From Terriglobia bacterium (GTDB taxonomy: Bacteria; Acidobacteriota; Terriglobia; JAJPHL01; JAPKYU01), in the NCBI GenBank assembly GCA_965206645.1, contig CBDBKE010000001.1, positions 64,001-128,000 of the forward strand: DNA of 64,000 nt, written 5' to 3'. Every line of letters begins with the position of its first letter. Position 1 is the stretch's first letter. Under the pieces are notes generated by a model. It made no database searches, was not told the DNA's origin, and saw nothing but the letters and a program-made list of their open reading frames with translations. Made by a program: the position numbers and the translations under genes. Below are positions 1 through 64,000 of this stretch, one piece after another.

Positions 1-163
1 GATCGCCGCTGGTGATCGTCCCCAGGGCGGGTCTGATTTCCGGAGCCACCAGTGAGGCACCGCTGCGCTCCGCGGGTTTCCTGGCGTCGCAGCCTAGGTG
101 AAGCAGGCCAAGAGCGATTGTCAATCCGCAGACCAAAAGCCGCCTGAGTCTCCTCCGTGTCAT
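1..163 (-). CDS. Putative lipoprotein, N-terminal part only (runs off window edge); possibly M28-type peptidase
   Basis: Hand translation from ATG at 163: MTRRRLRRLLVCGLTIALGLLHLGCDARKPAERSGASLVAPEIRPALGTITSGD. Basic N-region, hydrophobic stretch and lipobox-like HLGC; not in the ORF track because it is truncated. Confidence 0.6.
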   Translation of the reverse strand, partial: MTRRRLRRLLVCGLTIALGLLHLGCDARKPAERSGASLVAPEIRPALGTITSGD

Positions 164-272
164 GGTGCCGCAGATGTCAAGCCGCGGAGGCCAAAGTGAC
201 TCCGCTCATTCCCCTTGTCCGCCCCGCCCGGCCTCCCCCTATTGGGTCAATAGAGACCTCTACCATCCATTA

Positions 273-2012
273 CTATCCGTAGACGCGCTCGCCGGGCGCC
301 CAGCGGGTGATGGTGACCGGCAGATGCTCCACGCGCGCTGAACCGTCCGCATTTCGAAACACCAGCGAGTGCACCAGGTACTTCTCGTTATCCCGAGCCG
401 GGAAGTCGGTGCGCTGGTGCGCTCCGCGGGATTCCTTCCGGTTCAAAGCGCTCTCGACGATCGCTTCGGCCACGTCCAGCATGAAGCCAAGCTCGAGCGC
501 AGTCGTCAACTCGGTGTTGAAGGTGCGGCTGCGGTCGTCGAGGTTGATATCCAGAAACCGCTCCTGCAACGTCCGCAGAGTTTGCGCGGCAGCGCTCAGC
601 TCCGTCCCCGTCCGGTAAATGCCGGCGCTGCTCTCCGTGGTCTGCTGCATCTCCTCCCGGATGGTGGCGATGCGCTCCCGGCCTCCCGTCTTGCGCAGAA
701 ACTGCTCTTCCAGTCGGCGCTGCTCCTCAGCCGCCTGCGCCAGAACGTGCGCACCGGGCCCGCGCTGCTCGGAGGCGAACACAGCCGCCGCCTGTCCTGC
801 TCGCGCCCCGAAGACCAGCAGTTCCGGCAGGGAATTGGAACCCAGGCGGTTGGCCCCGTTGATGCTGACACAAGCGACCTCGCCAGCGGCATACAGTCCC
901 GCCAGCGGCGTTGCGCCGTTCATGTCGGTGTGCACCCCGCCCATCATGTAGTGCACCACGGGGCGCACCGGGATCAGCTCCCGGACCGGGTCAATGTTCT
1001 GGTATTTCTGGCACAGCTCGCGCACGAACGGCAGCTTGGCGTTGATGAGCTTCTCTCCCAGATGCCGCAGGTCTAGGTGGACGACCGGGCCGTAGGGAGT
1101 GTCAATGGTGCGGCCTTTCTGTTGCTCTTTGACGAAGGCCTGCGACAGCCGGTCGCGGGGTCCCAGTTCCATGGAGCGCAGCACCGGCTTGGGCTGCGGC
1201 GTTCCCAGGTTGTAGTCCTGCAGGTAGCGATAACCATCCTTGTTCAGCATGTAGCCGCCCTCGGCGCGGGAGGCTTCGGTGATCAGGATGCCCGTGAAGG
1301 GCAAGCCGGTCGGATGGTACTGAACGAATTCCATGTCCTTCAGCGGAGCACCGGCCCGGTAGGCCAGCGCCATGCCGTCGCCGTTCTTGATGCTGCCGTT
1401 GGTGGTGAACGGATAGACCCGGCCACAGCCTCCCGTGCACAGGATCACGGCCTTGGCGGTGATGGCCTGCACCTGTCCCGTCATCAGCTCCAGTGCGACC
1501 ACCCCCTGCACTCGGCCGTCGTCGACCAGCAGCTTGGTGGCAAACCACTCGTCGTAGCGGATCAGGGTGCTGTATTTCAGGCAGGTCTGAAACAGAGTGT
1601 GCAACATGTGGAAGCCGGTCTTGTCGGCGGCAAACCAGGTGCGCATCTTTTTCATTCCGCCAAACGCCCGCACGGCAATATGCCCGTCCGGGTCCCGGCT
1701 CCAGGGACAGCCCCAGTGCTCCATCCGAAGCAGCTCTTCGGGAGCTTCCTTGATGAAGGCCTCCACGGCATCCTGGTCGCACAGCCAGTCGCCCCCGGAG
1801 ATGGTGTCGTAAGCGTGCTCATCCAGGCTGTCGTTGGGCTTGACGACGGCTGCGGCGCCCCCCTCGGCGGAGACGGTGTGGCTCCGCATGGGGTAAACCT
1901 TGGAGACGACCGCGATGCTGAGTCGGGGATTGACTTCCGCCACGGCAATGGCCGCGCGCAGACCCGCGCCTCCACCCCCAACAATCAGAACGTCGTGAGA
2001 TGAACTTTCCAT
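273..2012 (-). CDS. frdA: Fumarate reductase / succinate dehydrogenase flavoprotein subunit
   Basis: GGGGAG FAD-binding loop, [10 protein letters not shown] (covalent-FAD His), [45 protein letters not shown]; resembles FrdA-type sequences. Confidence 0.92.
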
Positions 2013-2030
2013 GCCGGTTGAACGTTCGAG

Positions 2031-2060
2031 AATTTACGCGGTGGATGGTGAGGTTGTCAA
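2031..2060 (-). promoter_or_regulatory. Sigma70-like promoter for frdA
   Basis: Minus strand TTGACA (2060-2055), 18-nt spacer, TAAATT (2036-2031), ending 18 nt before the ATG. Confidence 0.5.
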
Positions 2061-2109
2061 TGTGCAAAACCGGTCGGAGCGGCCAGGGGTCCCAGAGGGC
2101 AGATCCACT

Positions 2110-2583
2110 CTACACGACGGCCCGCTCCTGCACAGCGTCGCCGACCCGAATTTCACCCTGGGTGAGAATCTGCGCCCGCAGGCCGCCCCGGTGGATCAGG
2201 CCGCGCAGGACTCCGGGCCGGGTGAGCTTTTCTACATGGGAACAGGGTTCGCACAGCCGAATGCCGCGCAGCGTTACTTCGCCGACCTGAAACTCCTGGC
2301 CCGCTAGGTGATTCAGAGGGACCTGGCGGGTGACGATATTGCGGCGGGACTGGCCCGCATCCAGCTCCACTCCTGATTCGTGTTTCAAAGCTTCAATGGT
2401 TTCGATCTCGATCAGCGTCACCTCGCTATCCGGACGGGGCTTGTCGGAGTAGGTCCCAACTCCGTGGAAGTAGCGGTCACCCTCCAGCCCGCGACCGGGC
2501 ACGGCACGCGCCTGGGGAACCGAGCGCATGGACGTGCTGGCCTCTGGGGCGATGTGCAGGGAAACTACCACGCCTTTCCACAT
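2110..2583 (-). CDS. MOSC domain-containing protein
   Basis: GLEGDRY, RRNIVT, F.VGEV.L, LCEPC..., RGGLRAQIL..G.I.VGD; likely start ATG at 2583 with AAGGAG RBS. Confidence 0.88.
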   Translation of the reverse strand: MWKGVVVSLHIAPEASTSMRSVPQARAVPGRGLEGDRYFHGVGTYSDKPRPDSEVTLIEIETIEALKHESGVELDAGQSRRNIVTRQVPLNHLAGQEFQVGEVTLRGIRLCEPCSHVEKLTRPGVLRGLIHRGGLRAQILTQGEIRVGDAVQERAVV

Positions 2584-2627
2584 TTCTGTCAGGCTCCTTT
2601 CCTGGCTTAGGGGCATGGCGGAAGCTG

Positions 2628-2735
2628 CAGCCTTGGGCGATCCTGCCCTCGGAGGGCGGGTGCCCAATGCTGGCCTCTACTCGCAAACCTGTTGTACCGG
2701 GCTGCAGTGGATCGGCCGCTCCACTGCCAGCGCCG
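2628..2735. repeat. Two GC-rich hairpins between the Cys peptide ORF and the MOSC gene
   Basis: 2628-2672: cagc-ttgggc-cctgccctc / gagggcggg-gcccaa-gctg nested stem. 2697-2735: gcagtgga / tccactgc stem with ccgg flanks. Confidence 0.55.
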
Positions 2736-2762
2736 GGTTTGCCCGTACGAGATCACGACTCG

Positions 2763-2813
2763 TTAGCAGCAATCGTCACACGGACACGGTACGGAGCATG
2801 GACACTGGCACAT
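2763..2813 (-). CDS. Putative 16-aa cysteine-rich peptide MCQCPCSVPCPCDDCC (micro-metallothionein-like)
   Basis: AAGGAGG RBS 6 nt before ATG (2813); 7 of 16 residues are Cys in CxCxC, CxC and CC patterns; TAA at 2765-2763; lies just behind the arsR-family gene and overlaps its tail. Confidence 0.68.
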   Translation of the reverse strand: MCQCPCSVPCPCDDCC

Positions 2814-3228
2814 GGCTGGCCTCCTTTCCCGGCGTGTTCGCACGCCGTTTTCTAGGTTGAACTCCCACCACGCATTTGCCACTCTGACGCAGCTTCAGCC
2901 GCGCCTCCAGCCGCTTCAGATCGGTCTGGACGTCGTGGCAGCAGCACACCGTCTCCAGGCAACAACGGATCTGCTCAAAGAAGGGATGCTTAGCATCCTT
3001 CAGTCGCACATAGACCCAGCGCCCTTCGCGTCGCTCTTCGACCAAGTCGGCGGTTTTCATCAGCTTCAGGTGGCGACTGACGTTGGGTTGCGAAACCTGG
3101 AGCGCGTCTACCAACTCGCAGACGCACAGCCCCCCTTCTACCGCGGTCAGGCAACAGGTCAGGCGCAGGCGGAGCGGATCGCCGAGGGCCGCGAAGAGCT
3201 CCTGAGGATGGGCCAGATTCACATTCAT
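2776..3228 (-). CDS. ArsR/SmtB family metalloregulatory repressor
   Basis: FAALGDPLRLRL, LCVCEL alpha-3 metal motif, SQPNVSRHL HTH, ERREGRWVY; extra C-terminal CC..CCC. Confidence 0.92.
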   Translation of the reverse strand: MNVNLAHPQELFAALGDPLRLRLTCCLTAVEGGLCVCELVDALQVSQPNVSRHLKLMKTADLVEERREGRWVYVRLKDAKHPFFEQIRCCLETVCCCHDVQTDLKRLEARLKLRQSGKCVVGVQPRKRRANTPGKEASHVPVSMLRTVSV

Positions 3229-3248
3229 ATATTCACGTCTTTGAATAT
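3229..3248. promoter_or_regulatory. Putative ArsR operator (inverted repeat)
   Basis: ATATTCA-cgtctt-TGAATAT palindrome directly abutting the arsR start codon; TTGACA on the minus strand at 3266-3261. Confidence 0.65.
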
Positions 3249-3532
3249 GTTGCGCCCTTGTGTCAAGCCTTTTCTGCGACGCCTCAACAACCCACCGGGA
3301 GCTAAGCGCGGCACGTGCCGCCCGCCCGCCGGTCGTGGGGGGTGGGTCGTTGGGCGTCGGTCGCTGTGGGGGCGCGGCCGTTCCTGGCCATGCGACCCAC
3401 CGGAAACGTTCGGAAAAGGATTTTCAGCGGCCTGCTGGGATGAGACGGTATGCCACCGTTTGGGGCGGGAACCGCTTGCAAACGGCGATATAATAGAAGT
3501 CGGGGTCCGCGACGGTCCCGCAGAAGGAGGGT

Positions 3533-4027
3533 GTGCCTGTGTCTGGTCGAATCCCGAAAGAGCGTTGGAAAATTGGCGCAGGAATCCTGTTGATTCTGGC
3601 CACGATTACCTGGCTGGCAGTCAGCGGCATTCAGGAAAGCAAGACCTACTATGTCACCGTCCCGGAGCTGCAGGCCATGGGCGATGAGGCATACGGCAAG
3701 CGGCTGCGCGTAGGCGGCGATGTCACCGTCGGTTCCATTCACCGGGACCACGACCGCGTCTCGTTCACCCTGGAGCAAGAGAGCAACACGCTTCCAGTCC
3801 TGTATGTAGGGACCGAGCCACTGCCGGACACCTTCCGCGACCGCGCGCAGGCGCTGGCCGACGGCTCCTACGGGCCCGACGGGGTTTTCGTAGCCAAGCG
3901 GATTCAGGCCAAGTGCGCCTCCAAGTATGAGGCCCAGAAGCCGAGTGCAACGCATGAGGCGCAAGAACCGGGTGAGACCGGCGTTGTGCCGGAGGCCCCA
4001 GCCCAGCAAGGTTCGAGGACGTACTAA
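3533..4027 (+). CDS. ccmE: Cytochrome c maturation heme chaperone CcmE (CxxxY type)
   Basis: N-terminal TM, YYVTV.EL, RLRVGG.V, LPDTFRD, AKCASKY motif; first gene of the ccm operon. Confidence 0.9.
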   Translation: MPVSGRIPKERWKIGAGILLILATITWLAVSGIQESKTYYVTVPELQAMGDEAYGKRLRVGGDVTVGSIHRDHDRVSFTLEQESNTLPVLYVGTEPLPDTFRDRAQALADGSYGPDGVFVAKRIQAKCASKYEAQKPSATHEAQEPGETGVVPEAPAQQGSRTY

Positions 4028-4030
4028 TCC

Positions 4031-6097
4031 ATGGAGCACATAGGGGCATTCGCCCTAGTTCTGGCGTTCGGGTTGTGTCTGTACGCCCTGGTGGTGGCGC
4101 TGGCCGGGCACTGGTCGCATCGGCCGACGCTGGTGGCCAGCGCGGGGCGCTCCGTCACCGCCCTGTGGGTGTCCTTGACGGTGGCCATCGGCGCACTGGT
4201 GGTGTTGTTTCAGCAGGACAGTTTCCACGTCGCGAACGTGGCCGCGCACAGCAACATCACGATGCCGGCCATCTACAAGCTCAGCGCGCTATGGTCGGGC
4301 CAGGAAGGCTCGCTGCTGTTCTGGAGCTGGCTGCTGGCCTGCTACAGCGTGATTGCAGTCCGGCTGAACCGGCGGCATCTGCCCGAGCTGCAACCCTACG
4401 TCATTGCCACCTTGATGGTGGTGCAAGGCTTCTTCCTGGTGCTGAACTTGTTTGTCGTCCACCCGTTCACCCTGTTGGGGTTCGAGACTTCCGAGGGCTT
4501 CGCTCGGTTCGTCCCCCCTGACGGCAGCGGGATGAACCCACTGCTGCAGTACTGGATGATGGCCATCCACCCGCCGATGCTTTACCTGGGCTACATCGGC
4601 TTCTCGGTGCCCTTCGCCTTCGCCATGGCCGCCCTGATCACCCGCGCTCCCGGCGAGGGTTGGATCCGGGCCACCCGCAACTGGACCATGATCGCCTGGC
4701 TGTTCCAGACGGTTGGCGTCTTGCTCGGCGCACGCTGGGCCTACGCCGTGCTGGGCTGGGGCGGGTACTGGGGGTGGGACCCGGTGGAGAACGCCTCGCT
4801 ACTGCCCTGGCTGACTGGCACCGCCTTCCTGCACTCGGTCATGATGCAGGAAAAGAAAGGAATGATGAAGGTGTGGAACATGGTTCTGGTGTTCACCACT
4901 TTCTTCTTGTGCATCTTCGGCACCTTCTTGACGCGTAGCGGCATTGTCAGCTCGGTCCACACTTTTGCCCTGTCGCCCATCGGCCCCTACTTTGTTGCTT
5001 TCCTGCTGGCCGGCATCGCCTTCTCGGTCGTGCTGATCCTGATCCGGCGGGGACTACGACTCCGCCCATGGCCACATTTCCTGCCGCATGACTACTTGAC
5101 GAGCGAGAATCAGCTCGAATCAGTGGTCTCCCGTGAGTCCAGTTTCCTGTTCAACAACCTGATTTTGCTCGCTGCCTGCTTTGCGGTGCTGTGGGGCACC
5201 CTGTTTCCGGTGATCACCGAATACATTCAGGGTACCAAGATCACCGTGGGCCCGCCGTTTTTCAACAAAGTAAACATCCCCATAGGACTGTTTCTCCTGT
5301 TCCTGACCGGCGTGGGGCCGCTGATCGCCTGGCGGCGCAGTTCCCTCAAGAGCCTGGAGAAGAGCCTGTTTCCACCGGCGTTGTTTGGTGTGGCGTTCGG
5401 GGCTTTGACCTTTTGGCTCGGCGCCCGCGGTTTCTACCCGCTGGTCTCGTTCACCCTGTGTGGCTTTGTGGCCGCCACGGTGATCTCGGAATTCTACCGG
5501 GGGGCGTGGGCCATCCGGCGCAAGACAGCCGTGTCGCTGCCCAGAGCGGCCGTGCATCTCACCCTGCGGAACACGCGCCGCTACGGCGGCTACATCGTCC
5601 ACCTGGGAATCGTGTTCGTCTTCATTGGCTTCACGGGCGCTGCCTTTAACGTCGAGAAGCAGGGCCAGTTGAAGCCCGGCGAGCCGCTGGTGGTCCACAA
5701 TTTCACGCTCGCACTGGAACGCATCGAGATGGGTGAGACCGACAACTATGCTTTCCAGCGAGCTTACGTCCGCACCGAAAAGAACGGTCGGCCCATCGCC
5801 ACCATGATGCCGGAAAAGCGCATGTACAAGACCAGCCAGCAGCCGACCAGTGAGGTGGCTATCCGCTCGCGCATGAGCGAGGACCTGTACGTAGTGCTGG
5901 CCGAGGCCGGCGCCGACGGCGGCGCCTTCCTCCAGGTGTTCCTGAACCCCCTGGTGAACTGGATCTGGCTGGGAGGGTTTGTGATGGCGCTGGGAACCGG
6001 CATTGCCTTGGTGCCCAATCGCCCGCCGCCGCCGGCGCGCGTGGCCCTCAAGGTCACGTCTCAAAGGACCAAACAAAAGGATGAAGTCCTGGCATAA
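4031..6097 (+). CDS. ccmF: Heme lyase CcmF/NrfE family
   Basis: W.GQEGSLL, IHPP.LY.GY, WGGYWGWDPVENASLLPWL (WWD domain), FLTRSG..SSVH. Confidence 0.96.
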   Translation: MEHIGAFALVLAFGLCLYALVVALAGHWSHRPTLVASAGRSVTALWVSLTVAIGALVVLFQQDSFHVANVAAHSNITMPAIYKLSALWSGQEGSLLFWSWLLACYSVIAVRLNRRHLPELQPYVIATLMVVQGFFLVLNLFVVHPFTLLGFETSEGFARFVPPDGSGMNPLLQYWMMAIHPPMLYLGYIGFSVPFAFAMAALITRAPGEGWIRATRNWTMIAWLFQTVGVLLGARWAYAVLGWGGYWGWDPVENASLLPWLTGTAFLHSVMMQEKKGMMKVWNMVLVFTTFFLCIFGTFLTRSGIVSSVHTFALSPIGPYFVAFLLAGIAFSVVLILIRRGLRLRPWPHFLPHDYLTSENQLESVVSRESSFLFNNLILLAACFAVLWGTLFPVITEYIQGTKITVGPPFFNKVNIPIGLFLLFLTGVGPLIAWRRSSLKSLEKSLFPPALFGVAFGALTFWLGARGFYPLVSFTLCGFVAATVISEFYRGAWAIRRKTAVSLPRAAVHLTLRNTRRYGGYIVHLGIVFVFIGFTGAAFNVEKQGQLKPGEPLVVHNFTLALERIEMGETDNYAFQRAYVRTEKNGRPIATMMPEKRMYKTSQQPTSEVAIRSRMSEDLYVVLAEAGADGGAFLQVFLNPLVNWIWLGGFVMALGTGIALVPNRPPPPARVALKVTSQRTKQKDEVLA

Positions 6098-6614
6098 GAT
6101 CGCCGCCGTGAGCCTGGCCGTAGTAGGCCTGGTGATCGCGGGTGCCCTCAGTCCACGCCGCGCCAGCTCTTCGGAGGAGGCGTTCAACAGCCTCTCGGAC
6201 CGGCTACTGTGCCAGTGCGGGTGCGGGCAGCACCTGCAGGGATGCAATATGCATCCCTGTGGCACCGCCTACCCCATGCGGGATCAGGTCCGCGCCTCGA
6301 TCGCCGCGGGGAAGAGCGAAGAAGGGATCGTCGAGGAGTTCGTCCAGCAGATGGGCGCCGGCGTCCTGGCGACGCCGCCTGCCCGGGGCATCGGCCTGGT
6401 GGCCTGGATCATGCCTGTGGCCGCGCTGTTGTTGGGCCTGGCAGTGATTTTCCGGGTCGTGAAGCGCTGGCGGCCGCAGCCTGCGGCCGAACGTGCCGGC
6501 CCACCGGCCTCGAACGCGGCTCCCAGCGGTACCCCCGCCAGCGATACCCTCCCCAGCGGTACTCTCCAACGCTACACTGCCTCGATTGACGAAGAGCTGG
6601 AGCGCGAGGCATGA
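6081..6614 (+). CDS. ccmH: Cytochrome c-type biogenesis protein CcmH/NrfF family
   Basis: Signal peptide, LLCQCGC...C....C, MR.QV...I.AGKSEE.I...F, VLATPP..G..AW..P; ATG at 6081 overlaps the end of ccmF. Confidence 0.82.
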   Translation: MKSWHKIAAVSLAVVGLVIAGALSPRRASSSEEAFNSLSDRLLCQCGCGQHLQGCNMHPCGTAYPMRDQVRASIAAGKSEEGIVEEFVQQMGAGVLATPPARGIGLVAWIMPVAALLLGLAVIFRVVKRWRPQPAAERAGPPASNAAPSGTPASDTLPSGTLQRYTASIDEELEREA

Positions 6615-8086
6615 GCGTGGTCCTGGTCTGTGCTGCACTGGCCGGGTTCGTGCTCCTGTACACGCTGTGGGTTCCCCGGCAGGAAATCCACGTCCCCCAG
6701 CCGCCTACTCGGCTGGATCATCTGCAGGAGAAGAAGAAGGTCCTTTATGACAACCTGAAGGACCTGCACTTTGAGTACCGCACCGGCAAGTTCTCCGACG
6801 AAGATTACCAGCAGTTAAAAACCTCCCTGCAATACGAACTGGCACTGGTGATGAAGCAGATTGAGGAGTTGGAAACTCGTCGGGAGCCGGCAGGCAAGCG
6901 CAAGGCAGCCGACACGGCCGAGCCGGCAGTGGAGACGGCAAGCGGTGGTGAGGCCCCTCTTTGCCCTTCCTGCGGACATCCGAACCCGGCGAAGCACAAG
7001 CACTGCTCGGAGTGCGGCGCCCGCCTGCAGATGGTGGTGGTTTTGCTGCTGCTCGCTGGGGTGAGTATCGCCGCACTGCCCGCAGTTGCCGAGCAGGTGG
7101 CAGTGGAGGGAGTCGTGCGCAATGGCACCACGGGTAATCCGGCCACCGGCGCGCTAGTGGCGCTGATCCGCGCCGGCGAAAGTAAAGAGTCGCTGGAGCA
7201 GGTGATCAGCGACCGTGGGGGGCGCTTTCACTTTCAATCCGTCGAGGTGCCTGCGCCGCCAGCGATGTTGCTGGTGCAGGTTGAGCATGGCGGCGTGCGC
7301 TACACCGAACCTACAGTGGGCACTGCGCCCGTAGAGTTGGCAATTTATGAAGCCGGAGCGCCGGCTTCCGCCATTCGTGTGGCTGAGCGCGCGGTGATTT
7401 TGCACCCTACGAGGGGCAAGCTATTGGTGATCGAATCCTACCGCCTGTGGAATGGATCGGACCCGCCGGCCACCTATGCCCCGGCGGGCAACACGTTCCG
7501 GTTTTTTGTCCCGGAGGGGGGCAGCCGTAGCGTGCAGGTCAGCCTCCGAGGCGCGGCTGGTATGTCGATTCCGTTGGAGCCGCGGCCGTACGCCGCTCAG
7601 TCCGGCGTGCTGGCCGTTAGCCATCCGCTTAAGCCTGGCGAGAACCGAATCGGGGTCAACTACCACCTGGATTATCCTGGCTCGCTGAAGTTTGAGTCGC
7701 AGGCGATCGAGGAGGTAGAGCGCACGCTGCTGGCTGTCCCCGAAGGTGTCACTCTGGAAGGCGAAGGGGTGCGCTTCTTGAGTACCGAGCCGGAGACTGG
7801 ATTTCGAATCCACGACCTGGCGCGCAACGATCGCTGGACGGTGCGGCTGGCGGGCGAAGGGCGGCCAGCATTGGGTGCGACGGGTGAGGGGGGCGGCGCG
7901 GCCGAGAACGATTCCGACGTCGTTTCCCGGCTGGGCCCGGTCGGGGAGCAACGCGAGCTGCTGCTGGCGGTGGTGATGGCTGCGCTGGGGATGGGCTTCC
8001 TGCGTCTGTGGCGTCAGCAGAAGCCTGTTACCCTGCCCAGGCAGGTTGCCCGCGGCGGAGCCCCCTCCCGCAAGCGCCGGTCTTGA
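6611..8086 (+). CDS. ccm-associated membrane protein: CcmI-like N-terminus, zinc ribbon, and exported beta-sandwich domain with C-terminal TM
   Basis: LYDNLKDLHFEYRTGKFSDEDY helix pair, CPSCG..CSECG zinc ribbon, internal signal-like hydrophobic stretch, GVVRNGTTG carboxypeptidase-regulatory-like start. Confidence 0.65.
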   Translation: MSVVLVCAALAGFVLLYTLWVPRQEIHVPQPPTRLDHLQEKKKVLYDNLKDLHFEYRTGKFSDEDYQQLKTSLQYELALVMKQIEELETRREPAGKRKAADTAEPAVETASGGEAPLCPSCGHPNPAKHKHCSECGARLQMVVVLLLLAGVSIAALPAVAEQVAVEGVVRNGTTGNPATGALVALIRAGESKESLEQVISDRGGRFHFQSVEVPAPPAMLLVQVEHGGVRYTEPTVGTAPVELAIYEAGAPASAIRVAERAVILHPTRGKLLVIESYRLWNGSDPPATYAPAGNTFRFFVPEGGSRSVQVSLRGAAGMSIPLEPRPYAAQSGVLAVSHPLKPGENRIGVNYHLDYPGSLKFESQAIEEVERTLLAVPEGVTLEGEGVRFLSTEPETGFRIHDLARNDRWTVRLAGEGRPALGATGEGGGAAENDSDVVSRLGPVGEQRELLLAVVMAALGMGFLRLWRQQKPVTLPRQVARGGAPSRKRRS

Positions 8087-8104
8087 CCACGGGCGCCGAT
8101 CATC

Positions 8105-8824
8105 GTGTCTCTCTTCGCTCTCGAGGCTATCCAGCTGAGCAAATCCTACGGCGAGCAGCCTGCGTTGCGGAAGGTGGAGTTCGGGCTGCGGCCCGGGGAA
8201 GTGCTGGCCCTGCTCGGTCCCAATGGAGCCGGCAAGACCACGCTGCTTCACCTGCTGGCGTTGCTGACGCAACCCACCAGCGGCAGCGTGCGCATTAGCG
8301 GGGTGGAGATGGCCGGAGCCGCGCGGCTGGCCGCCAAAGCGTCCATCGGTCTGCTCAGCCACCAGACGTTCCTCTACGAGGAATTGACGGCGAGAGAGAA
8401 CCTGGAGTTCTTCGCGCGCCTCTACGAACTCAGCGACCGCGCCGCGCGCGTCGAGCGCCAACTGGAAGCGGCCGGTCTGGCTGAGGTTGGCGACCAACTG
8501 GTCCGGCACTTTTCCCGCGGCATGCGGCAGCGGTTGGCTCTGGGCCGCGCCTTTCTGCACGAACCGCGCCTGGCGCTGCTGGACGAGCCCTTCACGGGGC
8601 TGGACGAGTCGGCGGCGCAGACACTGCGCGATCTGCTGGCGGGCTGGCGCACCGCCGGCCGCACTGTCGTCTTCAGCTCTCACAACCGGGAGCAGGCGCT
8701 GGAGCTGGCCACCACGGTGCTGGTATTGGAACGCGGACGGATGACCCACTTCGGCGAGAGCACTCCGTATTCGGCGCGCCGCGCGTCAATCTCGGAATCG
8801 GGCTCGGAAACGGGGAGAACCTGA
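8105..8824 (+). CDS. ccmA: Heme ABC exporter ATP-binding protein CcmA
   Basis: Walker A GPNGAGKTT, FSRGMRQR signature, LLDEPFTGLD; operon context. Confidence 0.9.
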   Translation: MSLFALEAIQLSKSYGEQPALRKVEFGLRPGEVLALLGPNGAGKTTLLHLLALLTQPTSGSVRISGVEMAGAARLAAKASIGLLSHQTFLYEELTARENLEFFARLYELSDRAARVERQLEAAGLAEVGDQLVRHFSRGMRQRLALGRAFLHEPRLALLDEPFTGLDESAAQTLRDLLAGWRTAGRTVVFSSHNREQALELATTVLVLERGRMTHFGESTPYSARRASISESGSETGRT

Positions 8825-8825
8825 G

Positions 8826-9506
8826 GTGGGGTTCTGGAGAGCATCCATTGCGGTGCTGGGCAAAGACGCACGCGCCGAGCGCCGCACCAAGGAGGTGCTG
8901 AACACCAGCCTGCTGTTTGCGCTCATCGTGCTGGTGACCTTCAGTTTCTCGTTCGAGCCCACGGCGGAGGAGACCCGGCAGATTTCCGGCGGCCTGCTCT
9001 GGGTGGCCATCACCTTTGCCGGGATTCTGGCCTTGAACCGCAGCTTTGCCCGCGAACTGCCCAACGACGCGCTGCTCGGGCTGCTGGCGGCGCCGGTTTC
9101 TCCGGCGGCGCTTTACCTGGGGAAGGTGCTGGGCAACGTTGGCTTCCTGTTCCTGATGGAGCTGCTGATGCTGCCGCTGTTCACGGTATTTTACAACGTG
9201 AGCGTGCTCGAGCACGCGGCGCCGCTGGCGGCGATCCTGCTGCTCGGCACGTGGGGATTCGCCGTACTGGGCACCCTGCTGGCCGCCATGACCATCACTA
9301 TCCGCACCCGCGAGATGATGCTGCCCGTGCTGCTGTTTCCCCTTCTGACGCCCCTGCTGCTCGCCGTAGTACAAGCCACCACTGCGGTGCTGGCGGCGCA
9401 GCCCTGGCGCGCCTACCAGCTATGGATGAAGCTCATGTTGGGCTTCGATATTATCTTCACGGTGGCCGCGCTGCTGCTGGTGGAATATGTGTTGGCGGAA
9501 CCGTAA
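8826..9506 (+). CDS. ccmB: Heme exporter protein CcmB
   Basis: KD.R.E.R, GLLW, L.RSF..E, REMMLPVLLFPL..P; about 6 TM segments. Confidence 0.92.
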   Translation: MGFWRASIAVLGKDARAERRTKEVLNTSLLFALIVLVTFSFSFEPTAEETRQISGGLLWVAITFAGILALNRSFARELPNDALLGLLAAPVSPAALYLGKVLGNVGFLFLMELLMLPLFTVFYNVSVLEHAAPLAAILLLGTWGFAVLGTLLAAMTITIRTREMMLPVLLFPLLTPLLLAVVQATTAVLAAQPWRAYQLWMKLMLGFDIIFTVAALLLVEYVLAEP

Positions 9507-9569
9507 GGGAGCTGGCAACAGACCAGCGGTTGGCCTGCTATACCTTTGGCTATACCCTGGGGAGAAGCC

Positions 9570-10256
9570 GTGAACCAACGTCCAATCACCGCTTTGATCC
9601 TGTTCGCCGTCACGGTGGGGGCCATGGCCAAAGCGCTGCACGCCATCTTCCTGGAAGTGCCCATGGAAGTCACCATGGGCGCGGTGCAGCGCATCTTCTA
9701 CTTTCATTTGCCGTCGGCGGCGGTGGCCTTTCTCGCCTTCGCTGTTTCAGCCGGGGCTAGCGTCGCCTATCTGATCAACCGAAACCTGAGGTGGGACCGC
9801 TGGGCGGTTTCGGCGGCCGAAATTGGGGTGGTCTTTTGCTCGGTGGTGCTGGTGACGGGGCCCATTTGGGCGAAGCCGGTGTGGGGCATCTGGTGGACGT
9901 GGGACGCCCGGCTGACTGCCACCTTCGTGCTGTGGCTGATCTATGTCTCCTACCTGGTGCTGCGGGGTTTCCTGGAGGAGCCGACGCGGCGGGCCACCAT
10001 CTCCGCCGTACTCAGCATCCTCGGTTTCCTGGACGTGCCCCTGGTGTACATGGCCAACCGCTGGTGGCGGACCCAGCACCCGCAGCCGGTGATCGCCGGT
10101 GGCTCCGATTCGGGCCTCGATCCGCAGATGTGGCTGGGGCTGTTGCAAGCATTTGGGGCCCTGCTGCTGCTGTTTGCTTTCCTTATGTACCAGCGCCTGC
10201 AACTTGAACAAGCGCGCCAGGAAGTGGAGGCGTTGCGCCGGGAGGCCCTCTCATGA
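9570..10256 (+). CDS. ccmC: Heme exporter protein CcmC
   Basis: RIFYFHLP, TGPIWAKPVWGIWWTWDARLT, WWRTQHP; GTG at 9570 with GGAG RBS preferred over TTG at 9546. Confidence 0.93.
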   Translation: MNQRPITALILFAVTVGAMAKALHAIFLEVPMEVTMGAVQRIFYFHLPSAAVAFLAFAVSAGASVAYLINRNLRWDRWAVSAAEIGVVFCSVVLVTGPIWAKPVWGIWWTWDARLTATFVLWLIYVSYLVLRGFLEEPTRRATISAVLSILGFLDVPLVYMANRWWRTQHPQPVIAGGSDSGLDPQMWLGLLQAFGALLLLFAFLMYQRLQLEQARQEVEALRREALS

Positions 10257-10396
10257 ACTGGCTCTTCTATGGATTCCTCGCCGCCTGGCTGGTGCACCTG
10301 GGCTACCTGTTCAGCATCGCGATGCGCCAGCGCCAGCTCCGCCGCGACCTGGACAGCCTCCGCCGCCTGCTGGAATCGCGCAAGCAGCAGGTTTAA
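10253..10396 (+). CDS. ccmD: CcmD family small membrane protein (47 aa, not in ORF track)
   Basis: ATGA overlap with the ccmC stop; MNWLFYGFLAAWLVHLGYLFSIAMRQRQLRRDLDSLRRLLESRKQQV (single TM plus basic tail). Confidence 0.85.
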   Translation: MNWLFYGFLAAWLVHLGYLFSIAMRQRQLRRDLDSLRRLLESRKQQV

Positions 10397-10457
10397 GGTT
10401 CCAGGTTTCAGGTGCCGGGTTCCAAGCTGTAGTCTGAAGCCGACACCTGAAACCCGG
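10396..10457. repeat. Heptamer-type repeat / inverted repeat after the ccm operon
   Basis: aggttcc-aggtttc-aggtgcc-gggttcc followed by inverted gacacctgaaacccgg; near-identical to 43291-43311. Confidence 0.6.
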
Positions 10458-10557
10458 GTAGTGAGTTGCAGCCGTATCCCGTCTGCGGCGCGCCTAACGG
10501 AGGCGTTGCCCTTCTATCGCCGACTCAAACTGATCTGCTGCTCCGTGGGGATCAGTC

Positions 10558-11784
10558 TCAGACCGCTAACTGATCCTTCCCATCGGTAAGCCACTCTAAG
10601 TTGAAGCGCGCAAAGGTAATCCTCTCGTACGGCTCGTTCCTGCCGTTTTCGTAAAGCAGGCCGATGCTCCCATCTGGAAGAGCTGCCAGACACGAATAGG
10701 CCGAAGGTCCGGGATAGATGACTTTCGAGAGTAGCCAAGTCCTGCCCTCGTCATAGCTGAGCCGAACCGTCATGTTGACGCGGTCTTTTTTGTGGGCCGG
10801 ATTAGAGAATAAAAGCCGATTCTTGGCGTAGACACCCCTCCGATCCGTATAGCGAATGAAGCTTGCCTGACAACGTGGTTCGATCAATGCATACTCGTGA
10901 CTCAGCTCAGACCAGGTTTTGCCTCCGTCCATGGATGTGGCAACGGCGCGGCATCCTTTTTTGTGGTAGCTGCGCATGTTCAGCATCAAGCTGCCGTCCG
11001 CTAATTCCACCACCTGGCATTCATTCGTCGCAGGGCCGGCTCCGGCCCCCAGTTGCCACGTCTTACCATGGTCGTCGCTGTAGGCTACCGTGGAGTGATC
11101 TCTTTCATTCGTCGCTGGCTTTCCGCGGCTGAAGTAGCATGGAACGATCAGACGACCATTTCGCATCTGGATACCCATGCCCGGTGCAGCCATCACCCCG
11201 GTCCAGCCCGGCTTCGTGAGCATGCTGGTGATATCCCTCGGCTGAGACCAGGTTTGTCCGTCGTCGTCACTGACGATGGCATGAAGCATGATGATCCGGC
11301 CTCGTCCGTCGGGCTGGAGGCCCTCGGGAAGAGTTCTTTGGGCCTTTTTCAGAGCCTCCAGGGTGGGCCAGATGTGGTCGTAGATGATCCAGATGTGACC
11401 CGTCTGCCGGTCGACCAGCATGCAGGGATCGCAGGCCGCTTGATAGCCGGGGAAATCAATGAGAATCTTCATTCGCTCCCAGGTTTCGCCGTTATCGACA
11501 CTGCGCTTCAAGGCCAGGTCGATGTTGTTGGGGGCATCACCGGGCTTCTCGACCCGGGCGTCACAAAGCGCCAGCAACGTACCCTTGTTGGTGGTGACCA
11601 TGGCGGGGATCCTATACTCGCGAATTCCGTCCAGGCCTGCGGTGAAGACGTCCTTCGACTGGAAAAGCGGATCTGTTTTTGAGCCAAAGGCCAAAGGGGA
11701 AACAAATAGACCCGTCGTTCCCACCCCGACCGTTCCCACTCCAACCAGGTTAAGAAAATCTCTGCGTCTCAATGATTGACTCAT
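10558..11784 (-). CDS. Exo-alpha-sialidase (GH33-like), Tat-exported
   Basis: RRRDFL Tat motif, YRIP motif, multiple Asp-boxes (SxDxGxTW), NECQVVE, AYS, LYE. Confidence 0.9.
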   Translation of the reverse strand: MSQSLRRRDFLNLVGVGTVGVGTTGLFVSPLAFGSKTDPLFQSKDVFTAGLDGIREYRIPAMVTTNKGTLLALCDARVEKPGDAPNNIDLALKRSVDNGETWERMKILIDFPGYQAACDPCMLVDRQTGHIWIIYDHIWPTLEALKKAQRTLPEGLQPDGRGRIIMLHAIVSDDDGQTWSQPRDITSMLTKPGWTGVMAAPGMGIQMRNGRLIVPCYFSRGKPATNERDHSTVAYSDDHGKTWQLGAGAGPATNECQVVELADGSLMLNMRSYHKKGCRAVATSMDGGKTWSELSHEYALIEPRCQASFIRYTDRRGVYAKNRLLFSNPAHKKDRVNMTVRLSYDEGRTWLLSKVIYPGPSAYSCLAALPDGSIGLLYENGRNEPYERITFARFNLEWLTDGKDQLAV

Positions 11785-11934
11785 TGTGAAAACCTCCTGT
11801 TGAGCTTGAGGATCAGCCCCAGGCGACCTGAATTCAGTCTTTTTCTTACCAGCGGTTGCTAGCCGGAATTTCCGATTTGAGCTTCCCCTTCGCCCAAAAC
11901 CATACGCCCACCCCTCTTTCGATTCAAGCTCAGA

Positions 11935-12963
11935 TCACCACGGTCCCTTTGGGGGTGGCATCTCGGCCGGTTTTGGCCCTGACACCTGCCTTCGCACCAA
12001 ATCGGCCAGGCAGGCAATGAAGGTGGGTGAATCGTTGAGCGCCGGCATCACCTGGAAGCCGGTGATGCCGGCCCGGCGGGCCTCCTCGCGTGCTTCAATG
12101 TTGATCTCGTTCAGCGTCTCGACATGGTCGGTGACGAAGGAAATGGGAACCACCAGCACATTGGCAACGCCGCACCGGCCTAACCCGCGCAGGGTAGCCA
12201 GCAACGAGGGCTGCACCCAACGGCCTGACCCCACCTTGCTCTGATAGCAGAGCAGGTGGGGATGGTGCCACCTGCCTGCTTCCATGACCAGTCGCACCGT
12301 TTCCTCCGTCTGTCGTGTGTAGGGGTCGCCGGCTTTCACGACGCTGACGGGCACGCCATGCGCGCTGAACACCAGGTGCAGGTTGGCCGGAGCTGAGAAG
12401 CGCTCCAGACCCTGGTTGATTCTCTCTACCAGCGCCCGAATGTAGCCCGGGTGGTCGTAGAAGTGGGGAATGGTGTGGACCCGCACGCCCGACCGGTCCG
12501 TGTACTTGCGCTTCCACTCGTTGAGGCTGCTGCCGGTGGTTGTCTTCGAGTATTGCGGATAAAGCGGCAGCAACACCAGCTCGCCCGGCACCTCGCCTGG
12601 CCCGGCCGACTCCAGTTTCGCCACTGCTTCCTCAGTCAATGGGTGCCAGTAGCGCATGGCAAGGACGACGCGGGCCCGCATCGACTTCAATAATTCAGCT
12701 TGCAGGGCGCTCACCTGCTGCTCCGTTAATTCGCGGATGGGCGAGCGACCGCCAATGGCCGCGTAGTGGTGTTGAACCTTGCTAGCGCGCTTGGAAGCCA
12801 ACAGGCGGGCTATCGACGCGCGCACGCGTCCCAGCGGCAGTTGGATGATGTCGGGATCACAGAACAGGTTGTATAGAAACGGCTCAACCGCTTCGGGCGA
12901 ATCTGGCCCTCCAAGCTGAAACAACACTACGCCGATTGTCTTTTCTTTCCGCAGCTCGGTCAT
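11935..12963 (-). CDS. hemH: Ferrochelatase
   Basis: LGGP, Y..IGGRSP, AMRYWHP, LPLYPQYS, FSAHG.P, YQSKVG, SFVTDHVETL.EI. Confidence 0.95.
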   Translation of the reverse strand: MTELRKEKTIGVVLFQLGGPDSPEAVEPFLYNLFCDPDIIQLPLGRVRASIARLLASKRASKVQHHYAAIGGRSPIRELTEQQVSALQAELLKSMRARVVLAMRYWHPLTEEAVAKLESAGPGEVPGELVLLPLYPQYSKTTTGSSLNEWKRKYTDRSGVRVHTIPHFYDHPGYIRALVERINQGLERFSAPANLHLVFSAHGVPVSVVKAGDPYTRQTEETVRLVMEAGRWHHPHLLCYQSKVGSGRWVQPSLLATLRGLGRCGVANVLVVPISFVTDHVETLNEINIEAREEARRAGITGFQVMPALNDSPTFIACLADLVRRQVSGPKPAEMPPPKGPW

Positions 12964-13264
12964 CAGTCGTCGCTTTTCCTGATCTTAACCTTAGGCCCAC
13001 CAAAGCTCCTAGAGGGGCGTAGCGCTTGTCCCCTTTCAGGAATCATTCGCATCTGGGACTCGAACCGCCTGAGCTGTATTCCCCTTGCGGCTTTCGGTTG
13101 ACCTGATCTGGCCCGGATTTGATATACTCCATCGGAAGTGGGGCAGTCGTTTCGCATCGAAGTGGGAATGATGCCGAAAAGGGAACAGAGGGCCACCCGA
13201 TGCGGTTCTGATGTGAAACACAGGGCGCCTAGATTGTCGGCTGCTCCCTAAAGTTGCCCAAACG

Positions 13265-14143
13265 ATGAACCTTAGCCCAATGCAAATCGCGTCCCGGGCT
13301 AATGGACACGCCAAAGTCCGCATCCTAGCCTACCATGCAGTGCGGGAGGATTCCTCTGGGGTTGCGACTGCTTCGATTTCGCTGGCCCGGCTGGACCGGC
13401 AGTTGAAGTTGCTTCGCTGGCTGGGCTTTTCGTTCATCTCTTTGGACGATTGGCTGAACTACTTGCAGCAAGGCAAGCCGGTGCCTCGCAAGGCAGTGGC
13501 TGTGACCTTCGATGATGGCTACGAGGAGATGGCTGAGCCGCTCAAGCAGTTGCTTCACCGGAGGGAGATTCCCGCCACTATGTTTGTTGTCAGCTCCTTG
13601 CTGGGTGACTTGAACTGCTGGGACCTGCCAACCGGCAAGCCCCTGAAGCTGTCGGGTCCGCAAGGCTTGCGTAACCTGGCGCCGGTCATCAGCTTGGGGT
13701 CTCACAGTCGGTCGCATGCGTCCTTAGCCCAGCTTGACCCTGGGGCACTTTACGAAGAGCTTACCCTCAGCAAGAAGGAACTAGAGCAAAAGCTTGGCCT
13801 TCCCGTTCGGTACGTGGCCTACCCGTACGGGGACTACCACGAGCGTGTCGGTTTGGCGGCGCGCGAGGCTGGCTACCAGCTTGGCCTTGGCGTTCAGCCC
13901 GGCCTGAATGATGCGGGCTCGGACCGCTTCCACCTGCACCGCATTTGCATCCTCTCCCACGACACCGTCGCACGGTTCTTCGGCAAGGTGGTTTTTCCGC
14001 GCGGTTGGCTGGTCCTGGCCGGCGCTCGAGCTTCCCTGCGGCGCGGCTGGAATGCCGGAATGGATCGCTGGATGCCGCCTCGGAGCTGGCCTCGGTTCTG
14101 GAAGGTTACCGTTGCCCGCTTGCTCACCCGCGCGAGTTCCTAA
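13265..14143 (+). CDS. Polysaccharide deacetylase family protein (CE4)
   Basis: ILAYH, VTFDDGY, GSHSRSH, AYPYG motifs. Confidence 0.88.
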   Translation: MNLSPMQIASRANGHAKVRILAYHAVREDSSGVATASISLARLDRQLKLLRWLGFSFISLDDWLNYLQQGKPVPRKAVAVTFDDGYEEMAEPLKQLLHRREIPATMFVVSSLLGDLNCWDLPTGKPLKLSGPQGLRNLAPVISLGSHSRSHASLAQLDPGALYEELTLSKKELEQKLGLPVRYVAYPYGDYHERVGLAAREAGYQLGLGVQPGLNDAGSDRFHLHRICILSHDTVARFFGKVVFPRGWLVLAGARASLRRGWNAGMDRWMPPRSWPRFWKVTVARLLTRASS

Positions 14144-14144
14144 C

Positions 14145-14618
14145 CTACATCTCAGGTGAGGGGCTCCAGCGCCACGCCAACCCCGCCGCCAGCGTGCCGC
14201 TGGTGGCGTTCAGCAGCACATCGGCGAGCGTCGCTTGGCGTCCTGGAAACAGTAGCTGAAAGGCTTCCGAGCCAAGTCCCGCCAGCAGGCAGATTCCGGC
14301 GGTTGCCAAGAATTTCTGCAGCGGCGGGCATTTCAGGCTGTGGGAGAGCCAGCTGCCCAGCGAGAAGAAGAGCACGAAATGAAGGCCCTTCTGGGCCATG
14401 GGCCGCGCGCCCCAGTCCATCCCCAACATTCCGAACAGAGCCAAATGAAAGCTGTAGGCGTACTGCGCGGCTTTGCCGGCCAGTGGGGTAGAAGAAAAAA
14501 GGATCAGCGCCAGGTGGGCGAACGTTCCCCAAAGCCGTCTGCAGCTCATTGCCCAGGGCCGTTTCATGGCCAAGGTCGCAACGATCCGCGGAGTTACTGG
14601 CGGCGGAACCGCTGGCAT
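14145..14618 (-). CDS. VanZ-like family membrane protein
   Basis: K..HF..F, SE..Q...PGR....DVLLN..G; start codon uncertain. Confidence 0.8.
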   Translation of the reverse strand: MPAVPPPVTPRIVATLAMKRPWAMSCRRLWGTFAHLALILFSSTPLAGKAAQYAYSFHLALFGMLGMDWGARPMAQKGLHFVLFFSLGSWLSHSLKCPPLQKFLATAGICLLAGLGSEAFQLLFPGRQATLADVLLNATSGTLAAGLAWRWSPSPEM

Positions 14619-14744
14619 TGCTCGATTCTATCGGGGACCGCCAGGACCGGCCAACCATTTCGTCAGCGTCAGCGGGCAAACACTACCCAAAGGCGTGCGC
14701 CGACGGTCCGGTTGGCCGCGGCGGCATGATAATATTGTTCGTTC

Positions 14745-15683
14745 ATGACGGTTGCCATCCGCTGCACCTCCCTCTTCAAGAGCTACGACGGCAAGGTGGA
14801 GGCAGTGCGCGGCCTGGACCTGGCCGTCGAGCAGGGCGAGTGTTTCGGACTGTTGGGGCCCAACGGCGCCGGAAAGACCACCACTATCGAGATTCTCGAA
14901 GGCCTGCTGAAGCCCACCTCCGGTGAGGTGGAAATCCTGGGCAAGCGATGGGGTATCGAGGACCAGCAGCTACGCGAATTGCTGGGGATCTCGCTGCAGG
15001 ACACCCGGCTCTCGGAAAAGCTTACCGTCAAAGAGACGCTGGCGTTGTTTGCCAGCTTCTACCGGCAGCCGGCCGACCCATTTCAGGTGATGCAGCAAGT
15101 AGCGCTCACCGAAAAGACCGACAGCCGGGCAGGCAAGCTGTCGGGCGGGCAGAAGCAGCGACTGGCGGTCGCCTGCGCCCTGGTGGGCAATCCGAGCGTT
15201 TTGTTTCTCGATGAGCCAACCACCGGACTGGATCCGCAGTCGCGCCGCCAGCTCTGGGAGATCGTCCGCAACTTCCAGCAGAACGGCGGCACCGTCCTGC
15301 TGACCACTCACTACATGGACGAGGCCGAGCGGTTGTGCGACCGGGTGGCGATCATTGACTACGGCCGCATCATCGCCCTGGGCACGCCTGCCGAATTGGT
15401 TGCTTCGCTGGGCGCCGACCACGTAGTGGAATTCGCACTGGCCGAGGCGGCTGCTTCAGCCGGTTTGGCGCAGGACGGGCTGGCTACGCTGCCCGCGGTG
15501 CGCGCTGTCCGCGAGGAAAACGGCAACTACCTGCTGACCGTTGCCGCGCCGCACCTGGCTTTGCCCGGCCTGTGCAACTGGCTGGAGAATCAGGGACTGG
15601 AGCTGGCGCGGCTGACCACGCGCCACGCCAGCCTGGAGGACGTATTCGTAAAGCTGACCGGCCGGCACCTTCGTGATGAGTAG
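14745..15683 (+). CDS. ABC-2 type transporter ATP-binding protein
   Basis: GPNGAGKTT, LSGGQKQR, LDEPTTGLD, TTHYMDEAE. Confidence 0.93.
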   Translation: MTVAIRCTSLFKSYDGKVEAVRGLDLAVEQGECFGLLGPNGAGKTTTIEILEGLLKPTSGEVEILGKRWGIEDQQLRELLGISLQDTRLSEKLTVKETLALFASFYRQPADPFQVMQQVALTEKTDSRAGKLSGGQKQRLAVACALVGNPSVLFLDEPTTGLDPQSRRQLWEIVRNFQQNGGTVLLTTHYMDEAERLCDRVAIIDYGRIIALGTPAELVASLGADHVVEFALAEAAASAGLAQDGLATLPAVRAVREENGNYLLTVAAPHLALPGLCNWLENQGLELARLTTRHASLEDVFVKLTGRHLRDE

Positions 15684-15717
15684 GCGTGATGATTAGGGAT
15701 GCAGCCTGGAGTGCGGG

Positions 15718-16752
15718 ATGATTCACTGGCAAGCCTACGGGCAGCTGCTACTGGCTCGGCTGCGGGAATTGAAGCGGGAGCCGGAAGTTGTCTTCTGGGT
15801 GTTCTTCTTTCCCGTCCTGCTGGCGCTGGCTCTGGGCCTCGCCTTCCGGGACGGCCCACAGGAAACGATTCTTGTGGCCGTGGTCGAACATGCGGAGGCG
15901 CAGCGGCTGGTGCGCACGCTCAACGCGGCCCCCTCGCTCCGGGCCAAGGTCACCAGCACTCAGGAGGCGGCTCGGCAGCTCCGGCTGGGCAAGGTCTCGC
16001 TGGTGGTCTTCCCCGGCGAGAGTTTCCGCTACCGCTACGACCCCAGCCGGCCTGGCAGCTTGTTGGCCCGCTCTCTGGTGGATGCGGCATTGCAGCAGGC
16101 CGCCGGTCGCACCGACCCGTTGCCCACTCGCCAGGAGCCGGTCAGCGAACCCGGAGCGCGCTACATTGATTTCCTGATTCCCGGCTTGCTAGGGATGAAC
16201 CTGCTGGGCGGCGGGATGTGGGGAGTGGGCTTCGCCCTGGTGGACATGCGGGCCAAGAAGCTGCTGAAGCGCCTGATCGCTACCCCGATGCGCCGCCCAG
16301 ACTTCCTACTCGCGATGATTTCCAGCCGGCTGCTGCTGATGTTATTTGAGGCGGCGCTGCTGCTGGGCCTGGGCTGGGTCGTCTTCGACATGGTGGTCCA
16401 GGGGAGCATTTCCAGCGTGCTGGTGCTGGGCGCGGCCGGCTCCCTCTGCTTCGCCGGAATGGGACTGCTGGTGGCCAGCCGAGCCCAGAAGATCGAAACC
16501 GTTTCCGGCCTAATGAACCTGGTGATGCTGCCCATGTTCGTCTTGTCCGGGGTTTTCTTTTCCGCAGACCGATTCCCGGAGGTCGTGCAGCCGCTAATCC
16601 GCCTGCTGCCGCTCACGGCCCTCAACGATGCCTTGCGGTCGGTGATTCTGGAAGGTGCTAGCTTGGCGGCCCAGTCCACGCGGTTGCTGATCCTGGCTGC
16701 CTGGGGCAGCCTCAGCTTCCTGCTGGCCTTGCGCCGGTTCCGCTGGACCTAG
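15718..16752 (+). CDS. ABC-2 type transporter permease
   Basis: FW...FP, YIDFLIPGL, LKRL..TP, LSGVFF, LPLT; follows the ATPase. Confidence 0.9.
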   Translation: MIHWQAYGQLLLARLRELKREPEVVFWVFFFPVLLALALGLAFRDGPQETILVAVVEHAEAQRLVRTLNAAPSLRAKVTSTQEAARQLRLGKVSLVVFPGESFRYRYDPSRPGSLLARSLVDAALQQAAGRTDPLPTRQEPVSEPGARYIDFLIPGLLGMNLLGGGMWGVGFALVDMRAKKLLKRLIATPMRRPDFLLAMISSRLLLMLFEAALLLGLGWVVFDMVVQGSISSVLVLGAAGSLCFAGMGLLVASRAQKIETVSGLMNLVMLPMFVLSGVFFSADRFPEVVQPLIRLLPLTALNDALRSVILEGASLAAQSTRLLILAAWGSLSFLLALRRFRWT

Positions 16753-18148
16753 CTTGCGCCGCCTCCAAGAGCAACTCTACTGCCCGCTGTATCTGTGGGT
16801 CGCCCGAGGCGGCGACTTCGTCGCCCCGCGCCACGCCGAAAGTTAGGTTAAAAATCTCCGTCTTCAGCCGGGTCCGGATGAACCTCTGGTTTTCAGACCA
16901 CAGTCTCTCGGTGACAGGAATGTCTCGCTGGTGAAGGAAACCACGAAACCCGTCAAGCAGCTTTGGGGAGACTTCGAACTCGGGCGGGATAGGGTGCTCG
17001 TCGGCGCGCAGGTGCCGCGCAAACTCCAAGAACACTAACCGGCTTTCCAGAAATGCCTGATAGTTCGTGTAGCCGGAAGGCGCGACAACAACATCTGGGG
17101 TGATGCCGCCGGTGTCGCTCCGGGTCCGTTCCAGGGAGCGGCCGGAAGGCGTGAGGTACAACGCGGTGGCCAACGCCAAGCCTGTATCTCCACTCAGCGG
17201 ATAGACTGTCTGCACCGTTCCTTTGCCGAAAGTGGTTTGCCCCACGAGCCGTGCGCGGCCATGGTCCTGCAGCGCCCCAGCCAGAATCTCGGCAGCGCTG
17301 GCGGTGCGGCCGCTGACCAGCACGACCAGCGGCAGTTCTTGTGCCAGCGGCTCGGCCTTCTCCACGGTGAAGCGCTGGGCCTCGCCTGTGCGACCGCGAG
17401 CGGTTAGCACCAGCTCACCCTCCGGCAGAAACAGCCCGGCCGTTTCCACCGCCGCCTGCAGCAGGCCACCGCCGTTCTTGCGAAGGTCGAGCACCAGCCC
17501 ATCCAGCGCCGGGCCCCATCGCTGCAACGCCTGCCTCAGCTCGGCCACCGTGGTGCTTTCGAAGGCGGTGACGTGCAGGTAGCCGATCCCCTCGCGCAGC
17601 CAGAAAGCACGGTCCACGGTGGATTCGGAAAGCTCGGCGGGGCTCACGGTGATGCTCTCCACCTTGCTGCTGTTGGGGCGCAGCACCAGCATGTGAGTAC
17701 GCTGTTGCGAGCGCGCAGCATTGAGCACCCGCACGATCTGCGCCATGGTGAGGCGCCCGATGCGGTGGTTATTGACTTCCAGAATTTCATCCCCCGCCTG
17801 GAGGCCGGCGCGGGCCGCCGGAGAGCCGACAAATGCCTCCAGCACCACTACCCGCCCGGGCATCACCGTGACGATCGTGCCAAAGCCCTCGCTCTTGGCT
17901 TGCTGGTGCTTTTGGAGGAGGCGAAACTGATCGGCGTCGAAAAACACCGAGTAGGGGTCCAGCCGCCGAAGCATTCCAGGAATCGCGCCCCGGTAGATCT
18001 GCGTTTCGGGATCGATCGGGTCGGCGTACTGTTCCTCGACGACGCTGTAAACGGCAGTGAGCCGGCGCAGGGATTCCTCCACCGGGTCCGGAGCCGAAGG
18101 GGCTTGCAGTAGAACGAGCAACAGCAGGGCCGCTAGCGCGATGCGCAC
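16712..18148 (-). CDS. S41 family carboxyl-terminal protease (CtpA-like)
   Basis: Signal peptide, LDPYS, PDZ (SPAARAGLQAGD), LDLRKNGGG, TASAAE, TFGKG. Confidence 0.9.
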   Translation of the reverse strand: MRIALAALLLLVLLQAPSAPDPVEESLRRLTAVYSVVEEQYADPIDPETQIYRGAIPGMLRRLDPYSVFFDADQFRLLQKHQQAKSEGFGTIVTVMPGRVVVLEAFVGSPAARAGLQAGDEILEVNNHRIGRLTMAQIVRVLNAARSQQRTHMLVLRPNSSKVESITVSPAELSESTVDRAFWLREGIGYLHVTAFESTTVAELRQALQRWGPALDGLVLDLRKNGGGLLQAAVETAGLFLPEGELVLTARGRTGEAQRFTVEKAEPLAQELPLVVLVSGRTASAAEILAGALQDHGRARLVGQTTFGKGTVQTVYPLSGDTGLALATALYLTPSGRSLERTRSDTGGITPDVVVAPSGYTNYQAFLESRLVFLEFARHLRADEHPIPPEFEVSPKLLDGFRGFLHQRDIPVTERLWSENQRFIRTRLKTEIFNLTFGVARGDEVAASGDPQIQRAVELLLEAAQARSSGTGARPAGS

Positions 18149-18263
18149 TACTTCATTCTACCGCAGGCCGCAGACCGGCTCGGTGCGGGCCGGGGAAAGC
18201 GTGCGGCGTGCAGGAGAAGCCGGCGTGCTAAGATCCCGATTATCGTCGTGCTAAGATAAAGCT

Positions 18264-19205
18264 GTGCGCAGGGCGGCAACCAGCGTGCGTTTCTGGCGGC
18301 AACTTGCCGTCGCGCTCCGCCAGCTGAGCCCCGAGTCCATCCAACAGGATGCGGACCGGCCGTTCTCGCTAGCCCTGGTGGGCGCTGAAGCAGAGCTCCA
18401 GTACTGGACTGAGAAGCTCGTCCCGGCCGAGTTGGGCGAGCGGAAGCGCGATCAGGGGCTGAAGCGCCTGTTCCCCATCCCCGTGCCCATCCCTCCGACG
18501 TACACGCAGCTGATACCGCGCTTCGATCTGTGCCTGGTGCCAGCCGCCAGCGCCGCCGAAGTGCGTCCGTTCATCCGCGACTACTTGCTGCTTGAGGATG
18601 TGGCCGACGACCGCTGGGCAGAGCTACTCCTGGAAGACGTCCAGGAAAGGCGCCCGGACTGGTCGTTGGCCCTGGCCCGCTGCTATTGGCCGTTGCGCCA
18701 GCCGGTGGTGGACCGGATCATCCGAGCCGTCGCCCGCGAGAATGCCGGCTTCGCCATTCTCAGCGCGCTGCCGAACCTGCTACCCAGCCCGCTCCAGTTG
18801 CCCTGGATTTTCGGCGAATTCGCCTCGGACACAGCGTTTCTCACTGCGAACCAGTTTCGCATGGCCTTTCTAGTGGCAGCGGCCAGCGATGCTCCGGTAG
18901 GCTGGCGCCAGCAGAAGGCGCAACTGGCCTCCATTGCTGGCACAGCCTTCGGCTGGCGCGCTCTGGCGCGGGAACTGGCCGGCAAGGTGCCGGCCGGCGG
19001 GGGCCTGGTCGCCAAGGGGTTGGTAGCCTACTCGGCCACCTATGTCGTGGGACGCGGCCTGGAGCATTTCCATCGCCTCGGCCAGCGTTTTACCCGCGCC
19101 GAAAAACAGAAGGCGTACCAGGACGCGTGGCGCGGCGGTCGTAAAGTCGTCGAAGACGTGGCGCGACAGCTCGTCCATCGGCGTGCGCGGCCTGCACTGC
19201 CATAG
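18264..19205 (+). CDS. Conserved hypothetical protein
   Basis: Long ORF with coding-like composition; C-terminal helical region (SDT.FLT.NQ.RM) loosely reminiscent of EcsC/DUF697-like proteins. Confidence 0.6.
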   Translation: MRRAATSVRFWRQLAVALRQLSPESIQQDADRPFSLALVGAEAELQYWTEKLVPAELGERKRDQGLKRLFPIPVPIPPTYTQLIPRFDLCLVPAASAAEVRPFIRDYLLLEDVADDRWAELLLEDVQERRPDWSLALARCYWPLRQPVVDRIIRAVARENAGFAILSALPNLLPSPLQLPWIFGEFASDTAFLTANQFRMAFLVAAASDAPVGWRQQKAQLASIAGTAFGWRALARELAGKVPAGGGLVAKGLVAYSATYVVGRGLEHFHRLGQRFTRAEKQKAYQDAWRGGRKVVEDVARQLVHRRARPALP

Positions 19206-19207
19206 GC

Positions 19208-19263
19208 GTAGCGGCAGGCTTCAGCCTGCCAAGACCCAATGGCGGCCTAAAGGCCGCCACTAC
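19208..19263. repeat. GTAG-type REP doublet
   Basis: GTAGcggcaggcttcagcctgcc ... ggcggcctaaaggccgccaCTAC: two palindromes in inverted orientation, each with a GTAG end. Confidence 0.7.
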
Positions 19264-19313
19264 GACATCTCCTGCGGATTCAAAGTAGCCCACTAGCAGC
19301 CTCTGGCTGCGCT

Positions 19314-19342
19314 TTGCAGCGCTACAGATTTTCGGTTATAAT
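19314..19342 (+). promoter_or_regulatory. Sigma70 promoter of rpmE
   Basis: TTGCAG, 17-nt spacer, TATAAT. Confidence 0.6.
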
Positions 19343-19378
19343 AGATGTTTAGCGCAAAAATGTTCGACTGAGGTTCTC

Positions 19379-19621
19379 GTGAAGCCAGAAATCCATCCTC
19401 CCTACCATCATGTGACGGTGAAGTGCGCCTGCGGGCACAGCTTCAGCACACGGTCCACCCATAAGGGTGACATCCGCGTGGAGATCTGCTCCAACTGCCA
19501 CCCCTTCTTCACCGGCAAGCAGAAGCTGATCGATACCGCCGGGCGGGTAGAGCGCTTCAACAGGAAGTACAGGCGCGCCAAGAAGGCCGACGAGCCTGCC
19601 CCAGCTTCCAAGTCGCCCTAG
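19379..19621 (+). CDS. rpmE: 50S ribosomal protein L31 (zinc-binding type A)
   Basis: [37 protein letters not shown]. Confidence 0.97.
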
Positions 19622-19750
19622 AGCTAATATCCGGCAGCGCCGCCGTTTGTCCCACCGCAACGGGAGAGAGAGAAGACAACGGTGAAAGCGCAGAGAAGAC
19701 TGACTGTCGGGCTTCAGGCGAGCAAAGTTGTTTCTTCCAACCAACCGACT

Positions 19751-20254
19751 TCACTCCGATTTTTTCCGTTCGTAGACCAGAAAACTGTACGGGTACGGGT
19801 TATTGGCGTCGGCTGGATAATGTTCCTGCGATACAAGCTGCCAGTCAGCCTCGTCAAATTCTGGAAAGTAGGTGTCGCCTTCCAAGGTTGCCTGGACGAG
19901 GGTTAGGTAGAGCCGCTCTACACGGGGAAGGGTCTGGCGGTAGATGTCTGCGCCGCCGGCGACAAACACCTCGTCCCCGGTGGCCATCGCCAACGCTTCC
20001 TCCAGGGAATGAGCCACGCGCACGCCGGGCAGGGCGCCGGGCGGGGCATAGTCGCGTTGCCGCGTCACGACCACCGTTGTGCGGCCCGGCAGCGGGCGGC
20101 CAATCGACTCAAGAGTTTTCCGTCCCATCAGTAAGCAGTGTCCCATGGTCAACCCTTTGAAGTGCGCCCAATCGGCGGGGAGGTGCCAAGGAAGCCGGGT
20201 ATCGCACCCGATGACTCGGTTCTGTGACATCGCGACGATGATGGAAAGCCTCAT
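19751..20254 (-). CDS. folA: Dihydrofolate reductase
   Basis: [37 protein letters not shown]. Confidence 0.95.
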
Positions 20255-21045
20255 ACCGCGATTGCCGCGGGAATGCCGGGGTGCGGGAAGTAATTGCTCA
20301 GCGAGAAATCTTCATACTGGAAGTCGAAGATGGACTTGACCCTCGGATTTAGCTTCATCTGCGGCAGCGGCTTCGGTTCACGCGTCAGTTGCAACCGGGC
20401 CTGTTCGAGGTGGTTCTTGTAGAGGTGAGCATCGCCGAACGTGTGGATAAACTCGCCGGCCTCCAATTCGCAAACCTGGGCGACCATCTGCGTCAGCAGC
20501 GCGTAGGAGGCAATGTTGAACGGAACCCCCAGGAAGACGTCGGCGCTGCGCTGGTAGAGCTGGCAGGAAAGGCGTCGCTTGGCTACGTAAAACTGGAAGA
20601 GCACGTGGCAAGGTGGTAGCGCCATCTTGTCGACGTCGGCCACGTTCCAGGCGCTGACGAGGTGGCGCCGGGAGTCGGGATTGGCGCGAATCTGCTCCAT
20701 GACCCGGGTGATCTGGTCAATGTGTCCGCCCCCCGTCGCGGGCCAGGAGCGCCACTGGTAGCCGTAGATGGGTCCCAGCTCGCCGGTCGGGTCAGCCCAC
20801 TCATCCCAGATGGTGACTCCGTGTTTCTGCAAATCCCGAACGTTGGTGCTGCCCGAGAGGAACCAAAGCAGCTCGTGGATGATCGAGCGCAGGTGCAGTT
20901 TCTTAGTGGTGAGCAACGGGTAGCCCTGGGCCAGGTCGAAGCGCATCTGGCAGCCGAAAATGCTCAGCGTGCCCGTCCCGGTCCGATCTGGCTTCTCCAC
21001 CCCCTCGTCCAGGATGTGCCGGAGCAATTCCAGGTACTGCCTCAT
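20251..21045 (-). CDS. thyA: Thymidylate synthase
   Basis: [50 protein letters not shown]. Confidence 0.98.
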
Positions 21046-21218
21046 CGTCTTGAAACTACGAAGAAGCGGCCGTCCAGCCGCGCCAAGTTCTCATGTCGGC
21101 GCAAATTCCTGCTCGAGGGCAAATGGGAATCGCGCCGGGCACAGTATACACCCGACAGCCGTGGCGACCTCCGAGCCGCACCCAGCACACCAGCTATAGC
21201 TCGGGGTTTCCCGTGGCC

Positions 21219-21905
21219 TCATCGTCTTAGGACGAATTCTGTGGCCTGGTTTCGGTCTTCGACATGCACATGCAACTTCTTGCCCTTAGGATGAATCCAA
21301 AGAGCCTGTCCTGCCTGCGGCACCGGGATTTCGCCCGGCCCGTTTGTACTCCGGGCAAGGTTGCCGGGCGCGACAGCCCCCGTGGGGGTCAACGACGCCT
21401 CATGTTGTGCGGCGTGCTCCAACAACTTTCCGATGTGCACATGAGCGTGGCACTGGGTGCGCACGTTGTCTCCGTTGATCGCCAGGCCCCATTGGTCACC
21501 CCACAGCGCACGTGCCTTGCGAATCGTCGCTTTCCAGAACTCGGCCCTCTGCCGCGCATTGAGGTGCGCGATATCGTGCATCCCCTGGCTGTGCGGCCGG
21601 GGCAGGGCCAGCCAGCGGTTGGGCTTGCGGGGGTGGTTGTCTTTCAGGAAAAACAGCATCACACCGGGCGGCTGTTTTTCTGCCTCCCGGCAGAGGCTAC
21701 ACTCGCGAGCCTCCAGTGTCTCCGGTTGCGCCGGATCGCAGGCACAATGGCTGGCTTGGGAAACCCCGTGTGGGTTGGGAGATCCTCCCGACAGCATCTC
21801 CGCTTCCACACACCAGCCCGCTACCGTGAACGTCACCAGTAGGACCGCGTTGTTGGGGAACGCCCGCAACGTCCGATTTCCTGGGCTACGAGTACCGAAA
21901 GCCAC
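21219..21905 (-). CDS. Hypothetical protein with HIT-like motif (CDP-diacylglycerol pyrophosphatase-like)
   Basis: N-terminal hydrophobic stretch, CAC..CSLC, WGLAIN...RTQCHAHVHIG; start uncertain. Confidence 0.55.
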   Translation of the reverse strand: MAFGTRSPGNRTLRAFPNNAVLLVTFTVAGWCVEAEMLSGGSPNPHGVSQASHCACDPAQPETLEARECSLCREAEKQPPGVMLFFLKDNHPRKPNRWLALPRPHSQGMHDIAHLNARQRAEFWKATIRKARALWGDQWGLAINGDNVRTQCHAHVHIGKLLEHAAQHEASLTPTGAVAPGNLARSTNGPGEIPVPQAGQALWIHPKGKKLHVHVEDRNQATEFVLRR

Positions 21906-22079
21906 GATGCATCACTGTCCGTCTTCTCCAGCCGAAAGAACTCTACTCCATGTTCCCAGCACGCCTAGCATGCAAGTATAATGTACGTCCTCGGAGGAGG
22001 CACCGGCGGCCGTCGGAGCGCTCAGTATCTACCACGCTCGCTGGCCGCGGGAATCCCGGCTTGAGAAGGAGACCGAAGT

Positions 22080-23249
22080 ATGCCACGCGCAACTTCACTG
22101 GATACGGAAAAGGCGGTGCGGCAGCGCTACAGCCAGGCTGCCCGCGCCAAAGAGCCGGCGCTTTGTTGTCCGGTCAGCTACGACCCGCGCTACCTGGAGC
22201 TTATCCCGACCGAGATCTTGGAGAGAGATTACGGCTGCGGCGACCCCTCCCTGTTTGTACGGCCTGGCGACACGGTACTCGACCTGGGCTCCGGCGCCGG
22301 CAAGATTTGTTACATCGCGGCACAACTGGTCGGCCCCACCGGCAGAGTGATCGGGGTGGACTTCAACGCCGAAATGTTGGCGCTGGCGCGGAAACACCAG
22401 CCGACCATTGCGCGACGGTTGGGGTACGACAACGTAGAGTTTCACCGCGCCCGCATCCAGGACCCGCGACTGTCGCTGGACGAGGTGGACGCCTACCTGA
22501 AAGCTCATCCGGTGCGCACCACTGAGCAGTTGGCGGACTTCGACGCCTTCGCCGCGCGCCTGCGCTCCTCGGCGCCGCTCCTCCCCGATGAATCGGTAGA
22601 CATCGTCATCTCCAGTTGCGTGCTCAACCTGGTGCCAGACGCCGAAAAGGAAAAGCTGTTCCGCGAGATGTACCGGGTAGTCAAGCGCGGCGGCCGGGTG
22701 GCCGTCAGCGACATCGTCTCAGATGAAGATGTACCGCGCGAGATGAAGCGCGACGCCAAGCTGTGGAGCGGCTGCCTGGCGGGCGCGCTCCGCGAAGACC
22801 GGTTCCTGCAGGCCTTCGAGCGCGCCGGCTTCCACGGCATCCAGTTGGCCAAGTACGACGAAAAGCCCTGGCAGACGGTGCGGGGCATCCAGTTCCGCTC
22901 AGCCACCGTGACAGCCTCCAAGGGCAAGGAAGGGCCTTGCCTGGAGCGTTACCAGGCGGTCGTCTACAAGGGACCGTGGAAGGAGGTTCGCGATGACGAC
23001 GGTCACGTCCTGCGCCGAGGCCAGCGCATGGCCGTTTGTGACAAAACCTACCATCTGCTCACCCGCGCGCCCTACGCAAGTGACATCCTTCCCGTGCCGC
23101 CTTTGCGGAACGTCCCGTTGCGGAAGGCGCGGGTATTCGCCTGCAACGGGGCCGCGGTGCGCGATCCGCGGGAGACCAAAGGGAAGCGGTACCGCAAGAC
23201 CGTCGCTCCCACCAATGGCGCCCGTTGCGGTCCGGAAGGCTGCTGCTGA
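22080..23249 (+). CDS. Arsenite methyltransferase-like class I SAM methyltransferase
   Basis: LCCPV, YGCGDP, VLDLGSGAG, SSCVLNL, WSGC..GAL, C-terminal CC; AAGGAG RBS. Confidence 0.82.
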   Translation: MPRATSLDTEKAVRQRYSQAARAKEPALCCPVSYDPRYLELIPTEILERDYGCGDPSLFVRPGDTVLDLGSGAGKICYIAAQLVGPTGRVIGVDFNAEMLALARKHQPTIARRLGYDNVEFHRARIQDPRLSLDEVDAYLKAHPVRTTEQLADFDAFAARLRSSAPLLPDESVDIVISSCVLNLVPDAEKEKLFREMYRVVKRGGRVAVSDIVSDEDVPREMKRDAKLWSGCLAGALREDRFLQAFERAGFHGIQLAKYDEKPWQTVRGIQFRSATVTASKGKEGPCLERYQAVVYKGPWKEVRDDDGHVLRRGQRMAVCDKTYHLLTRAPYASDILPVPPLRNVPLRKARVFACNGAAVRDPRETKGKRYRKTVAPTNGARCGPEGCC

Positions 23250-23319
23250 GCGAGGAGGCTTGAGGCCTCACGAGTCCCCTAGCGGAATGGCTCAGCTGAA
23301 CGTCTCTTGAGAGTGCACG

Positions 23320-25167
23320 ATGCATGGGATACGAATGGCTTTGGTCTTGGGATTGGCCTTGATGCTGGCCCTTCCGGTATTTGCGCCGGAAAAATCCAAG
23401 ACCGAGCAATCAGCGAGGATTACTCATGGGCCGATCCTCGGCCGACCCGGCGCGCACCAGATCGGCGTTTGGGTGCGAACCTCCCAGCCGGGCACCTTTC
23501 AGGTCCGTTACGGACTCAAACCTGAAAAACTTGACAACTTATCTCCGTCGGCCACCACCCGGCTCGAACACGACAACACCGGTTGGTTGCTAATCCAGGG
23601 TCTCCAGTCCAACACCAAGTACTACTACCAAGTAGCGGCAGGTGCCCCGGATGCTGGCCCTCGCGGCTCGTTCCGAACCCTTCCTGACCCCGATGATTTT
23701 CGCCATCCCGAGCTCAATCCACGCGGTCTGTTCAACTTTCGCTTTGAGTTTGCTTGCGGAAACAACCAGGATCGCGGTGGAGGGGCCGGCCCCGATGGCC
23801 CAGCCTTCAAGACCATGCTCGACCAGCTCAGGGACAAAATCCACTTCGCAATCCAGAACGGCGACTGGCTCTATGAGGATCGCCGAGACTATTCCTCCCA
23901 GCAATGGCTCCGGCAGGTTCAGCGCACGCGCGAGGAGATGCCTGCGGTCGTTCGCTACGCTCCCACCATCGTCGGCGTATGGGAAAACTACAAGATCTAT
24001 TTAGAACGGGGCAAAAACCTTGCCGCATGGCATCGGCAGATCCCCTCCTTCTTCACTTTCGACGATCACGAGATTCTTAACGACGTTTGGGGAGCAGGCT
24101 CAGCGGGTTTACGAGACCGCCGCGCCGCCTTCCGGGATATAGGCGTACAGGCGTGGTATGACTACCTGGGCTGGAGCAACCCGGTGCCACACACCCAGGG
24201 GATCTATTTTGGGCAGGCTGAGCTGAAGGCGGATAGTGAAGTCCTCACCGATCCGCGCGCCGATTTCACTCGTGTGGACCTCGCCCAGGCAGCTAATCTC
24301 CACATCCACTGGGGTGGGCCGACGGCAGGGGTGAACGACAACCGTCTCGACGCGATCGGCGGTGATCCCAACGCCGGCGTCTACGACATCGTCGAAGTGC
24401 TCGACAAGCATCGTCTTCGCATCCGACCTGTCCCCAAGCACGACGGTCATCCCTCTTATTCCATCGGTCGTCGCTCCTACTACCATCTGCGCGTCAGCAA
24501 CTCCGATTTCTTCGTGCTCGACACCCGGACCCACCGCCAGATGCATGATGTCCGCCACCCCGACAAACCGGGCCTCTCGATGCTCGGCCGGCGTCAAAAG
24601 GCCTGGCTGAGGGAGGGGATGTCGCGCAGTGATGCCGACTTTTTCTTCGTGGTCTCCTCAGTGAACTTTATGATTCCGCATGTGGGCGGTGGAGGAGTCC
24701 GCCCTTCCAACAAGGACGATGCGTGGACAGTCTTCCTTGAGGAACGTGAGGAACTTATCCGTTTCTGGGATTCATTGGGTAAGCCCGTGTTTGTTCTCAC
24801 CGGCGACCTCCACAACAGCTTTGCGATCAAGATCACCGACCGCGTGTGGGAGTTTGCTTCCGGACCGCACAACTCCGGGAATCACCGCGCCAGCGATGAA
24901 AGCGGGCGCCCGCCCAGCGGATGGTTCGACTCCCGCGGACGCCGATGCCAAATCCGCTGGTCCAGCTACTTCCTGGACGATATCCCCCGCCAGGACCTCC
25001 AGTACCCTCTGTACTGCGTGGTGCAGATCAATAACGTTTTTAATAACCCTCTCCGACCGGGTGAAGATCGCTGGGTGGCTTTCCCCGTTCCCCAGGTAGT
25101 CTTCCAATATTACGATGGCCTCACGGGAGAACTCCGCTACGCTGAAGCGATAACGGCCAGCCAGTAG
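23320..25167 (+). CDS. Alkaline phosphatase D (PhoD-like) family metallophosphatase, exported
   Basis: Signal peptide, THGP.LG, FACGN, NGDWLYED, FDDHEI.ND, LDTR, TGDLH. Confidence 0.85.
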   Translation: MHGIRMALVLGLALMLALPVFAPEKSKTEQSARITHGPILGRPGAHQIGVWVRTSQPGTFQVRYGLKPEKLDNLSPSATTRLEHDNTGWLLIQGLQSNTKYYYQVAAGAPDAGPRGSFRTLPDPDDFRHPELNPRGLFNFRFEFACGNNQDRGGGAGPDGPAFKTMLDQLRDKIHFAIQNGDWLYEDRRDYSSQQWLRQVQRTREEMPAVVRYAPTIVGVWENYKIYLERGKNLAAWHRQIPSFFTFDDHEILNDVWGAGSAGLRDRRAAFRDIGVQAWYDYLGWSNPVPHTQGIYFGQAELKADSEVLTDPRADFTRVDLAQAANLHIHWGGPTAGVNDNRLDAIGGDPNAGVYDIVEVLDKHRLRIRPVPKHDGHPSYSIGRRSYYHLRVSNSDFFVLDTRTHRQMHDVRHPDKPGLSMLGRRQKAWLREGMSRSDADFFFVVSSVNFMIPHVGGGGVRPSNKDDAWTVFLEEREELIRFWDSLGKPVFVLTGDLHNSFAIKITDRVWEFASGPHNSGNHRASDESGRPPSGWFDSRGRRCQIRWSSYFLDDIPRQDLQYPLYCVVQINNVFNNPLRPGEDRWVAFPVPQVVFQYYDGLTGELRYAEAITASQ

Positions 25168-25286
25168 GATGTTGTTCGCCGGCTGGGCGGCTCCTCCTTC
25201 CAGCGCCGTACCGCATCGTCCATCCCTCGCGGACACCTATGCCGACGCTCGCACACAAGTCGCGCTGCCCGGGTTGTGTGAGAGCA

Positions 25287-25319
25287 CAAGAATGCCGGAG
25301 CGAAGCTCCGGCATTCTTG
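25287..25319. terminator. Perfect 15-bp hairpin between convergent genes
   Basis: caagaatgccggagc-gaa-gctccggcattcttg. Confidence 0.6.
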
Positions 25320-25341
25320 CTGCAGATTGGCAGGTTGAACC

Positions 25342-26649
25342 CTAGTCGAAGCTGCCCGAGACGCCCTGGAAACCATGCCGCGCCTGCTTGATGAACCAGC
25401 GCAAGACTCGGGCATCGTTATAGCAGAACCCCAGATTGTGGTTCAGGGTCGAAAAGCAATGCGTCTGGCAGGACTGTTTCATGTGGTCGAGCTGGGGGAC
25501 CTGGAACTTGTGATTCTCAATGGTTCCCCAGTCGTAGGTGGCGGAATACATGGGGAAGCAGGGGGCCAGCGTGCCGTCCACCCGGATGATCATCGAGTTC
25601 TGACCAGCACGGCAGTTCCACGGCTTCACTTTGCCGCGCATGAACTCCTTCATGCCCTGCAAGCGCTGGGCAGAGTTCACCATCTTGTAGCCTTGCTGGT
25701 TCTTCTCGATGAGCCAATCCACCAGCGCGTCCACTTTCGGGAAATCTTCCGGAGTGATAAAGGTGCTGTTCTCGTCCAGGTGCTTAAAGTGGTCCTGCTC
25801 GACCATCGGCGACTCGTTGATGTGGTAATCGGTGATGATCGCGTTGTCATGCGCGATTTCCGTGAGCTGCTTGACGTCCTCGTGATTGTTGCGGCAGATG
25901 TTGATGTTGAAGGCGGTCGTGATGCCGTACCGGTATTGTTTTTTGATCAGGTAATCAAAATACTTGCGCACCGGCGTCAGCGCCTTGGGCAGCCCGGGTT
26001 TTTCGTCCACGACGTCCACCGCAAAGTTGATCGTGGCAAGTCCCGCATCGCCCAGCCAGTCGAGCACTTCGGGCCGCAGCAGACGGGCGTTGGTGGGCAG
26101 GTAAACCCAGAAACCTTTCTTAGCGGCGTAGGACACCACCTTGTGTACAAACTGGGGACGCAGCAGCGGCTCGCCGCCCATCAGCGCCAGCACCCGGCAG
26201 GTGGTGGAGTGCAACCAGTCAATGGAGCGCTTGGCTGTGTCTTCGCTCATGCCTTTCACGTTGTTGTCGAAGGACCAGCAGTAATGGCAGTCCAGGTTGC
26301 ACTTCCATTCAGTGAACAGGTAGGCGATGATCGGGTGGAAGTCTCCTGGCAGGATGCGCGACTTGAAGTAGGGAACCGCCCAGCCCCGCAGCGCCCGAGC
26401 AACGAGAGGCCCGCTCCAGGGCCGGCGGCCATTGAGAGCCTTGCGCTCCATCTCGATAATGTCGGAGTCATCCTCGCGGAACAGTTCCGGGTGCTCCGGA
26501 AATGCGGGCACCGGCAACACTTGGGGCTCTGCCCCAGGGGGCGGCGGCACCAGCGACTGGGGCTTTGGTTTCATCAACAGGTCATGCACCTGCACGTCCA
26601 ACCGGAACGGCGGAGGGGAGCTGGCTGTCTCTGGCTGCTGCTCTAGCAT
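25342..26649 (-). CDS. Radical SAM protein with twitch/SPASM-like C-terminus
   Basis: CNLDCHYC, MGGEPLL, TNA, C.AG......DG...PC...C...C; AAGGAG RBS. Confidence 0.88.
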   Translation of the reverse strand: MLEQQPETASSPPPFRLDVQVHDLLMKPKPQSLVPPPPGAEPQVLPVPAFPEHPELFREDDSDIIEMERKALNGRRPWSGPLVARALRGWAVPYFKSRILPGDFHPIIAYLFTEWKCNLDCHYCWSFDNNVKGMSEDTAKRSIDWLHSTTCRVLALMGGEPLLRPQFVHKVVSYAAKKGFWVYLPTNARLLRPEVLDWLGDAGLATINFAVDVVDEKPGLPKALTPVRKYFDYLIKKQYRYGITTAFNINICRNNHEDVKQLTEIAHDNAIITDYHINESPMVEQDHFKHLDENSTFITPEDFPKVDALVDWLIEKNQQGYKMVNSAQRLQGMKEFMRGKVKPWNCRAGQNSMIIRVDGTLAPCFPMYSATYDWGTIENHKFQVPQLDHMKQSCQTHCFSTLNHNLGFCYNDARVLRWFIKQARHGFQGVSGSFD

Positions 26650-26984
26650 CTACAATCTCCTTCTTTAGTTCAGTGGCAGGTTTCCTTCAATGCTCAATCA
26701 TCCCCCCTGACGGCGGGGGCCTTCCTGCCTAATTTTCGCCCGGTTAATATACCACGGTGTCGGCTGGAGCGTAGATCGCAGGTCGAATAAATTTGTGGTC
26801 ACCGGCAGAGGCGTGCCCTCCCGGACGGTCCGCGGTGGCTGCCTGGTGGATTGGAATTGCCTTTGCTTAGAGAAAGCTAGCCGTTGGTCAAGGTACTGTG
26901 GGCTCGTGGACGCAGCGCCAGCTTCGCCCCACCGCTCGCTGTTGATTGAAATAGACACTGCGCGGCTGGACTGCTATCTTGCAC

Positions 26985-27016
26985 GCTGTCGTTGCATTCT
27001 GCTGTCGTTGCATTCT
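26985..27016 (+). repeat. Perfect 16-bp tandem duplication upstream of the 27053 ORF
   Basis: gctgtcgttgcattct x2. Confidence 0.8.
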
Positions 27017-27052
27017 AAGGATCGAGCCAATCCGGGGAGCGGAGGAGGAGTC

Positions 27053-27799
27053 ATGAAGATCGCGCAGGCAACATCGGCAGTCCTTGCAGAACTCTGGGGT
27101 CAGGTTGAGGCAAAGGTGCGGCAGGCGACATCGCTGGAGGAAGCTGCCCAGGAGTTGGCCTGCGGGTTGCACGCGAAGTTCAGTGAATCGTCTGCGCTGG
27201 CCCGGGTGTTTCTCACTGTTCCATTCGACTCCCTGCCGAAGAGGAATCAAGAGTTTGTGCGGAAGCTGGCCGAGTCGGCCGGGGCGGGAGGTCAGTTAAA
27301 AGGCGATACCCTGGTTCTGTCGCTGCTGGGGACTCACGGCCAGGAGGCGGACTGGAAGGATCGTCGCAATTCCAAAGGCCATATGGGGATCCCGTTGATT
27401 TCCTCAGCCTTCGTGGACGCCATTCCGATGATCTCCCGCCTGCTGAAGGAACTCGGCGTCCCCCTGGAGTGGGTCGACACCCGCGACTCGGAAATCCTTC
27501 AGAAAACCGTGGGCCGTTCGGCGGGCTTGTTTTTCGTGGACAACGCCGCCCAGGCGAAAGATCATCAGGGCAGAAACATCATCGCTTCACAAGAGTTTGT
27601 TTCCGCCTATCAGGTGAAAAGCGTGTTCGGGACCGGGGGCGTGTATTCCGGTAACCAGGTCCTGGTCATCGTCTTGTTCTGTCGTGACCAGTTCGCGCGG
27701 GCCGTGGGAGAGCTTTTCCTGCCCCTGATCGATTCGTTCAAAGGCAGGACCGCCTCACTCGCGGGAGCCGGAAAAATATTCTCAGACGGGAAGGGATAA
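27053..27799 (+). CDS. Hypothetical protein (possible stand-alone GAF-like sensory domain)
   Basis: GGAGGAGGAG RBS before ATG at 27053; conserved-looking LSLLGT.G....W.DRR.S.GH..IPL......IPMIS.L motif. Confidence 0.65.
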   Translation: MKIAQATSAVLAELWGQVEAKVRQATSLEEAAQELACGLHAKFSESSALARVFLTVPFDSLPKRNQEFVRKLAESAGAGGQLKGDTLVLSLLGTHGQEADWKDRRNSKGHMGIPLISSAFVDAIPMISRLLKELGVPLEWVDTRDSEILQKTVGRSAGLFFVDNAAQAKDHQGRNIIASQEFVSAYQVKSVFGTGGVYSGNQVLVIVLFCRDQFARAVGELFLPLIDSFKGRTASLAGAGKIFSDGKG

Positions 27800-27855
27800 C
27801 CCCTGCGGGTTCGCGCTTCAGACACAACGACTGGAACCGAAAGTTTCTGCCCCGG

Positions 27856-28968
27856 CTATTTGCCGTCGATCCAGCCGCCGCCCAGCAGCAGGTCGTCGTG
27901 GTAGAAAACCGCTGCTTGGCCGGGGGTGACTGCGCGCTGGGGTACGTCGAAGTCCACCCGCGCGTGGTCGTCATCCAGCGGCGTGACGGTCGCAGGCGCG
28001 GGCTGATGTCGGTAGCGAATCTTTACCTCAGCCCGGACGGGCCCGTCGGGCGAAGCCAGCGAAACCCAGTTGAGGCGGGAGACCAGTGCCGTGGTGCCAA
28101 ACAACTCAGCGTCCTCGCCCACAGTGACCTCGGCAGTGGCCGGCTCAATGTGTAGAACGTAGAGCGGGCGTCCTGCGGCCACTCCTAATCCCTTGCGCTG
28201 CCCTACGGTGAATCGCTGGATGCCGTTGTGCTGGCCCAGCCGGCGTCCCTGGCTGTCCACCACCGGGCCCGGCGCGGCGGGCACGGGCTGCCCGCGCTCG
28301 GCGAAGTAGGCCTCGATAAAGCGTGTGTAGTCGTTGCCGGGCACGAAGCACAGCTCGTGCGAATCGGGCTTGTCGGCCACGGGCAGGCCCGCGCCACGGG
28401 CGCGCTCGCGCACTTGGTGCTTGGTCAGCTCTCCCAGCGGAAATAGCGTCCGGCTCAACTGCTCCTGCGTCAGGCCGAAAAGGAAATAGGATTGGTCCTT
28501 GGAGGGGTCCACCGCGCGGCGCAGCCGGTAGCGGTCTGAAGCCGGGTCGCGCTCCAGCCGCGCGTAGTGCCCGGTAGCCACCATCTCGGCGCCGATCTGT
28601 CGCGCCGTCCGCAGCAACTCGTCGAACTTCAGCGAATTGTTACACAACGTGCAGGGAATGGGCGTGCGCCCCGCCAGGTAGTCCTCGATGAAGGGCCGCA
28701 CCACGTCCTGCTCGAAGCGGGCCTCGTGGTTCACGACGTAGTAGGGCAACCCCAGGTGCTGAGCGACACGGCGGGCGTCGTAGACGTCCTCCAGCGAACA
28801 GCAGCGCCCGTGGCTGCTCTCCGGCATCCCGGGAAAGCCGGCCAGGCGCCGCTGGTTCCAGAGCTGCATCGTCAGCCCGATCACGTTGTACTGCTGGCCA
28901 CTAAGCAGCGCGGCGACGGTGGAGCTGTCTACGCCGCCGCTCATAGCCACGGCTACGGTTGGCTTCAT
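27856..28968 (-). CDS. mnmA: tRNA 2-thiouridine(34) synthase
   Basis: AMSGGVDS, TP.PC..CN, ATGHY, KDQSYFL, TVGQRKG, TPGQ. Confidence 0.97.
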   Translation of the reverse strand: MKPTVAVAMSGGVDSSTVAALLSGQQYNVIGLTMQLWNQRRLAGFPGMPESSHGRCCSLEDVYDARRVAQHLGLPYYVVNHEARFEQDVVRPFIEDYLAGRTPIPCTLCNNSLKFDELLRTARQIGAEMVATGHYARLERDPASDRYRLRRAVDPSKDQSYFLFGLTQEQLSRTLFPLGELTKHQVRERARGAGLPVADKPDSHELCFVPGNDYTRFIEAYFAERGQPVPAAPGPVVDSQGRRLGQHNGIQRFTVGQRKGLGVAAGRPLYVLHIEPATAEVTVGEDAELFGTTALVSRLNWVSLASPDGPVRAEVKIRYRHQPAPATVTPLDDDHARVDFDVPQRAVTPGQAAVFYHDDLLLGGGWIDGK

Positions 28969-29035
28969 AAAAGCACCGAACAGTTATGAGTGAAGAATTT
29001 CTCCCCTCTACTTTTCATTTCTTCACTCTTAATTC

Positions 29036-30226
<1,191 letters not shown>

Positions 30227-30442
30227 TCACTCCGGCACCCGCTCCGTCACATACTCCAGCAACGCTGCATCAAATTCCTATTCTAGCATTACCCGGTATC
30301 TCGCTAGTACCCAAGGCGCAAACAGCTCGGCCGGGTGCTGTGGCCTTGACTCGCAGGTTGAGAGGGAAAGACACCGGCACCTCCCGCACTGGAGAGCTGG
30401 ATTGACTCACCTATAACAGTGAGAGAATATATGGGGTGAATT

Positions 30443-32197
30443 ATGGAAGGGGTGAATCCTGTGCACAGTAGCCAGCCTTTGCGTCTTGCCTCGGGGCTCA
30501 TTGCCGCGTTGCTGGTCGCTAGCTCGCTGCACTCCCAGCAGCCAACGCCTGCTTCGGTCACCTTACCCGCAAGCATTAAGGCCGTCGAAGTTACAGAACC
30601 GGGCGGACAGATCCTCAGCTTCCGCCATCTCACGGGATCTACCGTGGTCGAGATGAAGGGTACGAAGCTCGAACCTTCTGCTTCGACGCGCATGAAAATC
30701 GGAAGTCGCCCGGGTTTCATCGAGATCGATATTAACCGTGGTGACATCAAGAAACTTCGACCCGCGCGATACTTTGGCAAAGACTTCCTTACCTATGTCC
30801 TTTGGGCTGTCTCGGTGGATGGCGAAGCAATGAATCTGGGTGAGATCACGTTTGAGAGCGGCAGGCCCGTGAGCATCAACGTCACCACTCCCTACCAAAC
30901 CTTCTGGCTGATGCTCACCGCCGAGCCCGACTTTGCGGTCAACGACCCCAGCCCTGTCGTCGTCCTCTACAGCGTCAACCAGGATGACAGCCAAACAGGC
31001 AACAAGGCCCTGCCTGTTCCCGGCAAGCTCCTCTACTACACCTACTACAGCCGCTACGATACCTCGCCAGCTTCCCCTAAAGCTTCCGTCCCCAACGAGC
31101 TCCTGCAGGCACGCAAAGCCGTTGAACTGGCTTCCAAAGCGGGAATCCTGGCAACCCCGACCCCGAAGGGGGAGGAGCCGCTCCCCGACGAAGCCCGCAC
31201 ACGCGAGACCTTCGAGCGGGCGCGCGCGTATTTGGACCAGGCCGAAGAGGCATTCCGTGCCGGGGGGAGCAGCCGTGAGGCGGTTCAATTTGCCCGCACT
31301 GCAGCCCAAATTGCAGAAAACGCGCGTGCCCTTGCCCTAGGCGCTGTCGGCGGCATCTACGTCCGGAAACTTGCCCGCGAACTGGACAAGCTCCGCGCCG
31401 AGGCCGAAGAATGCCGGAAGGAGCTGGCTAGTCTCCGCGCCGAGGCCGAAGAATGCCGGAAGGAACTGGCTGCCCTCCGTGACGAGGTGAAGAAACTGGA
31501 AGCTGCGCTCGCCGCTGAGCGGCAACTTCGCGCCGAGGCCGAAGACAAACTCCGTGCCCTGCAGGAGTCACTCGATGAGGCCCGCGCCCAGAATGCGCGC
31601 CTCCGTGAGGACCGGGAGGCGATCTGTGCCGAACTCCGTCGTCAGCTTGCCTCCCTCGGCCAGTTGACCGAACAGGGCGGTAGCATGGTGCTCACACTGG
31701 CTTCCGACATTCTTTTCGACTTCGGCAGTTATAAACTGCGTCCTACCGCGCGGGAGAATCTCTCCAAGCTGACCGTGCTGCGCATGCTGCTCTTCCCCAA
31801 TGCTGAAGTCCGCTACGAAGGCCACACGGACCGCGTTGGGAAGGACGACTATAACCAGTGGCTCTCCGAGCAGCGCGCCCTCGCCGTCCAGCACTATTTC
31901 CTCGAAGAGGAGCTCAGCAACGAAACTGAAGACTTCGCCCGCGAGAACCTCGAGCAGCGCCTTGCGACGGTGAAAAAACTTTCCGGGATGAGCTACGCGT
32001 CCTCACGAAGCAACCCATCTGGGCGGCAACAACTTCTTGCTGATCTGGGCGACACGGTCCAGGGCAAGGGGGAGCGGGAACCCGTTGAGGATGTGCCCGG
32101 CCCCAGTGAGCTCAACCGGCGGGTGGTGCTGTTGTTTCCGCCCGCCCAATTGGGCCAGGCTTCCTCGCTCTGCCAGTCCCCACCCGGTGACGAGTAG
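30443..32197 (+). CDS. OmpA family protein with N-terminal beta-domain and long coiled coil
   Basis: Signal peptide, YVLWA....G...NLGE, coiled coil, SDILFDFG...L, EGHTD.VG...N..LS..RA, NRRV. Confidence 0.82.
   Translation: MEGVNPVHSSQPLRLASGLIAALLVASSLHSQQPTPASVTLPASIKAVEVTEPGGQILSFRHLTGSTVVEMKGTKLEPSASTRMKIGSRPGFIEIDINRGDIKKLRPARYFGKDFLTYVLWAVSVDGEAMNLGEITFESGRPVSINVTTPYQTFWLMLTAEPDFAVNDPSPVVVLYSVNQDDSQTGNKALPVPGKLLYYTYYSRYDTSPASPKASVPNELLQARKAVELASKAGILATPTPKGEEPLPDEARTRETFERARAYLDQAEEAFRAGGSSREAVQFARTAAQIAENARALALGAVGGIYVRKLARELDKLRAEAEECRKELASLRAEAEECRKELAALRDEVKKLEAALAAERQLRAEAEDKLRALQESLDEARAQNARLREDREAICAELRRQLASLGQLTEQGGSMVLTLASDILFDFGSYKLRPTARENLSKLTVLRMLLFPNAEVRYEGHTDRVGKDDYNQWLSEQRALAVQHYFLEEELSNETEDFARENLEQRLATVKKLSGMSYASSRSNPSGRQQLLADLGDTVQGKGEREPVEDVPGPSELNRRVVLLFPPAQLGQASSLCQSPPGDE
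31379..31504 (+). repeat. 42-nt in-frame tandem repeat in the coiled coil
   Basis: ELDKLRAEAEECRK / ELASLRAEAEECRK / ELAALRDEVKKLEA. Confidence 0.8.
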
Positions 32198-32384
32198 AAC
32201 GCAGACTATCCGGCACACTGGCAGGGTCCAGGATTCAGCCTTTCCGGAATGCGGGCGAACCCCTCGTTGCAGCGGGCTCACCTATACTGGCTGCTGAATT
32301 GGGCGCGTTCGCTCCGGCAGGATCAGCCGCCGGCTTTCAGCGTGCTTGACACGCCCTCCCCATTTCGTCGATATTGCCCTAAGT

Positions 32385-33179
32385 ATGGCACGGCTAATTA
32401 CGCTCACTAGCGACTTTGGTCTCTCGGACCATTTCGTGGGAACGATGAAGGGGGTCATCCTGGGAATCACTCCCGAGGCCCAAATCATCGATATCTGTCA
32501 CGAAGTCCGCTCCTTCGACGTTCTGGACGGAGCCTTTACGATCGCCCAGGCCTACCGCCACTTCCCCGCCTGGACCATTCATGTGGTGGTGGTGGATCCC
32601 GGCGTGGGCACGCACCGCCGCCCCATCCTGGTCGCCACCGAGAGGCACTATTTCCTGTGCCCGGATAACGGGGTGCTGTCGCTGGTGCTGGCGGGCGAAG
32701 AGCACACCGTGCGCCACGTCACCGCTGAGCACTACTTCCTGAACCCCGTCAGCCAGACCTTCCACGGCCGCGACATCTTCGCCCCGATTGCCGCCTGGTT
32801 AAGCCGTGGGGTCGAGACAAGCAAGTTCGGAGACTACGTGAGCGACTACGTCCGCTTCCAGCCTCCCAAACCGAAGACACTGAACGAGCGGCTGATTAAA
32901 GGAGTAGTGCTGAAGGTGGACAAGTTCGGCAACGTCATCACTAACTTCACGCCCGAAGACCTGCCCATGCTGTTCCAGCAAAGCCCGCCGCCGTTCAAGT
33001 TTGTGGCGGGCAAAAGTGAGATTGCGAAACTCAACCTCGCCTACGCCCAGAGCGCCCCGGGCGACCTGTTTGCCATCGTGGGCAGCACCGGCTACCTGGA
33101 GTTGGCTACCAGTCGGGGTGCTGCCGCCAAAATCCTGGGAATCGATAAGGGCGCCGATGTGGGCGTGGTCCTCGGCTAA
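32385..33179 (+). CDS. SAM hydroxide adenosyltransferase / SAM-dependent chlorinase-fluorinase family (DUF62)
   Basis: ITLTSDFG..D, VVDPGVG..R, PDNG, SQTFHGRD.FAP, DKFGN, GSTGYLE. Confidence 0.92.
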   Translation: MARLITLTSDFGLSDHFVGTMKGVILGITPEAQIIDICHEVRSFDVLDGAFTIAQAYRHFPAWTIHVVVVDPGVGTHRRPILVATERHYFLCPDNGVLSLVLAGEEHTVRHVTAEHYFLNPVSQTFHGRDIFAPIAAWLSRGVETSKFGDYVSDYVRFQPPKPKTLNERLIKGVVLKVDKFGNVITNFTPEDLPMLFQQSPPPFKFVAGKSEIAKLNLAYAQSAPGDLFAIVGSTGYLELATSRGAAAKILGIDKGADVGVVLG

Positions 33180-33201
33180 GGGTTCTTCTCCCGCCTGAGC
33201 T

Positions 33202-35526
33202 TTGAAGTTGAAGTGGAAAAGCTTGCTTTGGGTAGCTCTGTGGGCGATGCCACTGCTCGCCCAGCGGGGCACGGGGGAGCTGCGCCTGACCGTGCGGGAC
33301 ACTACTGGCCTGGGGGTGGAAGCCAGCGGAGAGCTAGTCAGCCAAGCCAACCAAGTTCAGCAAACTTTCCACACCGACCCGGAGGGACGGTATTGGGCCA
33401 GGGACTTGCCATTTGGGGTGTATCTGCTGCGCGTCGAGCGCTCTGGGTTTGCACCGTTTTCCGCGCTGCTGGAAATCCGTTCAGAGCTCCCCCGCGAGTA
33501 CCAGGTGACGCTCGGGATCGCCCCGCTGGAAGCCACCGTACGGGTCACCGATTCGGCCACGCTTCTGGACCCGCATCGGACGGGCCCAGTCTTCCGCCTC
33601 GGCCCAGAAACGTTGCGCGCCCGGCAGGCCTCACAGCCCGCCCGCACCGTGCCGGAGCTGGTGCAAACGCAGCCGGGATGGTTGCTGGAGGCCAATGGCG
33701 TGCTGCACCCGCGGGGCTCCGAGTACAACACGCAGTATGTCATTGACGGGTTCCCCATCACCGACAATCGCTCTGCCGCCTTCGCCCCGGCGCTGGAAGT
33801 TGAAGAACTCCGGTCACTGAATGTGTTGACCGCCAACTACCCGGCCGAATATGGACGGAAGCTGGGTGGGGTCATCGAGGTGGTCACCGCCCGTGACACC
33901 ACCCCGGGCTTTCATGGGATCGCAGTGCTCGAGGCCGGCAGCTTCTCGACCCAAAGCAGCTATATTTCCGGACAGTACGTGCGCGGGCGGACGGCCGCCG
34001 CCTTAGCCGTTCAGGGGGGACACACGGAGCGGTACCTGGATCCGCCGGTGGAAGAAAATTTCACCAACAAAGCGTCCAATTCCGGGATCAGTGGGCGCCT
34101 CGAACGCGACTGGAGCCAGACGAGCCGACTGCGCCTCTCGCTGCACAGAAAACGCACGGGGTTCCTGGTCCCGAACGAACAATTTCAGCAGCAGGCCGGC
34201 CAGCGGCAGGATCGGCGTAACGCCGAAACCTTGGGACATCTCTCCTACCAGCACACCCTCTCACCCCGCCTGCTAGCCGCCTTTCGGGGAATGGCAAGGG
34301 ACCTTTCTGCAGACTTTTGGTCGAATCCGCTCTCCACCCCTATCCTGGCCGACCAGCAACGAAGCTTGCGGGAAGGTTATGGCAGCGCCAGCCTGTCGGC
34401 GCATCTTGGCGCCCACGAGCTGAAAACCGGCGTGGAGGGGATTTGGACTTCTGTGCGCGAGCGGTTTGGGTACGAAATCGTGGACCAGCAATTCTTCGAT
34501 GCCGGAATCCCGCCCAGCTTCCGTTTTACGGACAGTCGGGCAGGCCGCGAGCAGTCCCTGTTCGTGCAGGACCTGGTCCGCGCCGGGCCCTGGACCTTCA
34601 GCGCTGGACTGCGGTGGGACCGCTATCGGTTGCTAGTCCGGGACAGCACCTTCAGCCCTCGCCTGGGAGTGGCTTGGCACTGGCCTAGCGCCGGGCTGGT
34701 CTTCCGCGCCTCCTATGACCGCGCGTTTCAGACTCCCGCCACCGAGAATCTGCTGCTGGCCAGTTCCGGGTCCGCGCAGCGGCTCGCTGAAGAGACGACG
34801 GCGCTGCCCGTGTATCCCTCCCGCGGGAATTTCTACCAGGCCGGCTTTGCCAAGAGCGTCTTCGGCAAGTTGCGACTGGACGGCAATTATTTCCGAAGAG
34901 AGATCCGCAATTTTGCCGACGACGACGTGTTCTTGAATACCGGTGTGAGTTTCCCCATCGCGTTTTCCCGGGCCGAAGTTTACGGCTTTGAGGGCAAACT
35001 GGAAGTGCCCCGCTGGGGGCCCGTTTCCGGCTTTCTGAGCTACGCGCACCTTGTCGGAACCGGGTTTCTTCCCCTCACCGGCGGGCTGTTCTTGGAAGAG
35101 GGCGGCGACGAGCTGTTGCGCGCCACCGGCCGCTTTCCTATTTCGCAAGACCAGCGCCATACAGCCCAGGCGCGCGCGCACTATCAGATTAGGCCCCGAG
35201 TCTGGGTGGCGCTCGGCGCCCGGTATGGCAGCGGGTTGCCCATCGAGCAAGAGGAACCCCTGGAGGAAGAGGAACTGGAGGAGCGCTTTGGGCAGCGAAT
35301 TCTGAGCCGGGTCAACCTCGCACGCGGCCGCGTTCGCCCCTCGTTTTCCCTGGATACTTCGCTGGGGGTGAAGCTTTTGAGTCGCGATGACCTTTCGGTG
35401 CGGCTCCAACTCGACGTCTTGAACCTCACCAACCGCTTGAACGTGATCAATTTCGTCGGACTGTTCTCCGGCACGGCGTTGGCCCCGCCCCGCAGCTTCG
35501 CCCTTCGGTTGCGTACGGAGTTCTGA
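33202..35526 (+). CDS. TonB-dependent receptor
   Basis: Signal peptide, carboxypeptidase-regulatory-like domain, plug (RGS....YVIDG, AEYG..LGGVI), NL.N motif, terminal Phe. Confidence 0.9.
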   Translation: MKLKWKSLLWVALWAMPLLAQRGTGELRLTVRDTTGLGVEASGELVSQANQVQQTFHTDPEGRYWARDLPFGVYLLRVERSGFAPFSALLEIRSELPREYQVTLGIAPLEATVRVTDSATLLDPHRTGPVFRLGPETLRARQASQPARTVPELVQTQPGWLLEANGVLHPRGSEYNTQYVIDGFPITDNRSAAFAPALEVEELRSLNVLTANYPAEYGRKLGGVIEVVTARDTTPGFHGIAVLEAGSFSTQSSYISGQYVRGRTAAALAVQGGHTERYLDPPVEENFTNKASNSGISGRLERDWSQTSRLRLSLHRKRTGFLVPNEQFQQQAGQRQDRRNAETLGHLSYQHTLSPRLLAAFRGMARDLSADFWSNPLSTPILADQQRSLREGYGSASLSAHLGAHELKTGVEGIWTSVRERFGYEIVDQQFFDAGIPPSFRFTDSRAGREQSLFVQDLVRAGPWTFSAGLRWDRYRLLVRDSTFSPRLGVAWHWPSAGLVFRASYDRAFQTPATENLLLASSGSAQRLAEETTALPVYPSRGNFYQAGFAKSVFGKLRLDGNYFRREIRNFADDDVFLNTGVSFPIAFSRAEVYGFEGKLEVPRWGPVSGFLSYAHLVGTGFLPLTGGLFLEEGGDELLRATGRFPISQDQRHTAQARAHYQIRPRVWVALGARYGSGLPIEQEEPLEEEELEERFGQRILSRVNLARGRVRPSFSLDTSLGVKLLSRDDLSVRLQLDVLNLTNRLNVINFVGLFSGTALAPPRSFALRLRTEF

Positions 35527-35630
35527 ACCGGGCGTAATTCTTCGAAGGCACTTCAATCCAGTGCTGGCCGCACAGGTCTAGGAGACAATACCTGCTGGGA
35601 GGCGCGGGAGCTAGGGAGTGGCGTAGCGAG

Positions 35631-36044
35631 TCAACTGGTGCTCTTGTTCTCAACTGCCATCCGCCGTTGGGCACCGCAGAAAAAGCGGAGGGCCTGTCGA
35701 TCCAGCGAGCACATCTTGATGAATTCGAAGCCCAACCACCGGCCCGGTTCGGCGGAGCGGACAATCACGGTGGCGCGGAAAAACCAGTCTTGAAACTGCA
35801 CGCCGACCTTGCCGACACTCCCGACCGGAACCGATTCCTTGGTCCGAAGGGACAGGCCTCTTAGGCTAATCTTCTTGAGTTCCCCAGCGATCCGACGATT
35901 ACTGGTAATGAAGCCGGCGCAACTCCTATCTGGCGCCGTGAAGCGCGGAAAGTAGCGGAGGCGTTTTCCTTCCTGGATTTCCACCGGCATATTTATCCCT
36001 CTCCAACTCATCATGGGTCCTCGGCTAGGACCCGGCAACAGCAC
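35631..36044 (-). CDS. PilZ domain-containing protein
   Basis: RYFPR (RxxxR), ISLRG, V.....G..LGFEF; likely start ATG at 35990. Confidence 0.65.
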   Translation of the reverse strand: MLLPGPSRGPMMSWRGINMPVEIQEGKRLRYFPRFTAPDRSCAGFITSNRRIAGELKKISLRGLSLRTKESVPVGSVGKVGVQFQDWFFRATVIVRSAEPGRWLGFEFIKMCSLDRQALRFFCGAQRRMAVENKSTS

Positions 36045-36074
36045 TATTCAGACGATTCCCGAATCGGTCGTGCA

Positions 36075-36437
36075 TCAGCGAGAAGGAAACCGAACTCCCC
36101 ACAGACCTTCTGCGTCGCCTAGTTCCACGCCGAATTCAAAGTTGCCGTTGTTGTTGGGATGGCTGTCGCACCAGACCACTTTGCCCATCCCGTTTCGCTC
36201 CTCCGCGGGGAGCAAGGTGACCATAACTTCCTGATTCACATCCAAGGGCCGCCTGCACTCGATTCTGGCCGCGTACTTACTGAGCACGAGCGTCCAGCCA
36301 GCCAGCGTCTGAAAAGTGCCTTTCTCCTCCTTCATTCCCAGTCGTACCGGAAGACGCATAGCAACGCGGGTGCTTCGTAGTGCACCCAGGCTTAAGCTTT
36401 CAGGGGTCATGCGGGCTATTTTAGTTGTCATCGTCAA
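36075..36437 (-). CDS. PilZ-like domain protein
   Basis: RSTRV...LPV, T..LS..AARI, GKVVW, FGVEL......WG..F. Confidence 0.6.
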   Translation of the reverse strand: MTMTTKIARMTPESLSLGALRSTRVAMRLPVRLGMKEEKGTFQTLAGWTLVLSKYAARIECRRPLDVNQEVMVTLLPAEERNGMGKVVWCDSHPNNNGNFEFGVELGDAEGLWGVRFPSR

Positions 36438-36876
36438 TGACCAAGACCTTGCTTCGTTTCGCGCCGCTCACTGCTTCAGTTAGTCGTTTTCAAATACCCT
36501 CGACAACATTCCAGCACCATGAACTTGCTCTTGGGACTCACCGGCAGAATCCGCAAAAACTCCGGCAGGCTCCTGCGGCTCCTCTGTGCCGCAACCACTG
36601 CGCAAAACAGCGCTGCCATAGCCTGAGTTTTTGTCCCGTTCATAACGTAGTCTAGTTAAGCGCAGCGACCCCAGGCAGCCAATAGGCGAACAGATTCATT
36701 TGGGGGGGTACCTTTGGACTAGCGGGAGAGCGCCCAACCGGTGGGAATCAGGGCAAGCTGTCCCGGCGGTTGGGCCGAGGAGGTCGGCAGGATACTGGCG
36801 TTACTTGTTTCGCGGAGGGCAAGAAACAAGCAGGACCTTCCCGCCTTAGGTTGATCTCAGCTCCGGTCTGTATATT

Positions 36877-37329
36877 TTAGAACGGGATGTCGTCGTCGGT
36901 GATTTCGGGTGAGATTCCTTCTTCGGAGGAGGAGGGTGCGGGGGCGGGCCGGGCCGGGCTCGCCTGTGCGCGCTGCCCTGAGCTTTCTTCACCGCCCCGC
37001 CCGCTCGCCAGGACGACATCGTTCGCGACAATGTCGGTGGCGTGATGTTTGCTTCCATCGCGCCCTTCCCAAGTCCGGGACTGGATGCGCCCTTCCAGAT
37101 ACACCTTTTGGCCCTTGGTCAGATACTGGGTCAGGCTCTCCGCCATCTTGCCCCAGAGCACGATGTTGTGCCACTCCGTCTGTTCTTGCCATTCGCCCGC
37201 TTTGTCTTTGAAGCGACGATTGGTGGCCAGGGTGAACTTGGAGACCGCCTGGCCGGACGGCAGGTAGTTCAACTCCGCGTCTTTCCCTAGATTTCCCAGC
37301 AGAATGACTTTGTTTACGCTTCGTGCCAT
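36877..37329 (-). CDS. ssb: Single-stranded DNA-binding protein
   Basis: MARSVNKVILLGNLG.D, TEWH, KG.KVYLEGR, C-terminal DDIPF. Confidence 0.96.
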   Translation of the reverse strand: MARSVNKVILLGNLGKDAELNYLPSGQAVSKFTLATNRRFKDKAGEWQEQTEWHNIVLWGKMAESLTQYLTKGQKVYLEGRIQSRTWEGRDGSKHHATDIVANDVVLASGRGGEESSGQRAQASPARPAPAPSSSEEGISPEITDDDIPF

Positions 37330-37527
37330 AGGGCCAGCCCTCTCCTTGTATCGTAGCGTGTCGTAGCGCCGCTGTTGGGGCGGTGTCGCGGAGTCTGGCC
37401 CGCCCAAATCAGGCGCCACCGTTTGGAACGCGAGTATAGCGGAAGCTCTCGGGTAAGGCAAACCGCCACCGCGGCGGAAGCTAGTGTGGGGCAGAAGGGC
37501 GAGCGGGATCCTGCGTGGTGGTGGCTT

Positions 37528-38331
37528 TCAGCGACGGCGGAGGCGCTGGCGGGCCAGCTTGGCCTCTTCGCTGCGCGGGAAACGGCGGATCAGCTCGCGC
37601 AGCTCGCGGACCCCGGATGTGCGCCGCTTCAGTTCCAGGAGGGCGAAGCCTTTCTTGAGATGGGCGCCGGCGGTCTTGTTGCCGTTCGGGTAGCGTTCCA
37701 GCACTAGGTCGTACGCTTCGATCGCCTTGCGTAGCTTACCCTGACGATAGAGCACTTCGCCGACATAGAACTGGGCATTGCCGGCCAACTCCGTCTCTGG
37801 GTAGTAGCGAAGGTAGTCCTGGAACTGCTGCAACGCCAGTTCTAGTTTCCCGCCTTGCAGGTCCCGCAGTCCATTTTGGTAGAGCTCCTCGGGCAACTGT
37901 GGGGGTGCGCCCGCCCCCGAGCCTGGCGTCGGCGGCGTTTGCAGCGTCTCCACCGACACTCGCACCTGCGACACCTGATCAGACAGCTTGGACAGCCGCG
38001 CCTTCACATCCTCCAGGGAGTCCTGTAGCCCCTGGACGTTGCCGGCGACCGAATCCACTTTGGTGCCCTGAGCGGCCACGCTGCCCTGGATCGAACGTTG
38101 CACCTGCTCGGTCACCACGTTGAGCTTGTTGATCGCGTCGGTGGTCTGCTCCATGAGCTGGCGCATCATCCCCATGCGCTCGTCCAGCGTGCTGCGCATG
38201 TCGCGCATGTCCGACTCCAGCCGGGCCACTGCCGCCTCGATCCGGATAATCTCCTTGGCGACAGGGTAGGCCGGGGTGGGCAGGAGTGCCACCACGAGCA
38301 CCGCCATCAAAATAGCTCGTAACACTCTCAT
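37528..38331 (-). CDS. cpoB: Cell division coordinator CpoB (YbgF)
   Basis: Signal peptide, coiled coil, TPR region (YP...LAGNAQFY.GE); follows pal. Confidence 0.85.
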   Translation of the reverse strand: MRVLRAILMAVLVVALLPTPAYPVAKEIIRIEAAVARLESDMRDMRSTLDERMGMMRQLMEQTTDAINKLNVVTEQVQRSIQGSVAAQGTKVDSVAGNVQGLQDSLEDVKARLSKLSDQVSQVRVSVETLQTPPTPGSGAGAPPQLPEELYQNGLRDLQGGKLELALQQFQDYLRYYPETELAGNAQFYVGEVLYRQGKLRKAIEAYDLVLERYPNGNKTAGAHLKKGFALLELKRRTSGVRELRELIRRFPRSEEAKLARQRLRRR

Positions 38332-38352
38332 GGTTTCCTCTCCTTAAGACTG

Positions 38353-38397
38353 CGGCTGGCAGGCACCAGGTTTCATCTGTCTGGCGCCTGCCAGCCG
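38353..38397. terminator. Long hairpin between pal and cpoB
   Basis: cggctggcaggcaccag ... ctggcgcctgccagccg (17-bp stem, one wobble). Confidence 0.55.
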
Positions 38398-38428
38398 TTT
38401 GTGTTCTGCTTGGGCCCTGCCCTCGGCC

Positions 38429-39169
38429 TCAGCGGGCCAGGACAAAGTGCGAGCGGCGATTGCGCTGCCAACAGCCTTCATTCGCCTCGGTGCACTGCGG
38501 CCGCTCCTTGCCATAGCTGATAGTGCGGATGCGGTTCCCGCTGATGCCCAGCGAGAGCAGGTAGTCCCGGGTACTATTGGCGCGCCGATCGCCCAGGCCT
38601 AGGTTGTACTCGGCTGAGCCACGCTCATCGCAATGGCCCTCAACCACGATGTTCGCCTTCGGGTGCGCACGCAACCAATCGGCGTTGGCTTGCAGCACCG
38701 GCACTGCATCGGAGCGAACGTCGTACATGTCATAATCGAAGTAGACGTCATGCACCCGGGCCGCGAACGAGGCTGCGATATCCTCCTCGACCGGTGGTTT
38801 GGGTGCGGGCGGCGGCGGCTTGGCGGTCACGGTGACCCGCACGCTGGCTTGGGCCTTTCCGCCGGGCCCCTCGACGCTCAGGGTATAGGTCAGCGACTCC
38901 AGCGGCGAGACGGTCATCGTGCCTTTGGGAGGCACCATGCCTAGGGCCGGTTCTAACGTCACGGTTTTGGCATCGGTGGAACTCCACTCCAGCGTGCTGG
39001 ACTGCCCGCGCTCGATGCTGGTGGGCGTCGCCGTCAAACTCACCGTCGGGGCCGCCGCCTTAGGCGGTGGAGGTGGCGGGGGTGGCGGCGGTTCTTTCTT
39101 CTTGCAGGCACCCAAGAACAGAACCAGCAACAGAATCATGCCCAGAGCCGGGGCGTATTTGCGTTTCAT
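38429..39169 (-). CDS. pal: Peptidoglycan-associated lipoprotein
   Basis: Lipobox LGAC, Pro-rich linker, YFDYD, EGHCDERGS.EYN..LG.RRA, SYGKERP, NRR. Confidence 0.95.
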   Translation of the reverse strand: MKRKYAPALGMILLLVLFLGACKKKEPPPPPPPPPPKAAAPTVSLTATPTSIERGQSSTLEWSSTDAKTVTLEPALGMVPPKGTMTVSPLESLTYTLSVEGPGGKAQASVRVTVTAKPPPPAPKPPVEEDIAASFAARVHDVYFDYDMYDVRSDAVPVLQANADWLRAHPKANIVVEGHCDERGSAEYNLGLGDRRANSTRDYLLSLGISGNRIRTISYGKERPQCTEANEGCWQRNRRSHFVLAR

Positions 39170-39465
39170 TCTTTTTCTCTCCTCCTTGCGATTTGGACCG
39201 GCGGACTGGAAGCCATCTCATGAACCTTGAATCCCTGGAACCCCGCCTGGTCGCAGACCTTTCTGGGATCCGCTTCCAGCCTGGCTCTGCTGAAACTTGT
39301 TTGCCAGGCGAACTGTTGGCCGCAAACCTGCCCGGCCGGGTTCTCTCCTAACAGCTTGTTCGCGCACAACGAGGTCAGCAACTCCGGTGGTGCCGAAGCA
39401 AGCCCCCGCCCACCACGGAAAGGATTCCCCAAGAGCCCTTATGAAGCCATTCTGCCAGCTCGGCC

Positions 39466-40953
39466 CTAGCGTACGCTCCAAACAGGAGCCGTGTTTTTGC
39501 CATCCCGCGTCAAAGCCCGGATCCGGGTGCCGTCCGCCAACATGGTAAAAATCTGCTTGCCCCCGTTGCGGCTCGACTCAAAAACAATGTGCCGGCCGTC
39601 GGGAGAGAACCATGGGTGCTCGTTACGCCCGGCGCCGTGGGTCAACTGTACCACTTCGCCACTGGCTACATCCATCAGGAAAATATTGTAATTGCCGGGG
39701 GCATAGCCACGGGTCCAGGAAAAGACGAGCGTCTGGCCGTTGGGCGCCCAGGCCGGAGTCACCGCATCGCCTTCGCCGGCGGTCAGCCGCCGTACGTTGG
39801 ACCCGTCGGCGTCCATCAGGTAGATCTGCGGCACCCCGCCCCGGCCGCTGACGAAAGCGATCTGCGTTGCTGTCTTCGGGTTCCACGCCGGGGAAATATC
39901 CACTCCCCGCGAGTAGGTGAGGCGACGGGGGCTCGTTCCGTCGGCATTGGCCACATAGATCTCTGGGTTTCCGCTCAGCGAGGACGACAGGGCCATCTGA
40001 CGGCCGTCGGGGGACCAGGCAGGGGTAGTGTTCAGCCCGCTGCGGGTGTTATGAAAGCTCAGGCGTCGCCGGCTCTCCAGCGACAACACGAAGATTCGGG
40101 GGTAGACTTCCGAATAGCTGGTAAAGGCCAACCGGCTGCCATCGGCCGATACGTTGGGAGTCAGCGCCAACGAACGGTAGTTGGTCACCGGGCGCTGGTT
40201 GGCGCCATCGTAGTCCATGACCCAGATTTCCTTAATGTCCCTTCGGATCCTCCGGCAGAAATAAATCTTGGAGTCGGCGATGCCCGGCAGTCCGCCGCCG
40301 AGGCGCTCCACGATGGCGTTGGCAAACCGATGCGCAATCACCCGGGCAGCCTCCTCGGTGGACTCGTCGGTGTAGCGCCGGGCCAGGACTTCCGGGCGGA
40401 GCGAATTCCGCAGGTCGTACAGATGGCCTTCGATCCTCAGGCGCCCGTTGACAACGGCCCCGTTGCCGAACGCCAGCATCTCGGCGTTGACCGGCGGATT
40501 GGCCCAGGCCGACAGGGCGCCGGCGGCTTCCAGGTCTTCGCGTCGCCCGGGAATTGCCGGCGGGTAGAAGCTCTTGCTGACCAGATCGAAAATGCCGGCG
40601 TGGTCCAGATCATTCCAAAGCACCTCATTAAAGACCCGCATCAGCGGCGCGGCCTTGGTGCCGTGAGCCCGAAAGTCAGCCACCGCCAGCTTCAGCGTCT
40701 CCAGCGTCAGGTCAATGCCGAAGCGGATGACGTCCCGGCGCTGGGAAGCCGCTTGCGGTGCGCCAAGCGCGGCGCGCGGCGTGGCCTCGGCCTGCAGCCA
40801 CACCAGCGACAGAACTACGGCCGCAACCGCAAAGACAATGGCCCATGACCTCCGCATGAGCCGTTGCTTACTGCGTGTCTTTTGTTGGTTACTGCGCATC
40901 TGGTGTTGGTTACTGCGCATCTGGTGTTGCTTGCTGCGCATGTGGCAACTCAC
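39466..40953 (-). CDS. tolB: Tol-Pal beta-propeller protein TolB
   Basis: DYDG.N, repeated PD40 motifs (PAWSPDG); located between tolA and pal; true start uncertain because of the repeat. Confidence 0.92.
   Translation of the reverse strand: MSCHMRSKQHQMRSNQHQMRSNQQKTRSKQRLMRRSWAIVFAVAAVVLSLVWLQAEATPRAALGAPQAASQRRDVIRFGIDLTLETLKLAVADFRAHGTKAAPLMRVFNEVLWNDLDHAGIFDLVSKSFYPPAIPGRREDLEAAGALSAWANPPVNAEMLAFGNGAVVNGRLRIEGHLYDLRNSLRPEVLARRYTDESTEEAARVIAHRFANAIVERLGGGLPGIADSKIYFCRRIRRDIKEIWVMDYDGANQRPVTNYRSLALTPNVSADGSRLAFTSYSEVYPRIFVLSLESRRRLSFHNTRSGLNTTPAWSPDGRQMALSSSLSGNPEIYVANADGTSPRRLTYSRGVDISPAWNPKTATQIAFVSGRGGVPQIYLMDADGSNVRRLTAGEGDAVTPAWAPNGQTLVFSWTRGYAPGNYNIFLMDVASGEVVQLTHGAGRNEHPWFSPDGRHIVFESSRNGGKQIFTMLADGTRIRALTRDGKNTAPVWSVR
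40858..40941 (-). repeat. 21-nt tandem repeat x4 at the tolB 5' end
   Basis: MRSKQHQ / MRSNQHQ / MRSNQQK / TRSKQRL. Confidence 0.85.
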
Positions 40954-40965
40954 TCGGTGCTTATC

Positions 40966-41810
40966 TCACCTCTGAAATTCGAACCACACTTCCACGTGCA
41001 CGCTGGAGCCCGGGTAATCCCGTGGCAGCGCAGGTAAATGAGCGTCGGCGCCCACGTCGCGCCGGCCGCTGCAGGCCTGCACTGCCCGGAGCGCTTCGCG
41101 GTCAATCGACGGAATGCTGCTGGATGTGGTGATGCGTTCGCTCCTCATGGTCCCATCCCGCAAGACATCAAATTCGACATATACGCGCGGCGCCGAGCGG
41201 ATGGCGGAATCAACCCGGCTGCGGTCCCAATGGCGCGCGATGCAACCCCGCACCGTATGCACGTACCAGCCGTAGAGGAGGCCGAACTGCCCGCTGAAGC
41301 CGATACCCCCGGCGCCCTGCTCGGTTGCCATCCCGTAGATGGGCGACGAAGCGCGACCGCTGGTAACGCCGGGAATCGCCCCTTCCGGAAGCTCGCCCCG
41401 CAATTGCGCCAGCTCCTTGCTCGCCTGACGGCGCTCCAGCTCGGCTAGTTTCTTCTTCCAGTCTTCCTCAGTCAACTGGAACTCCCGCGCCGGGGACGCT
41501 GGTGGCGCTTTTTTCGGCTGCTTGGGCTGGGCCGGGTGAAGCTCCCGGGTATCGGCGGCCACCGGGTTTCGTGGCGCGGCGCGGCGCGGCAGCGGAACGC
41601 TCGGCGCCAGGTTCACCGGGACCGACCTCCCGCCACCGAAGCCCTCTTCGCCCCACAGCTGGCCGTGGCGCGGCGGGACCAGAGCCCCACCGAAAAGTGC
41701 TACGGCGAAAATCATGCTGTGAAAGACCACCGAGGCAGTCAGCGGCGACTTCAGGTCTTCCGGCTCGCTCGTGGCGGGCACATGCTTGCCAGCGAATCGG
41801 ACTTGTACCC

Positions 41811-41814
<4 letters not shown>
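40966..41814 (-). CDS. tolA: TolA/TonB family energy transducer
   Basis: S...H TM motif, Pro/Lys-rich linker, TonB_C-like domain (V.FDVLRDG, SSSIPSIDREALRAV). Confidence 0.8.
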
Positions 41815-42245
<431 letters not shown>

Positions 42246-42266
42246 CGTGTACCCTTGCCTCGCCTG

Positions 42267-42971
42267 CTAGCCGGCCTGGTCGCGTTCCACCACGTTCAGG
42301 AATTCCAGGGCAAAGCTGTCCATGCCCGACCCGAAATCGCGCAGCACGTGAAGGAAGTGGTTGTAGGCCACCACCGCCGGGATGGCCACGAACAGCCCGG
42401 CGGCGGTAGCGACCAGGGCCTCGGAGATCCCTGGAGCCACTGCGCGCAGACTGGCCGAGTCGGCCGTTCCCAGCCCGTGAAAGGAGTCCATGACGCCCCA
42501 GACGGTCCCGAACAGGCCGATGAACGGCGCGACCACACCCGTGCTTGCCAGCCAGCTCAGCATGCGCTCCATGCCGGTCAACTGGTCGCTGGCGGCAATC
42601 TGCAACGCCCGCTGGACTCGCGCGATGCCACCCGGCGGCAGCCTGCCCGAATGCGGATTGGCCGGGGTCGCCTGCTGGCGGATGGTTCCGTAGCCATATT
42701 CAAACATTTCCACTAGCGGGCTCGGATGGAACTGGTCGCTGATGGCATGCAGCTCCGAGAAGGTCTGGCTCCGTCGAAAGGCGCGCAGGAACCGCTCACT
42801 CTGCGCGCGTGCCCGCCGGAAGCGGCGCCACTTGGCGAAAGTCACCGTCCAGGAAAAGACAGAAAACAGCAGCAGCAGCAGCAGAACACCCTTGACGACC
42901 CAGCCGGTCTGTCCGATCAAACCGACCACTTCGGTGCCGCCGATTAGAGCCAGAAGCGGAACAACAGTCAA
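42267..42971 (-). CDS. tolQ: TolQ/ExbB proton channel
   Basis: APFIGLFGTVWG.M, VAPGISEAL.ATA.GL.VAIPAV; likely start TTG at 42971 with GGGGAG RBS. Confidence 0.9.
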   Translation of the reverse strand: MTVVPLLALIGGTEVVGLIGQTGWVVKGVLLLLLLFSVFSWTVTFAKWRRFRRARAQSERFLRAFRRSQTFSELHAISDQFHPSPLVEMFEYGYGTIRQQATPANPHSGRLPPGGIARVQRALQIAASDQLTGMERMLSWLASTGVVAPFIGLFGTVWGVMDSFHGLGTADSASLRAVAPGISEALVATAAGLFVAIPAVVAYNHFLHVLRDFGSGMDSFALEFLNVVERDQAG

Positions 42972-43107
42972 GTTTACTCCCCAGTTTACTCCAAAGCCGC
43001 GGCGATGCTGGCTCGGTCCCGTCCACCGCTCAAATCCGCCGCAGATCCCCTTCCGCTGCGGCCTTCCCCTCATTTAACTTAGCACAAAACCAGCGGCCAC
43101 ATTCAAA

Positions 43108-43318
43108 GCTGGTGTCAGGGCTGGTATCAGACCGGTATCGCATAAGTGGCATTCCTGGCTCGACGCCGGTCTGGCTCAACTCCGGCCTCGCTCAACGAAG
43201 GTCGAAGTCGAAGCAGTCCTGGATTTGGCGCTCAGGACTTAGCAGTCTCGGGACTCTGCTATCATTTGACACCTGAACCTGTGACACCTGAACCGGGCAC
43301 CTGAAACCTGGCATCTGG
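43108..43318. repeat. Cluster of degenerate short tandem repeats in the tolQ-recN divergent spacer
   Basis: gctggtgtcagg/gctggtatcag; ctggctcgacgccggt/ctggctcaactccggc/ctcgctcaac (43155-43196); tgacacctgaacc x2 plus cacctgaaacctgg (43267-43318). Confidence 0.65.
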
Positions 43319-43326
43319 CGGCTGCC

Positions 43327-45045
43327 ATGCTCCAGCAACTCCACATTGAGAACTACGCGCTGATCGACCGCCTGTCGCTGGAATTCGGCCCCGGACTGAA
43401 CCTGCTAACCGGGGAGACCGGCAGCGGCAAGTCGATCATGGTGGATGCCCTGGGCCTGTTGCTGGGCGGCAGAGCATCGCCGGAAACCATCCGCTCCGGC
43501 ACTGAGCGGGCCGGGCTGTGCGGACTGTTTGAAGTCGTGGTGTCGCGGGACCTGAAACGCGCCGCCGACGAAGTCGGCGTCGAGCTGGCGGCAGGCGGTG
43601 AGCTTCTGCTGAAGCGCGAGCTGCACGTGTCAGGCCGCACCCGCGTCTTCATCAATGACCGCCCGGCCACGGTGGCGGCCCTGCGTGCCCTGGCCCCGTG
43701 GCTGGCCGACATCCACGGACAGCACCAGCAGCAGGCTCTGCTGGTGCCTGCCTCCCAACTGGAGCTGCTGGACCGCTCGGCCAGCGCCGAGGAACTGGCC
43801 GAGCAGGTGGCCGATGCTTACCGGGGATGGAGGCAGACAACGGCGCGGTTGGCCGAGCTGACCCGTGACGAGCAGGAGAAGCTGCGTCTGGCTGACCTGT
43901 GGTCCTTCCAGAAGCAGGAGATTGAAGCGGCGCGCCCGCTGCACGACGAGGACCAACGGCTGGGGGAGGAGAAGCGCGTGCTGGCCAACAGCACGCGCAT
44001 CCACGGCGCCGTCGAGAGCGCCTACCAGCAGCTCTACGACGCCCCCGGCGCCGCCGCCGCAGCCATGGCCGCGGCGCTGCGGGCGCTGGAAGATGTGGCC
44101 CGCTTCGACCGCACCTTTGAGCCAATCTGCGATGGCCTGCGCAGCGCCCGCATCAGCGTCGAGGATGCTTCCCTGTCTCTCCGCGATTATCTGGAGCAAC
44201 TGGACGCCAACCCGCAGCGCCTGGAACAGGTGGAGGACCGACTGTCAGTTTTGGACCGGCTGAAGCGCAAGTACGGCCCCACGCTGGCAGACGTGCTGGC
44301 CCACATGGAACAAGTGGGGCGGGAACTGGAGGAGTTGGAGTCCTCGGATGAACTGGCACGCCAGGCGCAGCAGGAACTCGAAGCCGCCGCCGAACGCTAC
44401 CGCCAACTGGCCGGAAGACTTTCTGCACAGCGCAAAAGCGCCGCCGCTCGGCTGGAGAAGGCCGTGGCCCGGATTCTCGCCGAGTTGGCCATGGAGCGCA
44501 CCGCCTTCCGAATCGAGTTTTCCGCGCCGGCCGAGGAATCCTGGAAAGCGTCCGGCATGGACCGCGTGGAGTTTCTCATCTCGCCCAATCCGGGCGAACC
44601 GCTGCGTCCCGTGGATCAGGTGGCTTCGGGCGGAGAGCTGTCCCGGCTGATGCTGGCGCTCATCACCGGCGCCGAAACCCGTCGAGACAGGCCTGCTGGG
44701 ACGTCCAAGGAGAGGGCGTCCCAGACGAACTCAGCCCGTAGCCTGGTGTTCGACGAAATTGACGCCGGCATCGGCGGGCGCGTCGCCGAAGTTGTGGGCC
44801 GCAAGCTGAAGGCGCTGGCGGCGGGCCATCAGGTGCTCTGTGTGACCCACCTGCCGCAGATCGCTTCCTTCGCCGACCATCATTATTTCGTCGAGAAGGT
44901 GGAGCGGGACGGCCGCGCCATCACCCTGGCCCGCCATCTGGAGGAGGGCGAGCGCGCCCCGGAGCTGGCGCGCATGCTCAGCGGCGCCCGCATCACAGAC
45001 ACCGTCCTTAAGCACGCCCGCGACCTGCTCCGCTCCGCCCGCTAG
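43327..45045 (+). CDS. recN: DNA repair protein RecN
   Basis: TGETGSGKS, IHGQH, LKRKYG, ASGGELSR, FDEIDAGIGG, THLPQIA. Confidence 0.96.
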   Translation: MLQQLHIENYALIDRLSLEFGPGLNLLTGETGSGKSIMVDALGLLLGGRASPETIRSGTERAGLCGLFEVVVSRDLKRAADEVGVELAAGGELLLKRELHVSGRTRVFINDRPATVAALRALAPWLADIHGQHQQQALLVPASQLELLDRSASAEELAEQVADAYRGWRQTTARLAELTRDEQEKLRLADLWSFQKQEIEAARPLHDEDQRLGEEKRVLANSTRIHGAVESAYQQLYDAPGAAAAAMAAALRALEDVARFDRTFEPICDGLRSARISVEDASLSLRDYLEQLDANPQRLEQVEDRLSVLDRLKRKYGPTLADVLAHMEQVGRELEELESSDELARQAQQELEAAAERYRQLAGRLSAQRKSAAARLEKAVARILAELAMERTAFRIEFSAPAEESWKASGMDRVEFLISPNPGEPLRPVDQVASGGELSRLMLALITGAETRRDRPAGTSKERASQTNSARSLVFDEIDAGIGGRVAEVVGRKLKALAAGHQVLCVTHLPQIASFADHHYFVEKVERDGRAITLARHLEEGERAPELARMLSGARITDTVLKHARDLLRSAR

Positions 45046-45105
45046 GGATGGCTCCCGCTTGTGCCTCTCGGAAAGTTGTGGGAGCCCACGGAAGGACTTG
45101 GCCAT

Positions 45106-47955
45106 TTAGCGGACAGCTAACGTGACGGTGTTGCTACTGCTTCCGCCGATCTTAATTTCCAGGAGCACCTCATCACCGGCTGGCGCTCCCGTCGGTACGC
45201 GGGCGTTGACCTGGTAGAGCCCCACGAAGCCCGGCGCCATGCCTGAGGAAAGCACCTCCGCGGAGGCGCCACCAATCGCCACAACGGGCACCATTGCCGT
45301 TAGGTTGAATGGCGGCGAGCTGGCTCCGGGCTGGCCCGTAGCCAGTGGCGCATCCGTTGGGCCTAGGCCAGTAGCAAAAATCTGAACCACCGAGCCTACT
45401 GCCGCCGGGTTCTCCGCTGAGTTAGGCGAAAAGTCTTCATTCAAGACGGCACCCGGCCCCCTCCCGCCTGCTACAGCGGTGAAGATGCCCGGAGCCGCAG
45501 GCGCAACTCTTACCATCACTGGCACCATTGCTTCCGGGCCACGAACTCCACCGGAGGCCACAACTATTCGGACGGTAGTGCCAGTTACCTCGAACGGCAT
45601 TTGGAAGTTGATTTGTGACGGCGAAACAAAGAACAACGGCGCGGGCGTGTCATTAACCAGAACCTCGGTGCCGGCCAGCATGGTGGGCAGTGGCAGCCAA
45701 GTGGCTGCCACTGTGGCCGCTGCAAGGTTCATCCCGAACAGCGAGGCAATGGAACCAGGGCTGACAACCGCCTCCGGCGAGAAACTGGCACCGTTGACAA
45801 TCCCGCCTTCGCCAATCACGGGTGGGGCTTCGGCAAGCGTGCGGCGAGGAGGGATCTTAAGGTCGAGGGCCCGGAGGGAGGGCAGGCCGGCGATAACGCC
45901 GAGACCGGCAGGCGGGCGTGGGTTGGGTGTGGGTGAGAGCAGAACAACTGGGGCGACGCGCAGCGGCGAGGCGGCGCGGCGAAATACGATCAGGCTGTGG
46001 TTCACCGTCAGGTCCCGGTCCACCAACTCGAAGAACAGCACGCGGTATAGGCCAGCGGGCAACTGATTTCGTCTCCCGATTAAGTAGTCGCCCAGTTCAT
46101 TCCAACGCCGCCGGGGACCGCTTTCGGGCCAGGGACCGCTTTCGGGATGGAAGGCGGCTAGTTCATAAAGCCTGTCCAGCGCGCGCTCCAGCGATTCCGA
46201 GTAAACCTCGCGCTCGGGCGACCGCAGCCAGTCCTCGGCCATCACCGTTGCTGGCTGAACCAGCAGGGCAGTTGAAAAAGCCTCGATGGCGCCCGTCCGA
46301 TCGCCGGTGCGCAGCCGCGCCCGGCCCAGGTGAAAGTGCGCCAGGGTGAAGTAGTAATCCAACTCCGTGGCGCGCTCCAGCCACGGCAACGCATCGCTGT
46401 ACCGGCCCGCTTGCATCAAGCTGCTGCCCGCCTGGGCGGCCACAGGGATGAGGTTTGGCATCCGCTTTGCCGCTTCCAGGTAGAACCGCCGGGCAGCATT
46501 GTTTACGTCAGTATTGTTTGCGTCAGTTTGGTTTGCCTCAGTTTGCTGTTCGGCGAGCCCGCCGGCGCGAAAGGCGTAGAAGCCGCACCTGGCGTCCCAT
46601 TGCGCTGCTTGCGCCGGATCACCGCGCTGGTAGAAGTAATGGGCCACCAAAGAACGACCCAACAGCGCCGCTCCCGTTAACGAGAGCAGGAACAACCCGC
46701 CCATCGCCAACCAGCGGAGCAGGGAGGAGGGTTCGGCTTTCGGAGAGGCCGGGGGGCTTGTAGCTACGGAAAAGCCAGCCACAATTGCTAGCGGAAACAA
46801 GATGGCGGGCAGGTCTAGCTGATAGTCGCCCAGGGAAAAGATGAGGTAAGCACACAGAGCCGTGGCCGCCGGGCCTGTCGACAGCCTCAGAGTGGTCAGT
46901 ACGAGCAACAGCGCAGCGGCTAGTCCCAGCACGCCAGTTTCAGCCAGCAGGTTGGCGGGCAGGCTGTGCAACTGCGGCAAGACTTCCCCGGGCGGACTGA
47001 GCCCAGGCGTCTGCTCGCGGTGCAAGGAAGCGGCAAACGGCGTGGCTCCGAGCCCCCAGCCGACCAGCGGACGTGCGGCAGCCACCGAGAGCCCGGCCCG
47101 CAGGTAGCGCAGTCGGTGTTCCAGCGACAGATCGCTGCGCTCGGCCACGATGGCGGCCACGCGGCCTCGCAGGCCCGCAACCACGGGGCTGCGAGACCAA
47201 AGGAACACGACTGCCGCCAGTGCGGCCAGTGCCAGTAGCGCCACGATCTGCCATTTCGAACTTCGGATTGTGGATTGTGGACCGAGTGATTTTCTGAAAC
47301 CCACCCGGCTGAAGCCCAAACGGCTGACTAGAGCGACAAGACCCAACCCGGTCAACACCAGCACGCCCGCCAGCGAGCCTGTCAGCACAATCGCCAACGC
47401 CTGCGCTGCCGTTGCCGCATACCAGAACAGGCGTGCAGGGTTCGAGCGCGCGGCCGCGGCGGCACGGGCCGTCAGAGGCAGGTGCAGCAGCAGGAAGCCT
47501 GCCATGTAATTGTGATGCCCCAGCGGTGCAACCACCCGGGGAGTCCGGCCCAAGAAGTACAGTGACAGACCTACCACAGCTGCCGCCGTACCTGTCGCGG
47601 GTAGCACCAATTGCAGGGTGGCTGCTGGTTGGAGCCGCCCGGATGAGACCAGTCCCACCACCAGGTAGAAAACCGCCGCCGCCGCTGCTGCCAGCAACAG
47701 CATCCGCCAGCTTCGCCCGGTACAGGGAGACTGAAGAGCGCCGGCGACCATGACCACTAACAGCAACGCCAGCAGCGGCTCGAAGAAGCCACCCAGCAGC
47801 GGCCAGCGCTCTTGCCGTTTCGCTGCCAGGAAAGCGGCGCCCAGCGCCAGCACCACCAGCGCGTGCATTCCTGCTTCGCGCAGCCAGGACGCGCTGCCCG
47901 ACACGGTGCCGAGCAATAGTGCTACGAGCGGATAGCAGAAAAGAAACGCCTTCAC
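45106..47955 (-). CDS. O-antigen ligase-like membrane protein fused to TPR and a C-terminal TIGR03437-like domain
   Basis: Multi-TM with HHNYMAG, TGS..G, R...L.......RPLVGWG, HSLP.NLLAETG; TPRs; GGIVNGASF..PGSI.SLFG..FVSP.QINFQ..PGIFT..ATGLG..GLYQVN. Confidence 0.8.
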   Translation of the reverse strand: MKAFLFCYPLVALLLGTVSGSASWLREAGMHALVVLALGAAFLAAKRQERWPLLGGFFEPLLALLLVVMVAGALQSPCTGRSWRMLLLAAAAAAVFYLVVGLVSSGRLQPAATLQLVLPATGTAAAVVGLSLYFLGRTPRVVAPLGHHNYMAGFLLLHLPLTARAAAAARSNPARLFWYAATAAQALAIVLTGSLAGVLVLTGLGLVALVSRLGFSRVGFRKSLGPQSTIRSSKWQIVALLALAALAAVVFLWSRSPVVAGLRGRVAAIVAERSDLSLEHRLRYLRAGLSVAAARPLVGWGLGATPFAASLHREQTPGLSPPGEVLPQLHSLPANLLAETGVLGLAAALLLVLTTLRLSTGPAATALCAYLIFSLGDYQLDLPAILFPLAIVAGFSVATSPPASPKAEPSSLLRWLAMGGLFLLSLTGAALLGRSLVAHYFYQRGDPAQAAQWDARCGFYAFRAGGLAEQQTEANQTDANNTDVNNAARRFYLEAAKRMPNLIPVAAQAGSSLMQAGRYSDALPWLERATELDYYFTLAHFHLGRARLRTGDRTGAIEAFSTALLVQPATVMAEDWLRSPEREVYSESLERALDRLYELAAFHPESGPWPESGPRRRWNELGDYLIGRRNQLPAGLYRVLFFELVDRDLTVNHSLIVFRRAASPLRVAPVVLLSPTPNPRPPAGLGVIAGLPSLRALDLKIPPRRTLAEAPPVIGEGGIVNGASFSPEAVVSPGSIASLFGMNLAAATVAATWLPLPTMLAGTEVLVNDTPAPLFFVSPSQINFQMPFEVTGTTVRIVVASGGVRGPEAMVPVMVRVAPAAPGIFTAVAGGRGPGAVLNEDFSPNSAENPAAVGSVVQIFATGLGPTDAPLATGQPGASSPPFNLTAMVPVVAIGGASAEVLSSGMAPGFVGLYQVNARVPTGAPAGDEVLLEIKIGGSSSNTVTLAVR

Positions 47956-48917
47956 TGGGAGCGGGTAGGACGGGGGGCTTCGACGGAATTGCGGCGCGAG
48001 GCCAGGCGGATGGCCGCCTCAATAGCGCTTACCATGTTTTCCGGACGGGCGCGGTTTTGCCCGGCGATGTCGAAGGCGGTACCGTGGTCCACCGAGGTGC
48101 GCAGAATCGGCAAGCCGACGGTGATGTTGACGGTCTTGTCAAACTCCACCAGCTTCATCGGGATGTGTCCCTGATCGTGGTACATGGCCACCACCAGGTC
48201 AAACTCGCCCTGCCAGGCCCGCAGGAAAACCGTATCCGGAGGCAGCGGGCCGCAGGCTGGGAGGCCTTGGGCGCGGGCCTGCTCAACGGCCGGCGCGATC
48301 TGCTGGCGGTCTTCTTCCCCGAACATCCCCTCCTCGCCCGCGTGGGGATTCAGCCCGGCGACGGCGATGCGCGGCTGCTCGAAGCCCAGCAGCCGCATGG
48401 CTTCGTCACCGAGTTGGATGGTGCGCCAGACGCGAGCCGTGGTCGCCTGGTGGCAGGCTTCGCCGAGTGCCAGGTGAGTGGTGACGTGGATCGTGCGCAG
48501 CCGTTCCCCGGCCAGCAGCATGCGCACTTCCGGATGGCCGCAGAGCGCGGCGATGAACTCAGTGTGCCCGGGAAATCCTATCCCCGCCAATTGGGCCGCG
48601 CGCTTATGAATGGGGCCGGTGACCAGTGCGTCTAATTCCCCCGCGAGACACAGCCGCACCCCGGTGCGAACCGCCTCCAGTGCTGCGTGACCATATTCGG
48701 CGCTGACCTGCCCGGGACGAACCTGTGACCACTCCAGGTCGCCGGCGGGAACGGCATGCGGGCTACTCAGCCCCCACTGCGCGAGCACCGAAGGCGGCCC
48801 GATGGGGAAAAGCTCCGCCTGCTCGCGCAGGGACTTGCGGGCCAGGGCTTTGGCAGTCACTTCGGGCCCGATTCCCGCAGGGTCGCCCAAGCTGATGCCA
48901 ATCCGGGGAAGCCTCAT
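47952..48917 (-). CDS. pdxA: PdxA family 4-phospho-acid-sugar dehydrogenase (PdxA2-like by context)
   Basis: GDPAGIGPE, GHTE, LNPHAGE, AMYHDQGH, RTSVDHGTAFDIAG. Confidence 0.92.
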   Translation of the reverse strand: MRLPRIGISLGDPAGIGPEVTAKALARKSLREQAELFPIGPPSVLAQWGLSSPHAVPAGDLEWSQVRPGQVSAEYGHAALEAVRTGVRLCLAGELDALVTGPIHKRAAQLAGIGFPGHTEFIAALCGHPEVRMLLAGERLRTIHVTTHLALGEACHQATTARVWRTIQLGDEAMRLLGFEQPRIAVAGLNPHAGEEGMFGEEDRQQIAPAVEQARAQGLPACGPLPPDTVFLRAWQGEFDLVVAMYHDQGHIPMKLVEFDKTVNITVGLPILRTSVDHGTAFDIAGQNRARPENMVSAIEAAIRLASRRNSVEAPRPTRSQ

Positions 48918-49957
48918 GATCGCGAATGGCCGATGAGCTCAGCCGCTCGCCCGCTCGGGTTTGACATGGCAAGGGCGATGGCCTGGATCAGAGCGTCGGG
49001 CCGGCCGAAGCCGCCGGCTTTGCTAAGAAAGGGAACGTCGTGGGCCCGCCCGCCAAGCATCCGGCCCGTAGCTACGCCAGGGAGTACTTCGCCGAACACC
49101 TCCAACGCTTCTACCTGGAGGGCGCCGATTGCGCCCTCGGCTGTATCGCCGCCAACGAGGAACAGTCCGGTGTCTCGCTCCAAGGCTTTCGGCACCTGGC
49201 TCACCACCTCCACCGCAACTCCAACGGCGTCCCGGACCCCCACTTGCGCCGCCTCCACCTGGGCCAGGGTGGCCGGGTGGGTGCTACCGGCCACGATCAA
49301 CCAGCGCGCGGCCTTGATGAATCTGCGTGAGGTGGACCTAGGTGAGGGCAGTTCGCGGGTTTGCTCACCCGCCGGGGGCGGGCCGAACGCAAAGCGGGCC
49401 AAACCAGCCGAGCCCACCCACAGCACCGTGGCCCGACGTCGGGCGATCGACTCGACGAACGCCGCCAGGTCCTCGTCGCTCTCCGCGTTTGCGACCAATG
49501 CGTCGGCAATACCGGCGTCGGCCAGGGCAGGGGCCAGCTCGCCCGCTGGCTTCCCATCGGCGTACACCATACCGCTGCGCACAATGCGCCCGCAGGCGGG
49601 GAATGCAGGTGCAACCGCTACTACTTGCGCCCCAATGACCTGCCGCAGCGATGCCACTTCTGCAGCCCACGGCCCTCGCAGGGTGGAATCAATCTTCTTG
49701 AAGCTGGGCAAAGCACCGCCGGCCAACAAAGCTCGCGCCACTTCCGCCACGGTCTTCGCCGCCGGCTCGGGCGGCTGATTTCTCGTGGCCGTGGAGACCA
49801 CCAAAAGGGTGTGGGTTGTCCCGGCCTCGATGGCATTCGGGCGAGCGCTTGCCCGCCCTCCAGCCGGCAAAACTAAGGGGCGCCAGCCGGCCAGGGCTGC
49901 GCGGGCGGCGGAATCGCAGGCCCCGGTCAGGTCGTCGGCAATAATGGCCGGACGCAT
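48914..49957 (-). CDS. Four-carbon acid sugar kinase family (DUF1537)
   Basis: IADDLTGA.D, KKIDSTLRG, APAFP..GR, GSAGLA, GGDTA, KAGGFG. Confidence 0.9.
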   Translation of the reverse strand: MRPAIIADDLTGACDSAARAALAGWRPLVLPAGGRASARPNAIEAGTTHTLLVVSTATRNQPPEPAAKTVAEVARALLAGGALPSFKKIDSTLRGPWAAEVASLRQVIGAQVVAVAPAFPACGRIVRSGMVYADGKPAGELAPALADAGIADALVANAESDEDLAAFVESIARRRATVLWVGSAGLARFAFGPPPAGEQTRELPSPRSTSRRFIKAARWLIVAGSTHPATLAQVEAAQVGVRDAVGVAVEVVSQVPKALERDTGLFLVGGDTAEGAIGALQVEALEVFGEVLPGVATGRMLGGRAHDVPFLSKAGGFGRPDALIQAIALAMSNPSGRAAELIGHSRS

Positions 49958-51255
49958 GGTTGCAGGGTGGCTTCGGCCAGGGCCGAAGTACCGGTTTTCA
50001 GATCGCCCGCCTCGTTAAATTCCAATGCCACCGCGGGTTGCACTTCGTAGTTGGGGTTGCCAGCCAGGTCGGCCGCGCAGGGGGGCGTGGCCAGGAGCGT
50101 GGCCATCGACAAGGTGTTGCGAATCCAGGCGGCCCGCACCGTTTCGGTCTCAGGCGAGCCCAGGTTGCTCAGCAGAAAATCCAGCGCTGCACGATCGCTC
50201 GGGAAAGAGATGGGCATGCGGGCAGGCACATACGCGAGAGCGGTGCGCACATTGGTGTAGGTGACGTGGAAATCGGCTTTGCGGCCGATGCGCTCGTGCA
50301 TCGCGTCGGCGAGGCCTATGCCGGAGGCATTGCCCTCGCTTTCCGGTGTCAGGTCACGGATGTAGATGCGGCGGATCCGGATGGAGCGCTCCACCTCCAA
50401 CGGGAAGCGGTCGGGATGGACACTGCGCCCGATCACCTTCGTGTCCATCCCAACGCCGCTGATGTTCTTGCCGATCTCATCCACGATCAGCAGGTCCAGT
50501 GAGGAAAAGGGCAGCTTGGGATGCAACTGCCGGGATCGAGCCAGCAAGCGACGGTCCATCCCTTCGATGTCGGCGGTGGGTGCGGCGGCGACTTCGCACA
50601 AGCTGTGCCGGTCGTTCTCCACCAGGCCCAACCCGGCCAAGATCCGGCCACTGGCCACGATGTGGCGGCTCATGGGAAGGATCGCCTGGGGGAATCCGCT
50701 GCGGAGGCTGTTCTTGTGCAAGCTGGTGGCCCCTTCCAACTTACCCAACCCCACTGTCATCATCTTCAAGAGGCCGCTTTCCACCTCTCCCTCAAAGTCG
50801 GTGTGGAGCTTGACCCGGTTCAGCACCAGTACCCGCCCGGACTCCCAGGCGGCGCGGTCCATGAAGGTTTCAAAGCCCTCGGGAGTCCGACCAAGCGAAA
50901 CCGTTTCCATCGAGGAGACCACCGGCGCGCCCACCAGCTCTTCTGTGACCCCTAGGTCGGCAAGCAGGCGGCGCTGGCCTTCCGCCGTGGCACCGCCGTG
51001 GCTCCCCATGGCCGGAACCACGAAGGGCCGCGCTCCAGCCTCTCGCAACACGGCACAGGCGGCCCGCACGACCGCCGCGATCCGGTCAATGCCGCGGCTG
51101 CCACAGGTGACAGCCACCGTCGCGCCCTCCGGAATGCCGGCCAGAACTTCCGGCAGGGCCTGAAAGGCACGGCGGACTGCCGGGCCCACTTCCGCAATAG
51201 CCGGAGCGGTGGCGCGCAGCGACCGGACTGGATGTAAGACCAACTGTTCAATCAT
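49927..51255 (-). CDS. Lactate racemase (LarA) homologue, DUF2088-type nickel-pincer racemase/epimerase
   Basis: GSRGI, PAMGSHGGAT, NRVK.HTDF, ESGL.KM, GLGK..GA, GKNISG.GMD. Confidence 0.78.
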   Translation of the reverse strand: MIEQLVLHPVRSLRATAPAIAEVGPAVRRAFQALPEVLAGIPEGATVAVTCGSRGIDRIAAVVRAACAVLREAGARPFVVPAMGSHGGATAEGQRRLLADLGVTEELVGAPVVSSMETVSLGRTPEGFETFMDRAAWESGRVLVLNRVKLHTDFEGEVESGLLKMMTVGLGKLEGATSLHKNSLRSGFPQAILPMSRHIVASGRILAGLGLVENDRHSLCEVAAAPTADIEGMDRRLLARSRQLHPKLPFSSLDLLIVDEIGKNISGVGMDTKVIGRSVHPDRFPLEVERSIRIRRIYIRDLTPESEGNASGIGLADAMHERIGRKADFHVTYTNVRTALAYVPARMPISFPSDRAALDFLLSNLGSPETETVRAAWIRNTLSMATLLATPPCAADLAGNPNYEVQPAVALEFNEAGDLKTGTSALAEATLQPCVRPLLPTT

Positions 51256-51384
51256 GTGAGCATTGTCGCCCTGCCCTTGACCAACAGTCAACCCCACCGG
51301 AGTAGTGTGTCAGTCTCCGGCAAAGGTGCCGTTCAGCCGCGAGCTGCACGACTCCTTTCTCGCTTTTGGTTTCGCGGTGTTCAT

Positions 51385-51735
51385 TCAGGTTGTACGCTCC
51401 ACGTACTCCTTGAGAGCGACGGCGTTGTTCAACCGCGACTCTCGTGAGGCAAAGACGAAGGTGACCCGACCAGCTCGGACGCGCTCAAGAATGGGATGCA
51501 GCGACTCCTGTCGGGCACGCAACTCCTTGAAGTATCTGCGCTTGAACTCTGCCCACTTGTCCGGCGCGTGATTGAACCAGCGCCGCAGTTCGGTAGAGGG
51601 AGCAGCCTCCTTGGGCCAGAGGTCGATCTTCGCTTCCTGCTTCGAGAGACCGCGGGGCCACAGCCGTTCGACAAGAATGCGGCAGCCATCCGATTGTGAC
51701 GGGGTCTCGTAGGCACGTTTCAGCAAGATGGGCAT
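51385..51735 (-). CDS. DUF488 family protein (YeaO-like)
   Basis: KRAYE, DG.RILVERLWPRG..K, APSTELR.WF.H, NNA..L. Confidence 0.9.
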   Translation of the reverse strand: MPILLKRAYETPSQSDGCRILVERLWPRGLSKQEAKIDLWPKEAAPSTELRRWFNHAPDKWAEFKRRYFKELRARQESLHPILERVRAGRVTFVFASRESRLNNAVALKEYVERTT

Positions 51736-51742
51736 GGCGTCT

Positions 51743-51770
51743 GCCTAACCGCTGCAGCGGCTTGTTAGGT
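51743..51770 (-). mobile_element. Eroded integron attC-like site
   Basis: Minus strand ACCTAAC-aagccgctgcagcg-GTTAGGC: RYYYAAC inverse core containing the upstream gene's stop, and GTTRRRY core 7 nt before the next ATG. Confidence 0.6.
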
Positions 51771-52262
51771 GGACTCGTCCGCCATCTTCTCGATCTCCTC
51801 CAGTAGCCTACTTCGAAGCCAAGACTCTAGCATCATCAGGCCGTTGACCGTGAAGAGCTGGTAGTGGGGGTTGCCTTGGTAGCCAGTCACAGCGCCAGCG
51901 TGGATTTCGACGGCGCCAATGATGTCTTGTGATGGCACCTCTCCCTCTGGCGTAGGTGTACGAGCATCGATGATGTAGACGTTACCGTCCCGCAGTCGCT
52001 TGGCTTCCGCTACCACACCAGGGCAATTCGCAGCGTGTCGGGCGATGAAGTCATGAAGAAACTCGAGGAATCGCACATTCGGCGCGAAGTGTTCGACATC
52101 GAAGAAATCGGGACCGTCGACAAGCTTGCCTAGGATGGCTTCGGCGGGAAGGCCGTGTCGGAAGACGACATCATGCGGGACCAGAGAGACGTAGTGTTCA
52201 TCCCGGCCGGTCTGCCTATCCCGGATCGTGTAGACAAATGCTTGCTCGCCAGGATTACCCAT
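51765..52262 (-). CDS. Hypothetical protein (probable former gene cassette)
   Basis: 165-aa ORF with D.RTP...G.VP..DIIG and Y..NP.Y.L.T..G motifs; bounded by GTTAGGT and ACCTAAC. Confidence 0.7.
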   Translation of the reverse strand: MGNPGEQAFVYTIRDRQTGRDEHYVSLVPHDVVFRHGLPAEAILGKLVDGPDFFDVEHFAPNVRFLEFLHDFIARHAANCPGVVAEAKRLRDGNVYIIDARTPTPEGEVPSQDIIGAVEIHAGAVTGYQGNPHYQLFTVNGLMMLESWLRSRLLEEIEKMADEST

Positions 52263-52267
52263 GTTCC

Positions 52268-52287
52268 ACCTAACTTGCGCTTAGGCC
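52268..52287 (-). mobile_element. Right half of an attC-like site
   Basis: Minus strand GGCCTAAgcgcaaGTTAGGT, 5 nt before the ATG of the 52262 ORF. Confidence 0.5.
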
Positions 52288-52318
52288 GACCTGGATAAAA
52301 CCGGCGCTGGTGCTGTCT

Positions 52319-52906
52319 TCAGTCGTCACTATGCAAAAGTCCTCCGGCTTCCAACGTGCGCCAGAACGCGTAGTCGGCATGATGCACGACCGTATTCTCC
52401 AGACTCCGCACCACCAGCTCGCCCTCGCCCGAATGCGCTCCGGCCATATGGGCCACCGCCTCCGGAAGGCCCAGGCTGAGACAGATGTGCACGCCGTAGG
52501 CCGGATGCCGGATGGAGGGGAATCCCGCCGCTCGGGGCGCTCCCTTCCAGCGCGCCTGATTCTTCGGATCGAACTCCCACGGTTTGCCCACATCATGGCA
52601 CAAGGCCCCGGCAATCAGAACGTCCCGGTTGATTTTCAAATCCGGAAACATCGCCATCATCTCATCGGCAATCACCATTGCCAGCCGTGTCACCCCGCGG
52701 ATGTGATCCGTCTGCGTCCCCGTCTTCAGCGGTGGCGTATCGGGATTCCCCGACGGCTTGATCTCTGCAATCGCTCCAAAGCTGCTGCCGCCTAAGGACG
52801 TCGCCCAAGCCTCCACCACTTTCTTCTGCAGTTCCGGATTAGAAATCTCCTCAACCTCCGGCAGTTCCTCCCGAACTTTAGCGCGCAAAGCATCGGTCGC
52901 TGACAT
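52319..52906 (-). CDS. HD domain-containing protein
   Basis: H.RGV, AGALCHDVGK, RH..YG, H..EG, HHAD; GGAGGAGG RBS before ATG at 52906. Confidence 0.85.
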   Translation of the reverse strand: MSATDALRAKVREELPEVEEISNPELQKKVVEAWATSLGGSSFGAIAEIKPSGNPDTPPLKTGTQTDHIRGVTRLAMVIADEMMAMFPDLKINRDVLIAGALCHDVGKPWEFDPKNQARWKGAPRAAGFPSIRHPAYGVHICLSLGLPEAVAHMAGAHSGEGELVVRSLENTVVHHADYAFWRTLEAGGLLHSDD

Positions 52907-53087
52907 AATGCCTCCTCCGAAGAAGTAAATAGGGGAAGTAACCTCACCACTCATAGTGCCAGAGAGGTTTCAGGCTTTCTATCGAATTTGTTGTCTGCCG
53001 AGTACTCCATTATCGGGTGAAGCAGTCCCGTGCGCGGCTGGACCGGCTTGCCTGCCCAAGCTCTGCCCCGTTCTCTCGCGGGAGTCA

Positions 53088-53723
53088 CTACAGCTTGAGC
53101 GAAACAGAGACGCCGTCGCGCAACGGGATAATGACGGTGTGTAGCTCCGCAGTGGAGTAGGTCAGGCGGTTGAATTCCTGAATGCCTCGAGTGTCGCGGT
53201 CTGGGCGTCGCAGGCGCACTACGCGGCCGAACCAGAGCGTGTTGTCTGCCACCAGCAGGCCGCCCCGGCGCAGGCGCGACAAGGCCAGCGGGAAGACTTC
53301 TGGATACTGGTGCTTGTCCACATCGTTGAAGATCAAGTCGAACTCTCCGGGTGTGGCGCGGAGTAGTTCGAGGGAATCCCCCACGGCGATGCGCGCGATG
53401 TGGCTGACACCCGCGCGCTCCAGATACTGGCCGGCGCGCCGGGCGTTGCTCCGGCTGCCATCGCTGTAGTACACCTCAGCGCCCTCACCAGCGGCACGGG
53501 CCAGCCAGATGGTGGAATAGCCGATCGCCGAGCCCAATTCAAAGATGCGGTGCGCGCCCCCTAACTTGACCAGCAGGTAAAGCAAGCGTCCCACCGCCGG
53601 GCCGACGATGGGTATGCGATGCTCGCGGGCATAGGCTTCCATTTCTTCCAGGACCGCATCCCGCGCCGGTAACAGGTTGTAAAGATAGCTCTCCACGTCG
53701 GGATGAGTGATTTCGGTATTCAT
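53088..53723 (-). CDS. O-methyltransferase (cation-dependent CCoAOMT/COMT-like)
   Basis: P.V...GRLL, ELGSAIGYS..WLA, FD.IF.D.DK, GGLLVADN, P.RDG. Confidence 0.88.
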   Translation of the reverse strand: MNTEITHPDVESYLYNLLPARDAVLEEMEAYAREHRIPIVGPAVGRLLYLLVKLGGAHRIFELGSAIGYSTIWLARAAGEGAEVYYSDGSRSNARRAGQYLERAGVSHIARIAVGDSLELLRATPGEFDLIFNDVDKHQYPEVFPLALSRLRRGGLLVADNTLWFGRVVRLRRPDRDTRGIQEFNRLTYSTAELHTVIIPLRDGVSVSLKL

Positions 53724-53826
53724 GCCTCGGATTATGCCACTTGCTTGGGGCCTAACGGACATTTTGGAGGTTGGCCGGTGAGAGGCGGATCATCGAAACG
53801 TGTTTAGGAAGCCGGCTCCCCGCGGG

Positions 53827-54915
53827 CTAATGGAAGAAGAAGATCTGGGTGTGTACCTTTCGTCCCGAGTTCAAGATGTCCTTGGCATGAATCTGGTAAT
53901 CGGGCCGGGCCCGCTTGACCAGCGCAGGTATGATCGTCGGATCGCGACGGAAGTGATACACGGAGATGGCCATGCGGGGTTTGAACTGCTGGAGCGTCTC
54001 GCTGGCCCCCTCCATCGCGAAGCGTTCGGAACCTTCGATGTCCATTTTGATGAAATCCACTCGATCGAGCTTGAGGTTCGCGACAATGTGGTCCAGTGGC
54101 AGAACAGGAAGGCCCTCCATCTTGTTGCCGTTGGTCGGTTCTTCTACAAACGTCTTTCTCCCAGAATTCCCATCTAGGGGCTCATAGAGCGTGAGACGCG
54201 TTTTCTTGTTCCAGACCCCCGCCTTCACCACGATGACCCGACCCTCCGCAATCTCCGGGCCAAGATTGGACTCCAGGCAGGCCGCGTTTGTAGGATCGGG
54301 CTCAATGGCCACCACCCGATCAGCTCCTTGCTTCAAAGCTAACTTGGTAAAGAGGCCAACGTGGGCGCCGCAGTCCACCACCGTATCGCCGGGGCGGATG
54401 GCCACCTCTCCGCTCTCGTAGATCCTCTGACCAGTCATCTCCCAAACCAGCCAGGTGAGGAGTTCCTTCCCCGGGGCAGTCAACCAGAACTTGCCGAGTT
54501 CGGTCTGGTACAGCTCCCACTTACGCCCCTCCACAACTTTCTCTTCGACCTGATAGACACTCTTCTCAACTTCAGGAGCGGGCCTCGGCCAGCAGGGTCC
54601 GAAAGCCTTGCGCTGAACATCGTTCCACTCGACATAGAGAAGGCGGCCGCGCAGTTTTTCATAAACAACGCTGGCCCGCCACCACGCCGAGCAACCGCTT
54701 TGATCGATTCTGGACCATCCCAGCCCTGCCGCCACCAGCACCCCCGCCAGTGTCCAGGCTTTCCGCTCGCGACTGGACCAAATCAGACCTGTGGCGCCCA
54801 CAAGAAGCGCCAAAGTAACGGCGTCATGGACCCCCCAGATGACTCCGGCGGCAGCAATCAGAGCTGCTAGCACTAGGGCTACCTGTCTGCGCCGGGAGAC
54901 GGTTAGGTTTGGCAA
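53827..54915 (-). CDS. FkbM family methyltransferase with N-terminal membrane anchor
   Basis: VVDCGAHVG.F, VVAIEP.P.N, LD......VDFIKMDIEGSE, SVYH. Confidence 0.88.
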   Translation of the reverse strand: MPNLTVSRRRQVALVLAALIAAAGVIWGVHDAVTLALLVGATGLIWSSRERKAWTLAGVLVAAGLGWSRIDQSGCSAWWRASVVYEKLRGRLLYVEWNDVQRKAFGPCWPRPAPEVEKSVYQVEEKVVEGRKWELYQTELGKFWLTAPGKELLTWLVWEMTGQRIYESGEVAIRPGDTVVDCGAHVGLFTKLALKQGADRVVAIEPDPTNAACLESNLGPEIAEGRVIVVKAGVWNKKTRLTLYEPLDGNSGRKTFVEEPTNGNKMEGLPVLPLDHIVANLKLDRVDFIKMDIEGSERFAMEGASETLQQFKPRMAISVYHFRRDPTIIPALVKRARPDYQIHAKDILNSGRKVHTQIFFFH

Positions 54916-55115
54916 GGTGGTTACCTCCGCACGCCCTATTGTGATCTATTCCTACCGAGAAGATCGAATTCCAATCGGAATTTCCGATTTGCGCTTCCAC
55001 TTCGCCCAAGAACGTACACCAGGCTGCTCTGTCGACCCAGCCGGAACCGACTTTTGCGAGGTGGCCGTTTTGAGGCGGATCGTCGAAACGTGTTGGGAAG
55101 CCAGTCCCAAGCTGG

Positions 55116-56218
55116 CTAATCGAAGAAGAGGACTTTGGTTCGTACTCGTCCCATTGTCTCGATGTCCTTGGCATGAATCTGGTAATCGGGCTGGGCCCGC
55201 CTGACCAGCACAGGTATGATCGTCGGATCGTCCGACGAGTGATACACGCTGATGGCCATGCGGGGCTTGAATTGCCGGAGAGTCGCGGTGGCCCCTTGAA
55301 GCGCGAAGCGTTCGGAACCCTCGATATCCATTTTGATGAAATCCACCCGGTCGAGTTTGAGGTTCGCGACGATGTCATCCAGCGGCAGCACAGGAAGGCC
55401 TTCAATCTTGTTCGCGTTTGGCAGTTCCCCCACGAACGTGTTTTTTCCGGAATTTTCATCTAGGGACTCATAGAGCGTGAGACGCGTTTTTTGTTCCAGA
55501 GTCCTGCTTTCACCACCACGACACGGCCTTCTGCAATCTCCCGGCTCAGATTGGACTCCAGGCAGGCGACGTTTATAGGATCCGGCTCAATGGCCACCAC
55601 CCGATCGGCTCCTTGCCGCAGAGCGAACTTGGTAAAGAGGCCGACGTGAGCGCCACAATCCATCACCGTATCCCCCTGCCGGATCGCGGCCTGCCCGCTC
55701 TCATAGTCGCGCTGCACAGTCAACTCCCAGAGGAGAAACGCAAGGAGGTCTTTACCCGGTGCCGGCATCCAGAAGCGTCCCAGCTCGGTTTGATAAAGCT
55801 CCCATTTGCGTCCCTCCACAACTCTTTCTTCGACCTGATGGATACTCTTCTCGACTTCCGGATGGGGCTTGTTGAGCCCATAGCATGGTCCAAAGGCCTT
55901 ACGCTGAACATGGTCCCACTCGATATAGGGAAGGTGGCCGCGCAGTTGTTCATAGACGACGCTGGCCCGCCACCATGCCGAACACCCGATCTCATCTGTG
56001 TGGGACCATAGTAAGCCCCCGGCTACGATTGCGCCGGACACCAGCCAAGCTTTCCATTCACGGCTGGACCAAATCAGACCGGCGGCGCCCACAAGAAGCG
56101 CCAAGGTAACCCCGTCATGGACACGCCAGATGACTCCTGTGGCGGCAATCAGAGATGCCAGCACCAGTGCCGCTTTTCGTCGCTGAAGAACCTTCACCTC
56201 TGGAAGACCGGATTTCAT
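55116..56218 (-). pseudogene. Frameshifted FkbM family methyltransferase paralogue
   Basis: Collinear with 53827-54915, but AAC AAG AAA ACG has become AAC AAA AAA CG (1 nt short, T6 run at 55487-55492), splitting it into ORFs 55460-56218 and 55116-55433. Confidence 0.8.
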
Positions 56219-56294
56219 GATTACTCTCTATTTTGAATTGAAAGTCTGTCCGGTATTGAGAACCTGATGCATTACGGCGGTTTAGGCATTCTCG

Positions 56295-57008
56295 CTAGTA
56301 GAGGTACGGGACGAGCCGCCAGGTGCGGCGTCGGTAGGCTTCGAACTCGGCGGCCAGCAGCTTCTCCTCTTGCAGGATGCGCACAGCCACGAAGAGGGTC
56401 AGCAGCGGCACCAGCAGGAACACCAGCCAACTGCGGAATACCAGCGGCCAGCCTACCGCAACCAGAAGCGCCCGCAAGTAAATCGGGTGGCGGATCAGGG
56501 CGTAGATGCCGGTCTGCACGAGCTGGTGGTCGTCCTGGATGGTGACGTAGCCGCTGTACTGCTTTTCCAGCGTTTGCACCGCCACCAGGGCCACCGCGTT
56601 GCCTCCGGTGTAGAGCACTAGCCCGAAGTAGCACAGGGCGGAGCTATCGCCGAACGTCAGCAAACTTCGGCGGTCAGCATAGGCGACGAACCAGATCAGA
56701 AACATCGCCACCACGATTAGCCCGCCCAGCAGCCACCGCTGCCCTCCCACCGGACGCTGGCCTTTGCGATACAGTTCGACGTCCGGCGCCAACACCAGAA
56801 CCAGGATGGCGCCGAGCACGGCGAGCGCAAAGAATGCGGCGCGCGCCGGATGCGCAAAGTAGGCGCCTGGAGCGTCGAGTCCCCAGCCCACCAACACCAG
56901 GCCCAGTGCCAGACCCGGCGACAGGACCATCTGCGCCAGTAGCGCTTTGCTTATGGCTCCAGTTCGGGCCGGTGAATCGCTCATACAAGATCTGCGTGGG
57001 GCGTGCAA
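56295..57008 (-). CDS. Isoprenylcysteine carboxyl methyltransferase family membrane protein
   Basis: H.LV.TG.Y..IRHP.Y, RI..EE..L, F.AYRRRT.RL.P; start uncertain. Confidence 0.87.
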   Translation of the reverse strand: MHAPRRSCMSDSPARTGAISKALLAQMVLSPGLALGLVLVGWGLDAPGAYFAHPARAAFFALAVLGAILVLVLAPDVELYRKGQRPVGGQRWLLGGLIVVAMFLIWFVAYADRRSLLTFGDSSALCYFGLVLYTGGNAVALVAVQTLEKQYSGYVTIQDDHQLVQTGIYALIRHPIYLRALLVAVGWPLVFRSWLVFLLVPLLTLFVAVRILQEEKLLAAEFEAYRRRTWRLVPYLY

Positions 57009-57028
57009 GACGCTGGCGGTGCAGCGCC

Positions 57029-57841
57029 TCAGTCCACGGTCTGTTTGAATTCCATGACCTTCAGGTAGGCGGCCTCGTACGCCTCGGTCAGCATGGCGAA
57101 CAGGCCGGCATCGAACTTGTGCAGTCCGCGGGCGGTAATGCCGCCGGGAGTGGTGACCTCGTCAATGAAGTCGGCCAGGTGCCGGTCCGGTTCCAGCTCG
57201 CACAGCGACAGGGTGCCCTCGGCCACCCCGAAGGTGGCCACCTTGGCCAGATCGGCCGGCAGGCCCAGGTGCACCAGCGAGCGCACCATGCCCCACAGGA
57301 TGTAGGCCATAAAGGCCGGAGCGCTTCCGACGCCCACAATCGTGATGTCCAGGTGACGCTCCTGCTGGGTGAAGACTTCGCGTCCCCAGTGGGAGAAAAT
57401 GCCCCGCGCCAGTTGCAGATCGGCCTCGTTGCAGGATTGCGCCGACCAGAAGGTGACCGCGCGCCCGACCTCGATGGCGATGTTGGTGCTGCAGCGAACC
57501 ACTTTCTTGTGTCGGAGCAGGCGCGCGATGCTAGGCGAGTCAATCCCGGTCATGATGGAGATGACCAGCTGGCGCGCGGTCAGCGAGTCGTGGATTTCCC
57601 GCGCCACCTCCGCGAACATCTGCGGCTTGACGGCCAGAATCACGATGTCGGCGCCGCGCACCGCCCGCGCGTTCCCCTGGTGAATGCGGACGCCCGGGAA
57701 ACGGTCTGCCAGTTGTTTCGGCGTGCGTGTCTTGCTGACCGAGAGGTTGCGCGGCTCGCAGAAACCTTCGTGGATCAGCCGCTGTATGATGATGCGGCCC
57801 ATGTTGCCCGGCCCTAGAATGCAGATCTTTGGTGGTTTCAC
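57029..57841 (-). CDS. proC: Pyrroline-5-carboxylate reductase
   Basis: ILG.GNMG, ILAVKPQ, GS.PA, V.TPGG.T..GL. Confidence 0.85.
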   Translation of the reverse strand: MKPPKICILGPGNMGRIIIQRLIHEGFCEPRNLSVSKTRTPKQLADRFPGVRIHQGNARAVRGADIVILAVKPQMFAEVAREIHDSLTARQLVISIMTGIDSPSIARLLRHKKVVRCSTNIAIEVGRAVTFWSAQSCNEADLQLARGIFSHWGREVFTQQERHLDITIVGVGSAPAFMAYILWGMVRSLVHLGLPADLAKVATFGVAEGTLSLCELEPDRHLADFIDEVTTPGGITARGLHKFDAGLFAMLTEAYEAAYLKVMEFKQTVD

Positions 57842-57936
57842 TGCTTCCTCCCAGCGTGCGATTCGGCCATTATAGCCTCTTGCGAAAAACCTTTTCGGAG
57901 GGAATTCCTCTATGCCCGCGTGAGGAAGAGAACCTG

Positions 57937-57990
57937 GGTTGCGCGGTGGAGGCTGAGCGGCGCAGGTTGAGCGGCGGGGTTGAGCGCCGG
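57937..57990. repeat. 13-14-nt degenerate tandem repeat x4
   Basis: ggttgcgcggtgga / ggctgagcggcgca / ggttgagcggcgg / ggttgagcgccgg. Confidence 0.65.
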
Positions 57991-58052
57991 ACCAGGCCTA
58001 TCTCACGGGCGACGTGGAGCAGACGCGTCCCGCGACCCATACGCGAAGCAAC

Positions 58053-58634
58053 TTAGCGGCGGTAGAGGTAGAGGGTGTGCTGATGGAATTGGCTCTCGCC
58101 CTGGCTCATGTTTTCGATCTTCTCCGCGCGCCAGCCGGGAACTTTGAAATCGTGCGAGACGACGCGCGCGCCCTTCTGCAGGTGCTTCTCCAGTCTTGGT
58201 TTCAGCTTCTCGTTGGAGCTGGTCAACAGGTAGAGGGTCACTACCGTGGCCTGGCTCACATCCACCTTCATCAGATCGCCGTGGATCACCTTTACCCTGT
58301 CTTCCAGCTTTAACTGCTTGACCCGTTCTAAGGCTTCCTTGTGCAGCTTCTCGTCCATCTCCACGCCGACCGCCTGCGCGCCGAATTTCTGCGCGGCTAT
58401 GATGAGGATCCGCCCGTCCCCGGACCCCAGGTCGTAGACAATATCGTTGGGCTTGACCTCGGCCAGTTTCAGCATCCTCTCCACTACCGTTTCCGGGGAA
58501 GGCACGTAGGGCGCTAGTTTCTTGGGGGCCCTCGGGTCCGCCGCTTTGATCTGACCCAGCGCCGGGGTAGCCGCCAGCACGAGTCCAAGGATCAGGCTCG
58601 CCAGCAACGCCAGGGTCCGCTTTTCCTGCAGCAT
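58053..58634 (-). CDS. Class I SAM-dependent methyltransferase with N-terminal signal-like segment
   Basis: PYVPSP..VV..ML, YDLGSGDGRI, ATVVTLYLL, GARVVSHDF. Confidence 0.88.
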   Translation of the reverse strand: MLQEKRTLALLASLILGLVLAATPALGQIKAADPRAPKKLAPYVPSPETVVERMLKLAEVKPNDIVYDLGSGDGRILIIAAQKFGAQAVGVEMDEKLHKEALERVKQLKLEDRVKVIHGDLMKVDVSQATVVTLYLLTSSNEKLKPRLEKHLQKGARVVSHDFKVPGWRAEKIENMSQGESQFHQHTLYLYRR

Positions 58635-58814
58635 GCAGAAGTCTCCTCGGAATACACGACTGCCCTGCACCTGTGAGAGGGTTGACCGCCGCATACTAAA
58701 TTTTACCGTCGAACCGGCCGCAGGCACAAGGGCGAATGCCCCGCTTCCCTACCGCGGACGTTCGGCTCGTCAAAAGATAGCGGTTCACCCTGTTCTATGT
58801 TCTAATAGCGCGCC

Positions 58815-59198
58815 ATGAAACGAATCATTTCTTCGCCGGATGCGCCTCCAGCTGTAGGTCCGTATTCCCAGGTTGTAGAGGCGAATGGCTTCGTGTTTGT
58901 CAGTGGCCAGATGCCACTGGATTCTTCGGGCAAGCTGGTAGAAGGCGATATCGCTGTCCAGACCGAGCAGGTGATGAAGAACCTGTCCGCGATCGTGAAG
59001 GCGGCCGGCTCCAGCATGGAGCGGGCAGTCAAGGTCAATGTCTACCTGAAAGACCTCAAGGAGTTCGCCGAGATGAACAAGGTCTACGCGCGCTACTTCC
59101 CCAGCCAGCCGCCGGCGCGGGCTACGGTGGAGATCGCCCGGCTGGCGTTCGACGTGAAAGTTGAGATAGACCTGATTGCGCTGGCCGGGCAATCTTAG
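58815..59198 (+). CDS. RidA family reactive intermediate/imine deaminase
   Basis: AP..VGPYSQ, VSGQ, F..MN.VY..YF, PPAR, VEI. Confidence 0.93.
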   Translation: MKRIISSPDAPPAVGPYSQVVEANGFVFVSGQMPLDSSGKLVEGDIAVQTEQVMKNLSAIVKAAGSSMERAVKVNVYLKDLKEFAEMNKVYARYFPSQPPARATVEIARLAFDVKVEIDLIALAGQS

Positions 59199-59659
59199 TG
59201 GATGCCCTCGGGGTCGTGCGGCACCTCGCGGACTTCGGTGGGCTCCTGACAGCAGTCGCAGCGGCCCGGCTTATACGAGGTGATGTTGCAGATGTGGCAG
59301 TAGTAAGTCACCTTGTGGAGTCGCCCGTCGCGTACGCTGAAGAGCCGCTCCACCTGGACGGTGTCCTTGCCCTTGCGGCGACCCTCCACACGCAGTTCCC
59401 AACCACGGATGCGTTCCTCACCCAGCAGCGCGCTGGTATACTCGTCGGAGGGAACCAGCCTGTAGGTCTTGACCTCTCCCCCTCCCCGGACTGGCACCTT
59501 TAGGATTGGCGCACGCCCCTGGTGCGTCAGCCGGCCGGTGAGGACGGCGGTGGGTTTCTCCAATGCCTTTCCGGCAGGCGCCTTTTTCTCGGGAGTGGCA
59601 GCCCAGGCGCCCGCGACCAACGCCAGCAGGAGTCCGGAGCAGAGCGTCCGCCGCACCAT
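59195..59659 (-). CDS. Exported hypothetical protein with C-terminal Cys-rich metal-binding motif
   Basis: Signal peptide (AWA), YYCHICNI....PG.CDCCQ. Confidence 0.7.
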   Translation of the reverse strand: MVRRTLCSGLLLALVAGAWAATPEKKAPAGKALEKPTAVLTGRLTHQGRAPILKVPVRGGGEVKTYRLVPSDEYTSALLGEERIRGWELRVEGRRKGKDTVQVERLFSVRDGRLHKVTYYCHICNITSYKPGRCDCCQEPTEVREVPHDPEGIH

Positions 59660-59695
59660 ACTTACTAGTATAAGCGGAAATTCGGCTAAGAGCTG

Positions 59696-60289
59696 TCAGG
59701 CCTGCAGGGAGGTGGTTTGTTGCACGCGGCGCTCTAGTTCGGTGAGGACCGTGTCAAAGCGCACCAGCATGGGATGCTGCCACCCGTCAGCCAGAGCGGC
59801 GCGCAGGCGGCGATAGCGGTCCAGTTGCTGATCGGGCGGGGCCTTCATTTCTCTCCAAATCTGGGCGCCGCGCTCCAGCGCCAGCAGGATGGATTGCATG
59901 TTGTGAATCTTGTCGGCGCAGGAGATGGCCTTGGCCTCGGCCGGGGCGGAGCGCAGATGCTCGGTGTATTCGCTCTTGCGCACTGCCCAGGGCCGTTCCT
60001 CGCCGGCTGCGTCAAGCTTGCGTTCGGTGACCGCACGCACCAGGCCGGCCACGCGCTCCCCGTAACCCTCCACATCTTGCCGGTAGGCGGGCTGGTCTTC
60101 CAGCACGTCGTGCAGTAATCCGGCTACGAAGACGTCTTCATCAAAGCCGAACTCTGCCAGCAGGCAGGCCACACCGAAGAGGTGAGCCACGTAGGGGATT
60201 GGGCGGTCGCGGTCCTTTCGGGCCTGGTCACGATGGGCGCTGGCGGCCAGGTCGATCGCAGTATGAATGCGTCGTGTAAACGGTAGCAC
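59696..60289 (-). CDS. HD domain protein, SpoT/Mesh1-like small alarmone hydrolase
   Basis: A..AH..Q.RK, PY..H, LLHDVLED, V..VT, ADK.HN. Confidence 0.85.
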   Translation of the reverse strand: MLPFTRRIHTAIDLAASAHRDQARKDRDRPIPYVAHLFGVACLLAEFGFDEDVFVAGLLHDVLEDQPAYRQDVEGYGERVAGLVRAVTERKLDAAGEERPWAVRKSEYTEHLRSAPAEAKAISCADKIHNMQSILLALERGAQIWREMKAPPDQQLDRYRRLRAALADGWQHPMLVRFDTVLTELERRVQQTTSLQA

Positions 60290-60987
60290 TATTGGGGAGA
60301 CTCCTGGTACTTGCCCTGCGCCTTCTCGCGTTCATACTGCTGCATCCGCTCACGCAGCCGCCGGATGTAAGTTTCATCGCGCGCGGGACGACGCGGTGCC
60401 TGTGTCTTGCCCTGAGCCGGCCGCCCCACCGCTCTGACTTCGGCCGGCGTGGAACTCGTCGTCGTCGAGCCTGCTTGTGCTCGGGCTGGTTCGCCGCCAC
60501 CGGGCTTGGCCTCATCTGTAGCAGGCGGCAACAGCGCCGGGGCGGAATCGGCCGACAGGTCCCCCGGTGCAATGGCTGTTGCAGCGGGCTGTGGAGGAAG
60601 CGGCGCGGCTCCCTCTGAGGCTTCAGCCTCCGAAGCTTCAAGTTGTGGCGCCGCCGTTTCTGCCAAGGGCTGCGTCAATCCGTCAACTGGGCCATCAACT
60701 GGGCCATCAACTGGGCCGTCAACTGGGGGACCAACCCGGATCCCGTCTTTCTCGTGCAGGAGTCGGGGTCCCAGAAGAGCAGCCAGCAAGACCAGGGCAA
60801 AGATCCCGACAGCCACCCAGAACACGCGGCGTCCCTCGGCGTCTTCGCTGCCGCGCCTTGCCCTGATGTGCCGAGCCGGACCGGGCGGCGGTTCTGACGC
60901 CGTCTCCGTCAACTTCATTCGCTTTCCGAATAATGTGATCGGCGGAAGTTGCTCGCGGTCCGCCGCAGAGTTGCCTTTCTTGTCCAT
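60289..60987 (-). CDS. Hypothetical single-TM protein with low-complexity linker
   Basis: TM VFWVAVGIFALVLLAALL, GPVD repeats, Pro/Ala-rich region; start uncertain. Confidence 0.55.
   Translation of the reverse strand: MDKKGNSAADREQLPPITLFGKRMKLTETASEPPPGPARHIRARRGSEDAEGRRVFWVAVGIFALVLLAALLGPRLLHEKDGIRVGPPVDGPVDGPVDGPVDGLTQPLAETAAPQLEASEAEASEGAAPLPPQPAATAIAPGDLSADSAPALLPPATDEAKPGGGEPARAQAGSTTTSSTPAEVRAVGRPAQGKTQAPRRPARDETYIRRLRERMQQYEREKAQGKYQESPQ
60680..60727. repeat. 12-nt tandem repeat x4
   Basis: ccRtcaactggg x4, encoding (PVDG)4. Confidence 0.85.
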
Positions 60988-61043
60988 ACCTGCCGTCCAG
61001 AAAATTCGTGCGCCCCCAGCCACACGCGGATACAATCACTGTG

Positions 61044-62186
61044 ATGTCCCTCAAAATACTCCTGGCCCTGGTCCTTGTCCAGCAGCTCCTGCTGGCACCT
61101 CACGTCAGTCTCGTGCGTGCCCAGGCAGGCGGCCAGGGCGTGCCCACCCACTCGAGGGAGGACCCGGCGTCGAACGTGTTGCAGATCGCACTGGAACGCA
61201 TGGCCGCGAGCGACTCGGAGGGGGCCATCCAGCTGCTGCGCCCTGCAGCCAGAAAATCCGCGGTCCCGCTGGAGGCTCAACGCGCTAAATGCCTGCTAGG
61301 CGCCGCCTATGCGATGAATGGCGAACTAAGGTCGAGTGAGCAGACAGCCGACGTTTTGAACAACCCCTCGGCTGCGGCGGAGGAGGCCGCCTGGAAGCAG
61401 GTACTGCCGGAATGCCAGGGGCAGCTTCAGAGCATCGCTCCCCGCCTGAAGCCCGACCGGCGCTCGGTGGTGTTCTATTATCTGGGAATGATCGGCACCG
61501 ACGAAGCCGAACACATCGGCTATCTGCGCCAATCCGTCAAGCTGGTCCCGCGGTTTTCTGAGGCTGGGTACCAGCTTGGCCTCCACCTGCTGGGCAACGC
61601 CGAACTGGCCGAAGCGGCTGAGGTCCTTCGCCGGGTCGCCCAACAGCGCCCGGGATGGGCTCAGCCCCGTAGCCATTTGGGGATGTTGCTCACGCTGACC
61701 GGCCGGCCCGAGGAGGCAGTCCAGGAGTTGCGGCAGGCCCTGAAAATCGAGCCTAAGTTGGCCGAGGCTCACGGACAGCTTTGCCTGGCACTCTATGCCA
61801 CCGGGGACTACAACAGCGCGCTGACCCACGGTGGCCGCGCCGCTGACCGGCAGCCCAAGAACCCGTTCCACCATAACTGCGCCGCTCTGGTGCTGCTGGA
61901 GAAGAATCAGTCCCTGGAAGCGCTCGGCTATGCCCGCCGCAGTACCGAACTGGTGCCAGGACATGAAACCTTCCAGGTGGTGCTGGCCGCTGCTCTCGAG
62001 GCCACCGGACGCCAACAGGAAGCGCTGACCGCCATGTACCGCGCCTTGGCTGCCCAACCAGCATTGCGCACCGATCCCGCGCGGCTGGAGAAAGCCAACA
62101 TGCTGCGCGGCCGTGCCCTGCAGTTGGCCCGCCAGGTTCTCCAGAGAGCCACCAGCTCAGACCAATCCGCCAGGGGGAATCCCTGA
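61044..62186 (+). CDS. Tetratricopeptide repeat protein, exported
   Basis: Signal peptide, multiple TPR-like units (P...EA...LG, A...L..AL...P). Confidence 0.78.
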   Translation: MSLKILLALVLVQQLLLAPHVSLVRAQAGGQGVPTHSREDPASNVLQIALERMAASDSEGAIQLLRPAARKSAVPLEAQRAKCLLGAAYAMNGELRSSEQTADVLNNPSAAAEEAAWKQVLPECQGQLQSIAPRLKPDRRSVVFYYLGMIGTDEAEHIGYLRQSVKLVPRFSEAGYQLGLHLLGNAELAEAAEVLRRVAQQRPGWAQPRSHLGMLLTLTGRPEEAVQELRQALKIEPKLAEAHGQLCLALYATGDYNSALTHGGRAADRQPKNPFHHNCAALVLLEKNQSLEALGYARRSTELVPGHETFQVVLAAALEATGRQQEALTAMYRALAAQPALRTDPARLEKANMLRGRALQLARQVLQRATSSDQSARGNP

Positions 62187-62247
62187 CCAGCAGAGGTACA
62201 GCCGAGCCCGGCTCCGGCGCGTGCAAGTCTGTTGAATAGGAGTGTAT

Positions 62248-62502
62248 ATGCCAACCAGGAAAAGAAAAAGCCTCGAGAAGGAAATAGAACGGGTTGCGCT
62301 ATCGACCGGAGCAGAGCTGGGCGCTGCGCTGGGGCGTCTTGAAAAAGAGGCGCGAACGATAGTGCGCAAAGGGATCGAAATGCAAACGAAGGCGCAGGGC
62401 CGGTCCGTGCTGTTAATGCGGTCGGCCTCTCGGAAATTGGACAAGCTGGCGTCCCAACTCGAGAGTTTCGGTAAGCAAACCCGACGCAAAAAACGGAAGT
62501 AA
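62248..62502 (+). CDS. Small basic hypothetical protein
   Basis: AGGAG RBS, 84 aa, helical, with Lys/Arg-rich termini. Confidence 0.6.
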   Translation: MPTRKRKSLEKEIERVALSTGAELGAALGRLEKEARTIVRKGIEMQTKAQGRSVLLMRSASRKLDKLASQLESFGKQTRRKKRK

Positions 62503-62540
62503 GGTCTGCCTCTCGGCAGTCCTGAGCCCCTACGCTGCTG

Positions 62541-62663
62541 CTAGCAGGATGCTGAAAAACTCCTGCACAGACTGAAGTCTGGGCCACCGCCAGCTCGCAA
62601 GTTGTTGAAAAGTGGCACAGGCTTCAGCCTGTGGAAGCCTTCTTGGGTCCAGCAGCCTGCTAG
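62541..62663. mobile_element. MITE-like element (123 bp) carrying an inverted REP pair
   Basis: Terminal IR ctagcaggatgctgaa / reverse complement ctagcaggctgctgga (14/16); CTAG at both ends; internal cacagactgaagtctgggccac and gtggcacaggcttcagcctgtg. Confidence 0.68.
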
Positions 62664-63508
62664 AGGGAGGCGGAGGCGATCACGGTCACGTGAGGGCGTC
62701 CGCTGAACGGGTTGCGGTCAATGCGGATCGGCACGCCATACACTTCTTCGAGCGCGGGCCTGGTGAGGACTTCCTCTGGCGTTCCCGAGCAAAAGACTCT
62801 GCCGGCGCGAAGCAGCATCAGGTAGTCGGCGAACTCGGAAGCCAGGTTGACTTCGTGCATCACCGTCACCACCCCGAACTCATACTGAGAGGCCTGACGG
62901 CGGATCAAGCGCAGCAATTCCACCTGGAAACTGATGTCCAGGTTGGCGGTGGGCTCGTCCAGCAGCAACAGTTCCGGTTCCTGAGCCAGAGCGCGCGCCA
63001 GCACCGCGCGCTGGCGCTCCCCGCCGGAAATCTCGTCCATGCGGCGATGCGCCATCGAGCAGATGTGCGTGGCCTCCATGGCCAGGCGCGCCATGCGCGC
63101 ATCTTCTTCGCGCTCGAAACCGAAGCGGCCAGCGTAAGGATAGCGGCCGAGCAGGACGAACTGCTCCACGGTGCTGGGGAACTCCAGGGGCGCTTCCTGG
63201 CGCACGACGGCGATCCGCCGGGCGCGTTCGCGCGGCTCGAGCAGCAAAATTTCGCTCCCGGCAAAGCTGACGTCGCCGTGCGCCGGGCGCAGGAGGCCGG
63301 CCATCAGGCGCAACAGGGTGGACTTGCCGCTGCCGTTAGGTCCGATGATGGCCAGAAAATCCCCCGCGTAGATGTTGAAGCTGAGCGGCCCCAGACGAAA
63401 CCTTCCGTCCTGGGAGCCGTCCAGCCCGCCCCGCCGACGCGGCGCTCGATAGGCAAACTCCACCGAATTGATGTCCAGCAAGAGCCGGCGATCGGGGGCG
63501 GTCGTCAT
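62660..63508 (-). CDS. Iron-chelate/cobalamin ABC transporter ATP-binding protein
   Basis: GPNGSGKST, V.LGR.P, ISGGERQR..LARALAQ, LDEPT, H..NLA. Confidence 0.9.
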   Translation of the reverse strand: MTTAPDRRLLLDINSVEFAYRAPRRRGGLDGSQDGRFRLGPLSFNIYAGDFLAIIGPNGSGKSTLLRLMAGLLRPAHGDVSFAGSEILLLEPRERARRIAVVRQEAPLEFPSTVEQFVLLGRYPYAGRFGFEREEDARMARLAMEATHICSMAHRRMDEISGGERQRAVLARALAQEPELLLLDEPTANLDISFQVELLRLIRRQASQYEFGVVTVMHEVNLASEFADYLMLLRAGRVFCSGTPEEVLTRPALEEVYGVPIRIDRNPFSGRPHVTVIASASL

Positions 63509-64000
63509 TCGGCCAGCTTCCGGCGCAGCAGGTAGATGAACAACGGCGCTCCCGCCAGCGCCGTGAAGGCGCCGACGGGCAACTCGGTAGGGGCGGCCAC
63601 AGTGCGTGCGGCGGTATCGGCTGCCACCAGCAGGACGGCGCCCGCGAGGGCCGCCACCGGCAGTAACAGCCGGTAGTCATTGCCGAGCAGCAATCGCACC
63701 AAGTGCGGCACCAGAAGGCCCAGAAAGCCGATGGCGCCGGCGTGAGCAACGGCCACCGCCGTCAGGGCGCTGGCGGCCACGAAGACGGCCAGCTTGGCCC
63801 GTGGGACATTTACTCCCAGTGCGGCGGCTTCTTCTTCGCCCACCAGCAGAAGGTTCAGCTCGGCAGCAAACCAGTAGGCGAGCGTGCCGGCGACCAACAC
63901 TGGCAGCAGGCACCAGATCAGAACAGAGATCAGGCCGTCGTTGAACAACCCCAGGTCGCCCATCAGCCAGATCGCCGTGCCGCGCAGGTTTTGGCTGGGC
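63505..64000 (-). CDS. FecCD/BtuC family permease, C-terminal part (runs off window edge)
   Basis: W.MGDL, GEE.A..LG, G.IGF.GL..PH..R, ELPVG..TAL.GAP. Confidence 0.9.
   Translation of the reverse strand, partial: PSQNLRGTAIWLMGDLGLFNDGLISVLIWCLLPVLVAGTLAYWFAAELNLLLVGEEEAAALGVNVPRAKLAVFVAASALTAVAVAHAGAIGFLGLLVPHLVRLLLGNDYRLLLPVAALAGAVLLVAADTAARTVAAPTELPVGAFTALAGAPLFIYLLRRKLAE

Follow-up and report, generated by a model that had tools for sequence, protein, structure and literature searches.

A cysteine-rich micro-ORF conserved behind an ArsR-family repressor gene: a candidate sensor and metal-binding peptide unit in soil and groundwater bacteria

The minus strand of the window (the whole analyzed stretch of 64,000 nt) carries a compact unit composed of an arsR gene with a putative operator at its start, a micro-ORF of 16 codons beginning inside the 3' end of arsR, and two hairpins (Table 1). 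The micro-ORF is read in a different frame from arsR and overlaps it by 38 nt (2813-2776+1). An initial annotation had described the 16-residue, seven-cysteine peptide with its AAGGAGG-type ribosome-binding site, two strong hairpins behind it, the LCVCEL site and extra CC/CCC clusters of the repressor, and a palindromic operator at the arsR start. The peptide sequence and its minus-strand coordinates, the folding energies (-46.6 kcal/mol, z -4.06 for both hairpins together), the repressor sequence, and a palindrome that does abut the arsR ATG all agree with that description. The absence of an efflux pump or reductase gene beside the regulator holds as well: neither is found among the arsR neighbors, which are a MOSC-domain gene, an SdhA/FrdA-type flavoprotein gene and a CcmE gene. 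The reported overlap is real at this locus but confined to some lineages, and in most loci a gap of about 20–25 nt takes its place. We rejected a programmed frameshift or sequencing error fusing a Cys-rich tail to ArsR, since in most loci arsR stops 20–25 nt before a separate ATG with its own Shine-Dalgarno (SD) sequence. A longer ORF from an upstream in-frame GTG (MRTRRERRPAM...) was also rejected, the GTG being neither conserved nor preceded by an SD.

Table 1. Positions of the unit and its neighbors in the window
Feature	Coordinates	Strand	Remarks
-35-like TTGACA of the arsR promoter	3261..3266	minus	by sequence reading
Putative operator palindrome ATATTCA-aagacg-TGAATAT	3248..3229	strand-neutral	7-6-7; abuts the arsR ATG; overlaps the predicted -10/+1 region
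arsR	3228..2776	minus	150 aa; Cys-rich ArsR/SmtB-family repressor; last ~25 residues a non-conserved tail
SD GGAGG of the micro-ORF	2824..2820	minus	within GGGAAAGGAGG; 6-nt spacer ccagcc, then ATG
Micro-ORF	2813..2763	minus	16 codons and TAA, giving MCQCPCSVPCPCDDCC (7 Cys, 3 Pro, 2 Asp); ATG 2813..2811, TAA 2765..2763
Hairpin 1	2785..2741	minus	-19.0 kcal/mol, z -3.04; spans the last 8 codons and stop of the micro-ORF
Hairpin 2	2737..2697	minus	-25.9 kcal/mol, z -3.3; conserved element
MOSC-domain gene	2583..2110	minus	Pfam MOSC E 1.7e-11; own SD; outside the conserved unit
SdhA/FrdA-type flavoprotein gene	2012..273		neighbor
CcmE gene	3533..4027	+	neighbor

Homologous loci place the micro-ORF consistently behind arsR. 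Among 78 distinct orthologous loci (out of 111 fetched), a strict filter applied from -90 to +400 nt of the arsR stop recovers an SD followed by a Cys-rich micro-ORF in 65, and three more (L112, L162 and L163) were recognized by eye, bringing the total to 68/78. The same search behind other ArsR paralogues, which served as a control, yields none in 79 loci. The Cys/Pro-rich ORFs are 11–18 codons long, and their carriers are soil and groundwater bacteria of at least three named phyla, including Acidobacteriota and Gemmatimonadota. None of the orthologues in the records examined comes from a cultured strain. Within the 4.4-Mb genome, 16 of the 99,985 ATG- or GTG-initiated ORFs of 6–45 codons encode at least four Cys at a share of at least 30%, and the micro-ORF is the only one that remains when an SD is also demanded. 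The micro-ORF is therefore not a chance occurrence: it recurs in 68/78 orthologous loci against 0/79 paralogue loci, and is the only one in the whole genome. A back-translated CCPxxPCCP pattern matched 11 of 401 genomes of the phylum, with a micro-ORF beside arsR in only one of them (G024); the others were chance matches, lying in other frames or inside long ORFs.

The comparison of homologues that the initial annotation had proposed as a check thus reveals the Cys-rich micro-ORF, its ribosome-binding site and synonymous variation. In 60 distinct DNA versions encoding 47 distinct peptides, 750 of 1130 single-base codon differences are synonymous in frame (0.66), compared with 271 of 1220 (0.22) and 350 of 1219 (0.29) in the two other frames. 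Variation peaks at the third codon position (0.227 vs about 0.09, in the 51-nt class), length differences amount to whole codons, cysteine is encoded by TGC (208) as well as by TGT (102), and each of the three stop codons occurs (27/20/18). GGAGG lies within 20 nt upstream of 60 of the 65 filtered micro-ORFs, at a spacing of 5–8 nt to the start in 57. The nucleotide sequences of the acidobacterial and gemmatimonadotal forms diverge widely while the pattern of cysteines stays, and besides Cys the peptides keep Pro, Asp, Gly and a terminal CC. These substitution patterns indicate that selection acts at the peptide level. Judged by its conservation, the micro-ORF is a genuine and widespread gene below gene-caller size, and it has escaped notice since gene callers discard ORFs of such length.

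Cysteine makes up 24–50% of the peptides (hand arithmetic over the list of distinct peptides and L162), or 4–7 residues in 11–18. The cysteines are spaced as CC, CxC and CPxC, with proline turns and acidic residues, a layout that resembles metallothioneins. The commonest natural form is MSPCCPGPCCPGDGCC, which holds CC-PGP-CC; together with MCQCPCSVPCPCDDCC from this window and MCDCPWCTDGCC, it is one of the forms we single out. Gemmatimonadota peptides hold Trp or Phe (CPWC, CPFC), residues that are unusual for metallothioneins. In one relative, L055, the product is 37 aa long and opens with a signal-peptide-like N-terminus ahead of APCCPGCGLCG.

The repressor matches Pfam HTH_5 (PF01022; E 2.1e-12, 47 bits vs a cut-off of 22) and, at subfamily level only, NCBIfam NF033788 (90.8 bits vs a cut-off of 55). 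The NCBIfam scan reached no specific equivalog model. In its AlphaFold2 model (mean pLDDT 80.5, falling to about 52 for residues 123–150) a helix-turn-helix is followed by a two-strand wing, and among solved structures its best relatives are those of ArsR, SmtB and BigR. Profile matches and model together identify a winged helix-turn-helix protein of the HTH_5/ArsR type. Its ten cysteines, arranged as LCVCEL, TCC, RCC, VCCC and GKC, are conserved across the clade, where LCVCEL is nearly invariant. The CVC in helix 3 may serve as a thiolate sensing site; its position presumably corresponds to the As(III)/Cd sites of classical ArsR and CadC. A further Cys-rich segment, modeled as the turn between helices 82–94 and 98–111 after helix 5, is without counterpart in solved ArsR structures, the matches to which end near residue 80–100.

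An SD-like motif is absent before the arsR start in all 58 orthologues (0/58), and arsR is probably translated from a leaderless mRNA. TTGAC stands 35–38 nt ahead of the arsR ATG in 43 of 58 orthologous loci. A consensus promoter scan reported no promoter at arsR, because the -10 element is weak in this genome. The perfect palindrome at the arsR start occurs only here in the 4.4-Mb genome, with no further copy at one mismatch and 15 at two. Orthologues carry related AT-rich inverted repeats at the same place (32/77 by a strict pattern, the rest judged by eye). From its sequence and position, this is a putative inverted-repeat operator at the repressor's own promoter, as expected for autoregulation.

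Downstream of the micro-ORF, hairpin 2 is built from an outer CCGG/CCGG stem, an inner CAGTGGA/TCCACTG stem and a G-CGGCCG-A loop (core 2718..2713). An nhmmer search with this element finds it in 40/78 orthologous loci against 0/79 others, and a hairpin with a palindromic core is present in 48/78 against 2/79. The stem covaries across loci, and the 6-nt loop core remains palindromic through paired changes (CGGCCG, CGTACG, CTGCAG, TGGCCA). Many loci show, by eye, a variable GC-rich hairpin ahead of the conserved one, whose distance from the micro-ORF ranges from 12 to 154 nt. Hairpin 2 is single-copy in the genome, and we rejected an integron attC site (no GTTRRRY boundary by eye, single copy per genome) and a REP repeat (single copy per genome). 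Rfam holds no match for it: at a permissive threshold, positions 2000–3600 return only a meaningless lncRNA match (E 0.91). A degenerate 14-mer for the loop yielded near-chance numbers in 61 relatives when set against a reversed control, and among 30 fetched places a long stem was found only at the G024 module.

As a GC-rich stem-loop between convergent genes, hairpin 2 resembles intrinsic (bidirectional) terminators. It differs from them in that no U-tract follows it in this window and its loop sequence is conserved; terminators normally have no conserved loop sequence. Scanning for terminators gave no hit on the minus strand at the two hairpins behind the micro-ORF. A U-tract does follow the conserved hairpin in L162, and U-tract terminators stand directly after the micro-ORF in L004 and L162. 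Together with these terminators, self-complementary kissing loops such as the HIV-1 dimerisation initiation site are the closest known likeness to hairpin 2, for which dimerisation through the loop would be a prediction from sequence. An ever-palindromic loop poses a separate puzzle of RNA or DNA biology.

The unit is self-contained. In an all-against-all BLAST of long ORFs, the largest non-arsR neighbor cluster covers 11/61 loci; the comparison is noisy, containing high-GC shadow ORFs (its three top clusters are arsR and its shadows), and we use it only to state that no neighbor is conserved. A sufB gene lies 1–2 kb from the unit in 8/61 loci, a hint that other thiol or Fe-S processes may be involved. 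Downstream genes are convergent in 25 of 28 confident calls (GC3 >= 0.8 and >= 180 aa); 22 of 50 rows were dropped because GC3-based calls are wrong at lower-GC loci, including L001. All nine convergent ORFs tested with Pfam are real genes, with unrelated domains. A MOSC gene, here 180 nt further on and in the same orientation, accompanies the unit only in this genus (L001–L003), and the micro-ORF as a rule comes last among the genes of the unit. The initial annotation had suggested that the micro-ORF may be the main target of the regulator; a unique operator, the lack of a conserved neighbor and the last place in the unit are compatible with this.

The unit is present in RNA libraries: contigs from four metatranscriptome runs (two studies) cover 2594..3216, which documents presence, DNA carry-over being possible. 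No contig covers 2000–2340 or 3254–3481, and contig ends at 2594–2602 fall short of the MOSC start. One contig stops one base inside the arsR ATG (manual reading, 11 loose letters). The contigs run past hairpin 2, although they do not define transcript ends.

Several known systems share parts of this architecture. SmtB-SmtA and BmtA systems likewise combine an ArsR/SmtB-family repressor, a small Cys-rich product and a palindromic operator with no pump, and the logic of SmtB-SmtA is derepression by metal. SmtA-type proteins have ~55 aa with His ligands, and smtA is divergent from smtB. By contrast, both genes here would share one transcript, the repressor differs from SmtB by its ten Cys and an extra C-terminal helix, and the peptide has no detectable homology to SmtA. 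The micro-peptide lies outside the SmtA/BmtA family, which we take to be Pfam PF02069: it has 11–18 aa and no His, whereas members have ~50–60 aa, Cys and His, and a zinc-finger-like fold. That fold is described as GATA-type for SmtA-type metallothioneins (PMC10612145), and Anabaena AzuR-NmtA is a bacterial metallothionein under ArsR/SmtB control (PMC8790569). With 4–7 Cys in 11–18 aa, the micro-peptide has the composition of a metallothionein in the broad sense, the Trp/Phe of the Gemmatimonadota forms aside.

Phytochelatins and the small fungal copper metallothioneins are similar to the micro-peptide in size and thiol density. Phytochelatins are enzymatic products made from glutathione and are not gene-encoded, while the copper metallothioneins of Neurospora and Agaricus have about 25 aa, longer than the micro-peptide, and are eukaryotic and not paired with an ArsR sensor. 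These molecules hold As, Cd or Cu in thiolate clusters. The synthetic tetracysteine tag CCPGCC, an artificial motif used inside proteins, binds biarsenical dyes, and the CC-PGP-CC of the commonest natural form comes close to this engineered As(III)-binding hairpin, a suggestive likeness of sequence only.

We consider it somewhat better than an even chance that the unit is an autoregulated sensor paired with a thiolate micro-peptide acting as a buffer for a soft metal or metalloid, and the micro-peptide itself is probably a tiny metal-binding peptide. A sigma-70-type promoter overlapping the palindromic operator would drive arsR and the micro-ORF on one transcript, on which a leaderless arsR is followed by a strongly SD-driven micro-gene for an 11–18-residue Cys/Pro/Asp peptide and a closing conserved hairpin. 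When ligand is absent, an ArsR dimer would occupy the operator and hold down expression of the two genes. A thiophilic metal or metalloid would bind the cysteines of ArsR (CVC in helix 3, CC/CCC after helix 5) and release it; As(III)/Sb(III), Hg(II), Cd(II), Cu(I) and Zn(II) are candidates among which we make no choice. After release, translation of the SD-bearing micro-ORF would far outpace that of the leaderless arsR, and the 4–7 thiolates of the peptide would bind the same ion, lowering its free concentration until repression returns. The overall logic would be that of SmtB-SmtA, with a peptide one-third to one-quarter the size of known bacterial metallothioneins. That metal induces the unit, that the peptide binds it and which metal this would be are all inferred. 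A 16-mer may also be short-lived in cells.

The strongest alternative, which we nonetheless rate as unlikely, is that the peptide acts as a metallochaperone or co-sensor, handing the ion or an oxidation signal to the CC/CCC cluster of ArsR and not serving as a sink. Such partners exist: in Enterococcus, CopY receives Cu(I) from CopZ, and CopY-CopZ of Enterococcus hirae and ArsD resemble the present unit in the joint expression of a Cys-rich repressor and a small partner with cysteines, which would permit metal hand-over. However, the metallochaperones CopZ (~69 aa) and ArsD (~120 aa), which serve a repressor or a pump, are folded domains, and no pump is present here. A link between peptide and sensor, which counts for the buffer reading as well, is suggested by Cys95 of ArsR, kept in all 68 loci with a micro-ORF and lost in all seven loci where the micro-ORF has decayed to visible remnants such as LCDCQRSTDGGDG, although the joint loss comprises only two independent events on the ArsR tree. 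The unusual Cys-rich segment after helix 5 points the same way. On the other hand, a strong SD against a leaderless arsR predicts that peptide greatly outnumbers repressor, as would be more fitting for a buffer than for a partner needed one to one. Furthermore, locus L146 has an intact Cys-rich ArsR and no micro-ORF within the 135 nt examined; therefore, the sensor can exist without the peptide, which counts against the buffer reading too. A more speculative combination, to which we likewise give a small chance, would have the metal- or oxidant-loaded peptide read by the CC/CCC cluster, through a shared thiolate cluster or thiol exchange, as a two-part sensor-buffer, with the self-complementary 3' hairpin pairing two transcripts or recruiting a factor to set peptide output. 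If true, a peptide-read sensor or a transcript-pairing hairpin would each be without precedent among ArsR/SmtB systems.

It is rather improbable that the unit answers non-metal thiol stress (oxidants, electrophiles, or persulfide/sulfite as in BigR/SqrR-type regulators), with the peptide as a sacrificial or redox-buffering thiol. BigR is the third-best NCBIfam match to the repressor, at 51 bits far below the cut-off of 155, and the vicinal CC pairs and ten sensor cysteines could act as redox switches. Against this, LCVCEL sits where we understand the As(III)/Cd sites of classical ArsR and CadC to lie, and the surroundings hold no conserved gene for sulfur oxidation or detoxification.

We give still less credit to a precursor role, in which enzymes encoded elsewhere would turn the peptide into a secreted or modified product (for instance a RiPP or a metallophore). 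Very small size and richness in Cys and Pro would fit, and the signal-peptide-like N-terminus of the L055 form suggests extracytoplasmic action in that lineage; that form is, however, a singleton in a collection of 15 billion proteins. RiPP precursors are recognized by a co-located maturation enzyme or exporter and by a leader with a core. No modifying enzyme, transporter or protease is conserved beside the unit, and a whole peptide of 11–18 aa shows no leader/core layout.

A cysteine-sensing leader or regulatory sORF, in which the pace of ribosomes on Cys codons would decide what becomes of the mRNA or of a gene downstream and the peptide has no role, is very improbable. The mechanism exists in mycobacteria (bioRxiv 10.1101/834739): polycysteine sORFs stand first and leaderless in the operon, and stalling on them controls downstream cysteine-metabolism genes. 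The mycobacterial attenuators resemble the micro-ORF as unannotated, very short, Cys-codon-rich ORFs beside RNA structure, and they differ in that the micro-ORF comes last, has a strong SD, is mostly followed by convergent unrelated genes and conserves non-Cys positions. The many Cys codons, the overlap of hairpin 1 with the 3' end of the ORF and, in this genus, the same-strand MOSC gene 180 nt on would suit attenuation. Yet polycysteine attenuators have an sORF upstream of their targets and a structure gating a downstream ribosome-binding site, and here the ORF lies at the 3' and not the 5' end of the unit. U-tract terminators can follow it directly (L004, L162), its spacing to the hairpin varies, conservation extends beyond Cys to Pro, Asp, Gly and the terminal CC, and no cysteine-metabolism gene is linked. 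Since the unit is self-contained, has no conserved neighbor and is mostly followed by a convergent gene, a leader-peptide attenuator is disfavored. Finally, that the ORF is untranslated, a conserved RNA or DNA element open in one frame by accident, is barely credible: it is GC-rich and partly structured by hairpin 1, but the frame-specific synonymous bias, the most variable third codon position, the conserved SD and start codon with three different stops, and a Cys pattern that outlasts wide nucleotide divergence between Acidobacteriota and Gemmatimonadota all speak against it.

In a literature coverage that excludes about 1.7 million PMC articles, most subscription journals and supplements, searches with four peptide motifs and with ArsR, metallothionein, small-ORF and micropeptide topics returned nothing in print on the peptide, the polycysteine preprint aside. 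A metal-binding role would make the peptide the smallest metallothionein-like product encoded by a gene that we know of, about as large as a phytochelatin yet ribosomally made. Sensor and effector together would form a compact module of ~630 nt that has spread over three or more named phyla, which recommends it as a candidate for marking metal(loid) stress in metagenomes and as a ready-made part for biosensing or bioremediation. The module also offers a test case for how many conserved micro-genes stand behind regulators and for the role that extra ArsR cysteines may play.

The 16-codon Cys-rich micro-ORF that the initial annotation placed behind arsR is present in the sequence as described, with its GGAGG and 6-nt spacer, and overlaps the last 38 nt of the arsR ORF. 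The accompanying claims also hold: two strong hairpins follow the micro-ORF start (jointly z -4.06 versus shuffles), an operator-like palindrome abuts the arsR start codon, and the encoded ArsR combines an LCVCEL site with extra CC/CCC, for ten cysteines in all (LCVCEL, TCC, RCC, VCCC and GKC). No pump or reductase gene lies beside arsR in the window, where it is surrounded by genes for a MOSC-domain protein and an SdhA/FrdA-type flavoprotein and by a CcmE/F cluster. Among 99,985 ATG/GTG ORFs of 6-45 codons in the 4.4-Mb genome of the window, 16 are equally Cys-rich, and only the micro-ORF has a Shine-Dalgarno sequence as well. The cytochrome c maturation cluster (3533-6614, +) contains CcmE, assigned by Pfam, and CcmF-like (688 aa) and CcmH-like (203 aa) ORFs, both assigned by eye; a 491-aa ORF 3' of it (6611-8086, +) bears a zinc-ribbon-like motif, CPSCGHPNPAKHKHCSECG, and is predicted to have a membrane segment.

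Coordinates of the arsR-micro-ORF unit in the window
Feature	Position	Strand	Remarks
Operator-like palindrome ATATTCA-N6-TGAATAT	3248..3229		touches arsR start codon
arsR, 150 codons	3228..2776	-	Pfam HTH_5, E 2.1e-12
Shine-Dalgarno GGAGG	2824..2820	-	read in sequence; 6 nt before micro-ORF ATG
Micro-ORF start ATG	2813..2811	-	16 codons, MCQCPCSVPCPCDDCC
Micro-ORF stop TAA	2765..2763	-	read in sequence
Hairpin 1	2785..2741	-	-19.0 kcal/mol; begins within micro-ORF
Hairpin 2	2737..2697	-	-25.9 kcal/mol

NCBIfam assigns the ArsR to a generic metalloregulator subfamily model only, and its homologues form a tight clade with the signature ACCL..GLCVCEL..RCCxETVCCCxD..GKCVVG, most members being 125-130 aa long. 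In the window's genome the overlapping 25-residue tail of the protein lacks conservation, and the model shows it as disordered (pLDDT about 52); the Cys-rich C-terminal part of ArsR has no relative among solved structures. Database entries of the clade often end in ...GKGG or ...GKEA, which is the micro-ORF Shine-Dalgarno sequence translated as protein; others start with MHILEYM, MHICEYM or IHIFEYM, apparently start-codon miscalls in which the operator is translated.

We compared 111 loci of this clade (5 from window-related genomes, 26 from species-representative genomes and 80 from metagenome contigs) with 79 control loci carrying other ArsR paralogues; 78 orthologous loci were kept after dropping duplicates and loci with <120 nt downstream. 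A strict filter (Shine-Dalgarno sequence; ATG, GTG or TTG start; 8-30 codons; at least three Cys and at least 25% Cys; -90 to +400 nt from the arsR stop) recovers a micro-ORF in 65 of the 78 orthologous loci, which are interrelated and non-independent samples, and in 0/79 paralogue loci. Three filter misses (loci L112, L162 and L163) are real micro-ORFs that failed on Shine-Dalgarno spelling or Cys fraction, and bring the total to 68/78. In seven of the remaining ten loci the micro-ORF is decayed or absent, leaving remnants such as LCDCQRSTDGGDG without a start codon. Of the other three, locus L146 has no micro-ORF within 135 nt downstream, and L055 carries a 37-codon form instead. In L172 a deletion, which could be natural or an assembly artefact, joins arsR after ...DLNRLRA to the final micro-ORF codons (GSGCC, stop), so that the helix at the C-terminus of ArsR and the greater part of the peptide are missing. 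All carriers are MAGs or metagenome contigs, labelled as Acidobacteriota (Terriglobia, 'Acidiferrales'), Gemmatimonadota, 'Candidatus Xenobia' and one Bacillota MAG. Typical peptides are MSPCCPGPCCPGDGCC, MCPCCPYCPDDDCC and MAPCCPGPCCPDDGCC in Acidobacteriota, and MCDCPWCTDGCC, MSDCPWCSGSCC and MNVLDCPCCGSGCC in Gemmatimonadota.

At the DNA level the 65 micro-ORFs represent 60 different sequences; they encode 47 different peptides, 11-18 residues long and containing 4-7 Cys. When ORFs of the same length are compared in the proposed frame, 750 of 1130 one-base codon differences (0.66) are synonymous, versus 0.22 and 0.29 in the two alternative frames, and in the 51-nt class variability is highest at third codon positions (0.227, against 0.093 at first and 0.089 at second positions). 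Cys is encoded by TGC (208) as well as TGT (102), all three stop codons occur (27/20/18), and starts are ATG in 59 cases and GTG in 6. A GGAGG is found no more than 20 nt upstream of 60/65 micro-ORFs, and in 57 its distance from the start is 5-8 nt. The homologues thus pass the check that the initial annotation proposed, a conserved Cys-rich micro-ORF with a ribosome-binding site and synonymous variation. Because substitutions follow the frame, the micro-ORF is not merely an RNA-only or DNA-only element, and we regard it as very probably a real translated gene.

The orthologues share a layout 5' of arsR: TTGACA, about 12 nt, and an AT-rich inverted repeat running into the ATG. TTGAC starts 35-38 nt before the arsR ATG in 43/58 loci (3226-3266, minus strand, in the window), and an SD-like motif precedes arsR in 0/58; from this spacing and the missing motif, the arsR mRNA is probably leaderless, and the predicted operator would span the -10/+1 region. 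Contigs from four metatranscriptome runs (two studies), which attest presence in RNA libraries and have no bearing on ends, strand or translation, cover arsR, the micro-ORF and both hairpins (2594..3216); none covers 2000-2340 or 3254-3481, and the ccmE side is covered separately. A 626-nt contig, from a relative about 91% identical, extends over 2602..3216; by a reading of 11 loose letters it stops one base into the arsR ATG, as would fit a leaderless transcript. None of its differences falls within 2763-2813 among the 40 listed of 60, a weak indication.

The operator occurs once exactly in the window's genome, with 0 sites at one mismatch and 15 at two, so the predicted regulon is the unit itself. 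Elsewhere in this genome, outside the window (C2:203233-203264), two adjacent operator-like palindromes, ATATTAACCGC[A/G]GAATAT, lie 14 nt apart, each with two mismatches to the arsR operator and a 4-nt spacer. None of the neighbouring genes is conserved: the largest cluster other than arsR comprises 11/61 loci. Downstream genes called with confidence are convergent in 25 of 28 cases, and all nine of those tested are real yet unrelated (amidohydrolase, GH38 mannosidase, YdjM, peptide deformylase and pentapeptide repeats among them). The micro-ORF therefore appears to be the terminal and only non-regulatory gene of the unit. A SufB-like ORF, recognized by eye from its N-terminal sequence, lies on the same strand about 1.3-2 kb downstream of arsR in 8/61 loci (L122 and seven other Gemmatimonadota loci), and in several Gemmatimonadota loci the module is immediately followed by a convergent gene for peptide deformylase; both probably reflect lineage synteny.

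Hairpin 2 is itself a conserved element, with the consensus CCGGy-N3-GGAGTGGA-G-CGGCCG-A-TCCACTCC-N2-rCCGG. A profile of 25 copies detects it in 40/78 orthologous loci versus 0/79 others; in 39 of the 40 it lies on the same strand as arsR. A looser structural search, which also admits the Gemmatimonadota form GTGGAG-A-CGGCCG-CTCCAC, gives 48/78 loci, a few of which look spurious by eye, versus 2/79 others and 5/69 upstream control windows. Across the 40 aligned copies, 93% of cells are paired, both sides have changed at 7 of 11 pairs, and doubly changed cells number 29 versus 7.7 +/- 2.3 in shuffles (reached in 0/500). Where the 6-nt loop core CGGCCG changes, it does so in pairs that keep it self-complementary (four loci have CGTACG, two CTGCAG and one TGGCCA); three variants with a single change occur once each. 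Its central pair cannot form within one hairpin, and the possibilities considered are a kissing loop, a DNA site with symmetry, and a palindrome evolving in concert between convergent genes. In L112 the loop has the opposite orientation. Hairpin 2 has no match in Rfam, its 14-mer is unique in the window's genome, and of 30 pattern matches in relatives, found at a rate near chance, only the one in the arsR-micro-ORF module of genome G024 has a long stem. The most ordinary role would be that of a terminator or 3'-end stabiliser; a U-tract follows the hairpin in L162 and is absent in the window.

One residue of the repressor varies together with the peptide: Cys95, the first C of VCCC, which the model places in the turn between two C-terminal helices, is kept in 68/68 loci with a micro-ORF and lost, to Ser or Arg, in 7/7 loci where it is decayed. 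On the ArsR tree the joint loss maps to two independent events, one in a well-supported clade of six loci and the other in L185. The association is a suggestive, not a strong, link between sensor and peptide.

A literature search outside most subscription journals and supplements returned no paper with these peptide motifs and none describing such an ArsR-micro-ORF unit. The peptide differs from the SmtA/BmtA family, of which it is not a member, by its length (11-18 aa) and composition (no His). We take its resemblance to phytochelatins to be one of size only. The CC-PGP-CC core of the commonest form is reminiscent of the synthetic tetracysteine tag, a suggestive likeness.

We adopt an autoregulated sensor-buffer as the proposed mechanism of the unit, and hold its functional part to be somewhat more likely than not. 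That the peptide is instead a chaperone or co-sensor seems unlikely, and a non-metal thiol-stress role of the unit more doubtful again. The distant clade member L055 (ArsR 54% identical, without CCC) has a 37-codon ORF after arsR (2917-3027, +, in that locus) with its own Shine-Dalgarno sequence, a signal-peptide-like N-terminus (MRKKVLLMATALLVSTQTLLA...) and the C-terminus APCCPGCGLCG; the same hairpin element is present, with the loop CTGCAG. This form, unnamed and a singleton in the protein collection, could be an exported variant of the peptide; it favours a precursor of an exported product, which we nevertheless hold to be quite improbable. Polycysteine attenuators are described as leaderless first ORFs controlling downstream cysteine genes (bioRxiv 10.1101/834739), and the micro-ORF was rejected as one by comparison with that design. 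A cysteine-sensing regulatory sORF is contradicted by the position of the micro-ORF and by the neighbouring genes, and is very improbable. A micro-ORF without any translation is scarcely credible, as its frame-specific pattern is not expected of an RNA-only or DNA-only element.

The autoregulated sensor-buffer would work in a manner like that of SmtB-SmtA. What the analysis shows is the gene, the selection on it, its linkage and its occurrence in RNA libraries, whereas induction, binding and the metal involved are inferred. A thiophilic metal or metalloid would free the Cys-rich ArsR from its operator, the Shine-Dalgarno-driven output of the micro-ORF would then exceed that of the leaderless repressor, and the peptide thiolates would take up the ion, restoring repression.
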